Shown: positions 1 through 64,000 of the stretch, piece by piece
Layout of the letters: every line of letters starts with the position of its first letter
Numbering within the stretch: the stretch's first letter is position 1
Origin: a virus
Virus record (IMG/VR): IMGVR_UViG_3300030497_000008
Span: 32,001-96,000 of that record
Direction: 5' to 3' (one strand)
Length of the DNA: 64,000 nt
Position numbers and translations under genes: made by a program
Notes under the pieces: generated by a model
Seen by the model: only the letters and a program-made list of their open reading frames with translations
Database searches by the model: none
Told to the model about the DNA's origin: nothing

Positions 1-4
1 TTCC

Positions 5-622
5 TCATTGTGCCACCTCCTCTTTATGTACAACTTGTCCATTCTCTTTCACTGGAGCAGCTTTATGGAACGCAGATTCTAATTCTGTTAATCGTTTCGG
101 AGTGTAGCAGCGACTTTCTTGTAAGTTCTCAATCTGTCTAATTTGCTGCATGCAATTTTTTAAGTCTTTCTCAATACCATTATGTTTAGCTAACAACATT
201 TTAATAGGCTTTGTCGCTTCCGCTAATTCCTTAGCTCGTCTACGTTTTTTAGCAGACTCTTCTAAAATGTTCCACTTTTCAATCTTTTCTTCGTCTGAGA
301 ATTCTAGGAACTCTGCGCTATGCCAAATATCTTGTCGAACCTCATCTAAGTATTTCACATCTTCTAAAGCCGCATTATGTGCTTTTGGATATTTAGAGAA
401 TACATTTACCGCTGATTGCATATCCTTTAGCAAAGTCGTTACACCGTACTCTGCAATTTCTAAACCTTCACCACGAAACACGTCTCTAGCTTCGTTGTCG
501 CGTACTTTGTTGTCCAATAGAGTAAATGCCTTATGTAAGTTTTCTTTTGCGTCCTTAGTCATTCTACCTGCATCTACAACGTCTTTTAATAAATCTCTAA
601 CCTCTACGATATTTAATGTCAT
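5..622 (-). CDS. hypothetical coiled-coil protein
   Basis: 205 aa ORF with SD (GGGAGAG) upstream; helical, charged composition. Confidence 0.75.
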   Translation of the reverse strand: MTLNIVEVRDLLKDVVDAGRMTKDAKENLHKAFTLLDNKVRDNEARDVFRGEGLEIAEYGVTTLLKDMQSAVNVFSKYPKAHNAALEDVKYLDEVRQDIWHSAEFLEFSDEEKIEKWNILEESAKKRRRAKELAEATKPIKMLLAKHNGIEKDLKNCMQQIRQIENLQESRCYTPKRLTELESAFHKAAPVKENGQVVHKEEVAQ

Positions 623-645
623 TTTAATTCTCTCCCTTTTATGTA

Positions 646-819
646 TTAGTCATTTAATTTTTTACCGCATTCTGGGCAATAATTAACTTCTATGTATTCC
701 CTTGCAAAACCATCGTTATAATAATCCCACGTAGTTGTCATTACAACCAATACCCATCTATCTCCATCTAACTGTAGGTCTTCGATACAGGTTGTACATT
801 CTTTTGGTTCACTCACCAT
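646..819 (-). CDS. small zinc-ribbon protein (57 aa, not in ORF track)
   Basis: Read manually: MVSEPKECTTC...VNYCPECGKKLND*; SD GGAGGTG; sigma-A-type promoter directly upstream. Confidence 0.75.
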   Translation of the reverse strand: MVSEPKECTTCIEDLQLDGDRWVLVVMTTTWDYYNDGFAREYIEVNYCPECGKKLND

Positions 820-842
820 TTATCACCTCCCTTACATCTATT

Positions 843-871
843 ATTCTATCATTTATTTTACTAAAAGTAAA
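843..871 (-). promoter_or_regulatory. sigma-A-type early promoter with overlapping palindromic box
   Basis: TTTACT-17 nt-TAGAAT; box TTTACT-AAA-AGTAAA at 857-871. Confidence 0.65.
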
Positions 872-883
872 GTACTTTTTATA

Positions 884-1084
884 TTATTCTGTATACCATC
901 CCATATCTGTATAATTCGCTAACCATTCATCATGAGCCTCATTTAGAAAAACACGAGTTTCTTCATCCGTCATGCTGCTGTCCCAACCTAGTTCGTGTAG
1001 GGTGAATTTCTCTTCGCGTTTCGAACCTACATAACCTGTCGATGCATAAAAAGTTACTAGTGTTGCATATTTATAATCAGTCAT
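884..1084 (-). CDS. hypothetical protein
   Basis: ORF 884-1141; start moved to ATG 1084 (MTDYKY) after GGAGG SD, which removes the long overlap. Confidence 0.7.
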   Translation of the reverse strand: MTDYKYATLVTFYASTGYVGSKREEKFTLHELGWDSSMTDEETRVFLNEAHDEWLANYTDMGWYTE

Positions 1085-1739
1085 TGAAACACATGCCTCC
1101 TGTAAACTCATTGTAAACCCCTGTTGCGATAGCAAACTCAACTTCTATCACTTCTTTCTTAGCGTAATACTCTTTCATGAAGTCCTCAGTGTATACAAAG
1201 TCCCATTCATCAGGATACATCATGTCTTCTCGCTCATCCTCCGAAATCTCTCGTGTCGTACCGTTCTGCTCCACCCACGATGAGAAAGAATCTTCGATAG
1301 AATCGATAACTTCAAATAGTTCCCACTCTCGTCGGAAAGAGCCGCTTATCATCCACTGACTCTGATGAGGGGTTAACCCTTTACCATCAAATAGAGGTAT
1401 ATTACCGAATCTACCAGCGTCCACTTTTAGATTAATAAGTTTATCCTTATTAGGGTAGTGTATGTTTACCGCTAGATTTTTCGTCTGCACTACTACAGAT
1501 ACCCCATGCAAGCTGCCTTCACCACTACGGAAACTTGTTTCGCAACCTAACTTTTTGTTCAGTTTATCTTCCAGCCTCCATTCACTGGTAAACCAAACAA
1601 CTACGCGATTTTGATTATGTACACAAATCACCGTACCACTTGATAGCGCTGGTATATGTATATCTCCATTGACAATATCCTTTGTATTCCGTACTCGCAT
1701 AAGTTCTCTGTATTCGATATAAGGTCTAGATGGTAACAT
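1077..1739 (-). CDS. hypothetical protein
   Basis: 220 aa ORF, SD GGGAGG, abuts upstream gene. Confidence 0.75.
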   Translation of the reverse strand: MLPSRPYIEYRELMRVRNTKDIVNGDIHIPALSSGTVICVHNQNRVVVWFTSEWRLEDKLNKKLGCETSFRSGEGSLHGVSVVVQTKNLAVNIHYPNKDKLINLKVDAGRFGNIPLFDGKGLTPHQSQWMISGSFRREWELFEVIDSIEDSFSSWVEQNGTTREISEDEREDMMYPDEWDFVYTEDFMKEYYAKKEVIEVEFAIATGVYNEFTGGMCFND

Positions 1740-2060
1740 TTACTTTTCCTCCCTTGTTAGCGAAATAATATTCATATTAAGAATCTCATGTTTTGTTCTC
1801 TCGATGCTCTCAAGTAAGTCCATAAGGCTTAAAATTACACCTGTACCTTCACTTTCTTTGTATACTTTGTTAATGATTCCTACGCATGCTTTCTCAATAG
1901 TAGAGTAATATCCGATAGCTACGTATTTAGGTTCTTTGGTACGTCCCTTAAACGCTTCATCCGTTTCGTCCTTCTTTTGTTTCGGTACAACAATCTCATT
2001 TAAAATTACATTGTACGCATCTGATGTAAGCTTGTACTTCTCTCCAATATATATCTCCAT
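1740..2060 (-). CDS. hypothetical protein (DUF5405-like)
   Basis: YKLTSDAYNVILNE and IGYYSTIEKA motifs resemble this phage family; SD AGGAG. Confidence 0.7.
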   Translation of the reverse strand: MEIYIGEKYKLTSDAYNVILNEIVVPKQKKDETDEAFKGRTKEPKYVAIGYYSTIEKACVGIINKVYKESEGTGVILSLMDLLESIERTKHEILNMNIISLTREEK

Positions 2061-2082
2061 TGGTTATCTCCTCCTTGATTCT

Positions 2083-2111
2083 ATAATACTACCAATTTTA
2101 CTAAAAGTAAA
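2083..2111 (-). promoter_or_regulatory. sigma-A-type early promoter with overlapping palindromic box
   Basis: TTTACT-17-TATTAT; box TTTACT-AAA-AGTAAA at 2097-2111, identical to 857-871. Confidence 0.65.
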
Positions 2112-2125
2112 GTTAATTTTAAAAA

Positions 2126-2626
2126 TTAATCTACTTTTTTATAAACTCTAAAGTAGTATTCGAATCCTAGCGCTGCTATTGATTTTTTATCACCTTTTCG
2201 CTTATAAAAACACTTATAAATCTCTCTATCAAACTCAGGAAAATAAGAGTCCGCTTCAAACGATTTTCCTAACTCAGTTATGTAAAATCTATTAGCCATC
2301 GGTGCGAACTGCTCATATATGCTAGAGCCTCCGATTACCATTAGTTCTTTTTCATCTTTAAAGTCATTAAGTATGCTATGTATGTCGTGGTATACCTTTA
2401 CATCATCGTCTAGTGGTTTGAAATCTTTGTTTCTAGTAAGTACAATATTAACTCTATTTTTTAGAAACTTACCGATAGACAGATGCGTTTTACTCCCCAT
2501 AATAACAGGCTTATGTATCGTCTTTTCTACGAACCAATCGAAATCTTCTTTTATCTTTACTAGTAGCTCGTTGTCTTTTCCGATACCCCCTTTCTCATCA
2601 ACTGCCGCAATCAAACTAATTATCAT
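2126..2626 (-). CDS. folA: dihydrofolate reductase
   Basis: IAAVD..GGIGKDNEL, VIMGSKT, LKNRVNIVLTR, VIGGSSIY, EADSYFP motifs. Confidence 0.96.
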   Translation of the reverse strand: MIISLIAAVDEKGGIGKDNELLVKIKEDFDWFVEKTIHKPVIMGSKTHLSIGKFLKNRVNIVLTRNKDFKPLDDDVKVYHDIHSILNDFKDEKELMVIGGSSIYEQFAPMANRFYITELGKSFEADSYFPEFDREIYKCFYKRKGDKKSIAALGFEYYFRVYKKVD

Positions 2627-2648
2627 CTACATTTCTCCTTTCTTCGAA

Positions 2649-2677
2649 AGTATACCACAAAATACTTGATAAATCAA
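2649..2677 (-). promoter_or_regulatory. sigma-A-type promoter of DHFR
   Basis: TTGATT-17-TATACT with TG at -15/-14. Confidence 0.6.
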
Positions 2678-2678
2678 C

Positions 2679-2707
2679 AAAAAAAGAGGCTATTAATTTA
2701 GCCTCTT
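2679..2707 (-). terminator. intrinsic terminator
   Basis: AAGAGGCTA/TAGCCTCTT hairpin followed by a T-run on the minus strand. Confidence 0.75.
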
Positions 2708-3068
2708 ACTCATCTTCTCCTCGAAGAAATTTCTCGAATCGTTCTGTATAAATTTTACTTTCCGAGATGAACTCCGCCAACATTTTCATAGCACGGTGGT
2801 ACTCCTCTTCTGTTCTATCCTCATCCACAACTAAGGCGAATTCTATATCGATATCATCTGTATAAATATAGTAGTTAGGGTCATCCGCTTCTAAAGCAGG
2901 ATACATATCCTCCCACTCGTTGAATTGATACTGGTCAATGTAACCTTTCGCATGCGCCCAGAACATGAAATTAGGTGCATTAATAAGGTAACCAAATCGG
3001 TCTACAAATGACTCCCCATGTTCACGTTCCCACTCAATAATTGCGTAAAACACTTTATTCTTATCCAT
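2706..3068 (-). CDS. hypothetical protein
   Basis: ORF 2706-3119; likely start MDKNKV at 3068 after GGGGAGG. Confidence 0.7.
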   Translation of the reverse strand: MDKNKVFYAIIEWEREHGESFVDRFGYLINAPNFMFWAHAKGYIDQYQFNEWEDMYPALEADDPNYYIYTDDIDIEFALVVDEDRTEEEYHRAMKMLAEFISESKIYTERFEKFLRGEDE

Positions 3069-3340
3069 TATTTTTCCTCCCCTACGATTACAAAGTCTAA
3101 ACTCTCCGCTAAATCGCAATCGATTAAACCTACGTCATACAGGAAATTAACGAATTCTTTATCAACTTTTCCAAACTCGTGAAGTTTAACTTTAATTCCG
3201 TCATCGTCGTAGTCATCCGCGAGAACCATTTTAGTTAAACCTTTCTCTAGCATTTCCTGATATATAGCTTCCGATTCGTAATTGTCTAAGAAATATCGAG
3301 CTGCTCCATCACCGTCACCAGAAATTAATAATACTTTCAT
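3068..3340 (-). CDS. hypothetical protein
   Basis: 90 aa ORF, SD AGGAGG. Confidence 0.75.
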   Translation of the reverse strand: MKVLLISGDGDGAARYFLDNYESEAIYQEMLEKGLTKMVLADDYDDDGIKVKLHEFGKVDKEFVNFLYDVGLIDCDLAESLDFVIVGEEK

Positions 3341-3559
3341 TTATTTATCCTCCTTGTGTGCTCTAAAGTGTACGATTTCATCATAACGTATATACTCATC
3401 GTCGATTACTACATAGTCTCCGATTGGCTCAATATCCTTGTAATTTGTAAATCCTTTGATTTGAGAACATGCCAAGTGCTCTGCAAATGAATCCATTGAC
3501 GCGTGACGAGTATTAACTACCACACAAGAATTATTCTTTAAGTATAAATCAATCTTCAT
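3341..3559 (-). CDS. hypothetical protein
   Basis: 72 aa ORF in operon packing. Confidence 0.65.
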   Translation of the reverse strand: MKIDLYLKNNSCVVVNTRHASMDSFAEHLACSQIKGFTNYKDIEPIGDYVVIDDEYIRYDEIVHFRAHKEDK

Positions 3560-4151
3560 TACTTTTCAACTCTCTTTCGATAATTTCTAAAACAATATTA
3601 TCGATTTGTCGGTATAAAGTCGGAAGTGCTCCGTTATTGTATACATCGAAATCTACCTCAGCTTTATCCACGCACTGCTCTGTCTCATCTGTGAAATCAT
3701 CCATGTCGCAGATATCACCAGCATCTTTAATTCGTTGTAATCGTACCTTGTCATCAGCATTTATACGAATAATAGTATATCCTTCTTCACGAAGCTTACG
3801 GAATTCATTTTCCTGACGAACACCTGTAACTACGACTTTGAAGTGAGGTAAATTACGGAAGAACTCACGAGACGTAAAAGGCGTGCTTTCGTATTTCTCT
3901 ACATCATCTTCGATTCTATTGAGTGTTCGTCTAACCCAATAATCTTCACCGAACGCGAATTTCTGTAATTCCGCATACAACTTGTACCCTTTTCGTGGCT
4001 TCTCACCTCTATTATAGGGGTACTTTTTAGCGAAGTCATCTTTTACACCGTCAGACAAGTCATAAATATAGAATCCGTATTTAATAGACAGATACCTTTC
4101 AACAATAGACTTACCAGCTCGCATCTTCCCTGCAATTGCAATTTTAATCAT
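3549..4151 (-). CDS. deoxynucleoside monophosphate kinase (P-loop)
   Basis: N-terminal Walker A GKMRAGKS; VVVTGVRQENE motif; sits between DHFR and ThyA. Confidence 0.85.
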   Translation of the reverse strand: MIKIAIAGKMRAGKSIVERYLSIKYGFYIYDLSDGVKDDFAKKYPYNRGEKPRKGYKLYAELQKFAFGEDYWVRRTLNRIEDDVEKYESTPFTSREFFRNLPHFKVVVTGVRQENEFRKLREEGYTIIRINADDKVRLQRIKDAGDICDMDDFTDETEQCVDKAEVDFDVYNNGALPTLYRQIDNIVLEIIERELKSNED

Positions 4152-4312
4152 TTCACTAACTCCTTTTCATATTTTTCTACTGTTTTATGGAAGTCTCTTA
4201 AAAACTCTTTCACATGAGTAGGGTTTGTTCGTTTCGTCCCATCTTCACGAATTTCCGTTCTACGCATCAACCATGCATGCATACTTAGAATCTCTCTTTC
4301 GAAATCCGTCAC
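4148..4312 (-). CDS. hypothetical 54 aa protein (not in ORF track)
   Basis: GTG start overlaps the thyA stop (GTGA); stop overlaps the kinase ATG; SD GGAGG. Confidence 0.65.
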   Translation of the reverse strand: MTDFEREILSMHAWLMRRTEIREDGTKRTNPTHVKEFLRDFHKTVEKYEKELVK

Positions 4313-5976
4313 TTAGCTTCCTCCTTTAAACCAACTGACACAGGCGCTTTAATAGCTTTGTGCGGGTTATAATCTACAATCTCAAAGTCTTCAATCTCAT
4401 AATCTTCTAAATTGTCTTTCTTGTTCTTAATGACTAGTTTAGGCAGCTTTCGTGGTTCGTTTAATAACTGCTCTTTAGCTTGCTCGATGTGGTTAAGATA
4501 TAGATGTATATCCCCACCATTGTAAATGAGAGAACCTACTTCTAATCCGCACTCTAGTGCGATTAAATGCAGCAACAACCCGTAACTAGCAATATTGAAC
4601 GGAAGACCAAGGAATGAATCATTCGAACGCATGAAGAATTTTAAATCTAACTTACCGTTATTATGAACGTATAACTGAAATGCATTGTGACAACAAGGCA
4701 ATGACGCATCGTACTGTTCTGTAGGACTCCAAGCATCTACATACAACCTTCTCGATGTAGGGTTACTTTTTATATCCTCTATAACCTTATGTATCTGATT
4801 TAATGGTAATTTATATCTGTATAACTCACCATCTGGTAAATATTCAAAAGTAAAACCTTTGTGATGCTTCCTCTTTCCAGATAGCACCATGCTTATTTTC
4901 GAATCTAATAATCCTAAATCATTAGCGCACTTAGTTATAGATATATACTTATACTCACATCCTTCTGGTGTCGTTACTTTAAATAACCTACTATTCCTAT
5001 ACAACATGTTGTCCGATTTACTAATCCATACGCATGTATCTGGTGAATAACAATTGGACGAGTAATAATCTTTATCTAACTGGTACTTATTGGGTTCTCT
5101 TTCTTTTCTTTTCCAGTTAACAAGCCTCTTAACATCTTTTACAAAATTTGAAAAGTTATGCCAAGAATCTTCCACAAATACTCCCTTACCACCGTAGTAT
5201 TTGTACTCTTTACACTTTTGGTTATAACATCTATCTATCATGTGATTCCATACTTTTTTAAGATGCTTGTCCATTTTCGTCTTAACTTCATACTCACCGC
5301 TGTAACCGATACCTGCCACAGTTTTTTTGTATACATCTCTAACTCTACCTTCTTTAGCAGCGTCGATTCTAACGTTCTTTTGAATGAATCCTGTATCTAA
5401 AAACTGAATATTAACTGTTTTTCTTTCTCTACCTTTGTATTTATAACTTTCCCCATCTCCTATAATTATGTAATCACCAAATTTTTCACTGGTGTATATG
5501 GTCTTTCCTGTTATGTTTACTTTTACATTATTTTCACGATTAAGGGTTTGTTCTTTTATTATCGGATTTACTTTTTCTATAACTCTATCTGGGTAGGGTA
5601 AGTCCGTCCAGATTCCTCCATAAATTCTACCTAAATCGAATCCATTCTCTTTCACAAACTCAATAAATTCTTCCTTAGACAACGTACCGCCTAGTTCCTT
5701 ATACCAACGATATCCATCTGGAGTCCAGATATTTACATTCTTGTCTATAAGTGTTTTAAGGTTCGTATCTCCTTTTAAGAACCACAGCAGCTCTTCTGCT
5801 ACAAGTCTAAAGGCTACGTGCTTCGTTGTAAGTAATGGGAATCCTTCTGACATATCGAATCGCATGGTATAATCGAAGATACTCAATGTACCTGTACCCG
5901 TTCTATCACTTCTAACTTCCCCGTGTTTAAGTATGTAATCATATAAATCTAAAACTTGTTTATCTACGTTATTCAT
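4309..5976 (-). CDS. thyA: thymidylate synthase with in-frame homing-endonuclease insertion
   Basis: DRTGTGT, FPLLTTK, ELLWFLKG, DLGRIYG, NPTSRR, LPCCH, MRSNDSFLGLPFNIASY, GDIHLYLNH motifs; start at ATG 5976 (SD AAGGAG). Confidence 0.95.
   Translation of the reverse strand: MNNVDKQVLDLYDYILKHGEVRSDRTGTGTLSIFDYTMRFDMSEGFPLLTTKHVAFRLVAEELLWFLKGDTNLKTLIDKNVNIWTPDGYRWYKELGGTLSKEEFIEFVKENGFDLGRIYGGIWTDLPYPDRVIEKVNPIIKEQTLNRENNVKVNITGKTIYTSEKFGDYIIIGDGESYKYKGRERKTVNIQFLDTGFIQKNVRIDAAKEGRVRDVYKKTVAGIGYSGEYEVKTKMDKHLKKVWNHMIDRCYNQKCKEYKYYGGKGVFVEDSWHNFSNFVKDVKRLVNWKRKEREPNKYQLDKDYYSSNCYSPDTCVWISKSDNMLYRNSRLFKVTTPEGCEYKYISITKCANDLGLLDSKISMVLSGKRKHHKGFTFEYLPDGELYRYKLPLNQIHKVIEDIKSNPTSRRLYVDAWSPTEQYDASLPCCHNAFQLYVHNNGKLDLKFFMRSNDSFLGLPFNIASYGLLLHLIALECGLEVGSLIYNGGDIHLYLNHIEQAKEQLLNEPRKLPKLVIKNKKDNLEDYEIEDFEIVDYNPHKAIKAPVSVGLKEEAK
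4804..5595 (-). mobile_element. homing endonuclease (HNH-type nuclease plus NUMOD1/IENR1-like DNA-binding domain) inserted in frame in thyA
   Basis: WNHMIDRCYN..YKYYGGKGVFV..WHNFSNF..LDKD..YSPDTCVWI..N, then YISITKCANDLGL..ISMVLSGKRKHHKGFTFEY; boundaries approximate. Confidence 0.85.
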
Positions 5977-5987
5977 TATGTAACTCC

Positions 5988-6116
5988 TTATTTGTCGTAT
6001 TTCACGCATTTACACGTTCTGCATATGTATCTATCTTTTCTTCCTAGTATGTTTACCTCATACCCATCGTATTCCCATATATGACCTCTTAACATGCATT
6101 TAAATTTAGGTGTCAT
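5988..6116 (-). CDS. small zinc-binding protein (42 aa, DUF1660-like; not in ORF track)
   Basis: MTPKFKCMLRGHIW...ICRTCKCVK: C-x3-GH-x-W...CxxC pattern; SD GGGAG. Confidence 0.65.
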   Translation of the reverse strand: MTPKFKCMLRGHIWEYDGYEVNILGRKDRYICRTCKCVKYDK

Positions 6117-6118
6117 AT

Positions 6119-6310
6119 TTACTTCTCCCACAAGTAATCAATGAACTCGAAGTAGTCTGTTAGCGCGTCTACAGTCATATCTTCTAAAGGAGCACTAGCC
6201 ATACAAAACTCTTCTTCTGATTCACGAATGAACTCTCTGTATGTTTGTGGGTTATCTGCCACTTCTTCTACATCACAAATTCGTTTATCTAACATTTCAT
6301 GTGTAATCAT
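6119..6310 (-). CDS. hypothetical acidic protein
   Basis: 63 aa ORF with ATGA overlap. Confidence 0.7.
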   Translation of the reverse strand: MITHEMLDKRICDVEEVADNPQTYREFIRESEEEFCMASAPLEDMTVDALTDYFEFIDYLWEK

Positions 6311-6546
6311 TGATATCCCCTCTTCTCATATTGTTCGTTTTGCCATTGTTCAATCCAAGATGGTATCTCATCAACACCTTTCAACTCCAAATGTCCTGTC
6401 GTCTCTTTACATTGATGGCAGTACATATGTTTTAAATGCTGCGGCTTCTTTAGGCGACTGCGTTTTCTCCATATTTTCACAACATTTTTACAGACCTCGC
6501 ATTCTAGGCTTGTCTGTTCGTTAATAACTTTTGACTCTGTAGCCAC
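6307..6546 (-). CDS. ribosomal protein L33-like zinc-ribbon protein
   Basis: LECEVC-x21-YCHQCKETTGHLE resembles the L33 pattern CxxC...YCPxCxxHTxHxE; SD GGAGGTG. Confidence 0.7.
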   Translation of the reverse strand: MATESKVINEQTSLECEVCKNVVKIWRKRSRLKKPQHLKHMYCHQCKETTGHLELKGVDEIPSWIEQWQNEQYEKRGYQ

Positions 6547-6569
6547 TGTTACACCTCCCTTCTAGATAC

Positions 6570-6598
6570 ATCTTATACTACTTTTAGTAAAATGTCAA
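6570..6598 (-). promoter_or_regulatory. sigma-A-type promoter with palindromic box in the spacer
   Basis: TTGACA-17-TAAGAT; box at 6577-6591. Confidence 0.75.
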
Positions 6599-6602
6599 TC
6601 TA

Positions 6603-8000
6603 TTATCGGAGTTTTTTAATATTTTTGAACTTTTCGATTGCAGCCATTTCCTCTTCATCTGGGTTTCTATTAGCGAATCCACGAGCTTGTACAACTCTTC
6701 CGTTTTGAATCTCCATTGTAATGAGAGACTTTTCGGGCTTCTTCTTGAGACGCATGAAGATGATATCCGTTGTACCTTCTGCGACTTGGCTTGCATATGA
6801 GGCAACACAATGAGATTGCTCACTACCCTCTGTTGCGATATCTCGCATTGTTTTAGGGGCGATAAAAGAAAAAGCACCAACCTTGCACTCATAGTTCTGC
6901 AACTCAATACGTCGCGCTTCAAACTTCTCAACAAGAACCGTGTCTTCTACTAATTTATAATTTCGAGAAACGATGTCATGATATGTTTTTAAGTATTTCG
7001 GGTATTTATTATATGTATGATTTCCTAACGAGCGATTCATATTAACGTAATCGCGATATGTAGTGATGGCATCTCCAAGCTCCATCCCTTGACTCAATAG
7101 ACATTCGAAAGCCAAGTATTCAATTAAACGTGCTTCATTCGTTATGTAAGGCTTGTCCAATAAAGACCAACCGCTCCAACTCATATAGTGAGCGTACCCG
7201 TTCTTTGTATATTCTCTTAGCTCCGCAAAATCCTTCAAACTCATGTTGTTATCGAACACTTCTAACCTATCGTATACTTGGTACTTATCTTGAAGTTTTT
7301 CTACTAACCCTCTAATATGTCGATAAAAACTAACATCTTTTACTTCTAAGTTTCTTATGTGCGAAATCGCATTTAATGGGAATTTCTCATTGTTAGAAAA
7401 GTCTTTAAATGCTTTGAATTGATTCTTGGTCATTTTCAGTATCTCATGTGCCTTTGTTACATTCTTTTGACCTGCTACAAGAACCCAATGCAGTAAAGCC
7501 TTATCACTATCAAAGCGTTCTAGGTTTACACCAGCTTTGTATAACAGCTCCAACTTATTATAATCATTCATCAACCGTATCAAGGCTCGCGATGTCATGT
7601 CTCGCTTCTCGTTACCGATAGAACCAATTAAGTATAACATCTGATTATACATCCCTTTATTCTCATCTGTCTCCACAAAGTCAACAAACTTATCTATACT
7701 GTCCCTTGTATTGAAGTCCCGCCGTGCTCCCATGATACGTCTAGGAACTATTTCATCTAAATTGTTAACCGTAAACTTAACTTCTTTACCATTTCTTTTT
7801 ATGTAATGTTCTTTGTTCCGTAAGTCGTAGTACATTTCTGCGACAACAACTCTACCAGTCTCAGTTGTGTACTTCGCATAGAAATGGAACATGCTGCTAG
7901 TTTTGTCAATTAAAAAATACTCAACATGCCCAATTGTAGTAGTCTGTTTGAATTCTGTAGATGTCAGTTCGTCTATTAATCTATTTTTATCGTTACTCAT
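6603..8000 (-). CDS. PcfJ-like domain protein
   Basis: C-terminal EGSEQSHCVASY..IIFMR..LITMEI..VVQARGFANR signature. Confidence 0.8.
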   Translation of the reverse strand: MSNDKNRLIDELTSTEFKQTTTIGHVEYFLIDKTSSMFHFYAKYTTETGRVVVAEMYYDLRNKEHYIKRNGKEVKFTVNNLDEIVPRRIMGARRDFNTRDSIDKFVDFVETDENKGMYNQMLYLIGSIGNEKRDMTSRALIRLMNDYNKLELLYKAGVNLERFDSDKALLHWVLVAGQKNVTKAHEILKMTKNQFKAFKDFSNNEKFPLNAISHIRNLEVKDVSFYRHIRGLVEKLQDKYQVYDRLEVFDNNMSLKDFAELREYTKNGYAHYMSWSGWSLLDKPYITNEARLIEYLAFECLLSQGMELGDAITTYRDYVNMNRSLGNHTYNKYPKYLKTYHDIVSRNYKLVEDTVLVEKFEARRIELQNYECKVGAFSFIAPKTMRDIATEGSEQSHCVASYASQVAEGTTDIIFMRLKKKPEKSLITMEIQNGRVVQARGFANRNPDEEEMAAIEKFKNIKKLR

Positions 8001-8028
8001 GATTCTCCTCCTCGTTTATTATACTAAA

Positions 8029-8057
8029 AGTATAACACAAAAACAAAAGACAGTCAA
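8029..8057 (-). promoter_or_regulatory. sigma-A-type promoter with palindromic box over -10/+1
   Basis: TTGACT-17-TATACT; TATACT-AAA-AGTATA at 8020-8034. Confidence 0.75.
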
Positions 8058-8073
8058 TGACTGTCTCTAAAAT

Positions 8074-8859
8074 TTACAATATATTTTTTCGATACATTAG
8101 TAGATTCCAAGCTCGAACTAAATCACGATTCGTCGCTTGATTCACCTCATGTGCATCCTCTTCTGTTACGTGCGTTAAGTATGTACGGAGTAAATCGAAC
8201 TCATCCTCTTCAAGGTCGTCCACTTTTAATTTTTGAAGACCGAAGTAATCTTCAATCTCTTCCTTGATGATGTCGATAGAGTCTTTAATAGAATCTAACT
8301 GCGAATTTACAATAGATACTACGAATTCTAGAGCCTCTTCTTCCGTTTCCTCTTCGCACGGCTCTTCATCGCAGCAATATGCACCATACTCTTCGTAGCA
8401 AGCATCCTTCTCTTCCTCCTCTTCGGAAGGTACGATTCCCAATTCCACTTTATCCTCATACGAGAATTCATATGAGAAAGTCTTAGGCTCAGGAATTCCG
8501 TAACCTTGTACTTGCTCTTCTAAAGAGATGCCTGAGTTATTCATAATAACTTTATATGTATGTAGTTTATCATCTAATTGGAATGTAGTTAAGAAATACC
8601 CATGCTGCTTAATAATAATTTTAATAGCTTCTTTCATTTTATCAAAGTACGATTCGCGGTCGTCTTTATGGTAGTTAACCTCGTCCAAAAAGTGGTCGAT
8701 GAACTGTGTTAACGATTCTGGGGCAGCTTCTACTTTAATTTCTAATTGCGCTTCTGCCTCTCTATTAATTTCATCTAATAGTGCCATCACAGTCTCTAAA
8801 CCTTTATGTAGTTCCTTAACACTCTCTAAAACATTATCTTTCGTAATCATCTTTTCCAT
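8074..8859 (-). CDS. hypothetical acidic protein
   Basis: 261 aa ORF, Glu-rich, SD GGAGGAG. Confidence 0.8.
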   Translation of the reverse strand: MEKMITKDNVLESVKELHKGLETVMALLDEINREAEAQLEIKVEAAPESLTQFIDHFLDEVNYHKDDRESYFDKMKEAIKIIIKQHGYFLTTFQLDDKLHTYKVIMNNSGISLEEQVQGYGIPEPKTFSYEFSYEDKVELGIVPSEEEEEKDACYEEYGAYCCDEEPCEEETEEEALEFVVSIVNSQLDSIKDSIDIIKEEIEDYFGLQKLKVDDLEEDEFDLLRTYLTHVTEEDAHEVNQATNRDLVRAWNLLMYRKNIL

Positions 8860-8877
8860 TGTTTCTCCTCCAATTAA

Positions 8878-9213
8878 TTAAAATTTATCCGCTAGTTCTA
8901 GAAGTCTATCAAAATCCGTAAACTGATTAAAAGTAAATACAAATGCGATACCTTGTACAGATTCACTAGCAGATAATCTTACAACTTTATCTTTTTCTAG
9001 TGCGACGAGACAACCTAATTCTTTATCGTTCTTTATGTATTTTGCCATCTTAATAAAGTTGTCCGTATCTTGCGCTTGATTCACCATCAGTTCTACAGGT
9101 ATAAACACTTCATACTCTAGAACAGATGAACCTTTTATTTCTCTACCTTTGTATTTTATCACATTAATCTTGAACAAGTCAATTAAATTTTTGGGTTTTT
9201 GTTGTGTTGTCAT
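8878..9213 (-). CDS. hypothetical protein
   Basis: 111 aa ORF with ATGA overlap. Confidence 0.7.
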   Translation of the reverse strand: MTTQQKPKNLIDLFKINVIKYKGREIKGSSVLEYEVFIPVELMVNQAQDTDNFIKMAKYIKNDKELGCLVALEKDKVVRLSASESVQGIAFVFTFNQFTDFDRLLELADKF

Positions 9214-10001
9214 CCGTTATTCACTACCAACTGGATTTTTGCATCCTCAGTTTTACCATCTTGTTTTTCTGCATCACCTTCGAAAGTTTCTTTGCACCAC
9301 GCATGGTAATTTTCTTTCTTAATGAATGTGAAGTTAAATGAAATCTCTCCACCTTCTAAACCACTTGTAATAGGCGATACACCTGTAGGTGCTAGATTCG
9401 AACCATCGTCCGTGATAATCATAACATCGCTACCTAAATCTAATACATGACCGTCTCGAACGTGGTCTACGAAATACTTCTGTAAGCTTCCCATATTAAT
9501 ACCGTATTCGACACCTTTAGCGAAAATTAGCTTATGTAGTTCTGGGTCATCATGCCAATTACTTACGATAGACATAAAGTTCGCATCGCTTTCTGTTGGC
9601 GCTTTAGCTAAATAGAATTGATAGTTTTCAAATCGGTTGCGCGCTAGTTTCGATAGCAGCTCTACAACTTCTGCATAATCATGCAATGATGGCTTTCTAT
9701 CCACCAAATCTGTTAAACTCATTTTATTTTTTACTTCTACTTCCGTTGTGTTAATCTCTGTCATTTTTTCATCTTCTCCTTTAATATCTGTTTTTATTTC
9801 ACTTAATACTGATAAAGCTTTCTTGATTGACTCTGTATAGCTCATTTCTTCTTTATGTTCTTTCACAGACTTCTTAACCCCAAAAGCAAGTATCATTGTA
9901 TAAATAAACAATGCTATTAATATCATTTTTGCTAATAAAAGGTTATAGTTGAACGTTGCATCCAACTCAACCGCGCCCTTTGAATAACTGACCAACAGCA
10001 C
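9210..10001 (-). CDS. hypothetical protein with N-terminal TM segment; probable internal start at 9764
   Basis: 263 aa ORF; hydrophobic stretch near the N-terminus; internal AAAGGAG SD before MTEINTT; true 5' start uncertain. Confidence 0.65.
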   Translation of the reverse strand: MLLVSYSKGAVELDATFNYNLLLAKMILIALFIYTMILAFGVKKSVKEHKEEMSYTESIKKALSVLSEIKTDIKGEDEKMTEINTTEVEVKNKMSLTDLVDRKPSLHDYAEVVELLSKLARNRFENYQFYLAKAPTESDANFMSIVSNWHDDPELHKLIFAKGVEYGINMGSLQKYFVDHVRDGHVLDLGSDVMIITDDGSNLAPTGVSPITSGLEGGEISFNFTFIKKENYHAWCKETFEGDAEKQDGKTEDAKIQLVVNNG

Positions 10002-10179
10002 ATGCCATAAAGACTACTAACATAATTGGAATGGAAATCACTAGGAACGCTACCATCACCATTAAAGCGATAGCAGATAGAACAACGCCCACTAATATAA
10101 GCAACACCCATAATATTACACTAACAATACAATATAGTACAGCTACGATACCAGCTACGATTGATTTAACCGCATTCAT
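9967..10179 (-). CDS. small membrane protein
   Basis: 70 aa, almost entirely hydrophobic; SD GAGGTG. Confidence 0.75.
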   Translation of the reverse strand: MNAVKSIVAGIVAVLYCIVSVILWVLLILVGVVLSAIALMVMVAFLVISIPIMLVVFMACAVGQLFKGRG

Positions 10180-10224
10180 ATATGCACCTCTTTTACATCA
10201 TATACTTTTATTATATCATACTAA

Positions 10225-10521
10225 TTATAGCTCGAAGGTAAGTTGTCCTTCCTCTTCGTGAGTATCGATGTGTTCTACCCATTGCTCATCTTCATATTGA
10301 GCTTCTGCTTCTTTTAAATCTTCTTCGTAGCTTCCATCATCCCGAACCCACTTACCTCCAACTTCATAACTAAACCTATCTACCACACTAAGATTATGTA
10401 CAATACCACGTCTGTCTGCTTCCTGAGGAATTTTAGCCTCTGCTTCTTTCATAGTATCACCAGTTTTAGTAAATTCATATTCTTTGTCATTTTCTGCAAT
10501 CGTGATAAACTTGTACAACAT
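10225..10521 (-). CDS. hypothetical protein
   Basis: 98 aa ORF, SD AAGGAG. Confidence 0.75.
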   Translation of the reverse strand: MLYKFITIAENDKEYEFTKTGDTMKEAEAKIPQEADRRGIVHNLSVVDRFSYEVGGKWVRDDGSYEEDLKEAEAQYEDEQWVEHIDTHEEEGQLTFEL

Positions 10522-10790
10522 TATTCTCTCTCCTTTAACGTTACCTTAAATTCAAACTCTTTATGCTTAAGACCGTGGTCACCTATCCAATCGTTCATCA
10601 GTTGTTGGATGTGCGGCAATCCACCAGAACCATAAAAATTACCATTTAAAGTTAATACATAAAACCTCTTATTTTTCATATAATCTTCGTAAGAGTCGTA
10701 GATAAATTCTGGATGTGTACAGTAACAAGTTGTGCTCCACTCACTCCAATTTAGACGACCGCATTTCGCGCAAAACTTTTGCTCTGGCAT
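10521..10790 (-). CDS. hypothetical Cys-rich (zinc-binding) protein
   Basis: CAKC...CYC; SD GGAGGTG; own promoter. Confidence 0.75.
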   Translation of the reverse strand: MPEQKFCAKCGRLNWSEWSTTCYCTHPEFIYDSYEDYMKNKRFYVLTLNGNFYGSGGLPHIQQLMNDWIGDHGLKHKEFEFKVTLKERE

Positions 10791-10813
10791 TCTATCACCT
10801 CCTCTGTAATCTC

Positions 10814-10842
10814 ATAATACTACCATTTTTACTTTAAGTCAA
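10814..10842 (-). promoter_or_regulatory. sigma-A-type promoter with box over -35
   Basis: TTGACT-17-TATTAT; TTTACT-TTA-AGTCAA at 10828-10842. Confidence 0.7.
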
Positions 10843-10853
10843 TAGATTTATAT

Positions 10854-10880
10854 AAAAAAAGAAGCCCCGAAGGACTTCTT
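10854..10880 (-). terminator. intrinsic terminator of endolysin
   Basis: AAGAAGTCC-TTCG-GGGCTTCTT followed by a T-run on the minus strand. Confidence 0.8.
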
Positions 10881-10882
10881 AA

Positions 10883-11977
10883 TTATTCACTGTACATGTA
10901 GTATGCAATTTTCTGAGCTTCTAGGATGTTTTTGAAGTTTTGTAAACGACTCTCATCTAACGGAGTAGACTCTAATCGAATTAACCCATCACCCTTACCT
11001 GTAAACACAATAGCAGTTTGCATACCTTGGTATGCTAAGACATTAGACAATTCTGGGATTTTGTTCGTACCCATATCATATGTAACAACCTTAGATTTAC
11101 CATTGTAACCCTCTCTGCTGTTTGTGTAGTAATAAGCCCAGCCTCGTTCATCTAACCATGCAGTAAGTTTGTCTAACTCAGCACCTACTTGATGTGATGT
11201 TTCAATACTTACTAGTCCATCACCTAAACCAGTGAAGTTGATGCGAGCTTCGTAACCTAAGAATGCAAGTTTATCTTGAATCTCTGGGATTAAGTTTGTA
11301 CCTACTTCGTATGTTACGATTTTGTTTAAAGCAGGAACTAGAGTTTCCTTAGCACCCTCTTTTTCTGTGAAGAACGACATAGGTTTATCTCCGTATAGTA
11401 CGTTGATATCACATTTACCAATACCTGCGATGTCACCGTACTCTGTCCATTGCCATAAATCACAAGCGAACGCTGGTTTATTACCGTAACGAGGAATCCA
11501 AGTGAAGTCACAGTTTACATCTTTACCTCCGAACTCTTGGTACTTGTGATGTCCGATGTATAGACCGACTTTCTTTGCACCTAACTCTTTTAATCGGTCA
11601 ATAAACACTTGAATACATTCTTTCATATTCGGAGCTGTAGAAACCTCTGCATCACATACCCAAACAGTTGCATCCTTGTCTCCGTAATTCCAGAAAAATT
11701 CTGCTTCTTGTTTAGCTGATGCTACTCCAGAGAAACGGTTAAACATATAGTTACCAAACGGGATACCGCGCGCTTTCATGTTCGCCACAAATGTTTTATA
11801 CTTGCGGTCAACAACACCTTGTAATTCTCCGTTTGAATTGTATCGATGTCCGTCACCTGTACGAGCGATAAACATGCTTACATAATTCTTCGCTGTGTCA
11901 AAATCGATATCCGCATTATGATGGGAAATATCGACAATCGTTTTGTCTTTTGGATACTTATTAGCTTCTAATGCCAT
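10883..11977 (-). CDS. endolysin: GH25 muramidase with two tandem C-terminal cell-wall-binding repeats (Amidase02_C-like)
   Basis: VDISHHN, DAE, WIPRYG, LWQWTEYG..CDIN GH25 motifs; two ~70 aa repeats starting KIVTYEVGTN / KVVTYDMGTN. Confidence 0.92.
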   Translation of the reverse strand: MALEANKYPKDKTIVDISHHNADIDFDTAKNYVSMFIARTGDGHRYNSNGELQGVVDRKYKTFVANMKARGIPFGNYMFNRFSGVASAKQEAEFFWNYGDKDATVWVCDAEVSTAPNMKECIQVFIDRLKELGAKKVGLYIGHHKYQEFGGKDVNCDFTWIPRYGNKPAFACDLWQWTEYGDIAGIGKCDINVLYGDKPMSFFTEKEGAKETLVPALNKIVTYEVGTNLIPEIQDKLAFLGYEARINFTGLGDGLVSIETSHQVGAELDKLTAWLDERGWAYYYTNSREGYNGKSKVVTYDMGTNKIPELSNVLAYQGMQTAIVFTGKGDGLIRLESTPLDESRLQNFKNILEAQKIAYYMYSE

Positions 11978-12003
11978 TTAAAATTCCTCCTTTAATTTAT
12001 AAA

Positions 12004-12510
12004 TTAAACTACTGCTGCTCCTGTTGCATCTACCCATCCGTTGTTATCCTTGTTTCTCCAGATAGGCTTATTCAAAGTTGTATCGAAGAACGGTTGCCCT
12101 ACATAAGTACCTGTTGTTGGACGCTGCGCTGTTGTCCCTGATGTAATCAAAGGTACTGAAACCTTACCTGTCGCATCAGGGTTAGCCCCGTTTACTGTTT
12201 GAACAAACCCAGTAACCTTACCGTTCCCGTCAGGTGTCGCGCTGTTAATCTGTTTAATGAAACCAGTCGTACTAGGAATTGTAATTGTTACGTTTCCTGC
12301 TGCATCTGCTGCTTTACCGTTAACCGACTTAACCATACCCTTAATATCGTCCTTTGTAGCGAAGTCTCCCGTAGGAGCTCCATCTACACTAACATTACCG
12401 TGGATATCAGGAGCTTTACCATTAACAGTTTTAACCGTCTTCGTTAAAGTCTCCTCAACGTCTCTCATCCTTTTTTCGGGAGAACCGTCATACATTCCAT
12501 CTCTTAACAT
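12004..12510 (-). CDS. putative virion fibre/decoration protein
   Basis: Four V-x-x-VNG-x-x-PD-x-x-G-N/K-V repeats and a C-terminal SGTTAQRPT..VGQPFFDTTLNKPIW motif. Confidence 0.7.
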   Translation of the reverse strand: MLRDGMYDGSPEKRMRDVEETLTKTVKTVNGKAPDIHGNVSVDGAPTGDFATKDDIKGMVKSVNGKAADAAGNVTITIPSTTGFIKQINSATPDGNGKVTGFVQTVNGANPDATGKVSVPLITSGTTAQRPTTGTYVGQPFFDTTLNKPIWRNKDNNGWVDATGAAVV

Positions 12511-12545
12511 GAATATAATAACCTCCTTCTTCTATTGTCCTAGAC

Positions 12546-12555
12546 TAATATAGCA
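12546..12555 (-). promoter_or_regulatory. late promoter motif TGCTATATTA
   Basis: Same decamer recurs upstream of late genes; similar to the TGTTATATTA late promoters described for Herelleviridae. Confidence 0.6.
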
Positions 12556-12556
12556 C

Positions 12557-14353
12557 TTACCATCCTTTGGCAAATATATCAGGTTTGTCAGTTCGCATTA
12601 CATTTACTGTCGTATAATCGAATGCGTTCTCTATTTCCTTCTTGATATAAGGCTCTAGTACGTGCTCCATACCAACCATAGAGTATACAGAAGACTGAGC
12701 AAAATGGTCGTCACCTTTTGCCATGATAATTTGATAGATTGCTTTCGTTTTCTCATCTTCCTCATCTCGAATTACGACGTTTTGCCAATGTTCTAGATAA
12801 AGTTTTAATTCTCTATCATCAACTTGGTAGAATCCTAAGCGCCCCATTTTCATATCAGAAATATGACGTTTATTTTGTGTTAACTTGTCCACCGTAACCA
12901 TACAGCGTTGCTCAGACCACACAGGGCTGATTTGACCTGTAGAACGAGGGTTTGGGTTAACTTTAACTCCGTACGCTACACCTTCACCGAAATGCTGGAT
13001 TAGCTTGTCTACGTAGTTACCAGAGTCACCGATATCCGCACAGATAATATCTGGTTGGTATGGGATTAGTTCTACAATAATTCTTTCTAAGTCCGCTTCG
13101 ATATTCGATACACCGCGAGCACGTTCTACTGAGAACATACGAATCATATCAATACGACCGTCATCACGGAATCCACGAATCGTTACCCAGTGGAAGTTCC
13201 CCCAGTCAATACCAACAGAAATGAATCGGTAATCACTACGATTAAATAGAGGCTTCTCTAGATACTCTCGTTTATTCTTTTCGATGTCATCTGGTTGTAC
13301 AGCTAACGCTACGTCTTGGTACGGGAATCCTAAAACGTAGTTATAGAAGTGCTGTTTAGACTCTGCTTCTAATTCTTTTCGTTTTAAGGCATCTGCTGTT
13401 AACCACACGGCATTTAGCTGTGTAATCATATATCCACGTTTACCTTGATTGTTTAACGTTCTGTCAGGGTATTTAGCTACCCATTCACCGTTATACCATC
13501 TATCTAATGTTTTCTTACATTTTTGACAGATAAATCGGTATGTACCATCTTTAACTGTTTTCGCTAAAGTATCAACGCCGCTTTCATCCATACACTCGAT
13601 GTTCAAATCATAATCGATTTGCTGTCTGTAACCACAATGGTCACATTTATGCATGTATACACGTTGGTCTGACTCAGTGAAAATTTTATGTATTCCGAAC
13701 GCAGGTACTGTTGGAGTTGACCATCTTCGTAAAATCTTAAATTTAGATGATGACATAGACTCCATCGCTGACATCTCTGCGGAAGAGTTTACACGGTCGT
13801 ACTCATCCATTGAAAGGTAATCGATATCGACACCCTCTACTGCTGACGCTTTAGAAGAAGAACGGAACAGCATGAAGCTATTACGAATACGTTTCTTTTC
13901 TAACGAGTCTACATGCGGGTCAGAAATAGTAGAATAGTAACCAGCACCTAGTAACGGGTTAATACGTGTGGATACGAAGTCTTTCATTTGTCGGTTTGTT
14001 GGGAATGTATATAAACATTTAACCCCTGCGTAACTATGTAAGTCTGCGAAGTGGAGCATTTCTCCTACCCCAACCTCTGATAATCCTAACTGACGTGACT
14101 TGATAACGCATTTATCTGGATGTGTATCGTTGATAATGTCTACCTGCCACGGTCTGTGTGCTAATGCTCGTGTAACGTCTCTACCGCTAACGTGGAACGT
14201 AATCGGGTGACCTTTTACCGAGTGATTTTTCAATAGATACGAAGAGCAGTTAATCATAGTAAGGACATACGCTAACTCTTCTTTCGATAAGTCAGTACGA
14301 CCAAACGTCTGCTTCGCCACTCGCTGTATCATTTCTCCTGTAATGTTATACAT
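12557..14353 (-). CDS. terL: terminase large subunit
   Basis: Walker A KSRQLGLSE, Walker B SMDEYD, STPT, GIDWG nuclease motif, GDDHF; SPO1/Twort-like. Confidence 0.95.
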   Translation of the reverse strand: MYNITGEMIQRVAKQTFGRTDLSKEELAYVLTMINCSSYLLKNHSVKGHPITFHVSGRDVTRALAHRPWQVDIINDTHPDKCVIKSRQLGLSEVGVGEMLHFADLHSYAGVKCLYTFPTNRQMKDFVSTRINPLLGAGYYSTISDPHVDSLEKKRIRNSFMLFRSSSKASAVEGVDIDYLSMDEYDRVNSSAEMSAMESMSSSKFKILRRWSTPTVPAFGIHKIFTESDQRVYMHKCDHCGYRQQIDYDLNIECMDESGVDTLAKTVKDGTYRFICQKCKKTLDRWYNGEWVAKYPDRTLNNQGKRGYMITQLNAVWLTADALKRKELEAESKQHFYNYVLGFPYQDVALAVQPDDIEKNKREYLEKPLFNRSDYRFISVGIDWGNFHWVTIRGFRDDGRIDMIRMFSVERARGVSNIEADLERIIVELIPYQPDIICADIGDSGNYVDKLIQHFGEGVAYGVKVNPNPRSTGQISPVWSEQRCMVTVDKLTQNKRHISDMKMGRLGFYQVDDRELKLYLEHWQNVVIRDEEDEKTKAIYQIIMAKGDDHFAQSSVYSMVGMEHVLEPYIKKEIENAFDYTTVNVMRTDKPDIFAKGW

Positions 14354-14567
14354 TTCTATCTTCCTCTCCAGAATACGGGACAGCTAACAATATATCTTTG
14401 TACACTAAATCCCTGAGTTCCCTAAAGTGCTTTTTCTGTGCCAATACATTGTCAGGTGAGGGATATGGTATATATGAAAGCCCCATAGCCCTAGATTTTT
14501 TAACTGATTTGTATTGCGTTGTATCCTCATCTCCAATGATATCAATGTTCCAAGGTCTTTTCTCCAT
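14346..14567 (-). CDS. small protein resembling the TerL Walker-A region
   Basis: KRPWNIDII..KSVKKSRAMGLS vs TerL HRPWQVDII..KCVIKSRQLGLS; SD GAGGAG; coupled to both neighbours. Confidence 0.7.
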   Translation of the reverse strand: MEKRPWNIDIIGDEDTTQYKSVKKSRAMGLSYIPYPSPDNVLAQKKHFRELRDLVYKDILLAVPYSGEEDRNV

Positions 14568-14992
14568 TACATCGACTCCTCGTTTGCCCTATTTTGTGCG
14601 ATATCCATTTCTGTAAGTAACTTAGCTAACTCTGCATCACTAATTCCACCGATATCGATACGACCTTCTTCTGTCTCACCAAGAGTACCTTCACGTACCA
14701 TATCGTCAACAACCTTCTCTTGACGCATATTAATCTCTGGAAGCATCCCAGCTCCTTGCTGACCGTTAATCACTTCATCGATACCATTTAACTCTTTATA
14801 AGCACTGAATACACGAATCGCATCAGCTACGTTATCGATTTTAATTTCACCCATTTGCAACTTCTGGATAAATTGGTTCATAGCTTCGGAAAATCCTAAG
14901 TTTAAATTCTGTCGTAGTTCTTCTTGTGCATCGAATACAGAACTTCTTTTCTGTACTCCTCGTTTGATGTTATCAACCATTGCCATCTGCAA
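14567..14992 (-). CDS. putative terminase small subunit
   Basis: Size and position upstream of TerL as in Herelleviridae; helical. Confidence 0.6.
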   Translation of the reverse strand: MQMAMVDNIKRGVQKRSSVFDAQEELRQNLNLGFSEAMNQFIQKLQMGEIKIDNVADAIRVFSAYKELNGIDEVINGQQGAGMLPEINMRQEKVVDDMVREGTLGETEEGRIDIGGISDAELAKLLTEMDIAQNRANEESM

Positions 14993-15260
14993 GCTCTCCT
15001 TTCCTATCTAGTACTCTGTAACAAGAATTGATGTCCTTACATATATGAACACTAACAAGTGCGCTCAACTCAAATCTGTACTGGTTTTGCGTTAGTATGT
15101 ATTTTTGTGTACGCTTTGTTAAAGTAGATAAGGGTCTGCCGCATATCGAGCAAATCCTTGGATAGTTAACACGCTTGTCCCCTTTTTTAAACTCTTTATA
15201 AGTTTGACAATTTTGGAACAGACGTTTTCTTTTATCTACTATTTCTTTCTTCGTAATCAT
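14973..15260 (-). CDS. hypothetical zinc-binding protein
   Basis: CSICGR...HIC..C; in the terminase operon. Confidence 0.7.
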   Translation of the reverse strand: MITKKEIVDKRKRLFQNCQTYKEFKKGDKRVNYPRICSICGRPLSTLTKRTQKYILTQNQYRFELSALVSVHICKDINSCYRVLDRKGELADGNG

Positions 15261-15790
15261 TTTTCAGAATATTCCAACTTCTCATGATAGGCGTGTAGAA
15301 CTTCTGATAGGAACATTTCGTATCCTTTTTCATTGTCACAAAATGCATTAGCGTACGCAAACGGTAATTCTAAAATCATCTCAGTAATCAAATTAGAAAT
15401 CATATTATCCGTATAAGGAATCCCGTGTTGTACGAATTGACTTTTCAGATGGGACGAATATTTAGTATCTAGCATCTCTACAATCAACTCTTCAAAAGCT
15501 CCCACGTATTCATAATTGGCATCTTGATAATCTGCATACTCGTTAGCCAGTCGCAGCATCGATGTCGTGATTACTAATTTCGCTTCATCTTTAACACTTT
15601 CATTAAATCTACGGTCTCGAAACTTAACTCCATGCACCTCAAAAATCGGGGCAAGCTCTTTCGCATCTTCCTCAAACGTTTTAATTAAATTGATTTCCGC
15701 ATATTCTTGTACTGCATCTAACATTATATCTAACTCTTTCTCATAAATCATATTAATCTCCTTTCTCCTTATGTCCCGCGACTGTATCAT
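15257..15790 (-). CDS. hypothetical protein
   Basis: 177 aa ORF; true start probably slightly downstream, near AAAGGAG. Confidence 0.7.
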   Translation of the reverse strand: MIQSRDIRRKEINMIYEKELDIMLDAVQEYAEINLIKTFEEDAKELAPIFEVHGVKFRDRRFNESVKDEAKLVITTSMLRLANEYADYQDANYEYVGAFEELIVEMLDTKYSSHLKSQFVQHGIPYTDNMISNLITEMILELPFAYANAFCDNEKGYEMFLSEVLHAYHEKLEYSEK

Positions 15791-16037
15791 ATCGTTTCAG
15801 TACGCAGTTTAAAATAAGACTGAACTCTTTCTGTACTTTCATCGCATTCTTTGTTACCACATAATCATATATCCCTAACGTGATTAAGGCGAAAACACCT
15901 CCCGTCACGAAATACGATACTGTTGAACTCTCTACTTCCACTCCTACAGAGCTAAGGTATTGTACTGCTTCATAACCTATCACCTGTGCTAAAAATATTA
16001 GTAGGAGCTTGTTCCTAGTATGTTTACTAATTACCAT
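15753..16037 (-). CDS. membrane protein
   Basis: Two hydrophobic segments; SD GGAGGT. Confidence 0.75.
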   Translation of the reverse strand: MVISKHTRNKLLLIFLAQVIGYEAVQYLSSVGVEVESSTVSYFVTGGVFALITLGIYDYVVTKNAMKVQKEFSLILNCVLKRYDTVAGHKEKGD

Positions 16038-16112
16038 TTTCCAAATACCTCCATTGAGAAATATTTTTTATATCTCTAATATAGAGGTTTGTATAAAAAC
16101 GATAGTAAGAAG

Positions 16113-16122
16113 TGCTATATTA
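16113..16122 (+). promoter_or_regulatory. late promoter motif TGCTATATTA (divergent partner CTCTATATTA on minus strand at about 16077-16086)
   Basis: Recurring decamer at the strand-switch point. Confidence 0.6.
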
Positions 16123-16156
16123 GAAACGCAAAAAACTACGGAAGAGGGTAATTACT

Positions 16157-16468
16157 ATGGTGTACTTGATTCTAGCAATAGCCTTTACCCTTGTTTTCTA
16201 CTCAGTAGCTGCTTATATGTCCTATGTAACTGCATCTATCCTTCATAGAGGCTGGATATTCCGTTTAGTGTTTCCGACAGTTAAGGCTTTGCTGTTTATC
16301 ATTATTGTCTATACCTCTATTATAGCAGACATCGTTCTGTTCAACGCTTCCAAGTACGAGACTATCACTTACAAGAATGGCGTCATGTCTACGGTAATGG
16401 TTACGTCTTTAACAACAGGAAAAGAGAAAGGAGGTAAAGAAAATGCGACAAAACGAAAAATCCATTAA
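16157..16468 (+). CDS. membrane protein
   Basis: Two TM segments and a basic C-tail. Confidence 0.7.
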   Translation: MVYLILAIAFTLVFYSVAAYMSYVTASILHRGWIFRLVFPTVKALLFIIIVYTSIIADIVLFNASKYETITYKNGVMSTVMVTSLTTGKEKGGKENATKRKIH

Positions 16469-16796
16469 TGCGGCTGTTCGCGATGAATTGATGGAGCTGA
16501 TAGGTACAATAGTTAACGGAGATAGGAAACAATTTCATATCTATACTATACATCGTCTAATTTCTCTAGGTCTTCTCAACGATTTCCACTTCCATTATTT
16601 AGAATGTAATCGACCTGATTGGATTAAATTACAGATTATTACTCCAAAGGATAGAATTGTGAACGTATCAATCGATATCAATTCGCAGTATGGTAAAATA
16701 GAAGATGAAGAGAGTATAGAAGTTTTAAAGGAGTTGCATGAAGAAAATAAAATAAAACAACCGTTTTACAGACATATATTTAAAATGGGGCATTAA
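16443..16796 (+). CDS. hypothetical protein
   Basis: 117 aa, SD AAGGAGGT. Confidence 0.75.
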   Translation: MRQNEKSINAAVRDELMELIGTIVNGDRKQFHIYTIHRLISLGLLNDFHFHYLECNRPDWIKLQIITPKDRIVNVSIDINSQYGKIEDEESIEVLKELHEENKIKQPFYRHIFKMGH

Positions 16797-16814
16797 CAAG
16801 AAAGGTGGATTGTT

Positions 16815-17132
16815 ATGGAAAACACTGAGCTTGAATATAAAATCAAGGAAATCGAGAGTATCCTAAAAGAGCACTCCGAGGATTCTGAGGATATCAGAGA
16901 AGTACTTGAAGAAATACAAGTAATCGTAAAGGACTTAGATAAAAGCGTAGCCCTTAACGAAGAAAAACAATCCCACTTACGCTACCGAATAGACTTACTG
17001 AACCAGAGGTTAGCAGCTTTAGAGACTAGAGGAGAAAAAGGTACAGATAAGCAAAGAGCTTTAGTTGAGAATGCTCTTATGGTGGTCTTAGGTGGAATTA
17101 TAAGTTACATATTTAGCTTGTCGCAAAAATAA
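16815..17132 (+). CDS. XhlA/holin-like protein
   Basis: Long coiled coil plus single C-terminal TM (ALMVVLGGIISYIF). Confidence 0.6.
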   Translation: MENTELEYKIKEIESILKEHSEDSEDIREVLEEIQVIVKDLDKSVALNEEKQSHLRYRIDLLNQRLAALETRGEKGTDKQRALVENALMVVLGGIISYIFSLSQK

Positions 17133-17138
17133 GAAAGG

Positions 17139-17381
17139 ATGATAAATATGGCAAGACCAATGGACGTAGAAATCACTTTAATGGACGGTACAAAAGCATT
17201 TATTCCTCAGGATGTATTCAATCGAGGTAACATTCCTGAGAAACCAGAAGCGGTAATCGGGAACGCTGTGAAAGGTAGCGGTAGTCCTGTATTCCGTGTT
17301 AACACATCAGCAGATATGAATGGGGAGTGGGAATTCGTAGTCGCGCAAAATATTTTAAAATTTAAGGTCACATATAAATAA
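17139..17381 (+). CDS. hypothetical protein
   Basis: 80 aa ORF, SD AAAGGA. Confidence 0.7.
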   Translation: MINMARPMDVEITLMDGTKAFIPQDVFNRGNIPEKPEAVIGNAVKGSGSPVFRVNTSADMNGEWEFVVAQNILKFKVTYK

Positions 17382-17400
17382 AATAAAATGGGGCATACTT

Positions 17401-17429
17401 AAAAGACCGTATATACGGTCTTATTTTTT
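17401..17429. terminator. bidirectional terminator between convergent genes
   Basis: AAGACCGTATATACGGTCTT palindrome with A/T flanks. Confidence 0.7.
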
Positions 17430-17669
17430 GTCCTTTAATCCCCTCACTTCCTCATCTGACAGCTCTGCAAATAAATCCCTATAGTTCATATTGAACATAT
17501 CTTCCAACTGCATCAATTTATCTTTTCTAGGGAATCTGAGACCTCGTTCCCAGTTACTAACTGTACTATAACTAACATTTAGTTTCTGACATAACTCAGG
17601 AATGTCAATATTCCTATCTAATCGAACCTTTCTTAAACGCAATACAACTTCTTTATTTTTATAAATCAT
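17421..17669 (-). CDS. XRE-family (HTH_3) transcriptional regulator
   Basis: LRKVRL..ELCQKLNVSYSTVSNWERGLRFP. Confidence 0.9.
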   Translation of the reverse strand: MIYKNKEVVLRLRKVRLDRNIDIPELCQKLNVSYSTVSNWERGLRFPRKDKLMQLEDMFNMNYRDLFAELSDEEVRGLKDKK

Positions 17670-17714
17670 TTCTGATACTCTCCTTTATGTTAAGTTTTAA
17701 ATGTTTTTATTTAG

Positions 17715-17743
17715 AGTATAATACTTTGTTTACTAATTGTCAA
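17715..17743 (-). promoter_or_regulatory. sigma-A promoter of the XRE gene
   Basis: TTGACA-17-TATACT; operator-like boxes at 17729-17743 and 17752-17766. Confidence 0.8.
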
Positions 17744-17850
17744 ATATATTTTTTACTATTAGTATTTATTTTATTCTTGATAGAGGGAATTAGTATTTAT
17801 TTCTGATGAAGGGAATTACTTTTTATTAAATTAAAATGGGGCAACCTAGA

Positions 17851-17987
17851 TACCCTATTTTATTTTATCTATTCTCTATATAATATTATTTATATTATTA
17901 TTAATTATTAAATATTTATTTATAATATTAGTTATTAAATATAACTCTGTAATATTATATAGACGTCCGAAAAAATAAAATAGGGTA
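17851..17987. repeat. 16-bp inverted repeat flanking an extremely AT-rich block
   Basis: TACCCTATTTTATTTT (17851-17866) / AAAATAAAATAGGGTA (17972-17987). Confidence 0.8.
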
Positions 17988-18228
17988 CTGTGTCAGAGAT
18001 AAACCTAATAGAAGTGTGTATCAAGATGTAGAAGGTATTTACTATAGAATAGGACTAATTGTATTCATTAAGGTATAAAACATCCTCATCGAGCTCTCAG
18101 ACCCCTTAAAAGTTAAATTAATATGTGTATGCGTTGTGTAAATTCCATCAGAAATAATTATTCAGAATATTTAAAATATTTTTTATAATTACAAGGATTC
18201 TTGTATCAGATTTTGTTATAATAGAGTT

Positions 18229-18410
18229 GTAGGATGTTCCTCCTGCGGTATCCATGTTCTCTCCTCCTCTAACCTCGTGAAGACAAGGATATCATTCGTA
18301 AGTTTAATACGCCTTAGAGCAAATGTGCGGAAACACGTTTTCTCTCCCTTTATTAGAATTTTCTTATACCCTTTGCATGTCAGTACGATATGTAGGGGGT
18401 AACTTTTTAT
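18229..18410 (+). ncRNA. candidate small RNA with C/U-rich (anti-SD-like) loops
   Basis: Follows TGTTATAAT (18214-18222); several hairpins with CCUCCU motifs; ends in a long hairpin plus U-run; no ORF. Confidence 0.5.
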
Positions 18411-18414
18411 ATCA

Positions 18415-18489
18415 TGTGCTTGTAGCTCAGTCGGTAGAGCGCCAGATTGTTAATCTGATGGTCGTTGGTTCGATTCCAACCTAGCACGT
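18415..18489 (+). tRNA. trnN: tRNA-Asn (GTT)
   Basis: Cloverleaf; anticodon loop TTGTTAA; T-loop TTCGATT; CCA not encoded. Confidence 0.85.
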
Positions 18490-18498
18490 TATCATCCT

Positions 18499-18573
18499 TT
18501 CAATTATCGTAACTCATACTCAACCAAATATACGGTTGACTACACCTACCTAAGCAGGGAGACGATAGTTGAA
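18499..18573 (+). ncRNA. unassigned multi-stem RNA
   Basis: TTCAATTATCGT/ACGATAGTTGAA closing stem enclosing TCAACC/GGTTGA and CCT/AGG hairpins. Confidence 0.45.
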
Positions 18574-18579
18574 TTTCAT

Positions 18580-18652
18580 GGGTTAGTGGCTTGGTTAGCT
18601 CAGAAGCCTTGAAACAGCATCTGCGATGGTTCAATCCCATCTCTACCCACCA
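18580..18652 (+). pseudogene. atypical tRNA-like element (anticodon ambiguous, TTG or TGA)
   Basis: Perfect T-arm GATGG-TTCAATC-CCATC and 3' ACCA; shrunken D-arm, elongated anticodon arm, 1-nt variable loop. Confidence 0.6.
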
Positions 18653-18655
18653 CAT

Positions 18656-18729
18656 GGGAGTTTAGTTTAGTGGTAAAACCTCGGTCTCCAAAACCGAAGT
18701 CATATGTTCGATTCGTATAGCTCCTGCCA
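18656..18729 (+). tRNA. trnW: tRNA-Trp (CCA)
   Basis: Cloverleaf; loop CTCCAAA; encoded CCA end. Confidence 0.92.
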
Positions 18730-18730
18730 C

Positions 18731-18818
18731 GGAGGGTTGGCAGAGTGGATTATTGCAGCGGTCTTGAAAACCGCCGAGGGTAAAACCTCCGTGAGTTCAA
18801 ATCTCACACCCTCCTCCA
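18731..18818 (+). tRNA. trnS: tRNA-Ser (TGA)
   Basis: Class II cloverleaf with long variable arm; loop CTTGAAA; encoded CCA. Confidence 0.93.
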
Positions 18819-18820
18819 TT

Positions 18821-19392
18821 GGGGATATAGTGTAGAGGTAAACACGCAAAAAGGAGCAGTAAAATGCCGACTTGTAAAAAATGTAATGTAGATTTTCCAA
18901 ACTTCATGAAAATAGAAGGTAAACGTCGCAATTTACAAAAACGTCAGTATTGTGTTGATTGCAGTCCTTTTGGTAGACGTAATACAAAACAGATACATTT
19001 AGATAACAACAAAGAGATTGAGTGTACTTGTACCTTATGTGGTAAAGATTATGTATATGCTCGTAGTACAGGATGCACAAAGACTAAATGTAACACTTGT
19101 TGCGTTAGGGTTAATAGACAGAAACTGAAAATCAGAGCGGTAGAGTATAAAGGTGGCGCTTGTCAACGCTGTGGCTATAACAAAAGTTATAGAGCCTTAC
19201 AATTTCACCATCTAGACCCAGAAGAGAAAGATTTTCAGATAGGCGGAAAAGTTATTCTATGGGATAAAATCAAAAAAGAATTAGATAAATGTATTTTACT
19301 ATGCGCTAACTGCCATCTTGAAGAACACGAATCTCTTGATAACCTTAAATTACGTCTACCGTGAAGCACGGGTTCGAACCCCGTTATCCTCG
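18821..19392 (+). pseudogene. trnD: tRNA-Asp (GTC) split by an HNH gene; 5' half 18821-18848, 3' half 19354-19392
   Basis: Acceptor GGGGATA/TATCCTC-G, D-arm GTGT/ACAC, T-arm ACGGG-TTCGAAC-CCCGT, anticodon remnant GTCTA-CCGTG. Confidence 0.85.
18864..19364 (+). CDS. HNH endonuclease with N-terminal zinc fingers
   Basis: KGGACQRCGY..ALQFHHLDP..CILLCANCHLEEH; SD AAGGAG. Confidence 0.92.
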   Translation: MPTCKKCNVDFPNFMKIEGKRRNLQKRQYCVDCSPFGRRNTKQIHLDNNKEIECTCTLCGKDYVYARSTGCTKTKCNTCCVRVNRQKLKIRAVEYKGGACQRCGYNKSYRALQFHHLDPEEKDFQIGGKVILWDKIKKELDKCILLCANCHLEEHESLDNLKLRLP

Positions 19393-19403
19393 TAAACTAT
19401 AAA

Positions 19404-19516
19404 ATCTCAGTCATGTTGAGATAGCTTAGGCGAAACCCTAAGCAAAGCATGTCCGTCCTAAGGAGACATTATAAAAAGAAGGCAAACATGACGTGGCGAG
19501 CTATCCGCAGACACGT
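19404..19516 (+). ncRNA. unassigned pseudoknotted structured RNA
   Basis: Four hairpins plus two exact loop-mediated complementarities (8 and 7 nt). Confidence 0.55.
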
Positions 19517-19538
19517 AAAAGAATAGATAGTGATACAT

Positions 19539-19613
19539 GCCGAAGTAATCCAATCAGGTAGAGATAGCGGTTTTAGAAACCGTCCAGTGAGGGTTCGACC
19601 CCCTCCTTCGGTA
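19539..19613 (+). tRNA. trnL: tRNA-Leu (TAG), short variable loop
   Basis: Acceptor GCCGAAG/CTTCGGT-A; loop TTTAGAA; T-arm GAGGG/CCCTC. Confidence 0.85.
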
Positions 19614-19622
19614 TCATATTTT

Positions 19623-19704
19623 GGCAGAATAGTCAAGCAGCAACGACAGGTGACTGTAAATCACCCCTCATTCGAGTTCGCAGGTGCAAGTCCTGCTTCT
19701 GCTA
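19623..19704 (+). tRNA. trnY: tRNA-Tyr (GTA)
   Basis: GGTGA-CTGTAAA-TCACC; variable arm present; non-canonical T-loop TGCAAGT. Confidence 0.85.
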
Positions 19705-19761
19705 TATTAAAACATGACGAGAGTTTTTATTCTCGTCTATACTTATTTGAGGGGGCAATAC

Positions 19762-20598
19762 ATGATAAATGTGAAGGATTTTAGTGGATTAACACCTGCC
19801 GTACAGATACAGAATGCTATCAATGCAGCAGCCTTATCAACATCTTCATCAAAGACCGTACTGCTAGAAGAGAAAGATTATTACCTTGAATCATCTCTTA
19901 CATTGCTAAATGATGTAGAGTTATTGTTTGGCTACCGTTCAAGACTAGTTATTGGTGGTAATTTCCCTGTTTTATTAATAGGGCGAAATGCTTCTGTCAC
20001 AAATCCATTCATAGCTATCGATTCCCCGAATTTTGATTCACTTGTCTTTTCCTTTGACGGTAAGAATAAATATTACAATACATGGAATAAGACAGCTATA
20101 AAAGATGGTGTAGTCGTTAACTGGACAGGTTCTCACAAAGGTGTTGGTATCCGACTCTTTTCTGGAGGAACTGACCATGAGATTTCATTTGTGGATATAT
20201 CGAATGTCAAATTAGTCGGTCTAAGAAAAGGTATTGAGCTAGAGGCTAAAGCGCCAACAACAGGAATGGCGTGGGTAAACGCTAATAGATTCAATAACAT
20301 TTCCATAGAAGACTGCGTAGAAATGATTACGATTGACAGTAGTGAGACAATCCCAAATGAATGTAGTGGTAACATTTTCTCAGGACTTCAACTACAACCA
20401 TCTACAGCAACAACAAAAGTCTTGAAAGTAAGCGGGCAGCATAACCGATTCGATGGTATGCTCTGGGACATCTCGTTAATACCTACAGCTAAATTCGTAG
20501 ATATTACAGCGAACAGTTCCTACACGAAAATAGACTTTAATCGTTCCTTACCTAGTACGAAAGTACAGGATAGTGGGGCGAGCACAATATTACTATAG
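19762..20598 (+). CDS. parallel beta-helix (pectin-lyase-like) protein
   Basis: INVKDF..IQNAINAA..TVLL....YYL N-terminal pattern; Asn/Ile ladders; SD GAGGGGG; late motif at 19700-19709. Confidence 0.75.
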   Translation: MINVKDFSGLTPAVQIQNAINAAALSTSSSKTVLLEEKDYYLESSLTLLNDVELLFGYRSRLVIGGNFPVLLIGRNASVTNPFIAIDSPNFDSLVFSFDGKNKYYNTWNKTAIKDGVVVNWTGSHKGVGIRLFSGGTDHEISFVDISNVKLVGLRKGIELEAKAPTTGMAWVNANRFNNISIEDCVEMITIDSSETIPNECSGNIFSGLQLQPSTATTKVLKVSGQHNRFDGMLWDISLIPTAKFVDITANSSYTKIDFNRSLPSTKVQDSGASTILL

Positions 20599-20618
20599 CG
20601 CATTCGTGCGCTTTTCTT
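20599..20618 (+). terminator. intrinsic terminator-like hairpin
   Basis: GCGCA-TTCG-TGCGC followed by TTTTCTT. Confidence 0.6.
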
Positions 20619-20705
20619 GGAGGGGTACTCAAGCGGTGAAGAGGTTAGTTTGCTAAACTAATAGGTCGAGTAATCGGCGCGAGGGTTCGAATCCCTTCCC
20701 CTCCT
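20619..20705 (+). tRNA. trnS: tRNA-Ser (GCT)
   Basis: Class II cloverleaf; loop TTGCTAA; T-loop TTCGAAT. Confidence 0.9.
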
Positions 20706-20719
20706 TACTAGTTTTATGG

Positions 20720-20750
20720 TGAGTATAGCTATACGCTGTGCTCATTTTTT
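20720..20750 (+). terminator. terminator of tRNA cluster
   Basis: TGAGTATAGC/GCTGTGCTCA followed by a T-run. Confidence 0.7.
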
Positions 20751-20845
20751 ATGCCCTATTTTACGGGTAGATATTTGTACATGGTATAATTAAAGTAAGG
20801 AAAAAGTGTTGAAAGCATTATATTAATAGAGATAGAGGTGTTGTC

Positions 20846-21112
20846 ATGAGCTTTCATCAAGTAGAAGATGTATGGATTAAAGCGAAGTCTCTCCTATCTC
20901 AAGGATACACGTGGATTGAGGTTGTAACATACTACAAAATGCTAGGTGGTATGAAAGTGAAGGTATACGTCTATTTAGATAGAGTGAAATATAGAATCGT
21001 AGGCGTTGCAGAAGAACCAGACAAAGTACTCCTAGAGAATAAACACGGAGAGATAATTAGGGCAAATTACACAGATGTCAAGAACGGTAGGAAGAAGTTC
21101 GATTGCGATTGA
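20846..21112 (+). CDS. hypothetical protein upstream of portal
   Basis: 88 aa, SD GAGGTG. Confidence 0.75.
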   Translation: MSFHQVEDVWIKAKSLLSQGYTWIEVVTYYKMLGGMKVKVYVYLDRVKYRIVGVAEEPDKVLLENKHGEIIRANYTDVKNGRKKFDCD

Positions 21113-21144
21113 GCTTTGCCCTATTTATTTTATTATAAGGTGGT

Positions 21145-22824
21145 ATGCAAATGAGCTTTTTAGACTTTTTTAGGTTTAAAAAACGCCCATCTACGACGAC
21201 ACTGGAACTTATGAATCCAGTAGATAAGCAGGAGCTATCTATTGCAATACGAGGGTTAGAAGAAGAGACAGTAATGAAGAGCGCAAACGCTGGTCAAGGA
21301 CGAGCTAAGGCGTATGAAGAGCCTATATTAGGTCAGTTCTCTATTAATCCAGATTACAAAGAAGCCCCGTCAAAAGATGGACGATACAACTTGCTAGAGA
21401 ATTTAAAAATCTGGTCAAGTAAAAATATTATTGTTAACGCAATTATCAACACCCGTGTGAACCAAGTATCAATGTTCTGTTCACCCGCCCGCTACAGCAA
21501 CAGAGGTGTCGGCTATGAGGTTCGATTAAAAGACCCATTAAAGACCCCTTCGAGTCACGAGAAAGCGACTATCGAGCGTATAGAGTCGTTTCTGGAGTAT
21601 ACAGGACGAGTCAAGGATGATTTTACACAAGATAACTTCCGAGCGTTCATTAAGAAGATTACTCGTGATAGATTAATATACGACAAAATAAACTTTGAAT
21701 TGATTTACGATAAAGATGGAGAGCTTGGTAGATTTAAAGCTATTGACGCATCCACCATTTACGTAGCAGTCGATGAAAAAGGAAAAGAGCGTAAAGGCGA
21801 TAACGTTGAGAAGTATGTACAGGTTTTAGACCGTAAGAAGGTCGCAGGGTTCAAAGCGAACGAGATGGCATGGGAAGTACATAATCCTCGAACAGACATC
21901 CACGTCGGACGATACGGGTACTCAGAACTTGAATTATGTTTAGAGCACTTACAGTACCATGCAAATACCGAGTTATTTAACGCTCGTTACTTTGCTCAAG
22001 GTGGTACGACTCGCGGGTTATTACATATTAAAACAGGGCAAGAGCAATCTCGTCATGCGCTACAGTCATTCCGTCGTGAATGGCAAACAATGTTTAGTGG
22101 TATTAATGGGGCATGGAAGATTCCAGTTGTATCAGCAGAAGATGTTAAGTTCATTAACATGACACAATCATCTCGTGATATGGAATTCGAAAGATGGCTA
22201 AACTACCTTATCAACGTTATGTGTAGTATTTACGCTATCGACCCTTCTGAGATTAACTTCCCGAACCGTGGCGGAGCGACAGGTAGTTCTGGTAGTACTC
22301 TAAATGAAACGAGTGCTAAAGAGAAGAACCGTATCTCTCGTGACAAAGGTTTAGAGCCGTTACTTAAGTTCTTAGAAGATATCATTAACAAGTACATCGT
22401 ATCTCAGTTCGGAGATAAATACATATTCGTATTCGTAGGTGGAGATGCAACGACAGAGAAAGAGATTCTAGAATTACTAGAGTTGAAAACAAAAGTCGGT
22501 ATGTCATTCAACGAAGCGCGTAAAGTACTTGGATTACCAGAAATTGAAGGCGGAGACGTTATCAATAGTGCGTTCCACGTTCAAAGTAAAGGTCAGATTT
22601 TACAAGAAAAACTTATCCAGTCTAAAGCAGCACAAGAAGGCTCAGACGATAAACAAACATCTGAGATGAAGCAGCAAGGTTTAGATGGCTCTAACGCTAA
22701 GGTATCTGGTAAAGATAATGGCGTGGGTAAGGATGGACAAGTTAAAGGTAGTCGTAACGCTAACTCTACTAAAGAGGGAGGTAAAGGCGAAAATGGAGAA
22801 ACGTATAATCGAGATACTCGATGA
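21145..22824 (+). CDS. portal protein
   Basis: YGYSELE, FAQGGTTRGLLHI, DMEFERWLNYL, IDPSEINFPNRGG motifs of SPO1/Twort-like portals. Confidence 0.93.
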   Translation: MQMSFLDFFRFKKRPSTTTLELMNPVDKQELSIAIRGLEEETVMKSANAGQGRAKAYEEPILGQFSINPDYKEAPSKDGRYNLLENLKIWSSKNIIVNAIINTRVNQVSMFCSPARYSNRGVGYEVRLKDPLKTPSSHEKATIERIESFLEYTGRVKDDFTQDNFRAFIKKITRDRLIYDKINFELIYDKDGELGRFKAIDASTIYVAVDEKGKERKGDNVEKYVQVLDRKKVAGFKANEMAWEVHNPRTDIHVGRYGYSELELCLEHLQYHANTELFNARYFAQGGTTRGLLHIKTGQEQSRHALQSFRREWQTMFSGINGAWKIPVVSAEDVKFINMTQSSRDMEFERWLNYLINVMCSIYAIDPSEINFPNRGGATGSSGSTLNETSAKEKNRISRDKGLEPLLKFLEDIINKYIVSQFGDKYIFVFVGGDATTEKEILELLELKTKVGMSFNEARKVLGLPEIEGGDVINSAFHVQSKGQILQEKLIQSKAAQEGSDDKQTSEMKQQGLDGSNAKVSGKDNGVGKDGQVKGSRNANSTKEGGKGENGETYNRDTR

Positions 22825-23035
22825 GCTAGAGCTTAAGCTAGACACTCGAATGTATGATGAAGATGTTTTAGAATATTACAATATCGATGAACTTGTATTA
22901 TTCAGAACATTGACAATTGATTGTCACATGCATCCTTCTATCGCAGTAGACTGTTTAGCTAGTAGAAACATCGATAGCATAAAAGAGTTGAATAAATTCT
23001 TTAGTCGATATTTACCATTAATGAAATTTAATTAA
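22793..23035 (+). CDS. hypothetical protein overlapping the portal 3' end
   Basis: MEKRIIEIL start after GGAGGT; 80 aa. Confidence 0.6.
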   Translation: MEKRIIEILDELELKLDTRMYDEDVLEYYNIDELVLFRTLTIDCHMHPSIAVDCLASRNIDSIKELNKFFSRYLPLMKFN

Positions 23036-23048
23036 CAAAAAACTCTGG

Positions 23049-23100
23049 TCTAAGTGGTACTTTTGCTATATTAATAACAGTTGAATTCGTACCACTTAGA
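23049..23100 (+). promoter_or_regulatory. late promoter motif enclosed by a 12-bp inverted repeat
   Basis: TCTAAGTGGTAC / GTACCACTTAGA around TGCTATATTA (23064-23073). Confidence 0.65.
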
Positions 23101-23114
23101 AAGGAGGAAAATAT

Positions 23115-23927
23115 GTGCATACAGTCGTAGACAAAGCAACAGGAATGTTCAATATGTTCGTTCCAATCGATATCAAAGAATCTATCAAAAAGAATGATGA
23201 CACACCTTCTGAGCGCTCATGGTACTTACAAGGTTACGCTACAACTACAGACTTAGATAGACAAGATGACATCGTAGACCCAGCAGGTATTGACATTAGC
23301 TACTTTATGAATCACGGATACATAAATTACGAACATAAACAAGGTGACTTCTATAAAGTCGGAGTTCCTACGGAGGGTACATACGTAGACCCCGATGTAG
23401 GTCTATATCTTGAATGTAAGTTATACAAAGAAAATCCTTATGCAAAGAGCATGTGGGACTTAGCGAATAACATTTCTAAATCTGGAATTGATAGGAAACT
23501 AGGATTCTCTGTTGAAGGTTTCTGTTTAGCCAGAGACAAAGATGACCCAAGGATTATGCGTAAACTCCGCGTAACGAACGTAGCTGTTACCACTAATCCT
23601 GCTAACCCTCAAGCTACATGGGAACACATCATGAAAAGTTTCCAAGCAGGTTATGGAATTACTCCCGAAGATTCAATCGATGCGGGAGCGTTAAGCCCAG
23701 AAAACTTCGCTCGTAGCCTATACAATTTAACATGGGCTCTTAAAGAGACTGACGATAGTAAATTTGAAGAAGTATGGAAGAAGGTAGGTATCTACTTAGA
23801 TGATATGAATAGAAACATGCCTGAGTGTGCCGTACTATTCTTACAGATTTCAAAAGGTATGTCTCGTTCAGAAGCCTTAGAACATATAAAAACGGTGTAC
23901 ACACCTAATAAAAAGGAGAATGAATAA
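23115..23927 (+). CDS. prohead protease
   Basis: GYATT.DLDRQDDIV, INYEH, LGFSVEG, VAVTTNPANP motifs. Confidence 0.92.
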   Translation: MHTVVDKATGMFNMFVPIDIKESIKKNDDTPSERSWYLQGYATTTDLDRQDDIVDPAGIDISYFMNHGYINYEHKQGDFYKVGVPTEGTYVDPDVGLYLECKLYKENPYAKSMWDLANNISKSGIDRKLGFSVEGFCLARDKDDPRIMRKLRVTNVAVTTNPANPQATWEHIMKSFQAGYGITPEDSIDAGALSPENFARSLYNLTWALKETDDSKFEEVWKKVGIYLDDMNRNMPECAVLFLQISKGMSRSEALEHIKTVYTPNKKENE

Positions 23928-24835
23928 TGGCAGAAGTTAAAATTTCAGAATTAACAAAAGAGTTAGAAGAGGTATCAAAATCTGTTGCGATTCCCGTAGA
24001 CGAAGTAGTTGCTCCAGAAGCCCCAGAATTTAAACCTGAGGATAAAGAAAAGGAAGAAGACGAAGTAGTCGAAGCTCCTAAGGAAAAGAAAGAAGATAAA
24101 GAACCTGAGGATAAAAAGGAGGAAGCACCAGTGGAAGAAGTAGTCGAGAAGTCGGATAAAGAAGACAAGAAAGACGAAAAGGAAAAAGAAAAAGGTAAAG
24201 AAAAGTCCGATAAAAAAGAGGATAAGAAAGACAAAGATAAAGATAAAGATAAAGAGGATAAAGAACCAGTAGCGAAATCTGCCGAAGCTTTAATCTCTAA
24301 TGGTGAGTTAATCTCAGCATTCGAATCTGTTGTTAAATCTTATGGTGCAGTTGCAGAGTCTCAAAACGGATTAGCAGAGCGATTAGAACGTATCGAGAAA
24401 TCAGTCTTACCTATGATTGAGAATATCGCAAAACACATCGAAGAGCTTAAAGCTAAAGAAGTAGTAGAAACTCCTGCCGAAAAGCCTAAGGAAGAAGAAG
24501 AGGAAGTAGTAGAAGAGGATAATACCGAGGATACGAAACCAGAAGAGAAAAAAGAAGAAGTCTCTAAATCTATGAACGACGACCTAGAAGGCAAAGGAGT
24601 AGAATACGTTCAGAAATCTGCGGATAATGTTTTAGTAGAGGACGAAGAGGAAGCTCCTGAGGAAGAAGAAGTCTTCAAAGCTGCTGACCACGTTAAGGAG
24701 GTAGTAAACTATTACACATCTGGTCAAGCTTCTGCTAACGAGCAATACTTCTTATTCGGTGCAGTAAACCGTGTTAAAAACGGTCGTGAAACAGAAGAAG
24801 ATGTTAGAGCTTTCCGTGCTATTGTAGGTAAATAA
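23927..24835 (+). CDS. putative scaffolding protein (E/K/D-rich)
   Basis: Low complexity; repeated xKS putative cleavage sites; between protease and capsid. Confidence 0.7.
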   Translation: MAEVKISELTKELEEVSKSVAIPVDEVVAPEAPEFKPEDKEKEEDEVVEAPKEKKEDKEPEDKKEEAPVEEVVEKSDKEDKKDEKEKEKGKEKSDKKEDKKDKDKDKDKEDKEPVAKSAEALISNGELISAFESVVKSYGAVAESQNGLAERLERIEKSVLPMIENIAKHIEELKAKEVVETPAEKPKEEEEEVVEEDNTEDTKPEEKKEEVSKSMNDDLEGKGVEYVQKSADNVLVEDEEEAPEEEEVFKAADHVKEVVNYYTSGQASANEQYFLFGAVNRVKNGRETEEDVRAFRAIVGK

Positions 24836-24864
24836 TTAGAAAATTAGAAAAACATAGTACGAAG

Positions 24865-24943
24865 TGTTATATTATACTCGTAAGCTCAAAAAAGGATTGG
24901 TAGCGACCTCCTCCTAAGCTACCTCTCCTCCATGTGTTATAAT
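24865..24943 (+). promoter_or_regulatory. tandem late promoters and anti-SD-loop hairpin upstream of capsid gene
   Basis: TGTTATATTA 24865-24874; GGTAGC-GACCTCCTCCTAA-GCTACC 24899-24923; TGTTATAAT 24935-24943. Confidence 0.65.
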
Positions 24944-25054
24944 AAATATATAGGGGAAAACAAGTGGCGGTCGAGTACCGCACGTAAAAGTCAGAATACT
25001 CAGAAAATTTAGTTTATAAAAACAAACAAATCATATTGAAGGGAAGAATAATTA

Positions 25055-26494
25055 ATGACAGAATTGAAAAAAGAAGCAGAAGCTAAGAATAAAAAGCTTC
25101 CTGTCGAAGCAGAAGCAGAATTAGCAGAATTAGTGTCTAAGTCGTTTACGACTGGTTATGGCATTACACCTGATACACAGTTAGATGGAGCAGCAGTTCG
25201 TCGAGAACTATTAGAAGACCAAGTTAAAATGCTTGCATTCTCTAGCAACGACTTCACTATTTATCCGTTAATTAACAAACAACAAGTAAATAGTACAGTT
25301 GCTAAATACGCAGTATTCAACCAACATGGTCGTACTGGTCACAGCCGTTTCGTACGTGAGGTCGGAGTAGCTTCTATCAACGACCCTAACATCCGTCAAA
25401 AAACGGTTCAAATGAAGTTCTTATCTGACACTAAGCAACAATCACTTGCTGCTGGTTTAGTTAACAACATCGCAGACCCAATGACAATCTTAACGGAAGA
25501 TGCTATCGCGGTTATTGCGAAATCTATCGAGTGGGCTATTTTTTACGGTGACGCAGCATTATCATCTGAGGCTGATGGACAAGCAGGTATTGAGTTCGAT
25601 GGTTTACATAAACTGATTGACCAAGATACAAACGTAATCGACCTTAAAGGTGCTCGTTTAGACGAAGCTACTTTAAACAAAGCAGCAGTTATTGTAGGTA
25701 AAGGTTATGGTCGCGCTACTGATGCGTTTATGCCGATAGGGGTGCAAGCTGACTTTACGAATAATCTATTAGACCGTCAACGTGTAATTCAACCGTCAAC
25801 TGCTGGTGGATTCTCAACTGGTTTCTCTATTAACCAATTCTTATCTACTCGTGGTGCAATCAACTTACATGGTTCAACAATCATGGAGAATGATAACATC
25901 TTACTTGAAGGTCGTAACCCAGAGCCTAACGCTCCTCAAGCGCCAGCATCTGTAGTAGCTTCAATTGTGGATGACAAAAAAGGTGGATTCCGTGACGAGG
26001 ACATCAAAACTCATTCTTACAAAGTTGTAGTTCATTCTGATGATGCAGAGTCATTACCATCTGAGGCAGTTACAGCAGCAGTTGCGAAAAAAGACAACAC
26101 GGTTAAACTTGAAGTTAAACTAGCTTCTCTATACCAAGCGCAACCACAATTCATCTCTGTATACCGCGAAGGTACAGAAACAGGTCACTACTTCTTAATC
26201 GCTCGTGTTCCTGTATCAAAAGTAAATGACCAAGGTGTAATCGAAGTCCTTGACCGTAACCAAGTAATCCCTGAGACTACTGACGTATTCGTAGGTGAAT
26301 TAACTCCTAACGTTGTGAGTTTACTAGAGTTACTACCAATGATGAAATTACCATTGGCTCAAATGAACGCTACAACTACATTCACAGTTCTTTGGTACGG
26401 TGCATTAGCATTATACGCTCCGAAGAAATGGGTTCGTATCAAAAACGTTCAATACATCCCAGCTCTTGCAGCAGATGTTACAGTTAAATACTAA
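25055..26494 (+). CDS. major capsid protein
   Basis: KSFTTGYGITPDTQ..ALRRE-like N-terminus, AKSIEWAIFYGD, LWYGALALYAPKKWVRIKNV. Confidence 0.96.
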   Translation: MTELKKEAEAKNKKLPVEAEAELAELVSKSFTTGYGITPDTQLDGAAVRRELLEDQVKMLAFSSNDFTIYPLINKQQVNSTVAKYAVFNQHGRTGHSRFVREVGVASINDPNIRQKTVQMKFLSDTKQQSLAAGLVNNIADPMTILTEDAIAVIAKSIEWAIFYGDAALSSEADGQAGIEFDGLHKLIDQDTNVIDLKGARLDEATLNKAAVIVGKGYGRATDAFMPIGVQADFTNNLLDRQRVIQPSTAGGFSTGFSINQFLSTRGAINLHGSTIMENDNILLEGRNPEPNAPQAPASVVASIVDDKKGGFRDEDIKTHSYKVVVHSDDAESLPSEAVTAAVAKKDNTVKLEVKLASLYQAQPQFISVYREGTETGHYFLIARVPVSKVNDQGVIEVLDRNQVIPETTDVFVGELTPNVVSLLELLPMMKLPLAQMNATTTFTVLWYGALALYAPKKWVRIKNVQYIPALAADVTVKY

Positions 26495-26677
26495 TTCTAA
26501 GTCGTAAGGACATTCCGAGGGCTTCGCGCCCTCATACCTTAAATAGAGTATATCACAGGTTGTTATAGAATACAACGACATTAAAAATAAAGATATACTC
26601 CCGATAAACGATACAAACGAGGTTGCCGCACTCCCAGTAAGCGGTACAGTCTTTGACAACTAAATAGAAAACTGAAT

Positions 26678-26706
26678 AGGGGCAGAGAAAATATCTGCTC
26701 CTTTTT
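26678..26706 (+). terminator. intrinsic terminator after capsid
   Basis: GGGGCAGA/TCTGCTCC followed by TTTTT. Confidence 0.8.
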
Positions 26707-26741
26707 ATGTATATAAACCAAAATTTAAGGAGGATTTATTT

Positions 26742-26963
26742 ATGTTAATTGGAGAACGCGTAGCAGGTAAGGTAGTTGCCACAGTTTTAGGACAAGTTAC
26801 ATTTAATGAAAAAGGTGAAGCAGAAGGTTTGACTGATGAACAAGAACAGTCATTAGCACATATCGGTGGATTCACTTACATCGCTCCCGAAGTTAAAGAA
26901 GAGCCTAAACAAAAAGCAGCACCTAAATCCAAAGCAAAGCCAGCACCTAAAAAAGCGGAGTAG
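26742..26963 (+). CDS. small structural-region protein
   Basis: 73 aa, SD AAGGAGG, basic P/K/A tail. Confidence 0.75.
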   Translation: MLIGERVAGKVVATVLGQVTFNEKGEAEGLTDEQEQSLAHIGGFTYIAPEVKEEPKQKAAPKSKAKPAPKKAE

Positions 26964-26972
26964 GAGTGATGA

Positions 26973-27854
26973 GTGATGTATAACAATCCTATGCATCAAG
27001 ACGGGACTCAATACCAGCATAATAACGAAAAGTTAATCGATTTAGATAAAATCGAAGAGCTTACTCTAGCAGACTATGGGTTCACTGTAGACGCCGTTAA
27101 GATGAATCATTTCGGTATAGATGTTACAGACCCTAGAACGAAGCAACCTATGCCTGACGCCTTCTATGAGGCTTCTTTAGAGAAAGCTATTGCACAAGTA
27201 GAGAAGATGCTTGACATCGTAATATTACCTCGATATAACGGAGAGCATCATGACTACTACCGTAATGACTTTGAAAGTTTTATGTTTATCAGAACAAGAC
27301 AAAGACCCGTCCTACAAATGGAAAAAGTAACATTAGAATACGGTGGAGGCACAGTATTCAACTATCCTACGAAGTGGTGGAGAGTATATAAACTAGAAGG
27401 TCAACTGGAGATGTTGCCTACTTTAATGCTATCAGAGCAAGGACAAAGTTTAAATCTAGCACAGGTATACTCAGGTTACCCGATGATTGCAGGTATTCCT
27501 AATTTAGTCGGCAATAACTATGCACCGCAAATGTTCCACGTAGAGTATGTAGCAGGTATGCTCCCACCAAAACGTAGAGGGGTTTCAAGAGAGTACGAGA
27601 TGCCAGCAGACTTATGGACACTGGTTATCAAAGTAGCACTAAAAGAGATTCTACAACAATGGGGACGTTTAATCGTAGGTGCTGGTATTGCATCTATGAG
27701 CGTAAACATCGATGGTATTTCTCAAAGTATAGATACAACTCAGTCTGCTATGTATGGTGGAGCATCTGCCGATATCATGCAGCTAGACAGAGATATCGAA
27801 GACTTAGTTAGAGGATTAAAATCATTCTACGGAATTAACTTAGGAATCATTTAA
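26973..27854 (+). CDS. putative head-tail adaptor/neck protein
   Basis: Position; DGISQSIDTTQSAMYGGASA motif. Confidence 0.7.
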   Translation: MMYNNPMHQDGTQYQHNNEKLIDLDKIEELTLADYGFTVDAVKMNHFGIDVTDPRTKQPMPDAFYEASLEKAIAQVEKMLDIVILPRYNGEHHDYYRNDFESFMFIRTRQRPVLQMEKVTLEYGGGTVFNYPTKWWRVYKLEGQLEMLPTLMLSEQGQSLNLAQVYSGYPMIAGIPNLVGNNYAPQMFHVEYVAGMLPPKRRGVSREYEMPADLWTLVIKVALKEILQQWGRLIVGAGIASMSVNIDGISQSIDTTQSAMYGGASADIMQLDRDIEDLVRGLKSFYGINLGII

Positions 27855-27865
27855 GGAGGGTTTTT

Positions 27866-28651
27866 ATGGCAGAGAAACCAATGATACTGCAAAGCATTGC
27901 CCAAGCTACTCATAGGCTTCCTGACCTAGATAATCATATTGATAACTTCTCACAAAAAATACTGTGGGAAAAATCATACCTATGCCCTTGTCGTGATAAA
28001 GCTACAAGACAGCCTGACCAGACTTGCCCTATTTGTCACGGCAGAGGTATCGCCTTCTTACCAGCTCAAGAGATTGGCATCATGATTCAATCACAAGCTA
28101 AAGGGGCGATTAATGAGGATATAGGTATTATGGATACAGGTACAGCAATCGGAACACCTGACAGGTCACACCGTATTGCATTTAGGGATAGAATCACTGT
28201 AACGAATGCAATCATCTCGCAATCTATGATTTTTGATGTAACAGATAGAAGAATCAAGAATGGGTTCTATATGGTGTACGATGTGAAGAAAGTTGAACTA
28301 GCTATGTCTGTAGATGGTGAACTATTCGAGGGTTCTGACTTTAAAATCGATTACAAGAAGAATTTAATATACCCTAGTGAACACTTGAAGGGTATGAACA
28401 TTTCTCTTAACGTCGAAACTACTTTGCGATACTTAGTAGCAGACCTATTGAAAGAGCACCGATATGTACGTGATATGGATTACTCGCAGCATGACGCATA
28501 TCAAAAGCTATTACTAAAACGTGAGGACTTATTTATCGATAAAGAGGCATTCGAATCAGGAGTTAATGATAGAGATATCCAAGACATCTTTGATGCGAAG
28601 AAAGGTCTTAACACTAACGGTTACAACGGATTCTTTAAAGGTATGGGTTAA
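27866..28651 (+). CDS. putative head closure/neck protein
   Basis: WEKSYLCPC..CPICHGRG; position. Confidence 0.65.
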   Translation: MAEKPMILQSIAQATHRLPDLDNHIDNFSQKILWEKSYLCPCRDKATRQPDQTCPICHGRGIAFLPAQEIGIMIQSQAKGAINEDIGIMDTGTAIGTPDRSHRIAFRDRITVTNAIISQSMIFDVTDRRIKNGFYMVYDVKKVELAMSVDGELFEGSDFKIDYKKNLIYPSEHLKGMNISLNVETTLRYLVADLLKEHRYVRDMDYSQHDAYQKLLLKREDLFIDKEAFESGVNDRDIQDIFDAKKGLNTNGYNGFFKGMG

Positions 28652-29271
28652 TGGCTAAGAAACGTCCTAAGATATTCCAAAGCGAAGCCAACATGAAGAA
28701 GGCTATGAATAATCTAGGAAATAATCTTGTCAATAATGCTCTTGATGAAACTGCTAAATCTTTAGCACGTAACCTGCCTGATGGTATGGAACTCAAGAGA
28801 AAACCTAAATATCTAGAGCTTACAGAGAACCGTTTAAATAGTTTAGGAGTTATCGACCTTAAGCCTTATTTCGCACGTAGTAGTAAACGTAAGAACCGAA
28901 AAGGTGGAGGATGGTATTTAACCGTCCCTATACGCCGCAGAGCGCGTGGTATGTCTCGTAGGATGTACGAGCAGTTGAGAGCGATAGATATAGCTCCTAG
29001 CCAACGTAAGACTGTTATATCTGATTACATGTACGACAACAGAAAAACATCTGATGCATCCATGCTGAACTACACGCCACGCTCTAATAATATTACGAAA
29101 ATACGTTCTGGTACGAATCGACATGACTACATCGCATTCCGTACCGTATCAGATAAGTCACCTGCGAATAGTTGGATTATCAATCGTGATAGAGTAACCG
29201 TTAGTAATACATCAAAAACATTCGTTGCCAATGTAAATAGACTTATGAAATACAATATGAAAAATCAATAG
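28651..29271 (+). CDS. putative neck/tail completion protein (basic)
   Basis: GGWYLTVPIRR, FRTVSDKSPANSWI; position. Confidence 0.6.
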   Translation: MAKKRPKIFQSEANMKKAMNNLGNNLVNNALDETAKSLARNLPDGMELKRKPKYLELTENRLNSLGVIDLKPYFARSSKRKNRKGGGWYLTVPIRRRARGMSRRMYEQLRAIDIAPSQRKTVISDYMYDNRKTSDASMLNYTPRSNNITKIRSGTNRHDYIAFRTVSDKSPANSWIINRDRVTVSNTSKTFVANVNRLMKYNMKNQ

Positions 29272-29286
29272 GAGGAGGGTTGAGAG

Positions 29287-30165
29287 ATGCTATCTAGTAT
29301 CGATACATATATTTATACGCAAGTTGAACAGACATTAGGAATTTTATTGTCGAACCGCTATATTATAGAGGAACTATTAAAGGAAGTACAGCCTAATGTT
29401 CGTGAGTCTTTTATAAAAGCATATGTGTACGATGAGAGGTATAATCCAGTTCCAAGGGAAATCCCAATCGTATATACTATGCCGCAGGACAAGCAGCACT
29501 TACAAGGGGCAATCTATATCGGTTTACGCGAAGGAGAAGAAACAAATCCTAGTATCGGAAACCTAGAAAGTACATATCCTAGCCCATCACTTGGACTAAT
29601 CCGCGAAGTAGCCGATGTACAAGTAGATGCGCTATCAAATCGAATGTATTTTGAATTAGAAAAGCCAGTTGCTTCTCTGTCATCTGTAGAAGGTATCACC
29701 TTCTCTAATAAAGATAATATCACTTACGAGGGTAATAGAATCTACTTCAAGTATAGTCCAGACCTCGAAGGATTAGGTGGTTTTGTAGTTTGGTACGAGG
29801 AACTATCAACCAAGGAGTCTCGTAAAGGAGAGTTTGGTGTTAGGTCTGGTTTTACTACTACAGAATACTACTCAATCTTGGTCTTGTCAACCAATATGAA
29901 TACCGTTAGATGTTTAGACCTTCTTTTAAAAGCCGTTCTTATCTATATGAGAAGTACAGCCGAGGAACAAACAAACAATCTTTTACAAGGTATCAAGTTT
30001 GGTCAAATTGAGGAAGTAAATACAAACACAGGTGAAGAAACTCCAGAGATTCTATATGGGAGAGAGACACTTGTTAAATACGTCACTTCTTATAGCTTAG
30101 ACGTTCCAATCGAAAATAGCATTAAGGAGTTAGTCCTAAAGGCAAAACTAGATGTTGAAAGTTAG
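29287..30165 (+). CDS. putative tail terminator protein
   Basis: Position upstream of sheath; 292 aa. Confidence 0.6.
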   Translation: MLSSIDTYIYTQVEQTLGILLSNRYIIEELLKEVQPNVRESFIKAYVYDERYNPVPREIPIVYTMPQDKQHLQGAIYIGLREGEETNPSIGNLESTYPSPSLGLIREVADVQVDALSNRMYFELEKPVASLSSVEGITFSNKDNITYEGNRIYFKYSPDLEGLGGFVVWYEELSTKESRKGEFGVRSGFTTTEYYSILVLSTNMNTVRCLDLLLKAVLIYMRSTAEEQTNNLLQGIKFGQIEEVNTNTGEETPEILYGRETLVKYVTSYSLDVPIENSIKELVLKAKLDVES

Positions 30166-30177
30166 GAGGAAGCTAAC

Positions 30178-30390
30178 ATGGCAGAGAAACAAGCCACAAA
30201 GAAAGAAGTACAAGCCGAGCCATTAAAACCTTACGTACATATCGATAAGTTTTTAAACTCTGTAAAACTAGTGTACGAGCTGTCGGATGTAGAGTTAGCA
30301 GGATTCAAAGCGCTAATGGCAGGGCAGCATTACCAAAGAGATGAAGAGATTTTCTTAGAAGCTCTTAAAAAGCATTTCAATTTAAAATAA
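30178..30390 (+). CDS. small structural-region protein
   Basis: 70 aa; PYVHIDKFL..GFKALM. Confidence 0.7.
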   Translation: MAEKQATKKEVQAEPLKPYVHIDKFLNSVKLVYELSDVELAGFKALMAGQHYQRDEEIFLEALKKHFNLK

Positions 30391-30415
30391 CCAATTAGAA
30401 AGGAAGATTACATAT

Positions 30416-32128
30416 ATGGCAGTTTCATATGGTTTCAATAGAAAACGTCCACGTACCGAAGTTACATTGGACTCAACAGCTTTAGGTTCTGCAAATGTTC
30501 GTAGTGAAAAACCGTTAATTTTAATCGGTTCTGCTACAGGCGGAGAACCAAACAAAGTAGAAGTAGTAACAAACTTATCACAAGCACGAAACATCTTCCG
30601 TGGCGGAGAACTAGTAGATGCTATCGAGATGGCTTGGAATCCATCAGTCAACTTAGGCGGAGCAGGTAAAATCTATGCTGTTCGTTCTGATGAAGCAACA
30701 CAAGCAAAACTAGTGAAAGATGGTTACACATTCACATCTAAGCTTTACGGTGCAGATGCAAACGGTATCCAAATCTCATTAGAGGACAACACAATCACAA
30801 AGTCTAAACGTTTCAACGTCTACTTCACAAGAGAGCGTTACGAGCAGACTTACGATAACATCGGTAACATCTTTGCAGTTCAATACACAGGTTCTCTAGC
30901 TTATGCATCTATCGAAGTAAAAGTAGATACTCAAACTAAAGAAGCTAAAACGCTTGAACTAAAAGCTGGTGCTGATAAAGAAACAGCGGCTGTAGTTCGT
31001 ACATACGAGTTAGGTGAAGGTTTCTATCAAGACGTTAACGTACTAGTAAACGATATTAATAACCTACCAGATTTCAAAGCAGTAATGAACTCTTTAGGTG
31101 GTTACAAAAATGTCTCTACTAACTACTTAGACGCTTTAGCTGCAACACCACTTGCGAAAGATAAGGACGTAACAGTAACAGCAGTATCAGCAGACTTAGC
31201 GTTAACACTTGCTAATGACCGATACGTATCTTTAGACATCGACTTAACAAAACCAGCTCCAGCTACTATCCCTGTAACAAGTCTTGCTGGTGCAGAGACA
31301 AAAGCTCCACCTGCTTCATGGGCTAAGTTGTTCGCATCTGTAGCAGACTCTGGTGGATACTACGTTGTTCCATTAACAGCAAATGAAGTTATCCATGCTG
31401 AGTTAGGTCACTTCTTACGTTCTGAATCAAGCGCAGGTAACCAACTACGAGGATTCGTTGGTGGAGGTATTGAGGAATCATTTGACGCGTTACGTGCTCG
31501 TCAAGCAGCGATTCGAAACCCACGTGTAGCTTTAGTCGGTGACTCTGTAACACGTCGTATGGCGGATGGTCGCGTATACAAAGCTCCAGCTTACATGTAC
31601 GCAGCTCAAGTAGCAGGTCTAGCATCTGGACTACAAATCGGAGTTCCAATGACATACAAGAAAATGAACATCGATGCATTAAACCTTAAGTTCTCTGACG
31701 ACCAATTAGACCAATTAGATTCTACAGGCGTAATCATGACGTTCTACCGCAGAAATCGTGATGAGTCTACGTTCCGAATTGCGTCTGACCCAACAACTTA
31801 CAACAACGTTGAGGATATCGTTCAGAACCGTATGTCTCTTGGTGAAACATCTGACTTCTTGACAACAGACTTACGTACAGTCCTTGATGAAGAGTTCATT
31901 GGTACTCGTATCAAGAACACATCAGCATCAATCATCAAGAACCGTGTTGAGTCATTCCTAGACGTTCAAAAAGGCGTAGACGGATTAATCGTAGACTACA
32001 ACCCAGAAGACATCCAAGTTGTCATCGACGGTAATACTGCAATCATCAACATCGTAGTACAACCATCTCGTGGATTGGATTACATCAACGTATTCCTTTC
32101 TTACAAAGATAACAAAATGTCTGCATAA
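30416..32128 (+). CDS. tail sheath protein
   Basis: RKRPRTEV, IFRGGELVDAIEMAWNP, EFIGTRI..SASIIKN motifs. Confidence 0.93.
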   Translation: MAVSYGFNRKRPRTEVTLDSTALGSANVRSEKPLILIGSATGGEPNKVEVVTNLSQARNIFRGGELVDAIEMAWNPSVNLGGAGKIYAVRSDEATQAKLVKDGYTFTSKLYGADANGIQISLEDNTITKSKRFNVYFTRERYEQTYDNIGNIFAVQYTGSLAYASIEVKVDTQTKEAKTLELKAGADKETAAVVRTYELGEGFYQDVNVLVNDINNLPDFKAVMNSLGGYKNVSTNYLDALAATPLAKDKDVTVTAVSADLALTLANDRYVSLDIDLTKPAPATIPVTSLAGAETKAPPASWAKLFASVADSGGYYVVPLTANEVIHAELGHFLRSESSAGNQLRGFVGGGIEESFDALRARQAAIRNPRVALVGDSVTRRMADGRVYKAPAYMYAAQVAGLASGLQIGVPMTYKKMNIDALNLKFSDDQLDQLDSTGVIMTFYRRNRDESTFRIASDPTTYNNVEDIVQNRMSLGETSDFLTTDLRTVLDEEFIGTRIKNTSASIIKNRVESFLDVQKGVDGLIVDYNPEDIQVVIDGNTAIINIVVQPSRGLDYINVFLSYKDNKMSA

Positions 32129-32178
32129 TCAGAGAGGGTTCGCCCTCTCTACCATAATAAAATAGGAGTGATTGATAT

Positions 32179-32607
32179 ATGGCAAGTTTAGCTAACCAAA
32201 CAGTCCAATCAGCAAATACCGTATATTTCATGATTAAAAACGTTCCGATTGCTCGTGCTCAGTCTATCAGTTCAGAGCGTTCATTCGGTACTCAAGGTGT
32301 TTACGAGATTGGTTCTATCATGCCAAAAGAGCACGTTTACTTACGTTACGAAGGTACTGTTACGGTAGAACGTTTCCGTATGCGTAAAGAAAACTTAGCA
32401 GCTTTAGGCTTCGCGGCTTTAGGTGAAGAAGTACTACAAATGGATATCATGGACATCGTACTATACGACAACATCACATCCGAAGTAGTTATCGCTTACC
32501 GTGGATGCTCAATCGATACATACAGTGAATCTGTATCTGTTGGTGAAATCAGTTCAGAGTCTGCTCGATTCTACTTCTTGACATCAGCAAACGTTCGTTC
32601 TGCATAA
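32179..32607 (+). CDS. tail tube protein
   Basis: ERSFGTQGVYEIGSIMPKEHVYLRYEG; follows sheath. Confidence 0.92.
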   Translation: MASLANQTVQSANTVYFMIKNVPIARAQSISSERSFGTQGVYEIGSIMPKEHVYLRYEGTVTVERFRMRKENLAALGFAALGEEVLQMDIMDIVLYDNITSEVVIAYRGCSIDTYSESVSVGEISSESARFYFLTSANVRSA

Positions 32608-32610
32608 TTA

Positions 32611-32640
32611 GGAGACTATTAATTTAGTCTCTTTTTTATT
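32611..32640 (+). terminator. intrinsic terminator
   Basis: GAGACTA/TAGTCTC followed by TTTTTT. Confidence 0.8.
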
Positions 32641-32680
32641 TACAGAATGTTTTCACAATTCACTCTTCCATTTCGTTATA

Positions 32681-32708
32681 TTTACACAACTATTACAATT
32701 CCTTTACA
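32681..32708 (+). promoter_or_regulatory. WalR/PhoP-type direct-repeat boxes
   Basis: TTTACA-N5-ATTACA-N5-TTTACA (minus strand TGTAAA-N5-TGTAAT-N5-TGTAAA). Confidence 0.6.
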
Positions 32709-32783
32709 AAAAGGAAAACTACTAGTATATGTGTTACATTAGAATAGAATACATAAAAAACTTGGAGAAGGAGTCATGATATT

Positions 32784-33446
32784 ATGAAAACATTAAGGAC
32801 ATTAGCCGCTACATTGGTAGTCGGTGCAGGAGTACTATTAGCAGGAGGTCACGATGCAAAAGCTGAGGAAGTAAGTGTAGTAGATTATCTATACCAGAAG
32901 GGTGAGAATCACTCGTTTGATAGTCGAGCACAGTTAGCAGCAGATTACGGTATTCAGAATTATGTAGGTTCTGAACAACAAAATATTAACCTATTAACGT
33001 TACTGAAAGGTGACATGGGTGAAGTATCTCCTAGAGCAGAGCAAGCAGCTAGAGATAATGTACAAGCTGCAAATAAGCAACCACAACCTAAGGCTCAAGC
33101 TGCACCTAAACAAGAGGTACAAAAAGCAAAACCACAAGGTAAAACAATTACAGTGGTCGCAACAGCTTATACAGCAGACCCAGCAGAGAATGGTGGTACA
33201 TACGGTGGAGTAGTTAAAACAGCAACAGGATTTAATTTAACAGCAAATCCTAGCGCAAAAGTAATCGCAGTTGACCCACGAGTAATTCCATTAGGTTCTA
33301 AAGTATATGTAGAAGGTTACGGAGAGGCAATGGCACTAGATACTGGTGGCGCAATCAAAGGTAACCGCATCGATGTATTAATGCCAAACAACAAAGTATC
33401 GAATGACTGGGGACGAAAAACAGTTAACGTTACAATCTTAAACTAG
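32784..33446 (+). CDS. secreted 3D-domain (YocH-like) cell-wall protein
   Basis: Signal peptide ending AKA; VVATAYT, IAVDPRVIPLGSKVYVEGYG, DTGGAIKGNRIDV. Confidence 0.92.
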   Translation: MKTLRTLAATLVVGAGVLLAGGHDAKAEEVSVVDYLYQKGENHSFDSRAQLAADYGIQNYVGSEQQNINLLTLLKGDMGEVSPRAEQAARDNVQAANKQPQPKAQAAPKQEVQKAKPQGKTITVVATAYTADPAENGGTYGGVVKTATGFNLTANPSAKVIAVDPRVIPLGSKVYVEGYGEAMALDTGGAIKGNRIDVLMPNNKVSNDWGRKTVNVTILN

Positions 33447-33453
33447 TACATAA

Positions 33454-33484
33454 AGGCTGCCCGAAAAATGGGTAGTCTTTTTTC
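33454..33484 (+). terminator. intrinsic terminator
   Basis: GGCTGCCC/GGGTAGTC followed by a T-run. Confidence 0.75.
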
Positions 33485-33547
33485 TATGTTATAATTAAAT
33501 TATGAGACAAGTGTTATATTATTAATAGAAAACTAGGAGGTAATAAA

Positions 33548-33979
33548 ATGAATTTAGACCCAAATACAGTGCAAAGTGAGATTGCTCATTTACAAGAGCA
33601 GCCGACAAGAGAGGAAAGAGAAGCGCAAGAACAGCAAGAAAAGCGTGATATCATTGATAGAATTATCCGTGGTAAGAACGATGTGTTTATCAAAACATAT
33701 GATTTACCAGACTATGACTTACACTTCACAATTAAAATTAAAGCACCTAACGCAATCGAAGTAGGTCGTATCCAAGCGATGACATCTGGTTACTTAGGAG
33801 GCATGAATACATATCAATCACAATATTTCTTAACAGTGTTCCAAACATTAGCTGCGATTCGCATATGCGGACAAGATATCCCAGACTACCTTAAAAATGA
33901 TGAAGAGATTTATAACCTAGAGGTACTTTACGAGATTGGGGTTGATTATGCTAAATGGCTAAATTCATTTCGCAGATAG
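33548..33979 (+). CDS. tail assembly chaperone (gpG-like)
   Basis: Between tube and tape measure; late motif at 33512-33521. Confidence 0.75.
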   Translation: MNLDPNTVQSEIAHLQEQPTREEREAQEQQEKRDIIDRIIRGKNDVFIKTYDLPDYDLHFTIKIKAPNAIEVGRIQAMTSGYLGGMNTYQSQYFLTVFQTLAAIRICGQDIPDYLKNDEEIYNLEVLYEIGVDYAKWLNSFRR

Positions 33980-34607
33980 TATTCAGAAACACGGAGGGCT
34001 AAAACAATTAGCACGTGTTCCTTATATGCGAAATCTGTGGGCGCTGCTTACAAAGTTCGAGACACTACCAACTGATGAGAGCTTTAGGCAACTATCTGAT
34101 TTACAGGTAGATTTAATGCTTTACTCTATGACAGAAGATGCACGTGAAATCGAACGAGCAAGACGCGGAGTTACTGGTGAAGAAGACCATTACGATTCAT
34201 CATTCGAAGACGAAGTATGGAACAAACCTGTCGGTGAATGGGAAGTACTTAAAGACGGTCACGACCCTAACGAGATTGCTAGACAAGTTGAAGCTCTTAC
34301 TGCCGAGAAAGATAGAAAAGACCTTGCAGGTCGATTCGACGGACTTGAGGACTACAACGAGCATATCGAAAATGGCGGCATGACTAGTCGTGAGTCGGAA
34401 GTATCTGCACACATCGCTAGACAGCTTGCAAAAGCCGAAGAGCGAGCGAAAGAACTTACTGAGGGCAAACCATCTGGTAAACGATTTATCGATGATACGG
34501 AGCTTGCTGGTGAGTCTGACGAGGGATACAATCCACTTAATAAAGCTGCGATGGATAAAGCAATCGCAATGTTCGAAGATGAGGATGATGAGTTTACAAT
34601 GCTTTAG
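33966..34607 (+). CDS. tail assembly chaperone C-terminal extension (gpT-like; probable +1 frameshift product)
   Basis: +1 frame open from 33963, overlapping TCA TTT CGC AGA TAG; ATG 34026 lacks a well-spaced SD. Confidence 0.65.
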   Translation, partial: HFADSIQKHGGLKQLARVPYMRNLWALLTKFETLPTDESFRQLSDLQVDLMLYSMTEDAREIERARRGVTGEEDHYDSSFEDEVWNKPVGEWEVLKDGHDPNEIARQVEALTAEKDRKDLAGRFDGLEDYNEHIENGGMTSRESEVSAHIARQLAKAEERAKELTEGKPSGKRFIDDTELAGESDEGYNPLNKAAMDKAIAMFEDEDDEFTML

Positions 34608-34661
34608 GGGTAGGGGCGCAAGCTTCCTGCCTTATTTTAAATAAAAGGAAGGTGAAAAAGT

Positions 34662-37600
34662 TTGGCTAATAGAGAATCGTTTATTTTTGATGTAAACGCC
34701 GATATATCGCAAGCCATGTCTGGTTTAGAAAAAGTTAAACGAGCTATGGACGATATTGATTCACTTCGTAAAAAAGGTGAAGGAAAAGGTCGTACCACTT
34801 CTAACAAAGACATGTTAGATGCAATGCGTATAGCAAAACAAGCAGCTCAAGAATATAGAAATCTTCAAAAGCAGCTAAAAGATTTAGATAGACAAATCAA
34901 GACATCCTCTAACAAGATGTTAAACAAAGACCAGTCTGCTGAGTTAAAGAAACGCACAGGTCTTAACATGAACACCAAGAAGGAATATCAAAACTTCATC
35001 AAGAACCAACAACGTGAAATGAAGCGTATGCAAGACAGTATCAGACGAGCTCAAAACGACATGGCGCGCTTTGGTCAAACATACTCTAAGAACTTCCAAA
35101 CGAACTACCAGCAAAAAGGTATCATGCACGTTGATACGAAGAATTTAGGTGAAGCGAAGAAAGTTGTTCAAGGTGTCTTAGATGAGACACGAAAAACATC
35201 TGGGGAATTAGACGATGTTATTAAAAAGATTAAAGAAGCGAAGAAGCTGGATAGACGTGCAGAGAGTTTATCTCGTAGAGCAAGTGCGTCTAACTATATG
35301 TCACATCAACAAGCATCTAACTTCACGAAAGACTTGAACACTTCACGTGTAGACTATCGTAACTATAAAGATGCTAACGTTACTAGGTTAACACAAATCT
35401 CAACAGATATCACGAAGTTTGCTCAACAAATTTCTGACATCGAGAGGAAACCTAATGCTACTCAAGATGATATCACTAAGCGTAGTAAATTGCAAGAGAA
35501 TATTGCAGCATTAGATAGAGAGTGGTCTGCTCGTTCTGAATTGAACAAAATTCTGGAAGAGACTACAGCTAACATGGAACGATACAATCAATCCTTACAA
35601 GGTGTAGAAAAGAAACCAGAACGTGGTACTTGGAGAGGTATGGCTTATGAACGTGCTCCAGCTATCGCACTAGCAGTAATGGGAGCAGTAACAGCCGCCG
35701 TAGGTAAGCTTTATAACCAAGGTGGTTCGTTAAGTAGAGAGATGCGCGGTAACGAAGTTTACATCGGACAACAAACTGGTGAAGCTGGTGGCTCTTGGAG
35801 AAGTAACGTCCGTAACAACGCTATGGAAGCAGGTCTTAAAAATAGACTAGGATTCACAGGCGTAGAGATGTTAGGATTCCAAGAAAGCTATTTAACAGCT
35901 AAAGGTTTCACAAACCGCAAAGACTTGACATCAGCGATGGAAGGACAAGCTACATTTAGTCGAGCAACAGGTATCGATGCATCAGAAACGAAAGACTTCT
36001 TCAACACCGCTTACCGTAGTGGTGGTTTATCTGGTCTTCAAACTAAATCATTCCAGAATGCGTTCTTAGGAGCGATAAAACAATCTGGTATGGAAGGTCG
36101 AGAAAAAGACCAGCTTAAAGCCTTAGACGGTATCTTGAATGGTATGTCACAGAACCGTTCTATCTCTTCTCAGGACATGATGAGAACAGTAGGACTACAA
36201 TCTGTTTTAGCAGGTTCTGGTGTAGGCGCACTCCAAGGTAGTAAGGGTGGAGCGTTAATGGCGAGTATGGATGAAGGTATCCGTAAAGGATTCGATGACC
36301 CATCTCTACGTGTACTATTCGGTCAAGGTACGAAGTTCCAAGGTATGGAAGGACGTCGTGCTCTGCGTAAGCAAATGGAGCAAGGAGTATCAAACGTTGA
36401 CAATGTTAACACCATGATTGATGCAGCTATGGCGCAAGGTGGAGGTAGTCGAGACGCACAAATTGAAGCTTTAACATCATTAGCTCACCGCATGGGTATC
36501 GATATGAGTGACCAGCAATCAGAAGGGTTATTCAAGCTTAAGGAACAAGGTAAGCTTACAAAAGGCAATATCGATAAAATCATGAAGGATAGCGCTAAGG
36601 AAGGTGCTAAAGAATCTAAGAAACGTCAAGAAAACTACGAGAAGTCAAGCGCAGCTACAGACAGTCAGAGTGAGTCAGTAACCGCTAAACAAGCTGTAGG
36701 TATCAACGATATGGGTGAAGCCGTTCGTAAAGCCAACGCAGCTCTAGGTGGATTACCAGCTCCGTTATATGCAGCAGTCGTAGCCGTAGGAGCATTCACA
36801 GCTTCTATGTTAGCCGCAGCAGTAGCCTTTAGAGGCGCTGGGATGATTCGTGGTGGTCTAGCCCAAACTTACGGTAACGGAGGCGGAGGCGCTGGTGGCG
36901 GTGTAGGTGGTGCTGGTCGTGGCGCTGGTACAGCCGCAGGTGCAGGAGCTGCCGCATCACAAGGTACATTTGCAGAAGGTGTAGTACCATCTACAGGCGG
37001 TGTATCTAACGGTGCAACCAGACAGTATCAAGGTGCTAACAACGGCGGTATCTTTAGCGGTATCAAGAACTTCTTCGACCCTAGCGCTAGAGCTGGTGGA
37101 TTACCTAACTTAGGTACTGGAGAAGCACTTGCAGCAGGAGCAACAGTGGCAGGTGGAGCGGCAGCAGCTAATAGTTTCCCTAACCTATTTAAAGGTGGGT
37201 TAAAAGATAGCGTAGCTCTTAAAGGTCTTAATAAGATTATGCTACCTCTTGCAGCACTATCCGCTTACAGTACAATTACTTCTGCACCAGATGAGAAGAA
37301 GGGAGAAGCAACAGGAAGCGCAGTAGGTGGTATCGGTGGTAGTATCCTTGGTGGAGCGGCAGCAGGTGCAGCAGCAGGTTCAATAATTCCGGGGGCTGGT
37401 ACACTAGTCGGAGGCGCTATTGGTATAGCTGGTGGGCTTCTAGGAGGTCTATTAGGTAGTTCTGTCGGCGGAGGTATCGGTAGTTGGTTCGATTCTGATG
37501 AACCTAAAGATACAGCTCCAGCAGAGATGACTAGCGAGCCTACAGTAGCACCTACGAACACATCTAACGTCACAGGAGCTCCATCCGTTTCAACCATGCC

Positions 37601-38543
37601 TAACGCTAATGGTGCAGTTGACGTAACTACAATGCCTAATATGGGAGGCACAGCCAACCAGATTACAAACATGGTAGATAAAGAAAACACGAACACGAAA
37701 AAGCAAACGGAAGGTAAGAAAACGGACAACCTTGCTTACGAACGCGAGAACTTATCCCTATATGAACGTATGTTGTTAAAGGCAGAGCAGATACTTGCTC
37801 AAGCTAGAGCGCAGAACGGTATCATGGGTATGGGTGGCGCTGGAGGTGCTAGTGGAGCTAACGGTATTAACGGCTTCACTGGTGGAGGTTCATTGAAGTT
37901 CTTACCAGATGGTCAGAAATGGTCAAATAGTAACTTGACACAACATGACTTAGGCACAACAGACCAGAAGCTAACAGCCGAAGACTTAGACAGTTGGATT
38001 AACTCTAAAGCGCCAGAAGGCTCAATGATGCGCGGTATGGGTGCGGTATTCTTAAAAGCTGGACAAGAAACTGGACTTGACCCACGTTACTTAATCGCAC
38101 ATGCGGCTGAGGAGTCTGCTTGGGGTACATCTAAAATCGCTAGAGACAAGGGTAACTTCTTCGGAATCGGTGCATTCGATGACAGCCCATATGCAAGTGC
38201 CTTCGAATTCAAAGACGGTTCGGGTTCTGCCGCCGAGAGAGGTATCATGGGTGGTGCGAAATGGATTGCCGATAAGTACTACGGAAAAGGTCGAACAACT
38301 CTTGACGCGATGCATAAAGCTGGGTACGCAACAAACTCTGATTGGGCTACAAACATTGCAAGCATCATGAAGGGCGCACCGTCAGGTTCGGGCTCTGGTA
38401 ATGTAACTGCCACAATCAACGTCAACGTTAAAGGAGATGAAAAAGTATCTGACAAAATAAAGAGCTCTAGTGACATGAAGAAAGTCGGTACAAACGTCGG
38501 AAACATGTTAGGGTTCTTCTCTAGAGAGATGGTAGTGGTGTAA
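34662..38543 (+). CDS. tape measure protein with C-terminal glucosaminidase domain
   Basis: Coiled coil, Gly/Ala-rich middle, then GLDPRYLIAHAAEESAWGTS..NFFGIGAFD..YATNSDW; TTG start. Confidence 0.9.
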   Translation: MANRESFIFDVNADISQAMSGLEKVKRAMDDIDSLRKKGEGKGRTTSNKDMLDAMRIAKQAAQEYRNLQKQLKDLDRQIKTSSNKMLNKDQSAELKKRTGLNMNTKKEYQNFIKNQQREMKRMQDSIRRAQNDMARFGQTYSKNFQTNYQQKGIMHVDTKNLGEAKKVVQGVLDETRKTSGELDDVIKKIKEAKKLDRRAESLSRRASASNYMSHQQASNFTKDLNTSRVDYRNYKDANVTRLTQISTDITKFAQQISDIERKPNATQDDITKRSKLQENIAALDREWSARSELNKILEETTANMERYNQSLQGVEKKPERGTWRGMAYERAPAIALAVMGAVTAAVGKLYNQGGSLSREMRGNEVYIGQQTGEAGGSWRSNVRNNAMEAGLKNRLGFTGVEMLGFQESYLTAKGFTNRKDLTSAMEGQATFSRATGIDASETKDFFNTAYRSGGLSGLQTKSFQNAFLGAIKQSGMEGREKDQLKALDGILNGMSQNRSISSQDMMRTVGLQSVLAGSGVGALQGSKGGALMASMDEGIRKGFDDPSLRVLFGQGTKFQGMEGRRALRKQMEQGVSNVDNVNTMIDAAMAQGGGSRDAQIEALTSLAHRMGIDMSDQQSEGLFKLKEQGKLTKGNIDKIMKDSAKEGAKESKKRQENYEKSSAATDSQSESVTAKQAVGINDMGEAVRKANAALGGLPAPLYAAVVAVGAFTASMLAAAVAFRGAGMIRGGLAQTYGNGGGGAGGGVGGAGRGAGTAAGAGAAASQGTFAEGVVPSTGGVSNGATRQYQGANNGGIFSGIKNFFDPSARAGGLPNLGTGEALAAGATVAGGAAAANSFPNLFKGGLKDSVALKGLNKIMLPLAALSAYSTITSAPDEKKGEATGSAVGGIGGSILGGAAAGAAAGSIIPGAGTLVGGAIGIAGGLLGGLLGSSVGGGIGSWFDSDEPKDTAPAEMTSEPTVAPTNTSNVTGAPSVSTMPNANGAVDVTTMPNMGGTANQITNMVDKENTNTKKQTEGKKTDNLAYERENLSLYERMLLKAEQILAQARAQNGIMGMGGAGGASGANGINGFTGGGSLKFLPDGQKWSNSNLTQHDLGTTDQKLTAEDLDSWINSKAPEGSMMRGMGAVFLKAGQETGLDPRYLIAHAAEESAWGTSKIARDKGNFFGIGAFDDSPYASAFEFKDGSGSAAERGIMGGAKWIADKYYGKGRTTLDAMHKAGYATNSDWATNIASIMKGAPSGSGSGNVTATINVNVKGDEKVSDKIKSSSDMKKVGTNVGNMLGFFSREMVVV

Positions 38544-38583
38544 TTCCATCCATCTCTTTTTTAAATTAAAAAGGAGGTAAAGC

Positions 38584-40824
38584 ATGGTACAAATACAGAA
38601 ACGGTATCCAACAATTGAGGTAAATCTAATTACAGAAAATACCTCATACGAAATTACATACGATACAAAGAAACAGTTATCTTCGGACAGCTTCGAAAAT
38701 GCAATCATTAGTTTAAGTACCAAGAATAGTATGGGTGATGATAGTCCCGCATTCTCTATGATTGTTACAGCCGTAGATAAATGGGATAAGATAATCGGAG
38801 CAAACGACCTTATCCGTATCAAAGCTATACCAGACGTTACAGACAAAGTACCTGATAATCCTTGGATAATGGTTGGTATGATATCAGATATCAAAAAAGA
38901 AGGGGAGTACTCAAACGGTACACTTGTATATCGTATTACTGGACAAGCAATGACAAAAGCATTAATCAATTTCCAAGTAGGTGTAATTCAACAGTTCGCT
39001 GCATTAGCCCCAGACCTTGGTTGGTTACCAGATGGTACAGAGCAAGGATTACATTTCTCTGGTAAATCTGCTGCTAGTATCGCTAACGAACTAATGGATA
39101 GATTCTTGTATAAATATGCCCAGTATGCATTCAACGACGGTAAAGGATTACAAGACTATTTCACACATGAATTCAAGAGCTGGGAAGACGCAGAGTCCTT
39201 ACAAGACCCATCACCATTCGTCAACTATCAAGGTAGTTTAAGACAGTTCTTAGAGGACATCGCAGCGAAACCATTTAATGAATTATACTTTGATTTCACT
39301 AAAGATGGTAGATGTATCGCATTGATGAGACCAACTCCATTCGACCCTGATAACTGGAATCAACTCCCATCGTATTCTATCACAAGTGATATCGTATTAC
39401 AGGAGTCAGTCGGTAAAAATGATGTGGAAGCATTCTCAGTGTACGTAGTAGAAGCTCCTAACATCGTAGAGTACACAAGCTTAGACTTAGGTGTATATCC
39501 TCGATTCCATCCAGAGCTTATCAAGAAATATGGATATAAGAGATTAGATGCTCAGAATAGATATTTAATGACCGCAGATAAAGCAAGACAAAACAATGGT
39601 CAAGCAGCAAACGGTACACCTGCTACAGGCGGGAGCACAGGCGGTATGCCAACACCTACCCCTATGACAATTACTCCAGCCACAACACCAGCTACAACAC
39701 CATCCGCACAACCATCGTTTTCTCAGGTCGATGATTTCTTGTCAAGTAATAACTTTAAAGACCCAGAGATAATACGTAAGAACAAATCTCAGTTGAGTGC
39801 GGCGATAAAGTCGGCATTCCCGACGATGACACAATCCATGACAAACAGCATTGTAGATGCTCTTCAAAGTAACACATGGAATTCTGATAGCTATACTCAG
39901 ATTGTTAAGGCTGCTACAGGTGACGTAAACGGTGCTACAACGAATGAGAAAAGTGCGGACAATGTAAAGTTAAAAGACTTCACAGATAGACTATTTAACT
40001 GGTACTGCGAGAACCCTAACTTCTACAGTGGCGATATCCGTGTTCTTGGTAACCCAATGTTCCGTGTAGGTACTAGATTACTATACGAAGATTTCGAACA
40101 AGAAACAACATGGGAATTCTACGTAGAATCCATTCAACACGAGTTCTCCTTTACAAGTGGTTATTCCACTATATTAGGAGTAACAAGAGGTTTACAGGAC
40201 TCTGGACAGAAACGTTTCAGTAACTTATGGGGTAAATCAGAAGACTTCAAAGGCGGATACTTAGGTGAAGATACTGTAGCAACTCTACTAGAGAAAGCAA
40301 AGAAAGCTAGAGAAGCTATGGGACAAGGAACTGGAAATACTGGAAGCGGCGGTATGGGTGGAGGCGCTGGTGGCGCTGTGGCAATGCAAGCCCTATCTAC
40401 TGCACGAGAGATGACATCTAAACCTTCCGTATACGTATTCGGTGGCGGACGTTCTGGTAACAATCCGTTCTTAGGTTCTCCGATTAAGATTGACTGTTCT
40501 TCATTCGTATGGTGGTGCTATAACCTACACGGAGTACAGCTTAACGGTGGGGCTACGGGAATGACAACAGATACCATCGCTAAGGATTCAAGGTTGCAAG
40601 TAGTTAGTCCGCGAGGAGGAGATAAGAAGGCGGCGATGTCTCAGTTAATGGAGGGAGACATAATCTATTTCGATACCTACAAATCGGATGGTCATATCGT
40701 TATCTATTCGGGTAATGGTAAGTTCATAGGCTCGCAGAGTAGTAACGGCATCAAGGAGGAAGACCTAAACAGCTCATATTGGCAAAAGGTGTTCAACGGA
40801 CACGTAAGACGGTTTGTAGGATAA
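38584..40824 (+). CDS. baseplate hub/tail lysin with C-terminal NlpC/P60 domain
   Basis: YVFGG..IDCSSFVWWCY..GDIIYF..GHIVIYSGNGKFI. Confidence 0.88.
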   Translation: MVQIQKRYPTIEVNLITENTSYEITYDTKKQLSSDSFENAIISLSTKNSMGDDSPAFSMIVTAVDKWDKIIGANDLIRIKAIPDVTDKVPDNPWIMVGMISDIKKEGEYSNGTLVYRITGQAMTKALINFQVGVIQQFAALAPDLGWLPDGTEQGLHFSGKSAASIANELMDRFLYKYAQYAFNDGKGLQDYFTHEFKSWEDAESLQDPSPFVNYQGSLRQFLEDIAAKPFNELYFDFTKDGRCIALMRPTPFDPDNWNQLPSYSITSDIVLQESVGKNDVEAFSVYVVEAPNIVEYTSLDLGVYPRFHPELIKKYGYKRLDAQNRYLMTADKARQNNGQAANGTPATGGSTGGMPTPTPMTITPATTPATTPSAQPSFSQVDDFLSSNNFKDPEIIRKNKSQLSAAIKSAFPTMTQSMTNSIVDALQSNTWNSDSYTQIVKAATGDVNGATTNEKSADNVKLKDFTDRLFNWYCENPNFYSGDIRVLGNPMFRVGTRLLYEDFEQETTWEFYVESIQHEFSFTSGYSTILGVTRGLQDSGQKRFSNLWGKSEDFKGGYLGEDTVATLLEKAKKAREAMGQGTGNTGSGGMGGGAGGAVAMQALSTAREMTSKPSVYVFGGGRSGNNPFLGSPIKIDCSSFVWWCYNLHGVQLNGGATGMTTDTIAKDSRLQVVSPRGGDKKAAMSQLMEGDIIYFDTYKSDGHIVIYSGNGKFIGSQSSNGIKEEDLNSSYWQKVFNGHVRRFVG

Positions 40825-40859
40825 CAATGCTATAATTAAGAAAAAGGAGGAATAACTAC

Positions 40860-43800
40860 ATGAGCGAATTCGAAACACCATTAAGCCCATTACGTATACA
40901 AGCGCAATTGGGTAAAGATGTAAAAAGACTTTACAAAGAGGGTAGCAATATTGTTACTCTTTCTTTTGCTAAGGTCGTTAAAGTTAACTACAAATATAAT
41001 ACGGTTGATGTAATCACAACTCGCCACAAAAACTCAACAACTAAAAATCCTAATGACAATGGTAAGTTCTCTGCTAAACTACCTATAGCTTTCGGTGGAC
41101 GTACAGCAAATGGTAATGTCTACGGAACTAACACGCTAGTTACAGTTGGTTCTACAGTCCTTATAGGATTCTTAGAAGGTCAAGTAGACAACCCTATCGT
41201 AATCAACATCTACGGAGAGAACGATAACCAGTCAATGCTAACTCGTACAACAATGACAAGCGGAGACGATTCCGAAGAGATTGTACAACGTGAACTATGG
41301 CAGCTATTTAATCTATATCCTTCTATGACATATGAAAATATAGATGGACGTGGTAACCGTGAAGTCACTTTCTCAGGTAAAACATTCTTGTATATTACCG
41401 ATACAGACCAAGAGAACGCATATGTACAAGATGGTGCATTTGACTACATGGATTTACCGAGCTCAAGATACGCTAATGGTGAGCTAATTGAGCCAGAGTC
41501 TCCTAAAGCACCGACACTTCTATATGTACACCAAGGAATCTACGATGACCATAGATTCACTGTGTTCATCAAATCAGACGGTACATTCCGTGTAGGTAGT
41601 CGTCATACAAAAGGTGACCGTCATGGTATTACATATCAGCAAATGAATCCAGATGGTAGTTTCTCTATTGTGAAGAAGAACGATACGACTGACCCAGAAG
41701 AAGAGTCTTACGACCAGTCTTCTATGGAAATCCTTCCAAACGGTAACGTCCTATTACAGAATCCAAAACATAAGTTCGAGATTACCGAAGAAGGTGTCCT
41801 TGTCGATGGTAAAGAGATTGGCGCTGGAGGCGGTAACGGAGGCGGAGACTACGATGACGCTATTAAAGAAATAAATGACACGTTGAGTAAAATTTCTATC
41901 ACAGTTAAAGCCGTGGAAGGTGGTTTGGAGACAAAAGTTGAGAAGGACACATACGAGATTGACCTTGACGAAGTAAAAGGCGCACAAGAGAGATTACTAG
42001 CGGAAATCAAGACTCACATCGCTGACCTTAAAAACGCATTAGAAGATTTACGTACATTCATTGGCTCTGGATTCCCAGATGGTCAAGTAACAGATGCACG
42101 TAAAGTAGAACTAAATAAAAAGCTCCAAAACATTGATGTACTTAAATCTGTAGTTGATGGTAAGTACGATGAGGTTATGGCTGACCCGTTCATCGGTGAC
42201 ACATCTAAAGTTCCTTTACAGAACGCTAAGAACAAAATAGATGGATATCACCAAGCTCTACATAACGTTATCGATGCATCTATTACAGACGGAGTGTTAA
42301 CAGCTCAAGAGAAGTCCGATATCAACAAAGCTATTACAAACTACGTGACTTCTCTAGCGGATATCGAAATTGTGTTCGCTTCATCTATCCAAGAGTCTAT
42401 TAAAGCACGATTAAAAGAAGCGGTAGACAATCCAGTTAATTACACAAGTAAAGAGATGCTTCGACAAAGTTCTGTGCTGACACAACTGTTTAATTCTTTA
42501 ACTCTTAAAGTTAGTTCTGAACAGCTAACATCTCAGGTACAAAACCTAGAATCAAAAATGGCTACAAAGGAAGAACAAAAAGAGATTAAGAATGAGCTAG
42601 AGAAAGTAAACGAGAAGGTTGATGGTACGCTATCAAATCTTCCATACCGTGTAGAAGTATCATCTACGAATGGTACAATCTTCGTAAACGATTATATCGA
42701 TACAAGAATCTACGCTAAGATTTATAAAGGTGCGGAAGACGTCACAGCTCAAGCAGCATTGAAGGATATTATCTGGACTCGTGTATCGGATGATACTGCT
42801 GCGGATGCTGCGTGGAATAGTAGCCATGTAAATATTGGTGATTCGTTCCAAGCATCTGTAAACGATGTGAAAGATAGAGCTACGTTCTTCTGTGCATATA
42901 AAACTCCAGCAGTTGCTACAGGAAGCATCACAGTAGCTAACTTACGAGACATCACTGTATCAGACAAAGAGCCAGCAAACCCTAGAAACGGTACGATGTG
43001 GTTCGACACAAAAGAAGGTAAACTTAAAATCTTCTTAAATAACAAGTGGGAAGTGTCTTCTAAAGACCTAGACTTCAACATCCGTAACTTGTTCTTAAAC
43101 TCTCGTGACTGTACAGGTGGAGGTTGGTCGTTCGATAGAGCAGCCCGAACAAATAACCAGTACCAAGGTACATACATCATCGAGACGGGTAATAACTGGG
43201 GGAGTGTCGATTACGCTTGCCAAAACCTATTCACACGTGGAGTAGTTAAAAAAGGAGATAAAGTTACATATTGTGTACTTGCTAGACTAACAGGCGCTAC
43301 AGGAGTATCAAAAGATTTACGATTCTACTGTGAAAATGCAGCAGTAAACGGAAGTATCATAGGTCAAGTTACAACGGAGTGGAAGCAGTTCTATGTAACA
43401 ATAGATATTGTAGATGCCATGAATACTGCTGGTAGTAAAATGCGTGTCGAGGTTGCAGACTTAGAAGCAGCTAGCCTTAAGTTACAGACTACGAGCCCTA
43501 TCCTAGTACAAGGTGAAGTAGCAGTAAACTGGATTCCTGCTCCAGAGGATACTCAACGTGACATCGACGACCTTAACACAAATGTAAACTCTTTAGGTGA
43601 CGATTCTAAATTAACTCGTTTCGAGAGAAGTTTAGTACGTACATCATTAGCAGATATCACAGGCGTTTACTACAACCCAACAGACACTCCAGCAACTATC
43701 GCACAGATTGATACAGCAGGATACGGTAAGGGTAAATTATACGCATTACGTCAACAAGCTCGAAACTTAGGGTTAGATACAACGAAGAGCCCTAACTATA

Positions 43801-46800
43801 AGAAGCTAGGAGACGCGTACACAGCTCTTGTAACATACTTGAGTGGTTTTACACCTAAAGCGTGGGATACGACGTCTGGAGCGATTGTAGCTATCCCAGA
43901 CAGGGCGGTATGGAATAAGATATGGAATGACTACAATAACTTCTACGCATTATTCGAAATCGAAGTGCAGGATAGACAAAAGGAGTTTACAGAGCAAGAG
44001 ACATTGAAGATGCAGAAGGAAACTATCGGAGCAATTAGTCAAGTAGGTAACTACGATACTGCAACTCTTATAAATCCTACTACAACTGTAACACCACCTA
44101 TCGCTACATTAGGTTTACCAGAGTTTAACGGTCGAACAGCAGATGCGCGTACAATCGGTGGCATCAATATCCTTAAGGGTACAAAGACTGCACAGACAGT
44201 AGTAGGAGAAAACAGACCAAACCAAACAAAGAACATCTACGATTTCGCTGATGGTAACTCTGCAAGCATGATAGGGAAGGTACATACGGTAATGTTCTCA
44301 TGGGAGATAACTCCTGATGCAAACGGAGAGATTGCAGGTACGATGTATATGCAAGGTAGTAACCCATACCCAGCCATCGCATCAACAACGACATTCTCTA
44401 CAAATAACACTAGAGGTGTCTACACAGATTTATGTACAGTCCCATCAGGTACAGCATCATTCATCTCAGTTAACATGCGCTGCGATAACATGAAGGGTAC
44501 ACTAACGATTAGCAACATGAAAATAGCTGATGGAGACATCAGACGTACAATTCAATACTCACCTTCTCCAAATGAAGGGTATTTCGACATTGGAAACCGT
44601 ATTAGACCTGTAACAAACCCTACATTCTACAACGGTACACAGCTTACTATTTTTGGTAAGTTTCATGGGATGTACGGATATGTCGATAGATTCTACTGGA
44701 ACGAGAACGGGGTAGCTACTAAAGAAAAGTACTGGGAAGACCTTCCATTAGATGATAAGCAAAATTGGAGTTTACTCGACAGCCGAGCAGGTACTAGTAC
44801 ACAGAATAAGGTCGTATACTCTAGCGGTAATGGGGTATATCCTAGATTATTTGACGACAACTCGTTACCATCTAACCAAACTAACAGGAATGGTGGTTCT
44901 ACCGCATCCCTCGTTAGTAACTATGTAAACCTTGTTTGCACAAATCCTAGCGATTCATTCTTCCAGATTGGAGGTTACGACCAAGGACTTCATAACTTTA
45001 CAAATGGCGAACAGCTAACTATATCCGTCGATGTCAACTGCGATGTAACTGACGCTTATGTTGCGTTCTGGTTTGATGATGGTAATGGGTGGTATGAGAG
45101 CCAGAGGTCTGTAGCAACAACAGCAGGTTCTTGGAACAGAATTGTAAACACAATGACTGTACCTGCAAAAGCGCAGAAATGTATGTGGCGAGTTTACTTC
45201 CCACGCGTAGAAGGCTCTAGAGGAAAAACACTTAGACTAAAAAACGTTATGGTAGTTGCGGGTACTAACTCATCATGGCATGAAGGTAATCTAAGTTTCT
45301 ATAGACGGTTCAAATCAACAGCAGTAATGCCTTATCAACCTAGTTCACAGAACCTAGCGCAGATGGCAGACTTGAACGGATTTTACATGGCATCTAGACA
45401 AGATACTAACGCACCTAACCAATTCACATTTGACGCTAATAAGAACGAGTTAATCGTTTCCGTCAACGACTTAGATACAGGTTTCGATAGAGCTTACGCA
45501 AGCCCTACAGCAGACGAGATTAAGTCTTATTTCTTGGGCTGGAAGTTATGTGATGGTACATCTGTGAATAGTCCATATAAAGGCTCTGGAGTCAAGGTGT
45601 GGTTTCCTATTGGTGACACAAACTTAGATAGAAAATATCAGTCAAACGATGGTAAACCTCCTAAGGATATCTCTCCATCATTCCAAGAGAGAGTCAAGTG
45701 TCAACCATATCAGTTCGTAGGACTACTAGACACTCCAGTTGCGCTTGAAGTAGAGTTTGAAGGTATCTTAGAATTACTACCAAAAGCCAATGCAGTAACC
45801 GTAGCCTACCCGAACTGGACACCAGAGATTTCGACAGGTAAGTACAAGTACGGTATAAACCTAGCAACAGTCAACCAAGATACACGATTCCTTGTACCTG
45901 CTATGCAAAAACGAATCTCTAATGCGGAGCAAAAGATTACAGATAAAGCTATTACAAGTACTGTAATCAATTCTATCGAATACCAGTTAGGTCTTAAAGA
46001 AAAAGCCAATGCATCGGATTTATCTGGACTAGCATCAAAAAATGAGCTTGACAAGTTATCTCATGACGTAGACGACAGAATCCAGAAAAACATAGACAAG
46101 CTAGATTTCACCCCATATGTAACAAAGTCTGATTTAGAGCAAACATCTCTAGCGTGGGCTGCACGATTCTTAGCTACTGGTGGTATGAACATTGTTAATA
46201 ACTCTATCGGTTTTGCTGGTATGGACTTCTGGTTTGTAGACATGCCAAACACGTATAACATCCCTACAGTGGTCGCAACAGCGTTATTAGACAGTTTAGG
46301 GTTCGGTAAAGGATTCCAGTTCAAAGCAGATAACACGAAACCGAAGTCTATGAGTCAGGACTTATCGACTATACCTAACCAACCTTACGCGATTAGTTGG
46401 TATTTAGATAAGTTCACGGGCGGAGCAAACCTAGTAGACCATCGATTCAATATCGAGATACTAGAGCAGAACGATGCAGGAACATGGGTTGTTGTTACGC
46501 AGTTAAATAATAACAACGCCAAAGTAACCGACGGTTTCGAAGCTTCTTACATGACATTCACTCCGACGAAGGGTAAGGTTAGACTTCGTATAACGGCTGG
46601 TAAGTCATGTGAGGCAATTATCTCTGGTATAATGGTTAATATAGGGGACGTACCGATTCCTTGGACTTTATCAACTGGAGAATTGTATAACACGAACATC
46701 CAATTAAACATCAACGGTATCCGTGTTTCTCAGTTAGACGCGAATAAAAACGAAATTGGTTACACGATGATTTCGCCGACAGAGTTCGCAGGTTACTACT

Positions 46801-46955
46801 CTAATAATGGTCAATACGAGAAAGTCTTCTGGTTAAACGGAGACGAGACAGTTACTAAGAAACTTCGTGCAACACAGGAGATAAACTTAGGTAACGTTAA
46901 AGTTCTCGATGTTAACGGAGTAAATACAGGGTGGGCGTTCATTTCAAACTACTAA
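40860..46955 (+). CDS. large central tail spike/fibre protein with carbohydrate-binding-type modules
   Basis: 2031 aa; N-terminal spike/OB-like region, coiled coils, several RNL..PAPED-type beta modules. Confidence 0.8.
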   Translation: MSEFETPLSPLRIQAQLGKDVKRLYKEGSNIVTLSFAKVVKVNYKYNTVDVITTRHKNSTTKNPNDNGKFSAKLPIAFGGRTANGNVYGTNTLVTVGSTVLIGFLEGQVDNPIVINIYGENDNQSMLTRTTMTSGDDSEEIVQRELWQLFNLYPSMTYENIDGRGNREVTFSGKTFLYITDTDQENAYVQDGAFDYMDLPSSRYANGELIEPESPKAPTLLYVHQGIYDDHRFTVFIKSDGTFRVGSRHTKGDRHGITYQQMNPDGSFSIVKKNDTTDPEEESYDQSSMEILPNGNVLLQNPKHKFEITEEGVLVDGKEIGAGGGNGGGDYDDAIKEINDTLSKISITVKAVEGGLETKVEKDTYEIDLDEVKGAQERLLAEIKTHIADLKNALEDLRTFIGSGFPDGQVTDARKVELNKKLQNIDVLKSVVDGKYDEVMADPFIGDTSKVPLQNAKNKIDGYHQALHNVIDASITDGVLTAQEKSDINKAITNYVTSLADIEIVFASSIQESIKARLKEAVDNPVNYTSKEMLRQSSVLTQLFNSLTLKVSSEQLTSQVQNLESKMATKEEQKEIKNELEKVNEKVDGTLSNLPYRVEVSSTNGTIFVNDYIDTRIYAKIYKGAEDVTAQAALKDIIWTRVSDDTAADAAWNSSHVNIGDSFQASVNDVKDRATFFCAYKTPAVATGSITVANLRDITVSDKEPANPRNGTMWFDTKEGKLKIFLNNKWEVSSKDLDFNIRNLFLNSRDCTGGGWSFDRAARTNNQYQGTYIIETGNNWGSVDYACQNLFTRGVVKKGDKVTYCVLARLTGATGVSKDLRFYCENAAVNGSIIGQVTTEWKQFYVTIDIVDAMNTAGSKMRVEVADLEAASLKLQTTSPILVQGEVAVNWIPAPEDTQRDIDDLNTNVNSLGDDSKLTRFERSLVRTSLADITGVYYNPTDTPATIAQIDTAGYGKGKLYALRQQARNLGLDTTKSPNYKKLGDAYTALVTYLSGFTPKAWDTTSGAIVAIPDRAVWNKIWNDYNNFYALFEIEVQDRQKEFTEQETLKMQKETIGAISQVGNYDTATLINPTTTVTPPIATLGLPEFNGRTADARTIGGINILKGTKTAQTVVGENRPNQTKNIYDFADGNSASMIGKVHTVMFSWEITPDANGEIAGTMYMQGSNPYPAIASTTTFSTNNTRGVYTDLCTVPSGTASFISVNMRCDNMKGTLTISNMKIADGDIRRTIQYSPSPNEGYFDIGNRIRPVTNPTFYNGTQLTIFGKFHGMYGYVDRFYWNENGVATKEKYWEDLPLDDKQNWSLLDSRAGTSTQNKVVYSSGNGVYPRLFDDNSLPSNQTNRNGGSTASLVSNYVNLVCTNPSDSFFQIGGYDQGLHNFTNGEQLTISVDVNCDVTDAYVAFWFDDGNGWYESQRSVATTAGSWNRIVNTMTVPAKAQKCMWRVYFPRVEGSRGKTLRLKNVMVVAGTNSSWHEGNLSFYRRFKSTAVMPYQPSSQNLAQMADLNGFYMASRQDTNAPNQFTFDANKNELIVSVNDLDTGFDRAYASPTADEIKSYFLGWKLCDGTSVNSPYKGSGVKVWFPIGDTNLDRKYQSNDGKPPKDISPSFQERVKCQPYQFVGLLDTPVALEVEFEGILELLPKANAVTVAYPNWTPEISTGKYKYGINLATVNQDTRFLVPAMQKRISNAEQKITDKAITSTVINSIEYQLGLKEKANASDLSGLASKNELDKLSHDVDDRIQKNIDKLDFTPYVTKSDLEQTSLAWAARFLATGGMNIVNNSIGFAGMDFWFVDMPNTYNIPTVVATALLDSLGFGKGFQFKADNTKPKSMSQDLSTIPNQPYAISWYLDKFTGGANLVDHRFNIEILEQNDAGTWVVVTQLNNNNAKVTDGFEASYMTFTPTKGKVRLRITAGKSCEAIISGIMVNIGDVPIPWTLSTGELYNTNIQLNINGIRVSQLDANKNEIGYTMISPTEFAGYYSNNGQYEKVFWLNGDETVTKKLRATQEINLGNVKVLDVNGVNTGWAFISNY

Positions 46956-46967
46956 GGAGGTCATTCA

Positions 46968-49577
46968 ATGGCAAACGGTTCATTCACAGTCCCTACTACT
47001 AACCAATACGTAGTAGGGTGGTGTTACTGGGAGAGTTACCCTAATTACGAGGGTAACTATAGCCTAGTACAGGTTTCACTATTTTTCTCAAGAACAAACT
47101 CTGGATACGAAACAAAAGGTAGCGGAACATTTAGTGTCCAAACAAATCTAGGGCAATCCATAGTAAGGAGCACATCGTTCAGTATTACCCAAAACTCAAA
47201 TACACAGGTATTAACAGGTTCATTTACTGTAGCTCATAATGCTGATGGACGATTATCATTCCGTATGAGTGCTGGAGCTAGTACAAACGTATTCTCTAAC
47301 TTAGCAAATGGTATGGATTGTACGATGGATGCAATCCCTAGAGCAAGTACATTATCATCTAATATTGATTGGACGTTAGGTTTGACAGACCTTCCTATTA
47401 CGATAAATAGGTCTTCTTCTAACTTTGACCATATCATTCGTATTGGTATGACAAAACCAAATGGAGAGAAAGTTTTCTTAGCATGGCGAAGTGGAATTGG
47501 AGATAGTACAAACGTCCAGTTTACTATGGACGAGTTAACGCAATTCTATATTGGTATGGGGCAATTCGAAGAACGACCCGCTCACGTTATCGTACAAACA
47601 TGGAACAATGGTAACATAATCGGAGAGACAGAAAAGACAGGTGTTGTACGAGGAATCACTCCAGCTACCATGATATGTCCCGACTTCGATATCGGAGCTA
47701 CAAGCGTAGATACTACAACAGATTACTGGTATTCTAATTTTCAATATGACTTGACATTTACTTTTGGTAGCTTCTCTAAATTTTTTGGGGACATAAAGAA
47801 ATTCCCGAAAATGACGTTTACGCAAGATGACATCAATAAGATGTATAACCAAATTCCTAATGATAATTCTGGTAAAGCTACCTTAAAGGTTGTAACAAAG
47901 TACAACGGTGTTCTCGTCAATGATGGAATTCCTAAACCAGATACAACAACCATTACTGTTTATGCACGTAATAGCGCACCGACTTACAACGGCGGGATGA
48001 CGTATGCAGACATCAATACAGTAACTACCAATCTAACAAAGAATAACCAGTACATCGTACAGAACAACTCCAAGATTAGGGTTACACTTCCTGTAGCGAA
48101 TAAAGCACAAGCGAACAATGGAGCTACTATGAAGAGCTATGATGTTACCATTAACGGTGTTACGAAGTCTGTAAATTATTCTGATACAACAAATTTAACT
48201 GTTGATTTCGACCCAATAAATGTAAGTTCGAATACAGTGCTGCGCGTTGAGGCAGTAGATAGTAGGGGAAACAGGACGGCGGCAACTTCTGCTATATTAG
48301 TAGTAGCATATCAGCCACCTAAGGTATTCGGTGAAGCGAAAAGGAAAAATAATTTCGAAGAAGACACAGAGCTATACATGTATGGTTCTTATTCTCCTTT
48401 GATTATAGATTCTTTAGAGAGGAACACGCTTAAAACACCTGTGTATCGTTATAAACTGCTAACTAGTCCGAGTTACGGAGACCCAGTAACCATGATAGTT
48501 TCGAGAGAAGGTACAAACCAGTTCAAATCTAATAAGCCTATTCAGAAACTTGGGAATACTCAGTCATGGCAGGTAGAGTTCTCTATTACTGACCAGCTAA
48601 ACAATACGGATACGACTACCGTATATGTTCCTGTTGGTACGCCTCTCTTATTCCTAGATACTAAGATGAAGACTGTTGGTATTGGTAGATTACCGAAGTA
48701 CAGTGACTATACTCTTGAAGTTGGCGGTAGAACTTTAATAAACGGTACACTTCATACAAGCGCCGTCAACTTCCCTCGAACAGCTACAGGGGATAACCCT
48801 AATGGTTCATGGGATACATTTTATATGTTAGATAGCAAGCAGTACTTCAACAACCAGCCAGTACTAGAGCATATACTAGCCACACCGAACTTGAGATTGG
48901 GCGGTAACTTCTACGCCAGAAATACGGGAGGCGTTTATCTAGATTACTACGGAAATCTCATTGGGCAACCGACAGCAGGTAGTGGTAACTCGTTTAGTAT
49001 TATCGACGCCGACAACAAAGTGCGGTTCACCGCAGGTATCGGTAAAGGGAATACACTATCTACCGAAGTATCTAGTTATGGAGGGTATCTAAACCTAAAA
49101 CATGATAACTTTACTGTAGCTTCGTTCCGACAAAATAACAACGGCGGGAACTGCTTCATGCATTTAGGTAGAGGTATTGTAGCATATGAGGGTGGCGGTG
49201 ATGGTGGTAGAGGTTCTGTCGCATTCGCCAACAGTGCTTTTGACGCGTTGCTTATGATTCGTGCTAAAGGTGTTGATACGGGTTCTTCTCTTAAATTTAA
49301 AAAGAATGTTAAGCCGTTCCTCGATGATGTGCTAAGTATCATAAAGTCCACTAGCGCTTATAGCTACCATTACAAAGATGAAAGGGATGATTCAAAAAGA
49401 AGTCTAGGTCTTGTTACAGAGTATTCTCCTAGCATCATCAAAGGTAAAGATGGTGACACTATATCTCAATATTCTATGTCCACATATATGTGGCGTGGAA
49501 TACAGCAACTAATTGCTAGAATAGAAAAAATAGAAACTAAACTAGAAGAGAAGGAGCAAGAAAATGAGCGAAAATAA
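46968..49577 (+). CDS. tail fibre/minor tail protein (DUF859-like N-terminus) with C-terminal intramolecular chaperone (peptidase S74-like)
   Basis: VAHNADG..IPRAS; C-terminal SSLKFKKNVK..LGLVTE..GIQQLIARIEKIE. Confidence 0.78.
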   Translation: MANGSFTVPTTNQYVVGWCYWESYPNYEGNYSLVQVSLFFSRTNSGYETKGSGTFSVQTNLGQSIVRSTSFSITQNSNTQVLTGSFTVAHNADGRLSFRMSAGASTNVFSNLANGMDCTMDAIPRASTLSSNIDWTLGLTDLPITINRSSSNFDHIIRIGMTKPNGEKVFLAWRSGIGDSTNVQFTMDELTQFYIGMGQFEERPAHVIVQTWNNGNIIGETEKTGVVRGITPATMICPDFDIGATSVDTTTDYWYSNFQYDLTFTFGSFSKFFGDIKKFPKMTFTQDDINKMYNQIPNDNSGKATLKVVTKYNGVLVNDGIPKPDTTTITVYARNSAPTYNGGMTYADINTVTTNLTKNNQYIVQNNSKIRVTLPVANKAQANNGATMKSYDVTINGVTKSVNYSDTTNLTVDFDPINVSSNTVLRVEAVDSRGNRTAATSAILVVAYQPPKVFGEAKRKNNFEEDTELYMYGSYSPLIIDSLERNTLKTPVYRYKLLTSPSYGDPVTMIVSREGTNQFKSNKPIQKLGNTQSWQVEFSITDQLNNTDTTTVYVPVGTPLLFLDTKMKTVGIGRLPKYSDYTLEVGGRTLINGTLHTSAVNFPRTATGDNPNGSWDTFYMLDSKQYFNNQPVLEHILATPNLRLGGNFYARNTGGVYLDYYGNLIGQPTAGSGNSFSIIDADNKVRFTAGIGKGNTLSTEVSSYGGYLNLKHDNFTVASFRQNNNGGNCFMHLGRGIVAYEGGGDGGRGSVAFANSAFDALLMIRAKGVDTGSSLKFKKNVKPFLDDVLSIIKSTSAYSYHYKDERDDSKRSLGLVTEYSPSIIKGKDGDTISQYSMSTYMWRGIQQLIARIEKIETKLEEKEQENERK

Positions 49578-49983
49578 CTTAATTAACCCAGAAAGCAGTC
49601 CAATAATTATTGAATCACCAGAGTACCCAAAATACTTTAAAGAAATAACATGGCAGTATAATTGGCAGAAATCTGATACATACGCAGTACTACAAGATGT
49701 CCATGATTATGTATATTGGAACGGTGCAGGTCAAGAGATTACATCTAAGAGAATATATTTTGCTGATGCAGGTTTCCATCAAGGCGGAGATAAGGACGGT
49801 CAACCTTACGTAGATAACAAGACTTTCCCTGACTTCGCTAAGACAACTTGTGATGCACTAGTATTTGATACAATCAAGAGAAAACTAGGTAAGGTTAAAC
49901 TAGGCGCTATGCGATTCTTTGTAGCAACATACCCATTAACAGTAGATGATGTATTTCCAAAAGAGACGGGGGAAACTAAATGA
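49564..49983 (+). CDS. hypothetical protein (tail-fibre associated)
   Basis: 139 aa, SD AAGGAG. Confidence 0.7.
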   Translation: MSENNLINPESSPIIIESPEYPKYFKEITWQYNWQKSDTYAVLQDVHDYVYWNGAGQEITSKRIYFADAGFHQGGDKDGQPYVDNKTFPDFAKTTCDALVFDTIKRKLGKVKLGAMRFFVATYPLTVDDVFPKETGETK

Positions 49984-50477
49984 TTATAGATAACATGAAA
50001 CCTTATGAGCACGAGTTAGTAACTAAAGGCTTCGATGGCATGAGTGTAATCAACCAAAACGAGTTGATTGCTAAATTAGCGAATAACTTTGGCGTTTCTT
50101 ATTTCAACGTAGAGCATAGTATGATTCTAGATGTTCACAAAACGTTAAAACTTAAAATGCTTGAGGAAGATTATAACATGACTATCGATAGCGGTTACTT
50201 TGACATGGCTAATAACCACTTGTATGACATGAGTACAAGCAGCCAAGCGGACTTTAACAGCGTTCGTATTTTACTTGAAAGCAAACCACAAGAGCATATT
50301 AACTGGATGACCGAGGATTCTGGAGAGGTTTCACATACTTCCGCAGAATGGTTAGCTGTGTTTGAAGGTTTCACTCTTTACAAACAAGAACTTAAACACA
50401 AGTATATTAGTCTATGTAAAAAGACTACAGATGCAACATCACATCAAGAGATTCTAGACATTAAGTGGGACGCGTAA
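49980..50477 (+). CDS. putative tail fibre assembly protein (DUF4376-like)
   Basis: INWMTED and C-terminal ATSHQEILDIKW. Confidence 0.6.
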   Translation: MIIDNMKPYEHELVTKGFDGMSVINQNELIAKLANNFGVSYFNVEHSMILDVHKTLKLKMLEEDYNMTIDSGYFDMANNHLYDMSTSSQADFNSVRILLESKPQEHINWMTEDSGEVSHTSAEWLAVFEGFTLYKQELKHKYISLCKKTTDATSHQEILDIKWDA

Positions 50478-50533
50478 TCAATCGCATCCCGCTTCGTGGT
50501 ATAATTAAGGTATAACCAATTAGGAGGAATTAT

Positions 50534-50740
50534 ATGAATTTACCAGAACAACAAGGACAACCTATTGACCCGAATTTTTTGCTTGAAGAGCAAGGAGAGT
50601 TAATCAATAGATTAACACATGAGAATCTATCACTACGAGCTTACATTAAACAGGTTCTTGCAGATAACCAATTGATGATGGAAAAGTTGAACGAAGCAGT
50701 AAAACAACTTGAGCCAGAGGATGAACCAGAAGAATCCTAA
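50534..50740 (+). CDS. small coiled-coil protein
   Basis: 68 aa, SD AGGAGG. Confidence 0.7.
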   Translation: MNLPEQQGQPIDPNFLLEEQGELINRLTHENLSLRAYIKQVLADNQLMMEKLNEAVKQLEPEDEPEES

Positions 50741-50754
50741 TAAATACTTCACTA

Positions 50755-50781
50755 AGGACAGGATAATTTCTGTCCTTTTTT
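50755..50781 (+). terminator. intrinsic terminator
   Basis: AAGGACAG/CTGTCCTT followed by a T-run. Confidence 0.75.
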
Positions 50782-50825
50782 GTTCTATGTACTATATTAA
50801 AAATAGAAAGATAGGAGGTAACTAA

Positions 50826-51626
50826 ATGACAATTTCAGATGGACGTACTAGACTACAACGTATCGCCTTCTCTGTAGGTGGTAGAACGTTCCGATTCGCA
50901 CTAAACCCAGAATCCATGAACCACGTAGCACCTCATAGAACAACAGCTTTAAAGACTAAGAGTCGTATCATCATTGAGGATTTCCAAGCTGATATCCCAA
51001 CTATCACCATCTCTGGTACAACTGGATACAATCCTACTGGACGAGCAGAAGACCGTGGTGTAGCTAAGATTAAAGAAATGAAGAAGTTCATAGAGGATTA
51101 TGCAGGAACAGGTGGTAATGGTAAGACAGGTAAGGCAGAGTTTTATTTCCATAACTTTACCAATGACGAGAGCTTCGTTGTTCACTTAGCTCCAGAGGGT
51201 ATATCGGTCAGTCAATCTGCGGATGCCCCGCTACTTTACAAATATGAGATTAAGTTAATTATCATTCGTAAAGCTTCTGAACCTGCGGACGCTGATGTAA
51301 TTAACCCAGAAATAGGTAATAGATTCCCTTCACTACCGAACGGAGGTAATTACAAGCCATCCCCTACTTATCCGATTTTACCAACACCTATGCCAAATAG
51401 ACCAAATACAGGTACTCCTACACCTACGCCTATGCCAAATAGACCAAACTCTAATAACGGTAGTGGTAACGTAGGTGACGATGTGTATAACAAAGGTAAT
51501 GGAGGCGGATACGTACCGAACAAAGATGGTACAGTCGTGAATCCTCAAGTACCTTCCCAAATGACATATCAGTACGGGATGTCTAGTTTAGGATTTAACA
51601 TAGGATATTACGGAAGGTGGGCTTAA
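50826..51626 (+). CDS. baseplate protein with Pro-rich linker
   Basis: FALNPE, ITISGTTG, FYFHNFT; position. Confidence 0.7.
   Translation: MTISDGRTRLQRIAFSVGGRTFRFALNPESMNHVAPHRTTALKTKSRIIIEDFQADIPTITISGTTGYNPTGRAEDRGVAKIKEMKKFIEDYAGTGGNGKTGKAEFYFHNFTNDESFVVHLAPEGISVSQSADAPLLYKYEIKLIIIRKASEPADADVINPEIGNRFPSLPNGGNYKPSPTYPILPTPMPNRPNTGTPTPTPMPNRPNSNNGSGNVGDDVYNKGNGGGYVPNKDGTVVNPQVPSQMTYQYGMSSLGFNIGYYGRWA
51387..51448 (+). repeat. 20-bp in-frame direct repeat (PMPNRPN x2)
   Basis: CCTATGCCAAATAGACCAAA at 51387-51406 and 51429-51448. Confidence 0.85.
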
Positions 51627-51627
51627 G

Positions 51628-52164
51628 ATGACTAGAAGTGTAACAGCAAAGCCAAATGTACTTGTTCGATTCGTATCAGGTATTAGTCCAATGCCAGACG
51701 GGACAATCCCTTTCAACCTATTGAACGATGCACCACTATTTCAATCCAGAATATACAAACCTGTATTTAGCCTATCGTCAGTAGCAATGATTGTACTAGG
51801 TAAGATTAATCAAGGACTTGTAGAGACGGTTGACATAGATATAGACGACAATACGATTGTCAAGAAAGTAATGAATTCCGATTTAGCAACAACAAACCCT
51901 CGAATCTATACATTGATTGTTTCAACGATTCTAGAGTCATTTGCTATATTGTATACGATAGAGTCAGAAAGTTCTGACTTGCAATACCTGACAAAGAAAG
52001 ATTTCAAAAGAATTCGAGAGAATATCAACTACATAGCAGACTTCTTAAGTACGAATCGTAAGTACCGAGGAATGATTGAAGAGTTTCGTATTTCAAACAT
52101 ATCTTTAGGATATCTAGAGAATCAAGTCGAGTACATATTAACAGAAAGGGCGGAGACATTGTAA
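51628..52164 (+). CDS. baseplate-region protein
   Basis: 178 aa; position. Confidence 0.65.
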   Translation: MTRSVTAKPNVLVRFVSGISPMPDGTIPFNLLNDAPLFQSRIYKPVFSLSSVAMIVLGKINQGLVETVDIDIDDNTIVKKVMNSDLATTNPRIYTLIVSTILESFAILYTIESESSDLQYLTKKDFKRIRENINYIADFLSTNRKYRGMIEEFRISNISLGYLENQVEYILTERAETL

Positions 52165-52883
52165 TGGTTCAATTCTTAAGAAAGATTATATCTTCGGGTG
52201 ATACCTTACAGTCTATCGCCCAACACCATTTAGGGGATGTGTCGAGATGGAGAGAGTTAGCAACTTTAAATAACTTAAGATATCCGTACATCGTAGAAAC
52301 AAATCAAGAGAAGCTTAAAAATCCTGACCACCTAATAACAGTAGGTGACACAATCATGTACCAAGTAGAAGATGGAAATCGAGACCAGATTGTAACAGCA
52401 CTTAAGAATGGTGCGGTCTATGATAAAGAGGAAATCTATGCTATGGCTCTAGGTAAAGATTTATACGTATTACCGAAGCCAGATGAGACTAAAGCCTCTG
52501 GATGGAATTCAGAGATACTAGGGCTTACTGCAAGTCCTAGAAAAGATTTACAGACAATCCAAGGTATCAATAACTTAAAGCAATCTCTACTAATGCGATT
52601 ACTCACACCACGCGGCAGCTACTTAAATCATCCGAACTACGGTTCATTCTTAGATGACTATCTAGGTCGTAAGAGTACAGAGGAGAATATCACTATTATT
52701 CTAGCAGAGATAGAAAGAACAATCCGAACAGACGGACGAGTTAAATCTGTTGAGCGTGTCAACTATTATTTAGATGGCAATACCTTAGTAGTATCTCTAC
52801 AGATAACTGCTATCTCCATCGATGAAGCTTTCGACATGGTATTGTCTGCTAAAGAGAGCGGAGAAATTACACTACTAAACTAA
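52164..52883 (+). CDS. baseplate wedge protein (LysM plus gp25/GPW-like)
   Basis: GDTLQSIAQHHLGD..WRELA; LLTPRGSYLNHPNYGS. Confidence 0.85.
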   Translation: MVQFLRKIISSGDTLQSIAQHHLGDVSRWRELATLNNLRYPYIVETNQEKLKNPDHLITVGDTIMYQVEDGNRDQIVTALKNGAVYDKEEIYAMALGKDLYVLPKPDETKASGWNSEILGLTASPRKDLQTIQGINNLKQSLLMRLLTPRGSYLNHPNYGSFLDDYLGRKSTEENITIILAEIERTIRTDGRVKSVERVNYYLDGNTLVVSLQITAISIDEAFDMVLSAKESGEITLLN

Positions 52884-52894
52884 GGAGGATACAT

Positions 52895-53941
52895 ATGAAG
52901 TTTAAAAGTATGACAGACATATATGCAAGGTTGGTTGACAATACAATCACCAACACAAATAAAATCAGTGACTTCTCTGTAGGTAGTGCAATCCGTGCTA
53001 TCTACGAAGCTATCTCGATGGAGGTCGAACAGTTCTACGTATTGACAGAGGAGAACCTTTCAGAAGCAATCCAATCGGGTGTCTATGAATCTTTTGGATT
53101 TAAACGAAAGCAACCGCAAAGAGCTTACACAACGATGCGGATTACCTTCCACAACCCAGTACAAGTTAACATGCCTTTACCTCGTGGTACAAGATTCACA
53201 TCTAGTTATCCTGAGTATGCAAATGTTTATGAAGTCATTGAGGACTACTACATCCCCGCGGGAGCAGTTACCGCAGAATTCCAAGTGTATTGTTTAATCG
53301 CTGGAGAGATTGGTAACGTACCAGCAAATGCGATTGATATCATGATGACACCTTTATCAAACGTAAAAGATGTAACAAATCCAAATGCAGTTCAAACAGG
53401 TCAAGATGAAGAGCCACTAGACGAATTAAAATCCCGTTTCCGCTCTTATATCGAATCCCTAAGTAAAGGTACTGTTCCAGCAATTGAATACGGTACACGG
53501 TTAGTTCCTGAGGTCTCAGGGGTATACATACAAGAGATGATTGGTAAGATTATTGTTTATGCTCATGACAAGAACGGAGATTTACCAGACAATGTAAAAC
53601 TTGCTATCGAAGCATCACTAAAGAACTACAAAGCAGCAGGTATCGCATTAGAAGTAAAACCAGTAGCACGTAAAGCAGTTGATGTCGAGGTAACTGTTAC
53701 AGTATCTATAAAAACAGCTATTACAAAAGCGCTGGAAGATAGAATCAGATTCTCTATTGAAAGCTATCTAAATAACATGCAGACGTCCCAGAATCTAATT
53801 CTTAGTGATTTGTCCTGTATAATTAAAGGAGTAGACAAGCAATTAGTTTACGATATCCAATACAAAAAACCTACAGCTAACATCGTAGTAAAAGGTAATG
53901 AAATTATCAGAAGTGGGAACATAAAAGTTAATTTAGTTTAG
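52895..53941 (+). CDS. baseplate J-like protein
   Basis: DFSVGSAIRAIYEA, GEIGNVPAN, GQDEE..ELKSRF. Confidence 0.9.
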   Translation: MKFKSMTDIYARLVDNTITNTNKISDFSVGSAIRAIYEAISMEVEQFYVLTEENLSEAIQSGVYESFGFKRKQPQRAYTTMRITFHNPVQVNMPLPRGTRFTSSYPEYANVYEVIEDYYIPAGAVTAEFQVYCLIAGEIGNVPANAIDIMMTPLSNVKDVTNPNAVQTGQDEEPLDELKSRFRSYIESLSKGTVPAIEYGTRLVPEVSGVYIQEMIGKIIVYAHDKNGDLPDNVKLAIEASLKNYKAAGIALEVKPVARKAVDVEVTVTVSIKTAITKALEDRIRFSIESYLNNMQTSQNLILSDLSCIIKGVDKQLVYDIQYKKPTANIVVKGNEIIRSGNIKVNLV

Positions 53942-53951
53942 GAGGGCTTAT

Positions 53952-56456
53952 ATGAGCTTTACAAAGTATTTACACCCTCTATGGCGAACACTACTAACGA
54001 AGGACGGAGACACTCACAACGCCGTCCTAGCATCGTTAGAAGATGCATTTAAAACCGTTGAAAGTGACGCTATAGACAGTCGATTAGAAGCGAGCTTACC
54101 TACCGCTACTGGAGAGTGGTTAGATGAATTCGGAGATATCTTCGGAGTATTCCGTAAAGATGGTGAGAAAGATGATGACTATAGACGACGAATTGTCAAC
54201 TATATTTTAATAGAGCGTGGAACAACAGTATCAATAGAGGATGCAATCCAGAAATTCTTAGACGACCCAACAGCTAAGATTGAAATCTATGAACCATACA
54301 AGAATGTATTCATCCTTAATAAATCAAAGTTGAACGGTGAAGACCATATATTAGGTCGATACTATACATCCGCAGTAATTGATGTACGGTTAATGAAGCA
54401 CGTACCCTTAGAGCTGCTAGATGAGATTGAGAAGTACAAGCCAGCAGGTGTTAAGGCAATGGTCACACGTAATCCAAATAGACTAAGAGATGATGCTGTT
54501 ATCGCTAACAAGCGCATTATCAATCTTAGAAACTTATTAGTAAAGACTAAAAACTATTCTGGTAACGATGACCCGTGGAGTTACAATCCTACTACCGTAA
54601 CAATCTTACCTAAAATACAGTCAGGAACAAAGGTTGCACAAACTTCCGTTAACTGGGGAAGTATCAGGTATAACGTTCCTAGTATCATAAACCGAGGAGC
54701 TGCTAAAGTAGGTGATACCGTAACGTACGCGCAAGATGTTCGAGTTACGAATAATTTCTTCGTTAACGGTAACTTCTTAAATGGCATCGAACCTTCATCA
54801 ACTACCTATCCGCAAGGATTAACATTAGGTACAGACCCGACTTACGGTAACATCGCTACCATGACTTCTTTAAACGCAACAATAGATTCTTGGAGAGGTA
54901 TTAGGCAGCCGCTTAGTAGCAGTAATATTACCTCACTAAAGAAAGGTGAACTAATCCGTGTCTCATTTAAATATAGAATCAATGCAACTACTGTGGAGCA
55001 ATCTGGTGTAGGGGTTGAGATAAAGGGTAAGGACTCTACAGGTAAAGACAAAAACGTTTGGTTAGGGCAGCAGCTACCACCTAGCGCAACTGTAGGCGTA
55101 TGGACACAATACGAAAATACAGTAGCTATAGCAGATGATGTAACAGAGCCCTACTTCTTCACTTGGTTACGTCAGAATGGAAGCTTCTCCATTACAGATA
55201 TCGAGATAACAAAGATGGATTTAATCAAAACCATGCCAGTTAAGTTCTTCTGTGATGGCAGCTCTAAAGGTGGTACAGTTGTCGGTACTGCTACAGCAGA
55301 TTGGCAACGATTCAGTATAACTATCCCGTTAGAACAGGGCATCATCTCGAACAACGGTAAACTGAGATACGAGGTAGACATACTTGGAGGAACAGGTAAC
55401 GTGTTTCAAACAGCAGCACAAACACTAGTTGTCGGAACTACTCCGTTAAACTACACAGCAGCTCCAGAAGATTTCGGAGCTAAAATAGAAGACTACGATA
55501 TCCAAGAGAAAATAGCATCGTTAATATCTAAAAAGGACTCTACTTATTTAAGACTTCTTGACAATGGTATAATAGGTTATAAGAGGATAGATAAGATGAT
55601 TCCTCTGATTCCCGTTGAAGGTAATGAGCAAAAGAAATACCCTAAGCTCAAATATAAGAATAAAGATTTCTTTATGATTCCTTTAGCTAAGATGAAGAGC
55701 GAAAATGTAAATCTCTTATATTACCAAGCTACAGTGAAAGGTGGAGCGCTGGGTAACAAAGGGTATTTAGAAAGACACATCGAAGAGCAGCCAATATCAA
55801 AGGTAGGTCACAAGGACATCCTACTACCGAACGATGTAACAAAATCTGGTAGTATCTCTCATGTTGAATATTTACCTTCGTATACAAAGAACATCGTATT
55901 GAATGGTTCATGTAACAACGTATATCCGTTCGTCTACTCAGATGATGTCAGAAGCGATAGACCAGATGACATGAAAACATTGAGATTCCAAAGATGCGAT
56001 ACAGCGTTTAAAGAGGACTACATAGAGATGACTTGCAAAGACTCTAATGATTCATTTTTACAGTTAGGTCAGTATTGGCAAGAACTAGTAAACTTCTCTA
56101 AAGACGATAAGGTATCTGTATCTTTCGACCTTTACTCAGATGTACCTAACGCAAACGTAGTGTTCTTCTATCACAATGGGACACTATGGCAAGAGTCACC
56201 ACATATCGTCACAGCGAAAACAGGTGAATGGAGTAGAATAACTTTCACTGAACCGATGCGCTCAACAGCTCAACATATTATGTGGCGTATCCGATTCCCT
56301 CGTGTAGCATCCTCTACTGGTGCGAAGATGCGAATAAAAAATATCTGCATCAACAAGGGAGACCCAATACCATATGAAGAAGGTAAAGCAACACAACTTC
56401 GAGCAGATAACCTAAACATGGTCGAAGAGTTCGTAATTAAAATTTCTAATAAGTAG
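53952..56456 (+). CDS. baseplate wedge protein with carbohydrate-binding-type modules
   Basis: ATGEWLDEFGDIFGVFR..YRRRI..KPAGV N-terminal domain; C-terminal beta modules. Confidence 0.8.
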   Translation: MSFTKYLHPLWRTLLTKDGDTHNAVLASLEDAFKTVESDAIDSRLEASLPTATGEWLDEFGDIFGVFRKDGEKDDDYRRRIVNYILIERGTTVSIEDAIQKFLDDPTAKIEIYEPYKNVFILNKSKLNGEDHILGRYYTSAVIDVRLMKHVPLELLDEIEKYKPAGVKAMVTRNPNRLRDDAVIANKRIINLRNLLVKTKNYSGNDDPWSYNPTTVTILPKIQSGTKVAQTSVNWGSIRYNVPSIINRGAAKVGDTVTYAQDVRVTNNFFVNGNFLNGIEPSSTTYPQGLTLGTDPTYGNIATMTSLNATIDSWRGIRQPLSSSNITSLKKGELIRVSFKYRINATTVEQSGVGVEIKGKDSTGKDKNVWLGQQLPPSATVGVWTQYENTVAIADDVTEPYFFTWLRQNGSFSITDIEITKMDLIKTMPVKFFCDGSSKGGTVVGTATADWQRFSITIPLEQGIISNNGKLRYEVDILGGTGNVFQTAAQTLVVGTTPLNYTAAPEDFGAKIEDYDIQEKIASLISKKDSTYLRLLDNGIIGYKRIDKMIPLIPVEGNEQKKYPKLKYKNKDFFMIPLAKMKSENVNLLYYQATVKGGALGNKGYLERHIEEQPISKVGHKDILLPNDVTKSGSISHVEYLPSYTKNIVLNGSCNNVYPFVYSDDVRSDRPDDMKTLRFQRCDTAFKEDYIEMTCKDSNDSFLQLGQYWQELVNFSKDDKVSVSFDLYSDVPNANVVFFYHNGTLWQESPHIVTAKTGEWSRITFTEPMRSTAQHIMWRIRFPRVASSTGAKMRIKNICINKGDPIPYEEGKATQLRADNLNMVEEFVIKISNK

Positions 56457-56458
56457 GA

Positions 56459-59400
56459 GTGAAGTACATGGCAAATGTTAATTTAAATGAAGCACCATAC
56501 TACGATAGATTTGCACCAAACAGCAACAGAGAAAGAGTCTTGTTCCATTCGGACAGGGCTCTACAACAATCTGAGTTGAACGAGATGCAATCCATCTTTG
56601 ACTTTAACGTTAAAAGAATGGGTGACAGTATCTTTAAAGACGGTGCAATCCAATCAGGTATGGCATTCAATTTTACATACGTAGACCCAAAAGACAAAAC
56701 AAAAGGCGTTACCGCTATCACCGTTGAAGATGGTTTTATTTATTTAGCTGGTAAGATTCGTTCATTCACAGCACAAACCATTCCATTCACAGGCAAAGGT
56801 AAAGAGATTATCGGTGTCGAACTTTCACAGAAAGTAATCACATCAGCAGACGACCCTACATTACTTGACCCAACTCAAGATGTAGCTAACTATCTATCAG
56901 AAGGTGCAGATAGATTAGAAGAGCGAGTAGTGATTACTTACAATAAAGATGCAGCAACATCTATCTATGAATTTAATGATGGCGATTTATTCATCGAGCC
57001 AGACCGACCAGAGTTCTCTCTAATCAACGATGTGTTAGCACTCCGCGATAAAGAGACATTAGGCTCATACCAAATCGAAGGATTCCAGATGTGGGTGGAT
57101 AAAGGATTAGATGCAAATCATATTACAGTAGGTGTAGATAGCGGTGTTGCTTACGTAAATGGTTACCGAATTTCTAAACCATCATCTACTAGAATACAAG
57201 TTCCAAAAGAGAAGACAACTAGTACCGTTAACCAAGAAGGTTACACATATGACTCTGCTAAACAACGAGTAGTATTAAGTAGCCAGTTCGTTAATAAAGT
57301 GAGCGTAGTTGTTGGTCGTACTGATAGTCCTTCTGAGGCTTCTGGTGGCGTCCGTATCAATAAAGGAGTTAAAGGTGGTAGAGATACAATCCCTGCACAG
57401 TACACAAACATCGACGACAACTCATTGAAAGTGTACGTAGGCTCAACAGTATACATAAAAAACACAGACTATCGTTTAGTAATGGATGGTGGTATTCAGT
57501 ACATCCAGTGGGGTATTAACCTAAATGGTAAAGAGCCAGATACAGGTACTGCCTATAACTTAACATTCGAATACGATAGAGTCATGGTAGAGAATACAGA
57601 CTACAAGGTTGTTCGTACAGATAACGAGAACGGTATCGGATGGCTTACAGAGGTATTATTCAACGTAGCTGGTGGTACAAGACCTAAAGCAAACGGTAGA
57701 ATTTCTGTTACATATGACTACACACTATCTCGTGAAGATATCGTAACACTAGATATGAAAGGTAACTTCACATTAATCCAAGGTCAACCAGCTCGTGAAG
57801 GTGACGCTCGTATCCCAGATAACGTAGACCCATTAACATTCAAGATTGGTAATATCCATTTATTCCCTAACTCTGATGAGGCTATCGTTAAGAACACAGC
57901 CGTTATGCGACTACGTATGGAAGACTTGCAGGTTATGAAAGCTAGACTTGAAAACGTCGAGTACAACCAAGCTATCCTTATGCTAGAGAAACAAGCAACA
58001 AAATCTCAAGACCCGTTAACGATGCGTGGCGTATTCGCAGATGCTTTCACTGACTTCTCTCGAATCGATAAAGCAGAGACAACAGTTGCATTCTCTTTCG
58101 ACGATGCTCATATTACATTGTCAACGAATACACCAGACAACCAGAAGGTTCGTCCTAAATTTATGGAGAACGAGTCAGTAGCGAAGTCATGGGGACGATT
58201 AGTAACAGCCCCGTTCACAGAGACAGCAGAGATTGTACAACCGTTAGCAACATCTCCTATGAACGTTAACCCGTACCAAGTATTCAACAAGCAAGGTTTA
58301 CTTAAGTTAGAACCTTCTGCTGATAACTGGATTGACGAACAGAGAATTACGTTATACAATGAAGAGTTTGCAACTACGAACATTAACCGTTGGTGGGCTC
58401 ACCAAGGTGACGGTGATGCTGGTAAGTTAAATGACTACAACCAATGGCTAGTAGATAATACAAACTTATTAGGTGGAGCACAATGGAACGAAGCATCATT
58501 AGGTTGGTTGAAAACAGATAAAGCAGAGGGTGTTATGTGGAGCTCCGCTCAGACAACTCGTAATGAGATGGTCGAGTACATGAGACCTATTGACGTTAGC
58601 TTTAGCGTTTCTAACTTAAGTCCATTCGCAAATAACTTGACACTGACATTCGATGGAGTTCGAGTAGATGTAAAACCGACTGGAAGTACAGTAGCAGGTT
58701 CTCAGACAGGTACAGTACGTGCGGATGCAAACGGGGTGGCAACAGGTACATTTAAAATCCCACCAAACATCCGAACAGGAACACGAGAAGTTACAATCCG
58801 TGGTGGTACAGCAACAAACGTTACCGACCAAGCGACAACAACTTTCTCAGCTCAAGGTACTGCAAAGATTACAACGGATACAATTACACGTACACACGTT
58901 ACGTTCAACTTGTATGACCCGTTAGCACAATCTTTCGCATTCCCACAAGCACGTGTCGTATCATCTGTAGGTGTTTATTTCGCATCTAAGCCAGCTTCAA
59001 CAGCAACATCAGAGAATATCATCATGCAGATTCGTGGACTATCTGACGGAGGTTTACCAAACCGTACAGTGTACGCAGAACGTGTATTAACTCCTAAAGA
59101 CATCAATGTATCTAGTGACGCAACATTAGAAACTAAGATTGCACTTGATGACCCGTTAATGGTTGAAGCAGGACAAAGTTACTGTGTGGTATTCATCACA
59201 GACAGTGCTAACTATACGATGTGGACTGCTACACTAGGAGAGGATACAGTAGGGGTAGAAAAGCAAACTGTAACATCTCAGCCTTACGTGAACGGTGTTT
59301 TATTCAGTTCTTCTAACGCAGTATCATGGACGGTTCACCAAACAACTGACATGAAGTTCAAAATCTATACTGCTACCTTTGCAGAAGAAGGTATTATCGA

Positions 59401-60007
59401 ATTTGATACGATGCGTAATATCGATTCAAACGGCATCCTACTAATGGCTTCGTACTTAACACCAGACAACACAGGTTGTAGCTGGGAAGTTAAAATCGTT
59501 CCACAGTCTAGCATGGGAACTGTATCCATCGATAACGTACCGTGGCTGCCACTATCAAACTACTCAAGTCAACAGACACCATTCGTTGTTGGGTTAGCGA
59601 AGTTACGAGCCAAGTTCAAATCGAATCGTTATATCTCACCGATGTTAGCCCTAGATGATTTACTATTCGTAAACTTCGTAAGCGCGACGGAAGGTAAGTA
59701 CACAACAAGAACGATTGACCAGAAGGATGCACCTTTCAATACAATCATCATCGAGTACAGCGAAGCAGCTCCAGCAGGTACAAGCGTAACACCTCAGTAC
59801 TCGTTAAATGGTGGTACGAACTGGAACGACTTTAAAGGAGCTAAGAAGACTGCACCAGACACAGCAGAGTTCACACGTATCTCTATTACTGAGACTGTCG
59901 GAAACAACCAGACATCAGTTAAGTATCGTTTACTGCTTAAAGGTGATAATCGATTCTTACGTCCACGTGTTAAGAAACTTACAGCGTTAAATAGAACGAG
60001 CATTTAA
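56459..60007 (+). CDS. tail/adsorption protein (DUF4815-like)
   Basis: PYYDRF..RALQQSELNEMQS; YDPLAQSF. Confidence 0.85.
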   Translation: MKYMANVNLNEAPYYDRFAPNSNRERVLFHSDRALQQSELNEMQSIFDFNVKRMGDSIFKDGAIQSGMAFNFTYVDPKDKTKGVTAITVEDGFIYLAGKIRSFTAQTIPFTGKGKEIIGVELSQKVITSADDPTLLDPTQDVANYLSEGADRLEERVVITYNKDAATSIYEFNDGDLFIEPDRPEFSLINDVLALRDKETLGSYQIEGFQMWVDKGLDANHITVGVDSGVAYVNGYRISKPSSTRIQVPKEKTTSTVNQEGYTYDSAKQRVVLSSQFVNKVSVVVGRTDSPSEASGGVRINKGVKGGRDTIPAQYTNIDDNSLKVYVGSTVYIKNTDYRLVMDGGIQYIQWGINLNGKEPDTGTAYNLTFEYDRVMVENTDYKVVRTDNENGIGWLTEVLFNVAGGTRPKANGRISVTYDYTLSREDIVTLDMKGNFTLIQGQPAREGDARIPDNVDPLTFKIGNIHLFPNSDEAIVKNTAVMRLRMEDLQVMKARLENVEYNQAILMLEKQATKSQDPLTMRGVFADAFTDFSRIDKAETTVAFSFDDAHITLSTNTPDNQKVRPKFMENESVAKSWGRLVTAPFTETAEIVQPLATSPMNVNPYQVFNKQGLLKLEPSADNWIDEQRITLYNEEFATTNINRWWAHQGDGDAGKLNDYNQWLVDNTNLLGGAQWNEASLGWLKTDKAEGVMWSSAQTTRNEMVEYMRPIDVSFSVSNLSPFANNLTLTFDGVRVDVKPTGSTVAGSQTGTVRADANGVATGTFKIPPNIRTGTREVTIRGGTATNVTDQATTTFSAQGTAKITTDTITRTHVTFNLYDPLAQSFAFPQARVVSSVGVYFASKPASTATSENIIMQIRGLSDGGLPNRTVYAERVLTPKDINVSSDATLETKIALDDPLMVEAGQSYCVVFITDSANYTMWTATLGEDTVGVEKQTVTSQPYVNGVLFSSSNAVSWTVHQTTDMKFKIYTATFAEEGIIEFDTMRNIDSNGILLMASYLTPDNTGCSWEVKIVPQSSMGTVSIDNVPWLPLSNYSSQQTPFVVGLAKLRAKFKSNRYISPMLALDDLLFVNFVSATEGKYTTRTIDQKDAPFNTIIIEYSEAAPAGTSVTPQYSLNGGTNWNDFKGAKKTAPDTAEFTRISITETVGNNQTSVKYRLLLKGDNRFLRPRVKKLTALNRTSI

Positions 60008-60020
60008 CAGGAGGGATTAT

Positions 60021-60215
60021 ATGCCATTAGAACGAAGAGATAAGTCGGGAGCGTTAGTATTCGCTCCTACTGATTCTGAAATAAAGCATTTAGCAACGTT
60101 AAGAAACATCCAAGATAAGTCAGAAGAGCTTGATACAAAGCTTGCAGAAGTAGATAAAATGAAAGAAGATTTAACAGCATTAATAGCACAAATGAAAGAA
60201 AAGGTCACTATGTAG
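60021..60215 (+). CDS. small coiled-coil protein
   Basis: RDKSGALVFAPT; 64 aa. Confidence 0.7.
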   Translation: MPLERRDKSGALVFAPTDSEIKHLATLRNIQDKSEELDTKLAEVDKMKEDLTALIAQMKEKVTM

Positions 60216-60228
60216 TGACCTCTTTTTT
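60202..60228 (+). terminator. terminator at end of structural module
   Basis: AGGTCACTA/TAGTGACCT followed by a T-run. Confidence 0.75.
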
Positions 60229-60289
60229 ATGGATTATTCTGAACATTGTTATAATTAATATATAAGCAAAAATAAGAGGAGATGAATGA

Positions 60290-62062
60290 ATGAAGATAAC
60301 AGTTGGAATCATCTATACACACGTAGATTTCGATGGAGATACATTAAAAGAGGAAAAGGTAAAAGACCATATGCATCATAAGTTAGGAGTAAAAGACCCT
60401 AACGCTATACATTCAAGAGCATATAAGAGCGGAGCATGGGATGGTATTACAGATTACTACGATATGAAAGAGAACTCGTTCCCTACAGGACTAGTAAATT
60501 TATTCTTAGAAGGTATCCGTGAAATGCAAGAGTACCTTCCAAACCTTACATATGAATTAATAGATAATAGACCATCACCATTATTACACCCTGATAATCT
60601 AGATAAAGAGATTGAGCTTATCAAGGATGGACAAACTATCACATTACGTGACTATCAATATCGTGCAGTAGAAGCAATCATTCGTGACCAAATCGGAATT
60701 GTCAACTTAGCAACAAACGCGGGTAAAACGATGTCTGCTGCTGGAATCATTAAAATTCTCATGCCATTGATTGGACGCAATGAACGTATTGTATTCATGG
60801 TACACTCAAAGGATATCTTAAGTCAAGCTAAAAAAAGTATTACAGAGGCATTAGGTATGAAAGAGAAAGATGTCGGACTAGTTGGAGAAGGCAAGTTCGA
60901 TATTAAGAATAAGAAGCTAGTATTCGTTATGAGTCCAACTCTATCAAGTGCATTATCAGACCCGAAGAAAGGTGTGACACTAACACAAAAGGATAGACTT
61001 GTCAAGAAGATGGCAGAAGAGATAGCTCCTAAGTTCCTTGATACAGTAAACACTCGAACATTGATTAAGAATTTCCTAAAGAACTGGAAGCCAAAAACAA
61101 AGAACGATGTCGAGATTGAACAAATCTTAACAGCTCTTGCTTACGATAATGCATATACTGACAAGAAAGTACAAATGGTTCTACGAAGCTACAATGCAGA
61201 GTTCGAGAAAATCCTTCTTAAGAAGAATAAAAAGAATTTCGAAAAATGGAAAACTGCTAAAGATTTTGTCGAATCGGTTCGAGTATTTATTGGGGATGAG
61301 GCTCATAGAATTAAAGGTGATACATGGTACACGAATGCATTGCAATTTTCAAATGCACAATACCGAGTAGCCCTAACAGGTACAGTTGACAAAAAAGATG
61401 TTCATCTATATCAACGTATCCGCGCACTATTCAATGACATCATCGTTAAAGTATCTAATGACGAACTTATCAGTCGAGGCGTTTCTTCCAAACCAAAAAT
61501 CAGAATGTTAGAAATAAAAGAACCTCGCGGTATCGAATTAGCAGATAACTACATGGAAGCTTATAAAGTAGGAATCTCTCAAAATGATTACCGAAATGAT
61601 ATGGCAGTACAAGTAGCCGTTGCATTCTATGAAAAGAAAAAAGCTGGAGTACTATTCTCTGTCAATCATATCGAACACGGTGAAAGTATTCAAGAGAAAC
61701 TTAGAGCCAAAGGTTACGAGTGTTCATTCTTAAAAGGTGAACTAGAATTGGACGAGCGTAAAGAAGTACTTGACAAGTTCTCATCTGGTGAGATACCATT
61801 TATGATTGGTACGACTATTATCGATGAAGGTCTCGATTTAAGTTGTATCGGTTGTCTTGTATTAGCTGGTGCAGGGAAAAGTCTTCGACAAATTCTGCAA
61901 CGTATCGGTCGTGGATTGCGCTTAAATGGTATCGATGGAAACCAAACGTTAGTAATTGATTTTATCGACAAAACACATAAGATTTTACTTAAGCATTCGA
62001 AAGAAAGACTTAGAATCTACCAAGACGAAAAGTTCGATGTCCGATATTTAGGGGCGAAGTAG
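60290..62062 (+). CDS. SF2 DNA helicase (UvsW-like)
   Basis: LRDYQ, ATNAGKT, DEAH, LTGT, IIDEGLD, LQRIGRGLR. Confidence 0.95.
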   Translation: MKITVGIIYTHVDFDGDTLKEEKVKDHMHHKLGVKDPNAIHSRAYKSGAWDGITDYYDMKENSFPTGLVNLFLEGIREMQEYLPNLTYELIDNRPSPLLHPDNLDKEIELIKDGQTITLRDYQYRAVEAIIRDQIGIVNLATNAGKTMSAAGIIKILMPLIGRNERIVFMVHSKDILSQAKKSITEALGMKEKDVGLVGEGKFDIKNKKLVFVMSPTLSSALSDPKKGVTLTQKDRLVKKMAEEIAPKFLDTVNTRTLIKNFLKNWKPKTKNDVEIEQILTALAYDNAYTDKKVQMVLRSYNAEFEKILLKKNKKNFEKWKTAKDFVESVRVFIGDEAHRIKGDTWYTNALQFSNAQYRVALTGTVDKKDVHLYQRIRALFNDIIVKVSNDELISRGVSSKPKIRMLEIKEPRGIELADNYMEAYKVGISQNDYRNDMAVQVAVAFYEKKKAGVLFSVNHIEHGESIQEKLRAKGYECSFLKGELELDERKEVLDKFSSGEIPFMIGTTIIDEGLDLSCIGCLVLAGAGKSLRQILQRIGRGLRLNGIDGNQTLVIDFIDKTHKILLKHSKERLRIYQDEKFDVRYLGAK

Positions 62063-62063
62063 T

Positions 62064-62840
62064 ATGGGTGTCAAAATATGTACTAAATGTCATATAGAGA
62101 AAGAGCTTACCGATACTAATTTTCGAATAAGAAAAGGTAAATATATTTCTCAATGTCGTGAATGTGAGAGAGCATATACTCGAAGAAACCAAAAAGAACG
62201 TTATGCTGCTGATAAAGACAAGATTTTATCTAAGAATAAAAAGTGGCGTGATAAGAATAAAGACTACATAAAAGAGTACAACCACGCCTATCATAAAGAG
62301 TACACCGAGAAGAATAAAGAACTGCTGTTAGAAAAGCAACGTGAGTATAGACGAGACAACGAATCAAACGTTAAAGCAAATCAACAACGCTACTATCAGG
62401 AAAACAAAGAGAATTATAAAGAGAATGGAAGACGTTGGCGTGAGGAGAATAGAGAAAAATATAACGAGATACAGCGGACATGGAGACAAAATAACCAAGA
62501 GAAAGTTCGTATTTACAGGCAGCGACGACGAACATTAGAGGAGTCTACTATTGCAGACCTTACAGAAGAAGATTGGGAGTTTACTAAAGACTATTTTAAT
62601 AATACTTGCGCGTATTGCGGCGATGTTGATTCAAAACTATGTCAAGACCATTTTATACCCCTTACTAGCGGAGGCGGATACACTATTAGTAATATAATAC
62701 CTGCTTGTACGTCTTGTAATAGCAGTAAACATAACAACTCTTTCTTTGATTGGTATCCAAATCATAAGAGTTATAATCAAGAAAGAGAGGAGAAAATACT
62801 ATGTTTTTTAGAAGATGTGAAAATGCTCGGAGCAAAATAA
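62064..62840 (+). CDS. HNH homing endonuclease
   Basis: N-terminal CTKC..CREC, R/K/E-rich helix, CAYCG..DHFIPLTSGG..NIIPACTSCNSSK. Confidence 0.92.
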   Translation: MGVKICTKCHIEKELTDTNFRIRKGKYISQCRECERAYTRRNQKERYAADKDKILSKNKKWRDKNKDYIKEYNHAYHKEYTEKNKELLLEKQREYRRDNESNVKANQQRYYQENKENYKENGRRWREENREKYNEIQRTWRQNNQEKVRIYRQRRRTLEESTIADLTEEDWEFTKDYFNNTCAYCGDVDSKLCQDHFIPLTSGGGYTISNIIPACTSCNSSKHNNSFFDWYPNHKSYNQEREEKILCFLEDVKMLGAK

Positions 62841-62852
62841 TTGTCCTACCAT

Positions 62853-62883
62853 GAAGATAATCTATTGATTGTCTTCTTTTTTT
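62853..62883 (+). terminator. intrinsic terminator
   Basis: GAAGATAATC/GATTGTCTTC followed by a T-run. Confidence 0.7.
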
Positions 62884-62926
62884 ATGCTAATATACTTTTT
62901 GTAAAATAATTTAAGGAGTTGTACAT

Positions 62927-63763
62927 ATGGCAAGAGAACGAATTGACCTGCTTGCAGGTGAGAATACATATAAAGAGTTATCCACATTTACAGACTTGGA
63001 GGAAATGAACAAGACAGTTCGTACATACCGTGACAAGATTAAAGAACTTAAAGTTCGTGAAGATGTGAAGGACAAGCTCTCCAAGTTGATTATGATACTT
63101 AAGAAACATAGCTGCAAACACTTAGGAGTAAGCTTCCTGACGAAACGCTCCATATCAGTAATCATGGGAGTAAGTTATAAGACGGTGCAGCGACTGGTTA
63201 AAAGATTGGTAGACTTACATATGATTCAAGAACATGCAATGAAGCGACCGACAGACATGAGACAGACATCAAATGCAATTACAATTGAGCCATACATAAA
63301 CGAAGAGGAGTCCTACAAGACACCTCAAAAAAATGTACATAACTGTCCGAGCAAGAAAACAACAGCTATAAACCTTAAAACAAAACATAAAACATATAAA
63401 AGATTAAAAGAACGTAATGATTTACATAATAAGAGTAATACTAGAGATAATATAAAAGACGCAGAATTTGTGGCACACTGGGTATCGCCACGTTTCGCTA
63501 ACTTAGCATCTTCTTATTTTGATAAAGCTAAAGACATAGAAGAGTTCTGGAAAGTAGTTAAACAGAATAATAGACCTGTTAACGGTGAGAAACTATTCAC
63601 AAAGTCACAGGAGGAAAAAATTGGCATAGCAGCACTACAAAGTCTTGTTATGAAATACAAAAAAGGCGTTAGAATCAAGAAATCTTTATTCTCATATTTC
63701 CACGGAATTGTGGACAAATTGATGACTAAGTTCTACTTCGATGAAGAATTTATGGCTTGCTAA
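62927..63763 (+). CDS. winged-HTH, replication-initiator-like protein
   Basis: GVSFLTKRSISVIMGVSYKTVQRLVKRLVDLHMI HTH; K/T/N-rich linker; C-terminal helical domain. Confidence 0.7.
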   Translation: MARERIDLLAGENTYKELSTFTDLEEMNKTVRTYRDKIKELKVREDVKDKLSKLIMILKKHSCKHLGVSFLTKRSISVIMGVSYKTVQRLVKRLVDLHMIQEHAMKRPTDMRQTSNAITIEPYINEEESYKTPQKNVHNCPSKKTTAINLKTKHKTYKRLKERNDLHNKSNTRDNIKDAEFVAHWVSPRFANLASSYFDKAKDIEEFWKVVKQNNRPVNGEKLFTKSQEEKIGIAALQSLVMKYKKGVRIKKSLFSYFHGIVDKLMTKFYFDEEFMAC

Positions 63764-63841
63764 TGTGGATAACTTTCTGATTTTGGTATAATAGAGTTAT
63801 AGACCTCTAAGGTGTATCAAAACTTACGGAAGGATGATTAC

Positions 63842-64000
63842 ATGAGCACAGCAACAATAGCTCCAAACGGAGTACTTATCGATGCACAAGTATTGACAGT
63901 AAACAATAAACTTGTAGACGTTCTACAAACGCTTTTACAAAGAGCTAAAAACTCTATTAACAACGTGGCTATATTTAAAAAGACGGAGTTAGCAAAGGAA
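63842..64000 (+). CDS. partial CDS (runs off window)
   Basis: ATG 63842 after AAGGA; open to the window end. Confidence 0.7.
   Translation, partial: MSTATIAPNGVLIDAQVLTVNNKLVDVLQTLLQRAKNSINNVAIFKKTELAKE

What the first reader, a model, noticed from the sequence alone, without database searches (positions are those of the whole stretch)
4804..5595. Homing endonuclease fused in frame inside thymidylate synthase without intein or intron signatures
Seen: about 260 aa lie between the ThyA YGxxW motif and the (D/N)QI..NP.SRR motif, where only a short loop is expected. The insert has an HNH-type nuclease and a NUMOD1-like domain. The frame is open throughout, with no Cys/Ser start plus HN-C/S/T end and no non-coding RNA core. 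All catalytic ThyA motifs are retained. Established: thy genes are homing hotspots, normally via group I introns (T4 td, Bacillus phages). Inference: a splicing-independent lifestyle in which the endonuclease is tolerated as a surface domain of a bifunctional enzyme, or an unrecognised processing step.
Basis: partly seen in the sequence, partly recalled or inferred. Interest (0 to 1): 0.8.

Follow-up and report, generated by a model that had tools for sequence, protein, structure and literature searches.

The report
Unspliced homing-nuclease module inside phage ThyA
The only thymidylate synthase gene of this Bacillus phage carries, in frame and with nothing to splice it out, a 267-residue homing-endonuclease-like module in a surface loop. 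A near-identical sister phage has the site empty, so this looks like a selfish gene that survives as an extra domain of a working enzyme.

Summary
ORF 4309..6009 (-) encodes 566 aa: a complete ThyA, with residues 137-403 (nt 4801-5601) replacing a 6-residue loop.

The module has four parts:
- short beta-strand linkers;
- an SH3/Tudor-like barrel;
- a conserved core that PHROG labels HNH;
- an I-HmuI-type NUMOD helix-turn-helix.

No intron was detected (Rfam), no Hint/intein family matched, and the junctions have no conserved splice-type residues.

The main new result is a sister phage (L012). It is 95-97% identical over 2.9 kb on each side, yet its site is empty. In the window a foreign tract runs from codon 132 through the module to about codon 480, which is a co-conversion signature.

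Supporting evidence:
- At least 63 clusters (50% identity) of very different ThyAs carry the module, nearly all with ThyA catalytic residues kept.
- Module and ThyA trees conflict (AU p 2.6e-35).
- Extein dN/dS is about 0.04.
- This is the phage's only thymidylate synthase.

Caveats:
- The core has no conserved His (Asp-Lys-Asp instead), so nuclease activity is inferred.
- RNA or protein processing was not tested directly.

The closest published case is the ShiLan insertion, where the HNH is out of frame. This scan has already reported the same module family in a jumbo-phage thyA.

The parts
4309..6009 (-). Fused ORF, 566 codons plus stop: ThyA with the in-frame module. Relatives are annotated from the ATG at codon 12 (nt 5976).
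   Evidence: TIGR03284 thym_sym 308 bits
5602..6009 (-). ThyA N-terminal part (residues 1-136) with the RTGTGT, EELLWF, IW and YGGIW motifs
   Evidence: codons 12-131 are 95% nt identical to the sister phage L012
4801..5601 (-). Inserted module, residues 137-403 (801 nt). It replaces the 18-nt loop WNGEGY of empty alleles. GC 0.32 versus 0.37 in the exteins.
   Evidence: phrog_2081 E 2e-59; AF2 model of the module alone pLDDT 92.4
5482..5601 (-). N-terminal linker, residues 137-176, including the strand VIEKVNP. Its family motif is (I/V)(V/I)xVxP(R/K). Free-standing relatives lack it.
   Evidence: strand 144-146 in the model
5338..5511 (-). SH3/Tudor-like beta-barrel, residues about 167-224. 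Free-standing relatives share it.
4990..5277 (-). Conserved core, residues about 245-340: W..M..RCY...Y.YGGKGV.V...W..F..F..D ... LDKDYY.SNCYS..TC.W.....N. This is the putative nuclease domain.
   Evidence: The profile aligns its W...N helix to I-HmuI W90-N96. There is no clear PDB fold match.
5068..5076 (-). Asp312-Lys313-Asp314, present in 85 of 86 representatives. By my hand alignment to I-HmuI (from memory) it sits where the HNH His motif (DHKD) would be.
   Evidence: the equivalence with His75 of I-HmuI is my inference
4843..4977 (-). I-HmuI-type NUMOD-like helix-turn-helix DNA-binding domain, residues 345-389
4801..4842 (-). C-terminal linker, residues 390-403, with the strand LYRYKLPL. 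Its family motif is (Y/L)R(Y/F)xLP(V/I).
   Evidence: strand 397-399 in the model
4309..4800 (-). ThyA C-terminal part (residues 404-566 plus stop) with NQI, NPTSRR, PCCH, RSND, PFN and GDIHLY
4570..4800 (-). 3' co-conversion tract in the extein. Codons 404-437 are 59% and codons 438-480 are 75% nt identical to L012. Codons 481-566 return to 93%.
   Evidence: Empty alleles L012-L015 are 80-88% alike in these segments.
5602..5616 (-). Short 5' diverged tract (codons 132-136, 60% nt identity to L012). YGAQW becomes YGGIW.
6570..6598 (-). Best sigma-70-like promoter match upstream of the small-gene/thyA operon (TTGACA-17-TAAGAT). No promoter-like site lies on this strand inside the module.
   Evidence: consensus match only

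Best explanation
A mobile, homing-endonuclease-type protein module entered the thyA gene of this Bequatrovirus-like Bacillus phage by gene conversion. It is neither an intron nor an intein, so nothing removes it. It is translated as part of ThyA.

The module has two short beta-strand linkers, an SH3-like barrel, a conserved nuclease-like core and an I-HmuI-type NUMOD DNA-binding domain. The linkers bring its two ends together. It therefore projects from a loop of variable length between the YGxQW and (D/N)Q(I/L) motifs, and the ThyA fold and catalytic residues stay intact.

Inferred mechanism: during mixed infection the fusion protein binds and nicks or cuts thyA alleles whose site is empty. 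The target codes for two highly conserved ThyA motifs. Recombinational repair then copies the module and flanking exon sequence into the recipient. The filled allele is immune because the module disrupts the target.

Shown here:
- the anatomy;
- the absence of detectable splicing elements;
- recent gain with co-converted flanks;
- family-wide spread among unrelated ThyAs;
- selection for ThyA function.

Inferred only:
- that the protein is not processed in vivo;
- that the fusion makes dTMP;
- that the module itself is the active nuclease.
For: Anatomy:
- A continuous 566-codon frame holds ThyA in two pieces around the phrog_2081/NUMOD module.
- The full-length AF2 model has pLDDT 88.6 and pTM 0.83. 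Its ThyA core matches E. coli TS with TM 0.94 normalised to the target.

No splicing element:
- Rfam finds no intron at E<=10.
- No Hint/intein or other family matches in Pfam (21 inserts) or NCBIfam (window protein and its insert).
- Junction columns have no conserved Cys/Ser/Thr or His-Asn.
- Only about 147 nt of the insert lies outside the part shared with free-standing relatives. My judgement is that this is too little for a ribozyme. Reference 10.1093/nar/gkaf121 reports 350 +/- 108 non-coding bases in Bastillevirinae introns.

Recent gain:
- L012 is 96.7% and 94.8% nt identical over 2.9 kb on either side but has an empty site.
- Identity to all empty alleles drops to about 60% in codons 132-136 and 404-437, and to 75% in codons 438-480. 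It then returns to 93%.

Spread:
- The same module sits at the same loop in B. subtilis phage 015DV002 and Klebsiella phage KP13-7; Escherichia jumbo phages give full-length single-piece matches.
- About 20 metagenomic clusters carry it.
- 63 of 86 long representatives carry PF00303, and no other host family appears.
- Module and ThyA trees share 2 of 54 splits, and AU tests reject each other's topology (p 2.6e-35 and 5.6e-5).
- Pairwise identities of module and host correlate only weakly (r = 0.18).

Host function:
- dN/dS is about 0.04.
- Catalytic residues are kept in 58-64 of 66 module-bearing ThyAs (Arg21: 49).
- This is the only TS gene in a genome rated 100% complete, and there is no ThyX.

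Family behaviour:
- phrog_2081 proteins are encoded in group I introns of Bastillevirinae DNA polymerase genes (10.1093/nar/gkaf121).
- Free-standing copies lie two genes from thyA in Chotacabras, LY2 and LBC2.
- A free-standing paralogue with an AP2-like tail lies elsewhere in this genome.
Against: - The core is not a canonical HNH. No His is conserved, and Asp312 sits where the catalytic His is expected by my alignment.
- Spread could be driven in trans by another nuclease, or by plain recombination.
- There are no RNA or protein data.
- dS against the relative used is saturated, so the dN/dS figure is approximate. It also integrates time before the insertion.
- Whether the module interferes with ThyA dimerisation was not modelled, because two copies exceed the size limit.
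Confidence: 0.72

Rival explanations
1. Domesticated or inert passenger. The module has lost nuclease activity (Asp in place of the HNH His) and persists as a DNA- or RNA-binding appendage of ThyA, or as neutral baggage. Its movement between thyA alleles is driven by ordinary recombination or by a nuclease acting in trans, such as the free-standing paralogue.
For: - There is no conserved His and no Pfam HNH match.
- The core fold is unresolved.
- A free-standing paralogue exists in the same genome.
- Trans-homing of a defunct endonuclease is documented for T4 mobE/I-TevIII (PMC2790892, listed).
Against: - The Asp-Lys-Asp triad and some ten other polar residues are conserved in 85-86 of 86 representatives, including free-standing and multi-module forms. 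That points to a conserved activity rather than decay.
- The family is the one found in introns and as free-standing genes next to NUMOD or AP2 DNA-binding modules.
- The presence/absence polymorphism and co-conversion tract are what an active element leaves.
Confidence: 0.17
2. Non-canonical protein-level processing. The module is removed or cleaved after translation by a mechanism that does not use a Hint domain, or by a phage or host protease. This would release a normal-sized ThyA.
For: - The linker motifs (I/V)(V/I)xVxP(R/K) and (Y/L)R(Y/F)xLP(V/I) are conserved and travel with the module even to a second site (P0019).
- An Asn often precedes Gln405 (20 of 66).
- Absence of processing was not tested.
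Against: - No Hint, intein or protease family matches.
- No nucleophile is conserved at either junction. The residue after the module is Asp/Asn-Gln, never Cys/Ser/Thr.
- Linkers of about 40 and 14 residues are too short for a Hint fold.
- In the model the linker strands sit in high-confidence regions.
Confidence: 0.05
3. RNA-level removal. The insert is an unrecognised self-splicing intron, or is bypassed by the ribosome, and its ORF merely happens to be in frame with both exons.
For: - phrog_2081 proteins are normally intron-encoded in related phages.
- thyA is a classic intron host. LY2 thyA is annotated in two pieces around an ORF named 'intron-associated endonuclease 1'.
Against: - Rfam gives no intron hit at E<=10.
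- The frame is continuous through both junctions in 23 aligned sequences and at least 63 representative clusters.
- The linkers are conserved at the amino-acid level.
- Only about 147 nt lies outside the endonuclease-homologous part.
Confidence: 0.02
4. The insertion killed thyA. The gene is a decaying pseudogene and the phage relies on the host's thymidylate synthase.
For: No enzymatic data exist. Phage thyA can be dispensable in thyA-positive hosts (general knowledge).
Against: - dN/dS is about 0.04.
- All catalytic residues are intact here, and in 58-64 of 66 module-bearing homologues that are only 30-66% identical to each other.
- The ThyA core is modelled with high confidence.
Confidence: 0.04

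Closest known systems
ShiLan-domain insertion in mycobacteriophage DNA methylase genes (Arsenault, Gosselin & Gogarten 2025, PMC11855218; earlier PMC9957025)
   Same: An insertion in a phage enzyme gene that reads through in frame. It has no detectable intron or intein features, a sporadic homing-like distribution, and a predicted protrusion from the host protein. It is associated with an HNH-type endonuclease.
   Different: In ShiLan the HNH is encoded in another reading frame, and the in-frame product is only a hairpin-like loop. The host methylase is non-essential. Here the whole endonuclease-like protein is in the host frame and must be made as a domain of ThyA. No ORF of 40 aa or more exists in another same-strand frame. 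The host gene is the phage's only thymidylate synthase, and the core lacks the HNH histidine.
Group-I-intron-encoded and free-standing phrog_2081 'HNH endonucleases' of Bastillevirinae (10.1093/nar/gkaf121, PMC11878797); free-standing copies near thyA in Chotacabras, LY2 and LBC2
   Same: The same protein family (phrog_2081 E 2e-59). Free-standing copies are 32-36% identical. The SH3-like barrel, core and NUMOD architecture are shared, and the phage subfamily is the same.
   Different: Those are separate ORFs, inside intron loops or between genes. The window's copy has extra N- and C-terminal linker strands and no start or stop of its own.
I-HmuI (PDB 1U3E), the HNH nicking homing endonuclease of the Bacillus phage SPO1 DNA polymerase intron
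   Different: I-HmuI has the canonical His. By my alignment from memory, its DHKD motif corresponds to LDKD here. It has a different N-terminal domain, is intron-encoded, and is made as a separate protein.
Inteins with HNH endonuclease domains, and inteins in phage thymidylate synthase ThyX (10.1101/2025.01.02.630785)
   Same: An in-frame endonuclease-bearing insertion in a conserved site of a nucleotide-metabolism enzyme, with its N and C termini brought together.
   Different: No Hint splicing domain was detected and there are no junction nucleophiles. The host here is ThyA, not ThyX.
Aeromonas phage Aeh1 nrdA split by the free-standing HNH gene mobE (Friedrich et al. 2007; from my own knowledge, not read here)
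   Same: A homing endonuclease gene lodged inside an essential nucleotide-metabolism gene with no splicing, and host function retained.
   Different: There the host gene is cut into two separately translated polypeptides that reassemble. Here a single polypeptide carries the nuclease as an internal domain.

Membership tests
Thymidylate synthase ThyA (PF00303 / TIGR03284) | HMM score above the curated cut-off | tested here: met
   PF00303 scores 297.9 bits (cut-off 24.3) in two stretches. TIGR03284 scores 308 bits (cut-off 108).
Thymidylate synthase ThyA (PF00303 / TIGR03284) | Catalytic and substrate-binding residues (E. coli R21, E58, Y94, R126/R127, C146, H147, R166, S167, D169, N177, H207, Y209) | tested here: met
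   All are present in P0001. The residue numbering equivalence is from my own knowledge of E. coli TS.
Thymidylate synthase ThyA (PF00303 / TIGR03284) | ThyA fold | tested here: met
   The model matches E. coli TS chains with target-normalised TM 0.94, rmsd 3.9 A, E 4e-29.
Thymidylate synthase ThyA (PF00303 / TIGR03284) | dUMP to dTMP activity as a homodimer | not testable with these tools
   This needs complementation or an enzyme assay. The dimer exceeds the 1000-residue limit of complex prediction.
Intein (Hint superfamily) | Cys/Ser/Thr (or Ala) as first residue, and His-Asn followed by Cys/Ser/Thr at the C-terminal junction | tested here: not met
   Junction columns 135-140 and 400-405 are variable or read (V/I)(D/N)Q. 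No nucleophile is conserved in 66 ThyA-borne modules.
Intein (Hint superfamily) | Hint fold / splicing blocks A, B, F, G | tested here: inconclusive
   No Hint or intein HMM matches at E<=10 (Pfam, 21 inserts; NCBIfam, the window's own), and none is listed in the fold searches. The regions outside the part shared with free-standing relatives are only about 40 and 14 residues.
Group I (or II) self-splicing intron | Ribozyme core detectable by covariance model | tested here: not met
   Rfam 15 at E<=10 over 3500-7000, both strands, gives only two unrelated chance hits.
Group I (or II) self-splicing intron | Non-coding sequence that interrupts the host frame | tested here: not met
   The frame is open through both junctions here and in at least 63 representative clusters. 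The linkers are conserved as protein.
HNH / His-Me finger endonuclease | Catalytic His at the end of strand beta-1 | tested here: not met
   No module column has more than 44% His. By hand alignment the position is Asp312 (85 of 86).
HNH / His-Me finger endonuclease | Metal-binding Asn/His in the helix after strand beta-2 | tested here: met
   The profile aligns W...N (N334; N in 62 and Q in 22 of 86) to I-HmuI W90...N96.
HNH / His-Me finger endonuclease | Beta-beta-alpha-metal fold | tested here: inconclusive
Homing endonuclease gene (mobile element, functional class) | Presence/absence polymorphism at one site among close relatives | tested here: met
   The site is empty in L012, which is 95-97% identical in its flanks, and in all listed Bequatrovirus thyA genes.
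Homing endonuclease gene (mobile element, functional class) | Co-conversion of flanking host sequence | tested here: met
   The foreign tract covers codons 132-136 and 404 to about 480.
Homing endonuclease gene (mobile element, functional class) | Element phylogeny incongruent with host-gene phylogeny | tested here: met
   Only 2 of 54 splits are shared. AU p is 2.6e-35 and 5.6e-5. Pairwise identities correlate at r = 0.18.
Homing endonuclease gene (mobile element, functional class) | Site-specific cleavage of the empty allele by the encoded protein | not testable with these tools
   This needs an in vitro cleavage assay or a phage cross.
ShiLan-type unspliced insertion | Insertion readable in the host frame with no splicing element | tested here: met
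   compared with PMC11855218
ShiLan-type unspliced insertion | Endonuclease encoded in an alternative reading frame of the insertion | tested here: not met
   The endonuclease-like protein is in the host frame. No other same-strand ORF of 40 aa or more lies within 4801-5601.
I-HmuI_NUMOD-like DNA-binding domain (PF22083) | HMM above cut-off and matching fold | tested here: met

The most novel reading that the evidence does not exclude
Homing endonucleases have a third, splicing-independent way to live inside essential genes. The whole nuclease is built with its own pair of linker strands, so it can sit as an in-frame domain in a surface loop. It is expressed only as part of the host enzyme. 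Here the fusion would be a truly bifunctional protein that is both a working thymidylate synthase and a working homing nuclease. Because ThyA is an obligate dimer, the scaffold would hold two I-HmuI-like nicking modules together, which could turn a nickase into a double-strand cutter. The core, with Asp-Lys-Asp in place of the HNH His, would be a new catalytic variant of the His-Me finger.
Probability: 0.45. Interest if true: 0.85.

Novelty: new variant of a known kind. Interest (0 to 1): 0.72.

Why it matters
Textbook homing endonuclease genes avoid killing their host gene in one of three ways. They hide in a self-splicing intron, hide in an intein, or sit between genes. This case suggests a further solution: become a tolerated extra domain of the enzyme.

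The window is a particularly clean example:
- It has an empty-site sister genome, so the event is precisely bounded and the co-conversion tract can be read.
- The target gene is the phage's sole thymidylate synthase.
- The family is large (at least 63 clusters at 50% identity).

This makes the idea directly testable with RT-PCR, MS, thyA complementation, cleavage assays and phage crosses.

It also bears on several wider points:
- how inteins and intron-borne endonucleases may have arisen;
- genome annotation, since these 520-570 aa 'thymidylate synthases' are labelled without comment;
- protein engineering, as a natural insertion-tolerant loop and a portable linker design;
- a very abundant phage 'HNH' family that lacks the histidine.

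Tried and rejected
No transcript data were obtained.
- Intron: Rfam at E<=10 found nothing relevant.
- Intein: no Hint or intein HMMs matched, and no Hint chain appeared in Foldseek or VIA lists. The fold-search absence is recorded here only, not as proof.
- Hidden out-of-frame ORF, as in ShiLan: none on the coding strand. Two antisense ORFs of 53 and 80 aa (4889..5050, 5158..5400, + strand) look like AT-rich noise and were not pursued.
- Internal expression: there is no promoter-like site on the - strand within the module. There is no in-frame ATG, GTG or TTG where free-standing relatives start (read).
- Cellular genomes: the search for related loci on genome contigs with the module alignment failed for lack of a conserved stretch. 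Occurrence in bacteria was therefore not checked.
- Dimer modelling: not run, because two copies total 1132 residues, over the 1000-residue limit.
- Donor search: no module more than about 50% identical was found, so the donor remains unknown.
- Literature: five full-text searches found no description of an in-frame endonuclease module in ThyA.
Full report
WHAT IS THERE

On the minus strand, 4309..6009 is one open frame of 566 codons. Pfam places Thymidylat_synt on it in two stretches (E 7e-89), with an I-HmuI_NUMOD-like domain at residues 345-389. PHROG assigns the ends to thymidylate synthase (phrog_160, E 7.5e-112). It assigns residues 179-411 to phrog_2081, labelled 'HNH endonuclease' (E 2.5e-59).

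Alignment with uninterrupted ThyAs of close relatives fixes the boundaries. Empty alleles read ...YGAQWTD-WNGEGY-NQIK.... The window reads ...YGGIWTD-[267 residues]-NQIH.... The module is therefore residues 137-403, nt 4801-5601. It is 801 nt and replaces 18 nt.

All ThyA catalytic residues are present. The phage genome is 161,391 bp, CheckV rates it 100% complete, and the window is bases 32001-96000 of it. It has no other ThyA and no ThyX.

ANATOMY OF THE MODULE

AlphaFold2 with a 19-sequence alignment gives a confident full-length model (pLDDT 88.6, pTM 0.83). Its ThyA core superposes on E. coli TS (target-normalised TM 0.94). The module folded alone reaches pLDDT 92.4. It has five parts:

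- An N-terminal linker of about 40 residues with a short strand (VIEK).
- A core of about 100 residues with the invariant signature W..M..RCY...Y.YGGKGV.V..W..F..F..D ... LDKDYY.SNCYS..TC.W.....N.
- A 14-residue C-terminal linker with the strand LYRY.

Free-standing relatives begin at the barrel and end after the helix-turn-helix (32-36% identity). The two linkers are therefore specific to the inserted form. Their family motifs are (I/V)(V/I)xVxP(R/K) and (Y/L)R(Y/F)xLP(V/I). In P0019 the module sits at a different ThyA site, between IWDDW and GDLGPVYG, and still carries both linker motifs. The linkers thus belong to the element, not to the host.

IS IT AN HNH NUCLEASE?

A profile of the module does align its W...N helix to W90...N96 of I-HmuI. 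Extending that alignment by hand, from my memory of the I-HmuI motif DHKD, puts Leu-Asp312-Lys-Asp where Asp-His-Lys-Asp lies. The Asp-Lys-Asp triad is present in 85 of 86 representatives. I therefore call it a nuclease-like, His-Me-derived core with a variant site. Its activity is inferred.

NOT AN INTRON, NOT AN INTEIN

- Rfam at E<=10 over 3500-7000 finds no intron.
- The frame is continuous through both junctions in all 23 aligned proteins and in at least 63 representative clusters.
- Only about 147 nt of the insert lies outside the part homologous to free-standing proteins. Bastillevirinae group I introns need 350 +/- 108 non-coding bases (10.1093/nar/gkaf121).
- No Hint or intein HMM matches.
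- The junction columns show no conserved Cys/Ser/Thr and no His-Asn. The residue after the module is Asp or Asn, followed by Gln.
- Unlike the ShiLan element, there is no alternative-frame ORF on the coding strand.
- No promoter-like site or in-frame start would let the module be made separately.

EVIDENCE THAT IT MOVES

The strongest result is a sister genome, L012 (IMGVR_UViG_2706796753_000001, 159.8 kb). It is 96.7% nt identical over 2.9 kb upstream and 94.8% over 2.9 kb downstream, but its thyA site is empty.

Nucleotide identity of the window to L012 along thyA:

| Codons | nt identity to L012 |
|---|---|
| 12-131 | 95% |
| 132-136 | 60% |
| 404-437 | 59% |
| 438-480 | 75% |
| 481-566 | 93% |

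In the low-identity segments the window is about equally distant from four empty alleles, which are 80-88% alike there (up to 100% in codons 132-136). The window is therefore the changed lineage. A foreign tract of about 1.05 kb (nt 4570-5616) replaced the resident sequence: the module plus 15 nt on its 5' side and about 230 nt on its 3' side. This is the footprint expected from double-strand-break repair with co-conversion of flanking markers.

At family scale:

- The same module occupies the same loop in B. subtilis phage 015DV002 and Klebsiella jumbo phage KP13-7. Escherichia jumbo phages gave full-length single-piece tblastn matches that I did not align.
- About 20 metagenomic clusters carry it.
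- A profile search of 1.84 billion representatives found 97,876 hits at E<=1e-3. Of the 86 long proteins among the top 150, 63 carry PF00303 and none carries another host domain.
- Module and ThyA identities correlate only weakly (r = 0.18).
- For 57 full-length proteins, the module and ThyA trees share 2 of 54 splits. Each data set rejects the other's topology (delta lnL about 1090; AU p 2.6e-35 and 5.6e-5). One caveat is that each tree was optimised on its own data.

EVIDENCE THAT THYA STILL WORKS

- Extein dN/dS against vB_BcgM is about 0.04. dS is saturated, so the value is approximate.
- Most catalytic residues are kept in 58-64 of 66 module-bearing ThyA homologues (Arg21 in 49). These are only 30-66% identical to one another.
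- This implies long persistence of the fused form under selection for enzyme function.
- The host loop differs in length and sequence among the aligned ThyAs.

MOST LIKELY MECHANISM

The gene is transcribed with the early nucleotide-metabolism operon. The best promoter match is at 6570-6598. It is translated into a 65 kDa ThyA-module fusion.

The ThyA part dimerises and makes dTMP. The module, held out on its two-strand stalk, recognises the empty thyA site through its NUMOD helix-turn-helix and barrel, and nicks or cuts nearby. Repair from the filled allele copies the module and adjacent exon sequence.

Shown:
- the architecture;
- the lack of detectable splicing elements;
- the gain event with co-conversion;
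- horizontal spread;
- constraint on ThyA.

Inferred:
- no processing in vivo;
- TS activity of the fusion;
- nuclease activity of the module;
- the idea that ThyA dimerisation pairs two nicking modules.

RIVALS

- A catalytically dead passenger mobilised in trans or by plain recombination (17%).
- Unknown protein-level processing (5%).
- RNA-level removal (2%).
- A dead thyA (4%).

COMPARISON WITH WHAT IS KNOWN

The closest published case is the ShiLan insertion in mycobacteriophage methylases (PMC11855218). That insertion is also unspliced and readable in frame. However, its HNH lies in another frame, and the host gene is dispensable.

The protein family itself (phrog_2081) is known as intron-encoded in Bastillevirinae DNA polymerase genes (10.1093/nar/gkaf121). 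It also occurs free-standing near thyA in related phages. Five literature searches found no report of an endonuclease made as an internal domain of ThyA.

Earlier notes of this scan describe the same module family in a jumbo-phage thyA (e1-5524959) and at the IWDEW/GDLGP site (e1-5524944, e1-5524967). My analysis of this window agrees with them. It adds the empty-site sister genome and the co-conversion tract.

VERDICT

I rate it a new variant of a known kind (homing endonuclease elements), with interest 0.72.

Noticed in passing
L011:1489-2238 (G000:C1:140354-141103, outside the window): A free-standing 249-aa paralogue of the module (29% identity over the barrel and core). Its C-terminus reads like an AP2 DNA-binding domain (...GKFIAQVRVNGTKKWLGTFDTPEEASKAY...) instead of NUMOD. 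The same core is thus combined with different DNA-binding modules within one genome.
   Followed up: partly
P0019 (metagenomic protein): Here the module, without the SH3-like barrel, sits about 15 residues upstream, between IWDDW and GDLGPVYGAQW. It keeps both linker motifs, so this is a second insertion site in ThyA for the same element.
   Followed up: partly
L004:974-1696, L005:971-1711, L006:971-1564 (phages Chotacabras, vB_BceH_LY2, vB_BceH_LBC2): Free-standing relatives of the module (32-36% identical) lie two genes upstream of thyA in related Bacillus phages. In LY2, thyA is also annotated in two pieces around an ORF named 'intron-associated endonuclease 1' (L005:2024-4039).
   Followed up: partly
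P0013, P0018 and two of 66 representatives in alignment A7: Some module-bearing ThyA homologues lack the RTG motif. Some have Asp at the position of E. coli Asn177 or Ala at His147. These may be dCMP/dUMP-modifying paralogues rather than thymidylate synthases, yet they carry the module at the same loop.
   Followed up: no
L003:2388-2978 (Bacillus phage vB_BcgM, MG295_00037): The gene downstream of thyA is annotated 'HNH endonuclease'. It is only 18% identical to the module in alignment A4. It begins MIKLALAGGLRVGKS, like the P-loop kinase ORF at window 3549..4151 (MIKIAIAGKMRAGKS). This is probably a mis-annotation.
   Followed up: no
window 5977-6009 (-): The ORF can start 11 codons upstream (MREIRQIRSYI) of the start annotated in relatives (MNNVDK). 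The extension is also open in the sister phage L012 (MREIRPIRSYI). The true start is undecided, and the model gives these residues pLDDT 40.
   Followed up: no
one search hits P0028, P0037, P0073, P0079, P0097, P0151, P0156: Several proteins of about 370-660 aa match the module profile in 2-6 separate stretches and have no Pfam host domain. They may be tandem or multi-module forms of the family.
   Followed up: no

Follow-up and report, generated by a model that had tools for sequence, protein, structure and literature searches.

An HNH endonuclease gene has inserted into the anticodon arm of a phage tRNA-Asp gene and disrupted it. This gene probably encodes a free-standing, intronless homing endonuclease that has destroyed its own dispensable tRNA target. 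The stretch of DNA analyzed, hereafter the window, comprises 64 kb (bases 32001-96000) of the 161,391-bp virus record IMGVR_UViG_3300030497_000008 and contains a terminase-like gene, a tRNA cluster, and portal, head and tail genes. Judged by sequence, the carrier is a Bastillevirus-like Bacillus phage, and its closest retrieved relative is Bacillus phage Maceta (MH538296.1; Bastillevirus, Herelleviridae). ARAGORN calls six tRNAs in the window and leaves the insertion site uncalled. The locus, in window coordinates, is organized as follows:

18731-18818, plus strand: intact tRNA-Ser(TGA), 2 nt upstream of the tRNA-Asp 5′ half; candidate left homology flank
18821-18848, plus strand: tRNA-Asp(GTC) 5′ half, positions 1-28 (acceptor 5′ strand, D arm and 2 nt of the anticodon stem)
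18849-19353, plus strand: insert, 505 bp in place of tRNA-Asp positions 29-33, as defined by alignment to the empty allele
18849-18863, plus strand: non-coding leader of 15 nt, with the Shine-Dalgarno (SD) sequence GGAG at 18853-18856
18864-19364, plus strand: HNH endonuclease ORF of 166 aa, with its stop codon supplied by the tRNA 3′ half
19354-19392, plus strand: tRNA-Asp 3′ half, from G34 through the discriminator G; CCA is not encoded here or in the intact alleles
19394-19537, plus strand: conserved non-coding element directly 3′ of tRNA-Asp; candidate right homology flank, predating the insertion

A first-pass annotation of this DNA had described an HNH ORF with its own SD inside tRNA-Asp, ending within the tRNA 3′ half, and both the coordinates and the anatomy hold. 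The 3′ half contributes 11 nt of the ORF, namely part of an Arg codon, the Leu and Pro codons and the TGA stop. As had also been stated, the acceptor (7 bp), D (4 bp) and T (5 bp) stems of the split tRNA are fully paired. Only 2 bp of the anticodon stem are left, and the neighboring features lie only 1-2 nt away from the halves. Alignment to related phages, which the annotation had proposed as a check, recovered the intact tRNA-Asp and the exact junctions. At the corresponding site, Maceta has an intact tRNA-Asp(GTC) with flanks about 95% identical to those of the window; a second locus, L009, also has the empty allele, and over the two the flanks are 95-100% identical. By alignment to Maceta, the only tRNA bases missing from the window are CGGCT, exactly the five that had been predicted, and once they are restored ARAGORN calls a normal tRNA-Asp with a score of 119.8. 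The site shows a 5-bp deletion relative to the empty allele and no target duplication.

The state of the halves speaks to the age of the event. Against the intact alleles of Maceta (L001) and L009, the 5′ half is identical at 28/28 positions and the 3′ half at 38/39, the single change lying in the T loop. The adjacent tRNA-Ser(TGA) matches both at 88/88 positions, and the neighboring genes (Trp, Ser, Leu, Tyr and tail spike) are 94-100% identical to those of the intact-allele relatives. Halves and neighbors so similar to their intact counterparts point to a recent insertion, and good preservation of the halves is then no sign of selection. In 16 other Bacillus-phage-type loci, among them Maceta, L009 and records of Bastillevirus, Wphvirus and Caeruleovirus, the core of the anticodon arm is both intact and identical, and it therefore presents a conserved target. 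Two other kinds of insertion were considered and rejected. An integrative element at a tRNA att site does not fit, as there is no duplication restoring the tRNA and the HNH gene is the sole ORF of the insert, hence no integrase. A cassette of HNH gene plus replacement tRNA fails as well, since 18849-19353 contains no tRNA and a tRNA search of the whole phage genome finds no second tRNA-Asp.

The surrounding cluster has features of its own. The tRNA-Gln that follows tRNA-Asn in Maceta and L009 is missing from the window, the window tRNA-Asn (18415-18495) matches these two relatives at only 59/75 positions, and tRNA-Ser(GCT) at 20619-20705 is also divergent; by such comparisons, the window tRNA cluster is a mosaic. 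A tRNA-like gene at 18580-18652 falls below the ARAGORN default threshold and differs at 3/73 bases, one of them within the anticodon loop, from a Maceta copy annotated as tRNA-Leu. A tail spike gene (PHROG 3783; 19714-20598) sits within the tRNA cluster between tRNA-Tyr and tRNA-Ser(GCT), as it does in Maceta. Upstream, a promoter-like site (18161-18189; 10/12) and a terminator-like hairpin of 15 pairs (18367-18401), just 5′ of tRNA-Asn, delimit a region that is kept in Maceta and L009 and is possibly a leader or a small RNA. The element of about 145 nt at 19394-19537 is common to the window, Maceta, L009, Crookii, W.Ph. and L277. Two helices characterize it: one is long-range, 8 bp and invariant, while the other, of 6 bp, crosses the first and shows one compensatory and one one-sided change (one mismatch in two alleles). 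No Rfam family matches this element, a pattern scan for it returned mostly chance matches, and phage Thrax1 has the 3′ third of the element between its tRNA-Asn and tRNA-Asp.

The first-pass annotation further held that the ORF is not borne by an intron, and the searches bear this out. At the locus, no Rfam match at E ≤ 10 was found to a group I (RF00028) or group II domain V/VI (RF00029) core, whereas 8/8 tested bacterial relatives score 63-95 bits as group I introns. A scan of 3,960 single excisions produced no tRNA with a GTC anticodon at the ARAGORN default threshold, and none rebuilds tRNA-Asp because five exon bases are gone from the DNA. Lowering the threshold gives four marginal, pseudogene-level calls, and another 188 calls at the default threshold (Ser(TGA) in those listed) resemble fortuitous stems inside a high-scoring shell. 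Group I and group II introns are both rejected: the insert has no such core and just 15 non-coding nucleotides, and positions 29-33 are deleted. Nor do the junctions suit group I splicing, for which U and G are expected where the 5′ exon has a final A and the insert a final C. An unrecognized intron, or an excision at the RNA level, that restores tRNA-Asp would be in keeping with relatives that are intron-borne at tRNA anticodon loops, and certain phage intron groups are under-represented in covariance models (PMC11878797). Set against the absent exon bases and the failed excisions, however, such a restoration is very improbable. The likeness to tmRNA proposed in the first-pass annotation stands for topology, in that an acceptor and T arm close a long insert replacing the anticodon arm, but not for the features of a tmRNA. 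There is no Rfam or ARAGORN match to tmRNA at the locus, the ORF has its own SD and ATG where a tmRNA has a resume codon and no SD, G3-C70 and a discriminator G replace the alanine identity set of G3-U70 and A73, and the long helix that closes the insert in tmRNA is lacking.

The encoded protein matches Pfam PF01844 at 25.4 bits (cut-off 21.4) and PHROG 2255 over its whole length (E = 1.5e-54). A Cys-rich N-terminal part is followed by an McrA-like HNH domain, with four CxxC pairs preceding or opening the domain and a fifth closing it. Residues H115/H116, C147/C150 and H151 are invariant or nearly so in the family, while the middle Asn position of the HNH motif is taken by Lys142, a Lys in nearly all members, including 36/36 of those borne by introns. 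The AlphaFold model is confident (pLDDT 89), and Foldseek returns weak matches only, the top ones being HNH-type nucleases (Cap5 and T4 EndoVII, for example), with no match at E ≤ 0.001. From its family, we infer that the protein is a nuclease. Versions that are 97-98% identical and have an intact ORF exist as two further NCBI proteins, one of them from Bacillus phage Vinny.

To place the gene within its family, about 250 PHROG 2255 loci were fetched, 236 of them distinct; these are the best-scoring 80 matches per collection and do not represent a census. Outside the bacterial genome collection, where loci are mostly from phages and metagenomes, a same-strand tRNA directly adjoins the gene at 101/156 distinct loci, most often tRNA-Asn(GTT), tRNA-Ile or tRNA-Glu (best 80 matches per collection). 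Within the same sampling, a tRNA starts no more than 120 nt after the HNH domain at 58 of the 107 loci with a same-strand tRNA, against 20.6 expected from random anchors. In bacterial genomes, including Patescibacteria, Nitrospira, Acidobacteriota and others, ARAGORN places the gene in an intron of about 550 nt within a tRNA anticodon loop at 36/79 loci (again the best 80 per collection), and the exons inspected read tRNA-Asn(GTT). Such an intron-borne position in an anticodon loop is the classical homing setting. These bacterial group I introns (L193-L261) belong to the same family as the window gene, with about 50-57% identity over the HNH domain, and share its anticodon-arm neighborhood. 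There, however, a ribozyme restores the tRNA, whereas the window has no ribozyme and has lost five exon bases.

A detector of orphan tRNA halves complementary to each other was positive at 20/236 family loci, including the window, against 0.9 when flanks were swapped between loci, and the paired halves of the window are therefore not due to chance. The 20 positives divide into 14 introns and 6 intron-free loci, the window among the latter, and reading by eye added two further intron-free split loci. A matched control HNH family was sought, and the genome holds no HNH_3 gene; within-locus and flank-swap nulls take the place of this control. The search for other cases of an HNH gene within a tRNA, suggested in the first-pass annotation, thus yields at least seven more loci at which a tRNA is split without an intron; a replacement tRNA is present at four of them. 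The intron-free arrangements are:

HNH gene alone between the halves: window, L073, L031 and L181
HNH gene and a spare tRNA between the halves: L120 (Asn), L138 (Arg), L146 (Ile) and L264 (Ile)
Intact tRNA, then the gene, then an orphan 3′ half: Acinetobacter phage Aci05 (L002)
Orphan 5′ half, then the gene, then an intact tRNA: L075 and L168

In L073, the stop codon of the HNH gene likewise comes from the anticodon arm. Junctions vary across the family, from about 20-33 on the 5′ side and about 25-44 on the 3′ side, and many members lie beside a tRNA and not inside it. On the loci compared, the family is repeatedly placed at tRNA anticodon arms, and PHROG 2255 tracks tRNA genes. A tree of the HNH domain (80 columns) leaves 137/225 forks open and is too poorly resolved, so it was not used for the order of events or the direction of transfer. 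Several loci show further variations. At L017 (2260-2345) and L121 (2030-2110), the end of the HNH gene runs into a tRNA-Ile(GAT)-like gene left uncalled by ARAGORN, which has a reduced D arm and a long variable region. At L110, a group II intron domain match (2102-2202; 41.5 bits) lies shortly after the HNH gene, which is followed by an orphan tRNA 3′ half. Other HNH genes, possibly unrelated to this family, lie between intact tRNAs in the tRNA clusters of Bacillus phages JBP901 (L269:1157-1663) and Thrax1 (L340:883-1044).

Among the matches listed, the closest homologue is P0002 (71% identity), encoded within an array of tRNA genes on a B. thuringiensis contig of 492 kb. The stop codon of P0002 overlaps 16 nt that are identical to positions 41-56, in the 3′ half, of the tRNA-Asp of the same array, a match with a rough chance of 6e-7, and plasmid BTB_502p contains the matching site without the P0002 gene. 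P0002 is thus a copy that persists without any tRNA shell. As the window gene and P0002 each end on a tRNA-Asp 3′ half of the type of their own replicon, the sub-lineage appears tied to tRNA-Asp, and these two 71%-identical copies are the best evidence for that link. A long upstream hairpin is predicted to mask the start of P0002 (L021:2940-3010), as in T4 homing-endonuclease genes. The base at tRNA position 37 (window 19357; loop end GTC-TA) is a T in phage- or plasmid-type tRNA-Asp genes (L001, L008-L011 and L021), and another tRNA-Asp in L021 has the loop end GTC-AC. T37 could let the nuclease distinguish mobile-element from host-type alleles, or could evade anticodon nucleases.

[quoted passage not shown] The insertion into tRNA-Asp could instead reflect a tolerated illegitimate recombination, with a nuclease that cuts elsewhere and spreads by co-conversion, or that is no longer mobile. 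Such a nuclease would then act on a different tRNA gene in the cluster, on a generic tRNA motif in the manner of T4 SegB, or on competitor DNA. SegB recognizes a T-loop motif found in many tRNA genes, the family lies mostly beside tRNA-Asn or tRNA-Ile among the matches listed, the B. thuringiensis homologue is about 300 bp from intact tRNA-Asp copies, and the divergent tRNA-Asn of the window is what a resistant target allele might look like. Against this, the window gene and P0002 both terminate on tRNA-Asp, and the intron-borne members are located inside the anticodon loop itself. We consider a target elsewhere unlikely. A nuclease aimed at intact tRNA alleles, as the first-pass annotation had suggested, is the best inference from the empty allele and the family loci.

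For homing at tRNA-Asp, the locus offers an HNH domain with conserved catalytic and Zn residues, an empty allele in relatives, and a position outside any intron or intein. In the course of events that we propose, the HNH gene, from a family that targets tRNA genes, entered the tRNA-Asp anticodon arm with the loss of 5 bp, and it would be transcribed jointly with the tRNAs of the cluster. When a carrier and a relative infect the same cell, the protein would, by analogy, cleave or nick the relative's intact tRNA-Asp gene close to the anticodon arm. Repair on the carrier genome would then copy the insert, with the halves and neighboring genes acting as homology arms, while the carrier itself would be immune since the insertion removes the target site. 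The tRNA could be lost because a phage tRNA-Asp is dispensable, the host tRNA decoding Asp, and the absence of the Maceta tRNA-Gln fits with cluster tRNAs being dispensable. The halves would be recent remnants; the 3′ half would have a further reason to persist, since the final codons and the stop of the ORF come from it.

The first-pass annotation had suggested that the split tRNA acts at the RNA level. RNase P, RNase Z and CCA addition would release an RNA of about 575 nt whose tRNA cap stabilizes or controls the nuclease mRNA, or whose release frees tRNA-Ser and the downstream non-coding element. The elements for processing are all intact in the three paired stems, the neighbors begin just 1-2 nt from the halves, and the trimmed RNA is predicted to have its acceptor paired (p about 1). 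Moreover, engineered tRNA scaffolds with anticodon-arm inserts are recognized by cellular factors (PMC3753655), and in T4 the segB mRNA and the tRNAs share a precursor, whose maturation is proposed to cut the mRNA (PMC2330249). However, shuffled inserts close the shell equally well (29/30 at p ≥ 0.6), and the insert is therefore without sign of adaptation. With flanks included, the acceptor probability falls to about 0.005, though the intact allele misfolds in the same model too, which makes this comparison a weak one. The engineered scaffolds were designed to keep a hairpin at the insertion, whereas the window retains 2 bp of anticodon stem, and the near-identity of the halves is expected from recency, given neighbors at 94-100%. 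The closest homologue keeps a 16-nt remnant, and other relatives keep one half or a nested intact tRNA, so the shell is not a requirement of the family.

The proposed helix between the SD and the 3′ half also fails. Its energy is -3.1 kcal/mol, a value equaled or bettered by 131/517 other 11-mers of the RNA, and the predicted probability of the pairing is near 0. Processing of the shell as a by-product may occur, though we would sooner expect that it does not; processing with a selected function, and with it a functional tRNA-capped mRNA, has a low probability. It is similarly doubtful that the split tRNA-Asp is still processed into a natural tRNA-scaffolded, CCA-ended nuclease mRNA in a way that makes the insertion tolerable by freeing tRNA-Ser and the downstream RNA. 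If true, the tRNA-shell state would be an intermediate between free-standing tRNA-targeting HNH genes and intron-borne ones.

A different control of translation is suggested by the folding model, in which the SD and start codon pair with 18943-18971 inside the ORF:

18958-18971, plus strand: predicted anti-SD inside the ORF, pairing with 18849-18860 (pair probabilities 0.8-1.0)

Only 11/300 synonymous recodings occlude the SD as strongly, and occlusion of the ribosome-binding site (RBS) is a known control of phage homing genes (PMC2988022). Overall stability is nevertheless unremarkable, being matched or exceeded by 183/300 synonymous recodings, and the anti-SD lies across conserved Ser-Pro-Phe codons, which leaves the predicted occlusion as a lead only. 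An internal promoter for the HNH gene gave no signal (7 sigma-70-like sites against 11.9 expected).

Among known systems, T4 SegB is a free-standing GIY-YIG homing endonuclease in a tRNA cluster (PMC2330249, PMC13096335). Its gene is transcribed together with the cluster and shows nearly 100% inheritance, the enzyme cutting tRNA genes in relatives, and the region is non-essential (PMC2330249). Like segB, the window gene is an intronless nuclease gene in a phage tRNA operon that is absent from relatives, with a predicted RBS-occluding structure, and it is by analogy with SegB, which drives inheritance of its region, that its cleavage of tRNA genes is proposed. In contrast, SegB is of the GIY-YIG class, lies between intact tRNA genes and reads the T-loop, whereas the window gene is of the HNH class (PHROG 2255), lies inside a tRNA gene and destroys that gene. 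The F-Tfl H-N-H homing endonucleases of T5 reside in a tRNA cluster (PMC2330249, discussion; PMC10644984). By description, these share with the window gene the HNH class, the free-standing state and the phage tRNA cluster, but are not described there as lying inside a tRNA gene. The split nrdA of Aeh1 is still functional as two polypeptides. There, the HNH gene mobE is embedded in nrdA without an intron, as cited in PMC2988022, and, as far as that citation goes, it resembles the window gene as an intronless HNH gene within a host gene under RBS hairpin control; the window differs in that its target is an RNA gene whose decoding function is lost. Engineered tRNA scaffolds, in which a hairpin is kept at the anticodon-arm insertion (PMC3753655), have the same acceptor/T-arm closing topology as the window locus. 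In essence, the window gene is akin to SegB and T5 F-Tfl in its working and to the HNH genes of tRNA group I introns in its family. A literature search conducted mostly outside subscription journals turned up no report of HNH genes inserted without an intron into phage tRNA genes, and the main text of PMC7162821 mentions neither introns nor nested tRNAs.

The examined examples are mostly metagenomic, and the value of this case lies in its tractability. Cultured B. thuringiensis phages appear to carry both alleles, with Vinny as carrier of the protein and the Maceta record as the empty allele, and the junction is known to the base. Annotation is also affected because standard tools miss split tRNA genes. 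More broadly, the loci point to an HNH family specialized on tRNA anticodon arms, in which the damage to the tRNA is met in three ways: by a self-splicing intron in bacteria, by a spare tRNA in many phages, and by plain loss in the window phage. This bears on the origin of mobile introns from a free nuclease and a ribozyme, and on why phage tRNA clusters are so mosaic.

What the first reader, a model, noticed from the sequence alone, without database searches (positions are those of the whole stretch)
19404..19516. Pseudoknotted or switch-like RNA directly downstream of the split tRNA
Seen: hairpins ATCTCA/TGAGAT, GCTTAGG/CCTAAGC, ATGTC..TCC/GGAGACAT and ACGTG-GCG/CGC..CACGT. The first loop region GTCATGTT (19410-19417) is the exact complement of AACATGAC (19485-19492). 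The last loop AGCTATC (19499-19505) is the exact complement of GATAGCT (19420-19426). The two long-range helices cross each other and partly compete with the local stems. Inference: a functional ncRNA (ribozyme, processing element, or partner of the HNH) that I cannot assign to a known family.
Basis: partly seen in the sequence, partly recalled or inferred. Interest (0 to 1): 0.72.

Follow-up and report, generated by a model that had tools for sequence, protein, structure and literature searches.

The report
Pseudoknotted small RNA in phage tRNA cluster
A roughly 140-base stretch between two tRNA genes of a Bacillus cereus-group phage encodes a conserved, tightly folded RNA with two probable pseudoknots that matches no known RNA family, has moved between unrelated phages, and has nothing to do with the neighbouring HNH gene; its job is still unknown.

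Summary
All hairpins and both exact long-range complements lie at the stated coordinates, and exact inverted complements are commoner than in shuffles (4 or more exact 7-mers in 0.45% of shuffles). The stretch 19394-19537 is one unit with about nine distinct relatives, all in B. cereus-group phages. The full element occurs in Bastillevirinae myophages (Maceta, W.Ph., Crookii) and in two Sejongvirinae-like contigs of about 80 kb. Its 44-nt 3' module occurs alone between tRNA-Asn and tRNA-Asp in Thrax1-like phages.

Across seven relatives, 95% of proposed pair cells are standard pairs, against 26-44% in slid controls. Eight pairs changed on both sides, and the intermediates are G.U on the + strand. 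The loops are invariant.

The best model has hairpins P1-P4. The P1 loop pairs with AACAUGA (invariant, so untested by covariation). The P4 loop pairs with the 3' tail GAUAGU, where four of six pairs covary, giving an H-type pseudoknot.

Rfam gives no match. The HNH gene is a recent insertion absent from most carriers. No protein gene co-occurs with the element. The short ORF after the start-site-like sequence is not conserved.

Most likely this is a stable non-coding RNA processed out of the tRNA transcript, with an unknown target. It is a new RNA family of moderate interest.

The parts
19394..19403 (+). 5' single-stranded leader AAACUAUAAA. It starts 1 nt after the tRNA-Asp 3' end (G19392).
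   Evidence: Nine of ten positions are invariant in 8 sequences. The element begins here in all contexts, even where the upstream sequence differs (L033, L056).
19404..19422 (+). P1 hairpin: 6 bp (AUCUCA/UGAGAU) with an invariant 7-nt loop GUCAUGU (19410-19416).
   Evidence: 100% of cells are paired. Pairs 2 and 3 changed on both sides, and pair 5 runs C-G > U.G > U-A.
19424..19443 (+). P2 hairpin: 7 bp with an invariant 6-nt loop CGAAAC.
   Evidence: 100% of cells are paired. Pairs 1 and 2 changed on both sides (G-C/A-U/G.U and C-G/U-A/U.G). Run contigs X4 and X5 show G19424A together with C19443T.
19449..19469 (+). P3 hairpin: 5 bp (AUGUC/GACAU). The first seven loop bases, CGUCCUA, are invariant.
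   Evidence: The third pair is G-C in the window clade and A-U in all others.
19470..19484 (+). A-rich linker UAUAAAAAGAAGGCA (Shine-Dalgarno-like GAAGG, 5 nt before an AUG).
   Evidence: Nearly invariant. The short ORF that follows is not conserved (MT*, MMS*, MTS*, or 10-12 aa).
19485..19492 (+). 3' strand of PK1 (AACAUGAC). It pairs with the P1 loop at 19410-19417.
   Evidence: All eight pairs are kept in 7 sequences. The only change is C>U in L056, which gives G.U. The helix is invariant, so it is supported by conservation only.
19491..19516 (+). P4 hairpin: outer stem (A)CGUG/CACG(U), inner stem GCG/CGC, a 3-nt bulge, and the loop A-GCUAUC.
   Evidence: The outer stem changed on both sides in W.Ph. 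(G-C > A-U), L056 and L122 (C-G > U-A, G-C > C-G). There is one A.C cell, in Crookii.
19517..19531 (+). A-rich loop AAAAGAAUA followed by GAUAGU, the 3' strand of PK2. GAUAGU pairs with the P4 loop GCUAUC (19500-19505), giving an H-type pseudoknot.
   Evidence: Four of six pairs changed on both sides. L033 reads CUGUU/AACAG. The first pair is G.U, G-C or A-U (T19531C).
19532..19537 (+). Short spacer before tRNA-Leu (which starts at 19538).
   Evidence: Conservation among distant relatives ends here.

Best explanation
The stretch 19394-19537 encodes a non-coding RNA of about 140 nt on the + strand. It is made as part of the phage's tRNA-array transcript. It is most likely set free by the enzymes that trim the flanking tRNAs: RNase Z after CCA-less tRNA-Asp and RNase P before tRNA-Leu.

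The RNA has two modules. The 5' domain holds P1, P2, P3 and an A-rich linker, and the P1 loop pairs with AACAUGA (PK1). The 3' module holds P4, whose loop pairs with the tail GAUAGU across an A-rich loop (PK2, H-type). PK1 abuts P4, so P1, PK1, P4 and PK2 could stack into one compact, nuclease-resistant body.

The invariant loops (GUCAUGU, CGAAAC, CGUCCUA) and the invariant linker are the likely contact surfaces for a host or phage partner that is not yet known. The gene is accessory and moves horizontally among B. cereus-group phages, with tRNA-Asp nearby in most contexts.

Shown: conservation, + strand base pairing, modularity, sporadic distribution, independence from the HNH gene. Inferred: transcription, processing, stability, action in trans.
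For: Structure:
- 95.4% of 259 pair cells are standard pairs, against 26-44% when partners are slid. Eight pairs changed on both sides, and 0-1 of 500 shuffles reach the observed values.
- The 3' module alone gives 91.9% paired and six pairs changed on both sides.
- Intermediates are G.U on the + strand. On the other strand they would be A.C.
- Of the 25 variable columns in the 5' domain, 13 fall in stems, and L1 and L2 never vary.

Transcription context:
- The element is always on the tRNA strand inside tRNA or tRNA-like arrays.
- In W.Ph. and Crookii it is the last unit before an intrinsic terminator.
- In L033 and L056 it lies in a 1.2-kb ORF-free array that starts at a TTGACA-17-TAAGAT promoter and, in L056, is followed by a terminator-like hairpin with a T-run.

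Mobility and selection:
- The element is the strongest, and in two of four comparisons the only, nucleotide match between the 80-kb siphophage genomes and the 160-kb myophage genomes.
- It is absent from close relatives: Zuko, pW4, Basilisk and about 20 other Bastillevirinae.

Modularity:
- The 3' module stands alone in Thrax1 and L054.
- It is swapped for a divergent version in L122.

Precedent: T4 makes two small RNAs of unknown role from its tRNA region (PMC3014915). ROOL and GOLLD lie near phage tRNA islands (10.1101/2024.12.08.627333).
Against: There are no expression data of any kind. There are only about nine distinct sequences in a few lineages, so the covariation counts are suggestive rather than statistically decisive, and related rows can beat shuffles without any structure. 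PK1 has no informative covariation. The 10-nt single-stranded 5' end would be open to RNase J1. The 3' module alone, sitting in a 51-nt tRNA spacer, looks more like a cis element than part of a trans-acting RNA. No target or partner has been found.
Confidence: 0.55

Rival explanations
1. It is a cis-acting processing or stability element of the tRNA array. The pseudoknots would insulate the folding of neighbouring tRNAs, position RNase P/Z/Y cuts, or block exonucleases such as RNase J1. The RNA has no function once it is released.
For: The 44-nt 3' module alone fills the spacer between tRNA-Asn and tRNA-Asp in Thrax1 and L054, ending 5-6 nt before the next tRNA. In the window it ends 6 nt before tRNA-Leu. 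The element starts 1 nt after tRNA-Asp.
Against: In W.Ph. and Crookii nothing but a terminator follows. In L033 no canonical tRNA flanks it. Most related phages process the same tRNA-Asp without it. Loops that never vary across phage families are more than a roadblock would need.
Confidence: 0.2
2. It is a conformational switch. The P4 loop would pair either with the upstream GAUAGC (melting parts of P1 and P2) or with the 3' tail GAUAGU, driven by a ligand, by temperature, or by the order of transcription.
For: Both partners are complementary to the loop. The upstream helix is 87.8% paired, with two pairs changed on both sides. In L033 the loop changes keep wobble pairing with the upstream strand and Watson-Crick pairing with the tail.
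Against: The upstream helix is broken in Maceta (A.C). There the G>A change is compensated inside P2 instead. The upstream helix is weak in the recombinant L122 (-3.1 kcal/mol), and it cannot exist where the module stands alone. No regulated gene or expression platform follows.
Confidence: 0.08
3. It is a self-cleaving ribozyme that frees a tRNA end, analogous to the HDV-like theta ribozymes found downstream of phage tRNAs.
For: It sits directly after a CCA-less tRNA, has crossing helices, and has invariant unpaired bases. There is precedent in PMC10879173.
Against: No ribozyme family matches, even at E<=10. The helix order does not fit HDV: two hairpins lie between the crossing strands, and P1 does not start at the tRNA end. 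In L033 it is not next to a canonical tRNA.
Confidence: 0.06
4. It is translation-related. It could be a leader with a mini-ORF, or a mimic of a start site (SD-like GAAGG, 5 nt, AUG) whose AUG is held by a CAU-containing 7-nt loop resembling an anticodon loop. Either way it would engage 30S subunits.
For: The linker and the AUG are invariant and have canonical spacing. The P1 loop reads GU-CAU-GU.
Against: The ORF is not conserved in length or sequence: a stop at codon 3 or 4 in four lineages and 10-12 codons in the others. The 8-bp loop-target helix is far longer than a codon-anticodon pair. No coding gene follows.
Confidence: 0.05
5. It is not a functional RNA. It would be a decayed tRNA remnant, a DNA-level site (for example a recombination or endonuclease target), or chance palindromes.
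For: tRNA arrays in these phages do carry decayed tRNAs. The fold of the minus strand is also stable (z -2.9).
Against: There are compensatory changes in five helices with G.U intermediates on one strand only. There is no tRNA signal. The element is conserved across otherwise unrelated phage genomes.
Confidence: 0.03

Closest known systems
[quoted passage not shown]
   Same: They are small non-tRNA RNAs encoded on the tRNA strand inside a phage tRNA cluster, presumably matured with the tRNAs. Their role is unknown.
   Different: The host and phage lineage differ. No sequence comparison could be made here, because no T4 sequence was at hand. Pseudoknots are not, to my knowledge, a described feature of the T4 RNAs.
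ROOL and GOLLD large phage ncRNAs (10.1101/2024.12.08.627333)
   Same: They are phage or prophage encoded, often near tRNA islands, rich in pseudoknots, with no protein partner known and no known function.
   Different: They are 4-6 times larger (about 580 nt to over 800 nt) and form multimeric cages. Rfam finds no match to them here. Oligomerisation of this RNA is pure speculation.
HDV-like theta ribozymes downstream of phage tRNAs (PMC10879173)
   Same: They lie immediately 3' of a phage tRNA and have crossing (pseudoknotted) helices.
   Different: No HDV-family model matches. The helix order and size differ. The proposed first helix does not begin at the tRNA 3' end. Cleavage has not been tested.
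Classical H-type pseudoknots with an A-rich third loop (e.g. preQ1-I riboswitch aptamers; from my own knowledge)
   Same: The 3' module has the same topology: a stem, loop bases pairing with a downstream strand, and a 9-nt A-rich loop able to lie in the stem's minor groove.
   Different: No Rfam hit. The stem is longer (8 bp with a bulge). The module lies between tRNAs rather than in an mRNA leader. There is no sign of a ligand.
phi29 pRNA (packaging RNA of Bacillus podophages; from my own knowledge)
   Same: It is a Bacillus-phage small RNA of similar size whose function depends on loop-loop complementarity.
   Different: The phage families are unrelated. There is no Rfam pRNA match. Here the complementary partners are a loop and a linear strand, and intramolecular pairing is the simpler reading.

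Membership tests
Any Rfam 15 family | Score at or above the family's gathering threshold, or at least a consistent sub-threshold hit across homologues | tested here: not met
   Only tRNAs pass in the window and in L033, L056 and L122. With E<=10 on the element in three homologues, the hits are unrelated noise and differ from one homologue to the next.
tRNA / tRNA-like | Cloverleaf with acceptor stem, T-arm and anticodon arm | tested here: not met
   ARAGORN and the Rfam tRNA model find nothing in 19394-19537. A closing stem ACUAU/AUAGU is not kept in L033 or L056.
HDV-like / theta ribozyme | Nested double pseudoknot in which P1 starts at the cleavage site directly after the tRNA | tested here: not met
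   No HDV-clan hit at E<=10. The first long-range strand starts 18 nt after the tRNA end, and two hairpins lie between the crossing strands.
HDV-like / theta ribozyme | Site-specific self-cleavage | not testable with these tools
   This needs an in vitro transcription and cleavage assay.
HNH-associated RNA (partner of the adjacent HNH gene) | Co-occurrence with the HNH gene | tested here: not met
   The HNH gene is present only in the window and L123. It is absent next to the element in Maceta, L121, L122, W.Ph., Crookii, L033 and L056. No protein gene is shared by all four carriers compared (own, W.Ph., L033, L056) and absent from the non-carriers Zuko and pW4.
Small RNA of a phage tRNA cluster (T4 RNAC/RNAD kind) | Encoded on the tRNA strand within the tRNA transcription unit | tested here: met
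Small RNA of a phage tRNA cluster (T4 RNAC/RNAD kind) | Accumulates as a discrete stable RNA | not testable with these tools
   No RNA run is listed for this sequence.
ROOL / GOLLD | Match to the family model; length of about 580 nt to over 800 nt | tested here: not met
   No Rfam hit in the window or in the 1.2-kb arrays of L033 and L056. The conserved unit is about 140 nt.
Leader peptide / small protein gene | Conserved ORF | tested here: not met
   The ORF after the AUG at 19488 is 12 aa here, 10 aa in L033, 2 aa in W.Ph. and Crookii, and 3 aa in L056 and L122.

The most novel reading that the evidence does not exclude
The RNA is an active machine rather than a passive small RNA. One possibility is a new class of self-cleaving ribozyme acting on the tRNA array. 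Another is an RNA that assembles with copies of itself. That would make it a miniature counterpart of the ROOL/GOLLD cages or of phi29 pRNA rings. Covariation cannot tell contacts within a molecule from contacts between molecules.
Probability: 0.1. Interest if true: 0.85.

Novelty: new variant of a known kind. Interest (0 to 1): 0.57.

Why it matters
Phage tRNA arrays are now seen as tools against host tRNA-targeting defences and for taking over translation. The non-tRNA RNAs embedded in them (T4 RNAC/RNAD, ROOL, GOLLD) remain unexplained. This element is small enough for full mutational and structural study. It lies in cultivable phages (Maceta, W.Ph.) of a tractable host, B. thuringiensis. 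Natural presence/absence pairs (W.Ph. versus Zuko) and a natural module swap (L122) already exist. It has also crossed between unrelated phage families under strong constraint on its loops, which argues that it does something useful for the phage. It is a practical entry point to what such RNAs do.

Tried and rejected
- Rfam at gathering and at E<=10 on three homologues: nothing.
- Wider homologue hunts: six pattern or protein-anchored scans of IMG/VR, one of metagenomes and one of species genomes. Together they gave only L015, L033, L043, L054, L056 and L112; all other matches were chance.
- Covariance-model search of 29 whole phage records with the 3' module model: no extra copies.
- pW4 and Basilisk, close kin of L056: no element.
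- Expression: no RNA holder is listed among public runs. The DNA contigs laid on the stretch gave only variants and revealed the module swap.
- Partner protein: ORF comparison of four carrier and two non-carrier genomes found no gene that tracks the element. The two partial candidates have no informative Pfam match.
- A closing stem ACUAU/AUAGU that would give a giant cloverleaf: not conserved.
- A promoter reading of the 5' ...CTATAAAAT: no usable -35 at the right spacing, and the upstream sequence differs between contexts.
- The peptide reading was rejected, as described above.
- The RNAalifold consensus chose the loop 4-tail helix as a plain hairpin without P4. This was rejected because the outer stem of P4 also covaries.

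Full report
**What the window is.** The window is part of a 161-kb Bacillus phage genome. Its nearest named relative is phage Maceta (Herelleviridae, Bastillevirinae). The finding lies in a tRNA array on the + strand: tRNA-Asn, Trp, Ser, then Asp, then Leu, Tyr, and further on Ser. The tRNA-Asp is interrupted by a 166-aa HNH ORF at 18864-19364 (Pfam HNH).

In Maceta the same tRNA-Asp is intact. The 144 bases between it and tRNA-Leu are 96% identical to window 19394-19537. So the finding is the whole spacer between tRNA-Asp (which ends at G19392) and tRNA-Leu (which starts at 19538).

**Observation.**
- In 2000 dinucleotide shuffles of the 144 bases, an exact 8-mer inverted complement appears in 3.9%.
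- Four or more exact 7-mer pairs, as observed, appear in 0.45%.
- The MFE z-score is -2.3 on the + strand and -2.9 on the - strand.

**Relatives.**
- blastn against 50,697 phage records finds the full element only in Maceta, Crookii and W.Ph. It finds the last 44 bases at 95% identity in the unrelated B. anthracis phage Thrax1.
- Pattern scans plus a covariance model add IMG/VR contigs L015 (identical to Maceta over the element), L043 (W.Ph.-like), L033 and L056 (= metagenome contig L112). They also add L054, a Thrax1-like contig with the 3' module only.
- L056 has a terminase 95% identical to those of the 80-kb B. cereus siphophages PBC4 and pW4 (Sejongvirinae). pW4 and Basilisk themselves lack the element.
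- The element is also absent from Zuko, where tRNA-Asp runs straight into a terminator. It is absent from about 20 other Bastillevirinae genomes searched whole or around the portal gene.
- Between the 80-kb and 160-kb genomes the element is the strongest nucleotide match, and in two of four comparisons the only one.
- Logan contigs gave three more loci. L121 is Maceta-like. L123 is window-like and carries the HNH gene. L122 has the window's 5' domain (99% identical) joined to the divergent 3' module of the L056 type, plus about 80 extra bases before tRNA-Leu.

The family therefore has about nine distinct sequences. It has two separable modules and a sporadic distribution that points to horizontal transfer.

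**Structure.** Explicit segmentation gave these results:
- P1 has 6 bp and no broken pair in 7 sequences. Pair 2 is U-A or C-G, pair 3 is C-G or U-A, and pair 5 runs C-G, U.G, U-A.
- P2 has 7 bp and none broken. Pair 1 is G-C, A-U or G.U. Pair 2 is C-G, U.G or U-A. Pair 4 is U-A or U.G.
- P3 has 5 bp, and pair 3 is G-C or A-U.
- The outer stem of P4 reads CGUG/CACG here, CGUA/UACG in W.Ph., and AUGUCG/CGACAU and CGUCG/CGACG in L056 and L122. Crookii has one A.C cell.
- The P4 loop GCUAUC pairs with GAUAGU nine bases downstream of the stem. The first pair is G.U, G-C or A-U, and L033 reads CUGUU/AACAG.

The counting tool was run on a MAFFT alignment that had not been fitted to the structure.
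- It gives 95.4% paired cells, against 26-44% for slid partners.
- Eight pairs changed on both sides, and 0-1 of 500 shuffles reached the observed values.
- For the 3' module with Thrax1 and L054 added, it gives 91.9% paired and six pairs changed on both sides, four of them in the loop-tail helix.
- Independent contigs show G19424A together with C19443T, and T19531C.

All intermediates are G.U on the + strand, so the folded molecule is + strand RNA. Substitutions concentrate in stems: 13 of the 25 variable columns of the 5' domain. L1, L2, the first seven bases of L3 and nearly all of the linker never change.

- GUCAUGUU with AACAUGAC is kept in all sequences. The only change is C>U in L056, which gives G.U. 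This is consistent with pairing but carries no covariation signal. Geometrically a 6-bp version (19411-19416 with 19486-19491), with one loop base left over, is a normal H-type pseudoknot, and it would stack directly on P4. This point is inference.
- AGCUAUC with the upstream GAUAGCU is 87.8% paired, with two pairs changed on both sides. However, it overlaps P1 and P2, which both covary. It has an A.C mismatch in Maceta, where the change is compensated within P2 instead. It is weak in the recombinant L122. It cannot exist in Thrax1 or L054.
- The loop's better partner is therefore the 3' tail. The upstream pairing remains a possible alternative fold.

Both pseudoknot units share one design: a hairpin, a 7-nt loop, an A-rich run containing AAAAGAA, and then the strand complementary to the loop (read directly from the sequence).

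**What it is not.**
- It is not any Rfam family.
- It is not a tRNA.
- It is not a peptide gene. The ORF after the Shine-Dalgarno-like GAAGG-N5-AUG is 12, 10, 3 or 2 codons long in different lineages.
- It is not tied to the HNH gene, which is absent from most carriers.
- No protein gene tracks the element in a comparison of four carrier genomes with two non-carriers.

**Context and likely mechanism.** The element is always on the tRNA strand.
- In the window, Maceta and L122 it sits between tRNA-Asp and tRNA-Leu.
- In W.Ph. and Crookii it is followed by a vestige of the tRNA-Leu 5' end and a strong terminator.
- In L056 it follows tRNA-Asp and a tRNA-like unit.
- In L033 it follows that tRNA-like unit, inside an ORF-free array that starts at a good sigma-A-type promoter; the homologous array in L056 is followed by a terminator-like hairpin with a T-run.

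The simplest reading is a small RNA co-transcribed with the tRNAs, released by RNase Z and RNase P, and folded into a compact double-pseudoknot body. Its invariant loops would bind something in trans. Precedents for unexplained RNAs in phage tRNA regions are T4 RNAC/RNAD (PMC3014915) and ROOL/GOLLD (10.1101/2024.12.08.627333). The rivals are a cis processing or stability element, a switch, a ribozyme in the manner of theta ribozymes (PMC10879173), and a start-site mimic. They are listed with the evidence for and against each. None can be excluded without experiments, and no expression data exist.

**Verdict.** One long-range partner is reassigned, and the HNH link is refuted. It is a new RNA family of a known general kind, with unknown function and moderate interest.

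Noticed in passing
window 18821-19392: The HNH ORF (18864-19364) replaces about 5 nt (CGGCT) of the 5' anticodon stem and loop of tRNA-Asp, compared with the intact gene in Maceta. No intron-like RNA structure is evident. The same insertion is in Logan contig L123, but not in L121 or L122. It looks like a recent insertion of a free-standing homing endonuclease that inactivates the tRNA.
   Followed up: partly
L033:4230-5350 and L056:5660-6850: The two Sejongvirinae-like contigs carry conserved ORF-free arrays of about 1.1-1.2 kb. L033's begins at a TTGACA-17-TAAGAT promoter, and L056's is followed by a terminator-like hairpin with a T-run. Each holds several tRNA-like units with good T-arms and acceptor-like ends, one ending ...GUCACCA. 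ARAGORN and the Rfam tRNA model do not call these units; ARAGORN finds no tRNA at all in L033.
   Followed up: no
L003:1641-1700 and L002:1638-1697: In W.Ph. and Crookii the element is followed by ATGCCGA, the first bases of the tRNA-Leu seen in the window, and then by an intrinsic terminator. The Leu-to-Ser segment seems to have been deleted in that lineage.
   Followed up: no
window 18490-18655: Maceta annotates tRNA-Gln and a 'tRNA-Leu' in this gap. ARAGORN finds no tRNA here in the window (in Maceta it confirms the tRNA-Gln but not the 'tRNA-Leu'), so the window seems to hold decayed or atypical tRNA genes. Earlier notes on this stretch call them tRNA mimics.
   Followed up: no
L122:1568-1648: Between the divergent 3' module and tRNA-Leu, L122 has about 80 extra bases with two hairpins. 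Part of this (GGAUACGUCCUG) resembles sequence downstream of the element in L033. The RNA may therefore be longer in that lineage.
   Followed up: no
L122:453-896: A 147-aa ORF lies between tRNA-Asn and tRNA-Gln in this relative and is absent from the window and from L121. It may be another mobile insertion in the tRNA array.
   Followed up: no
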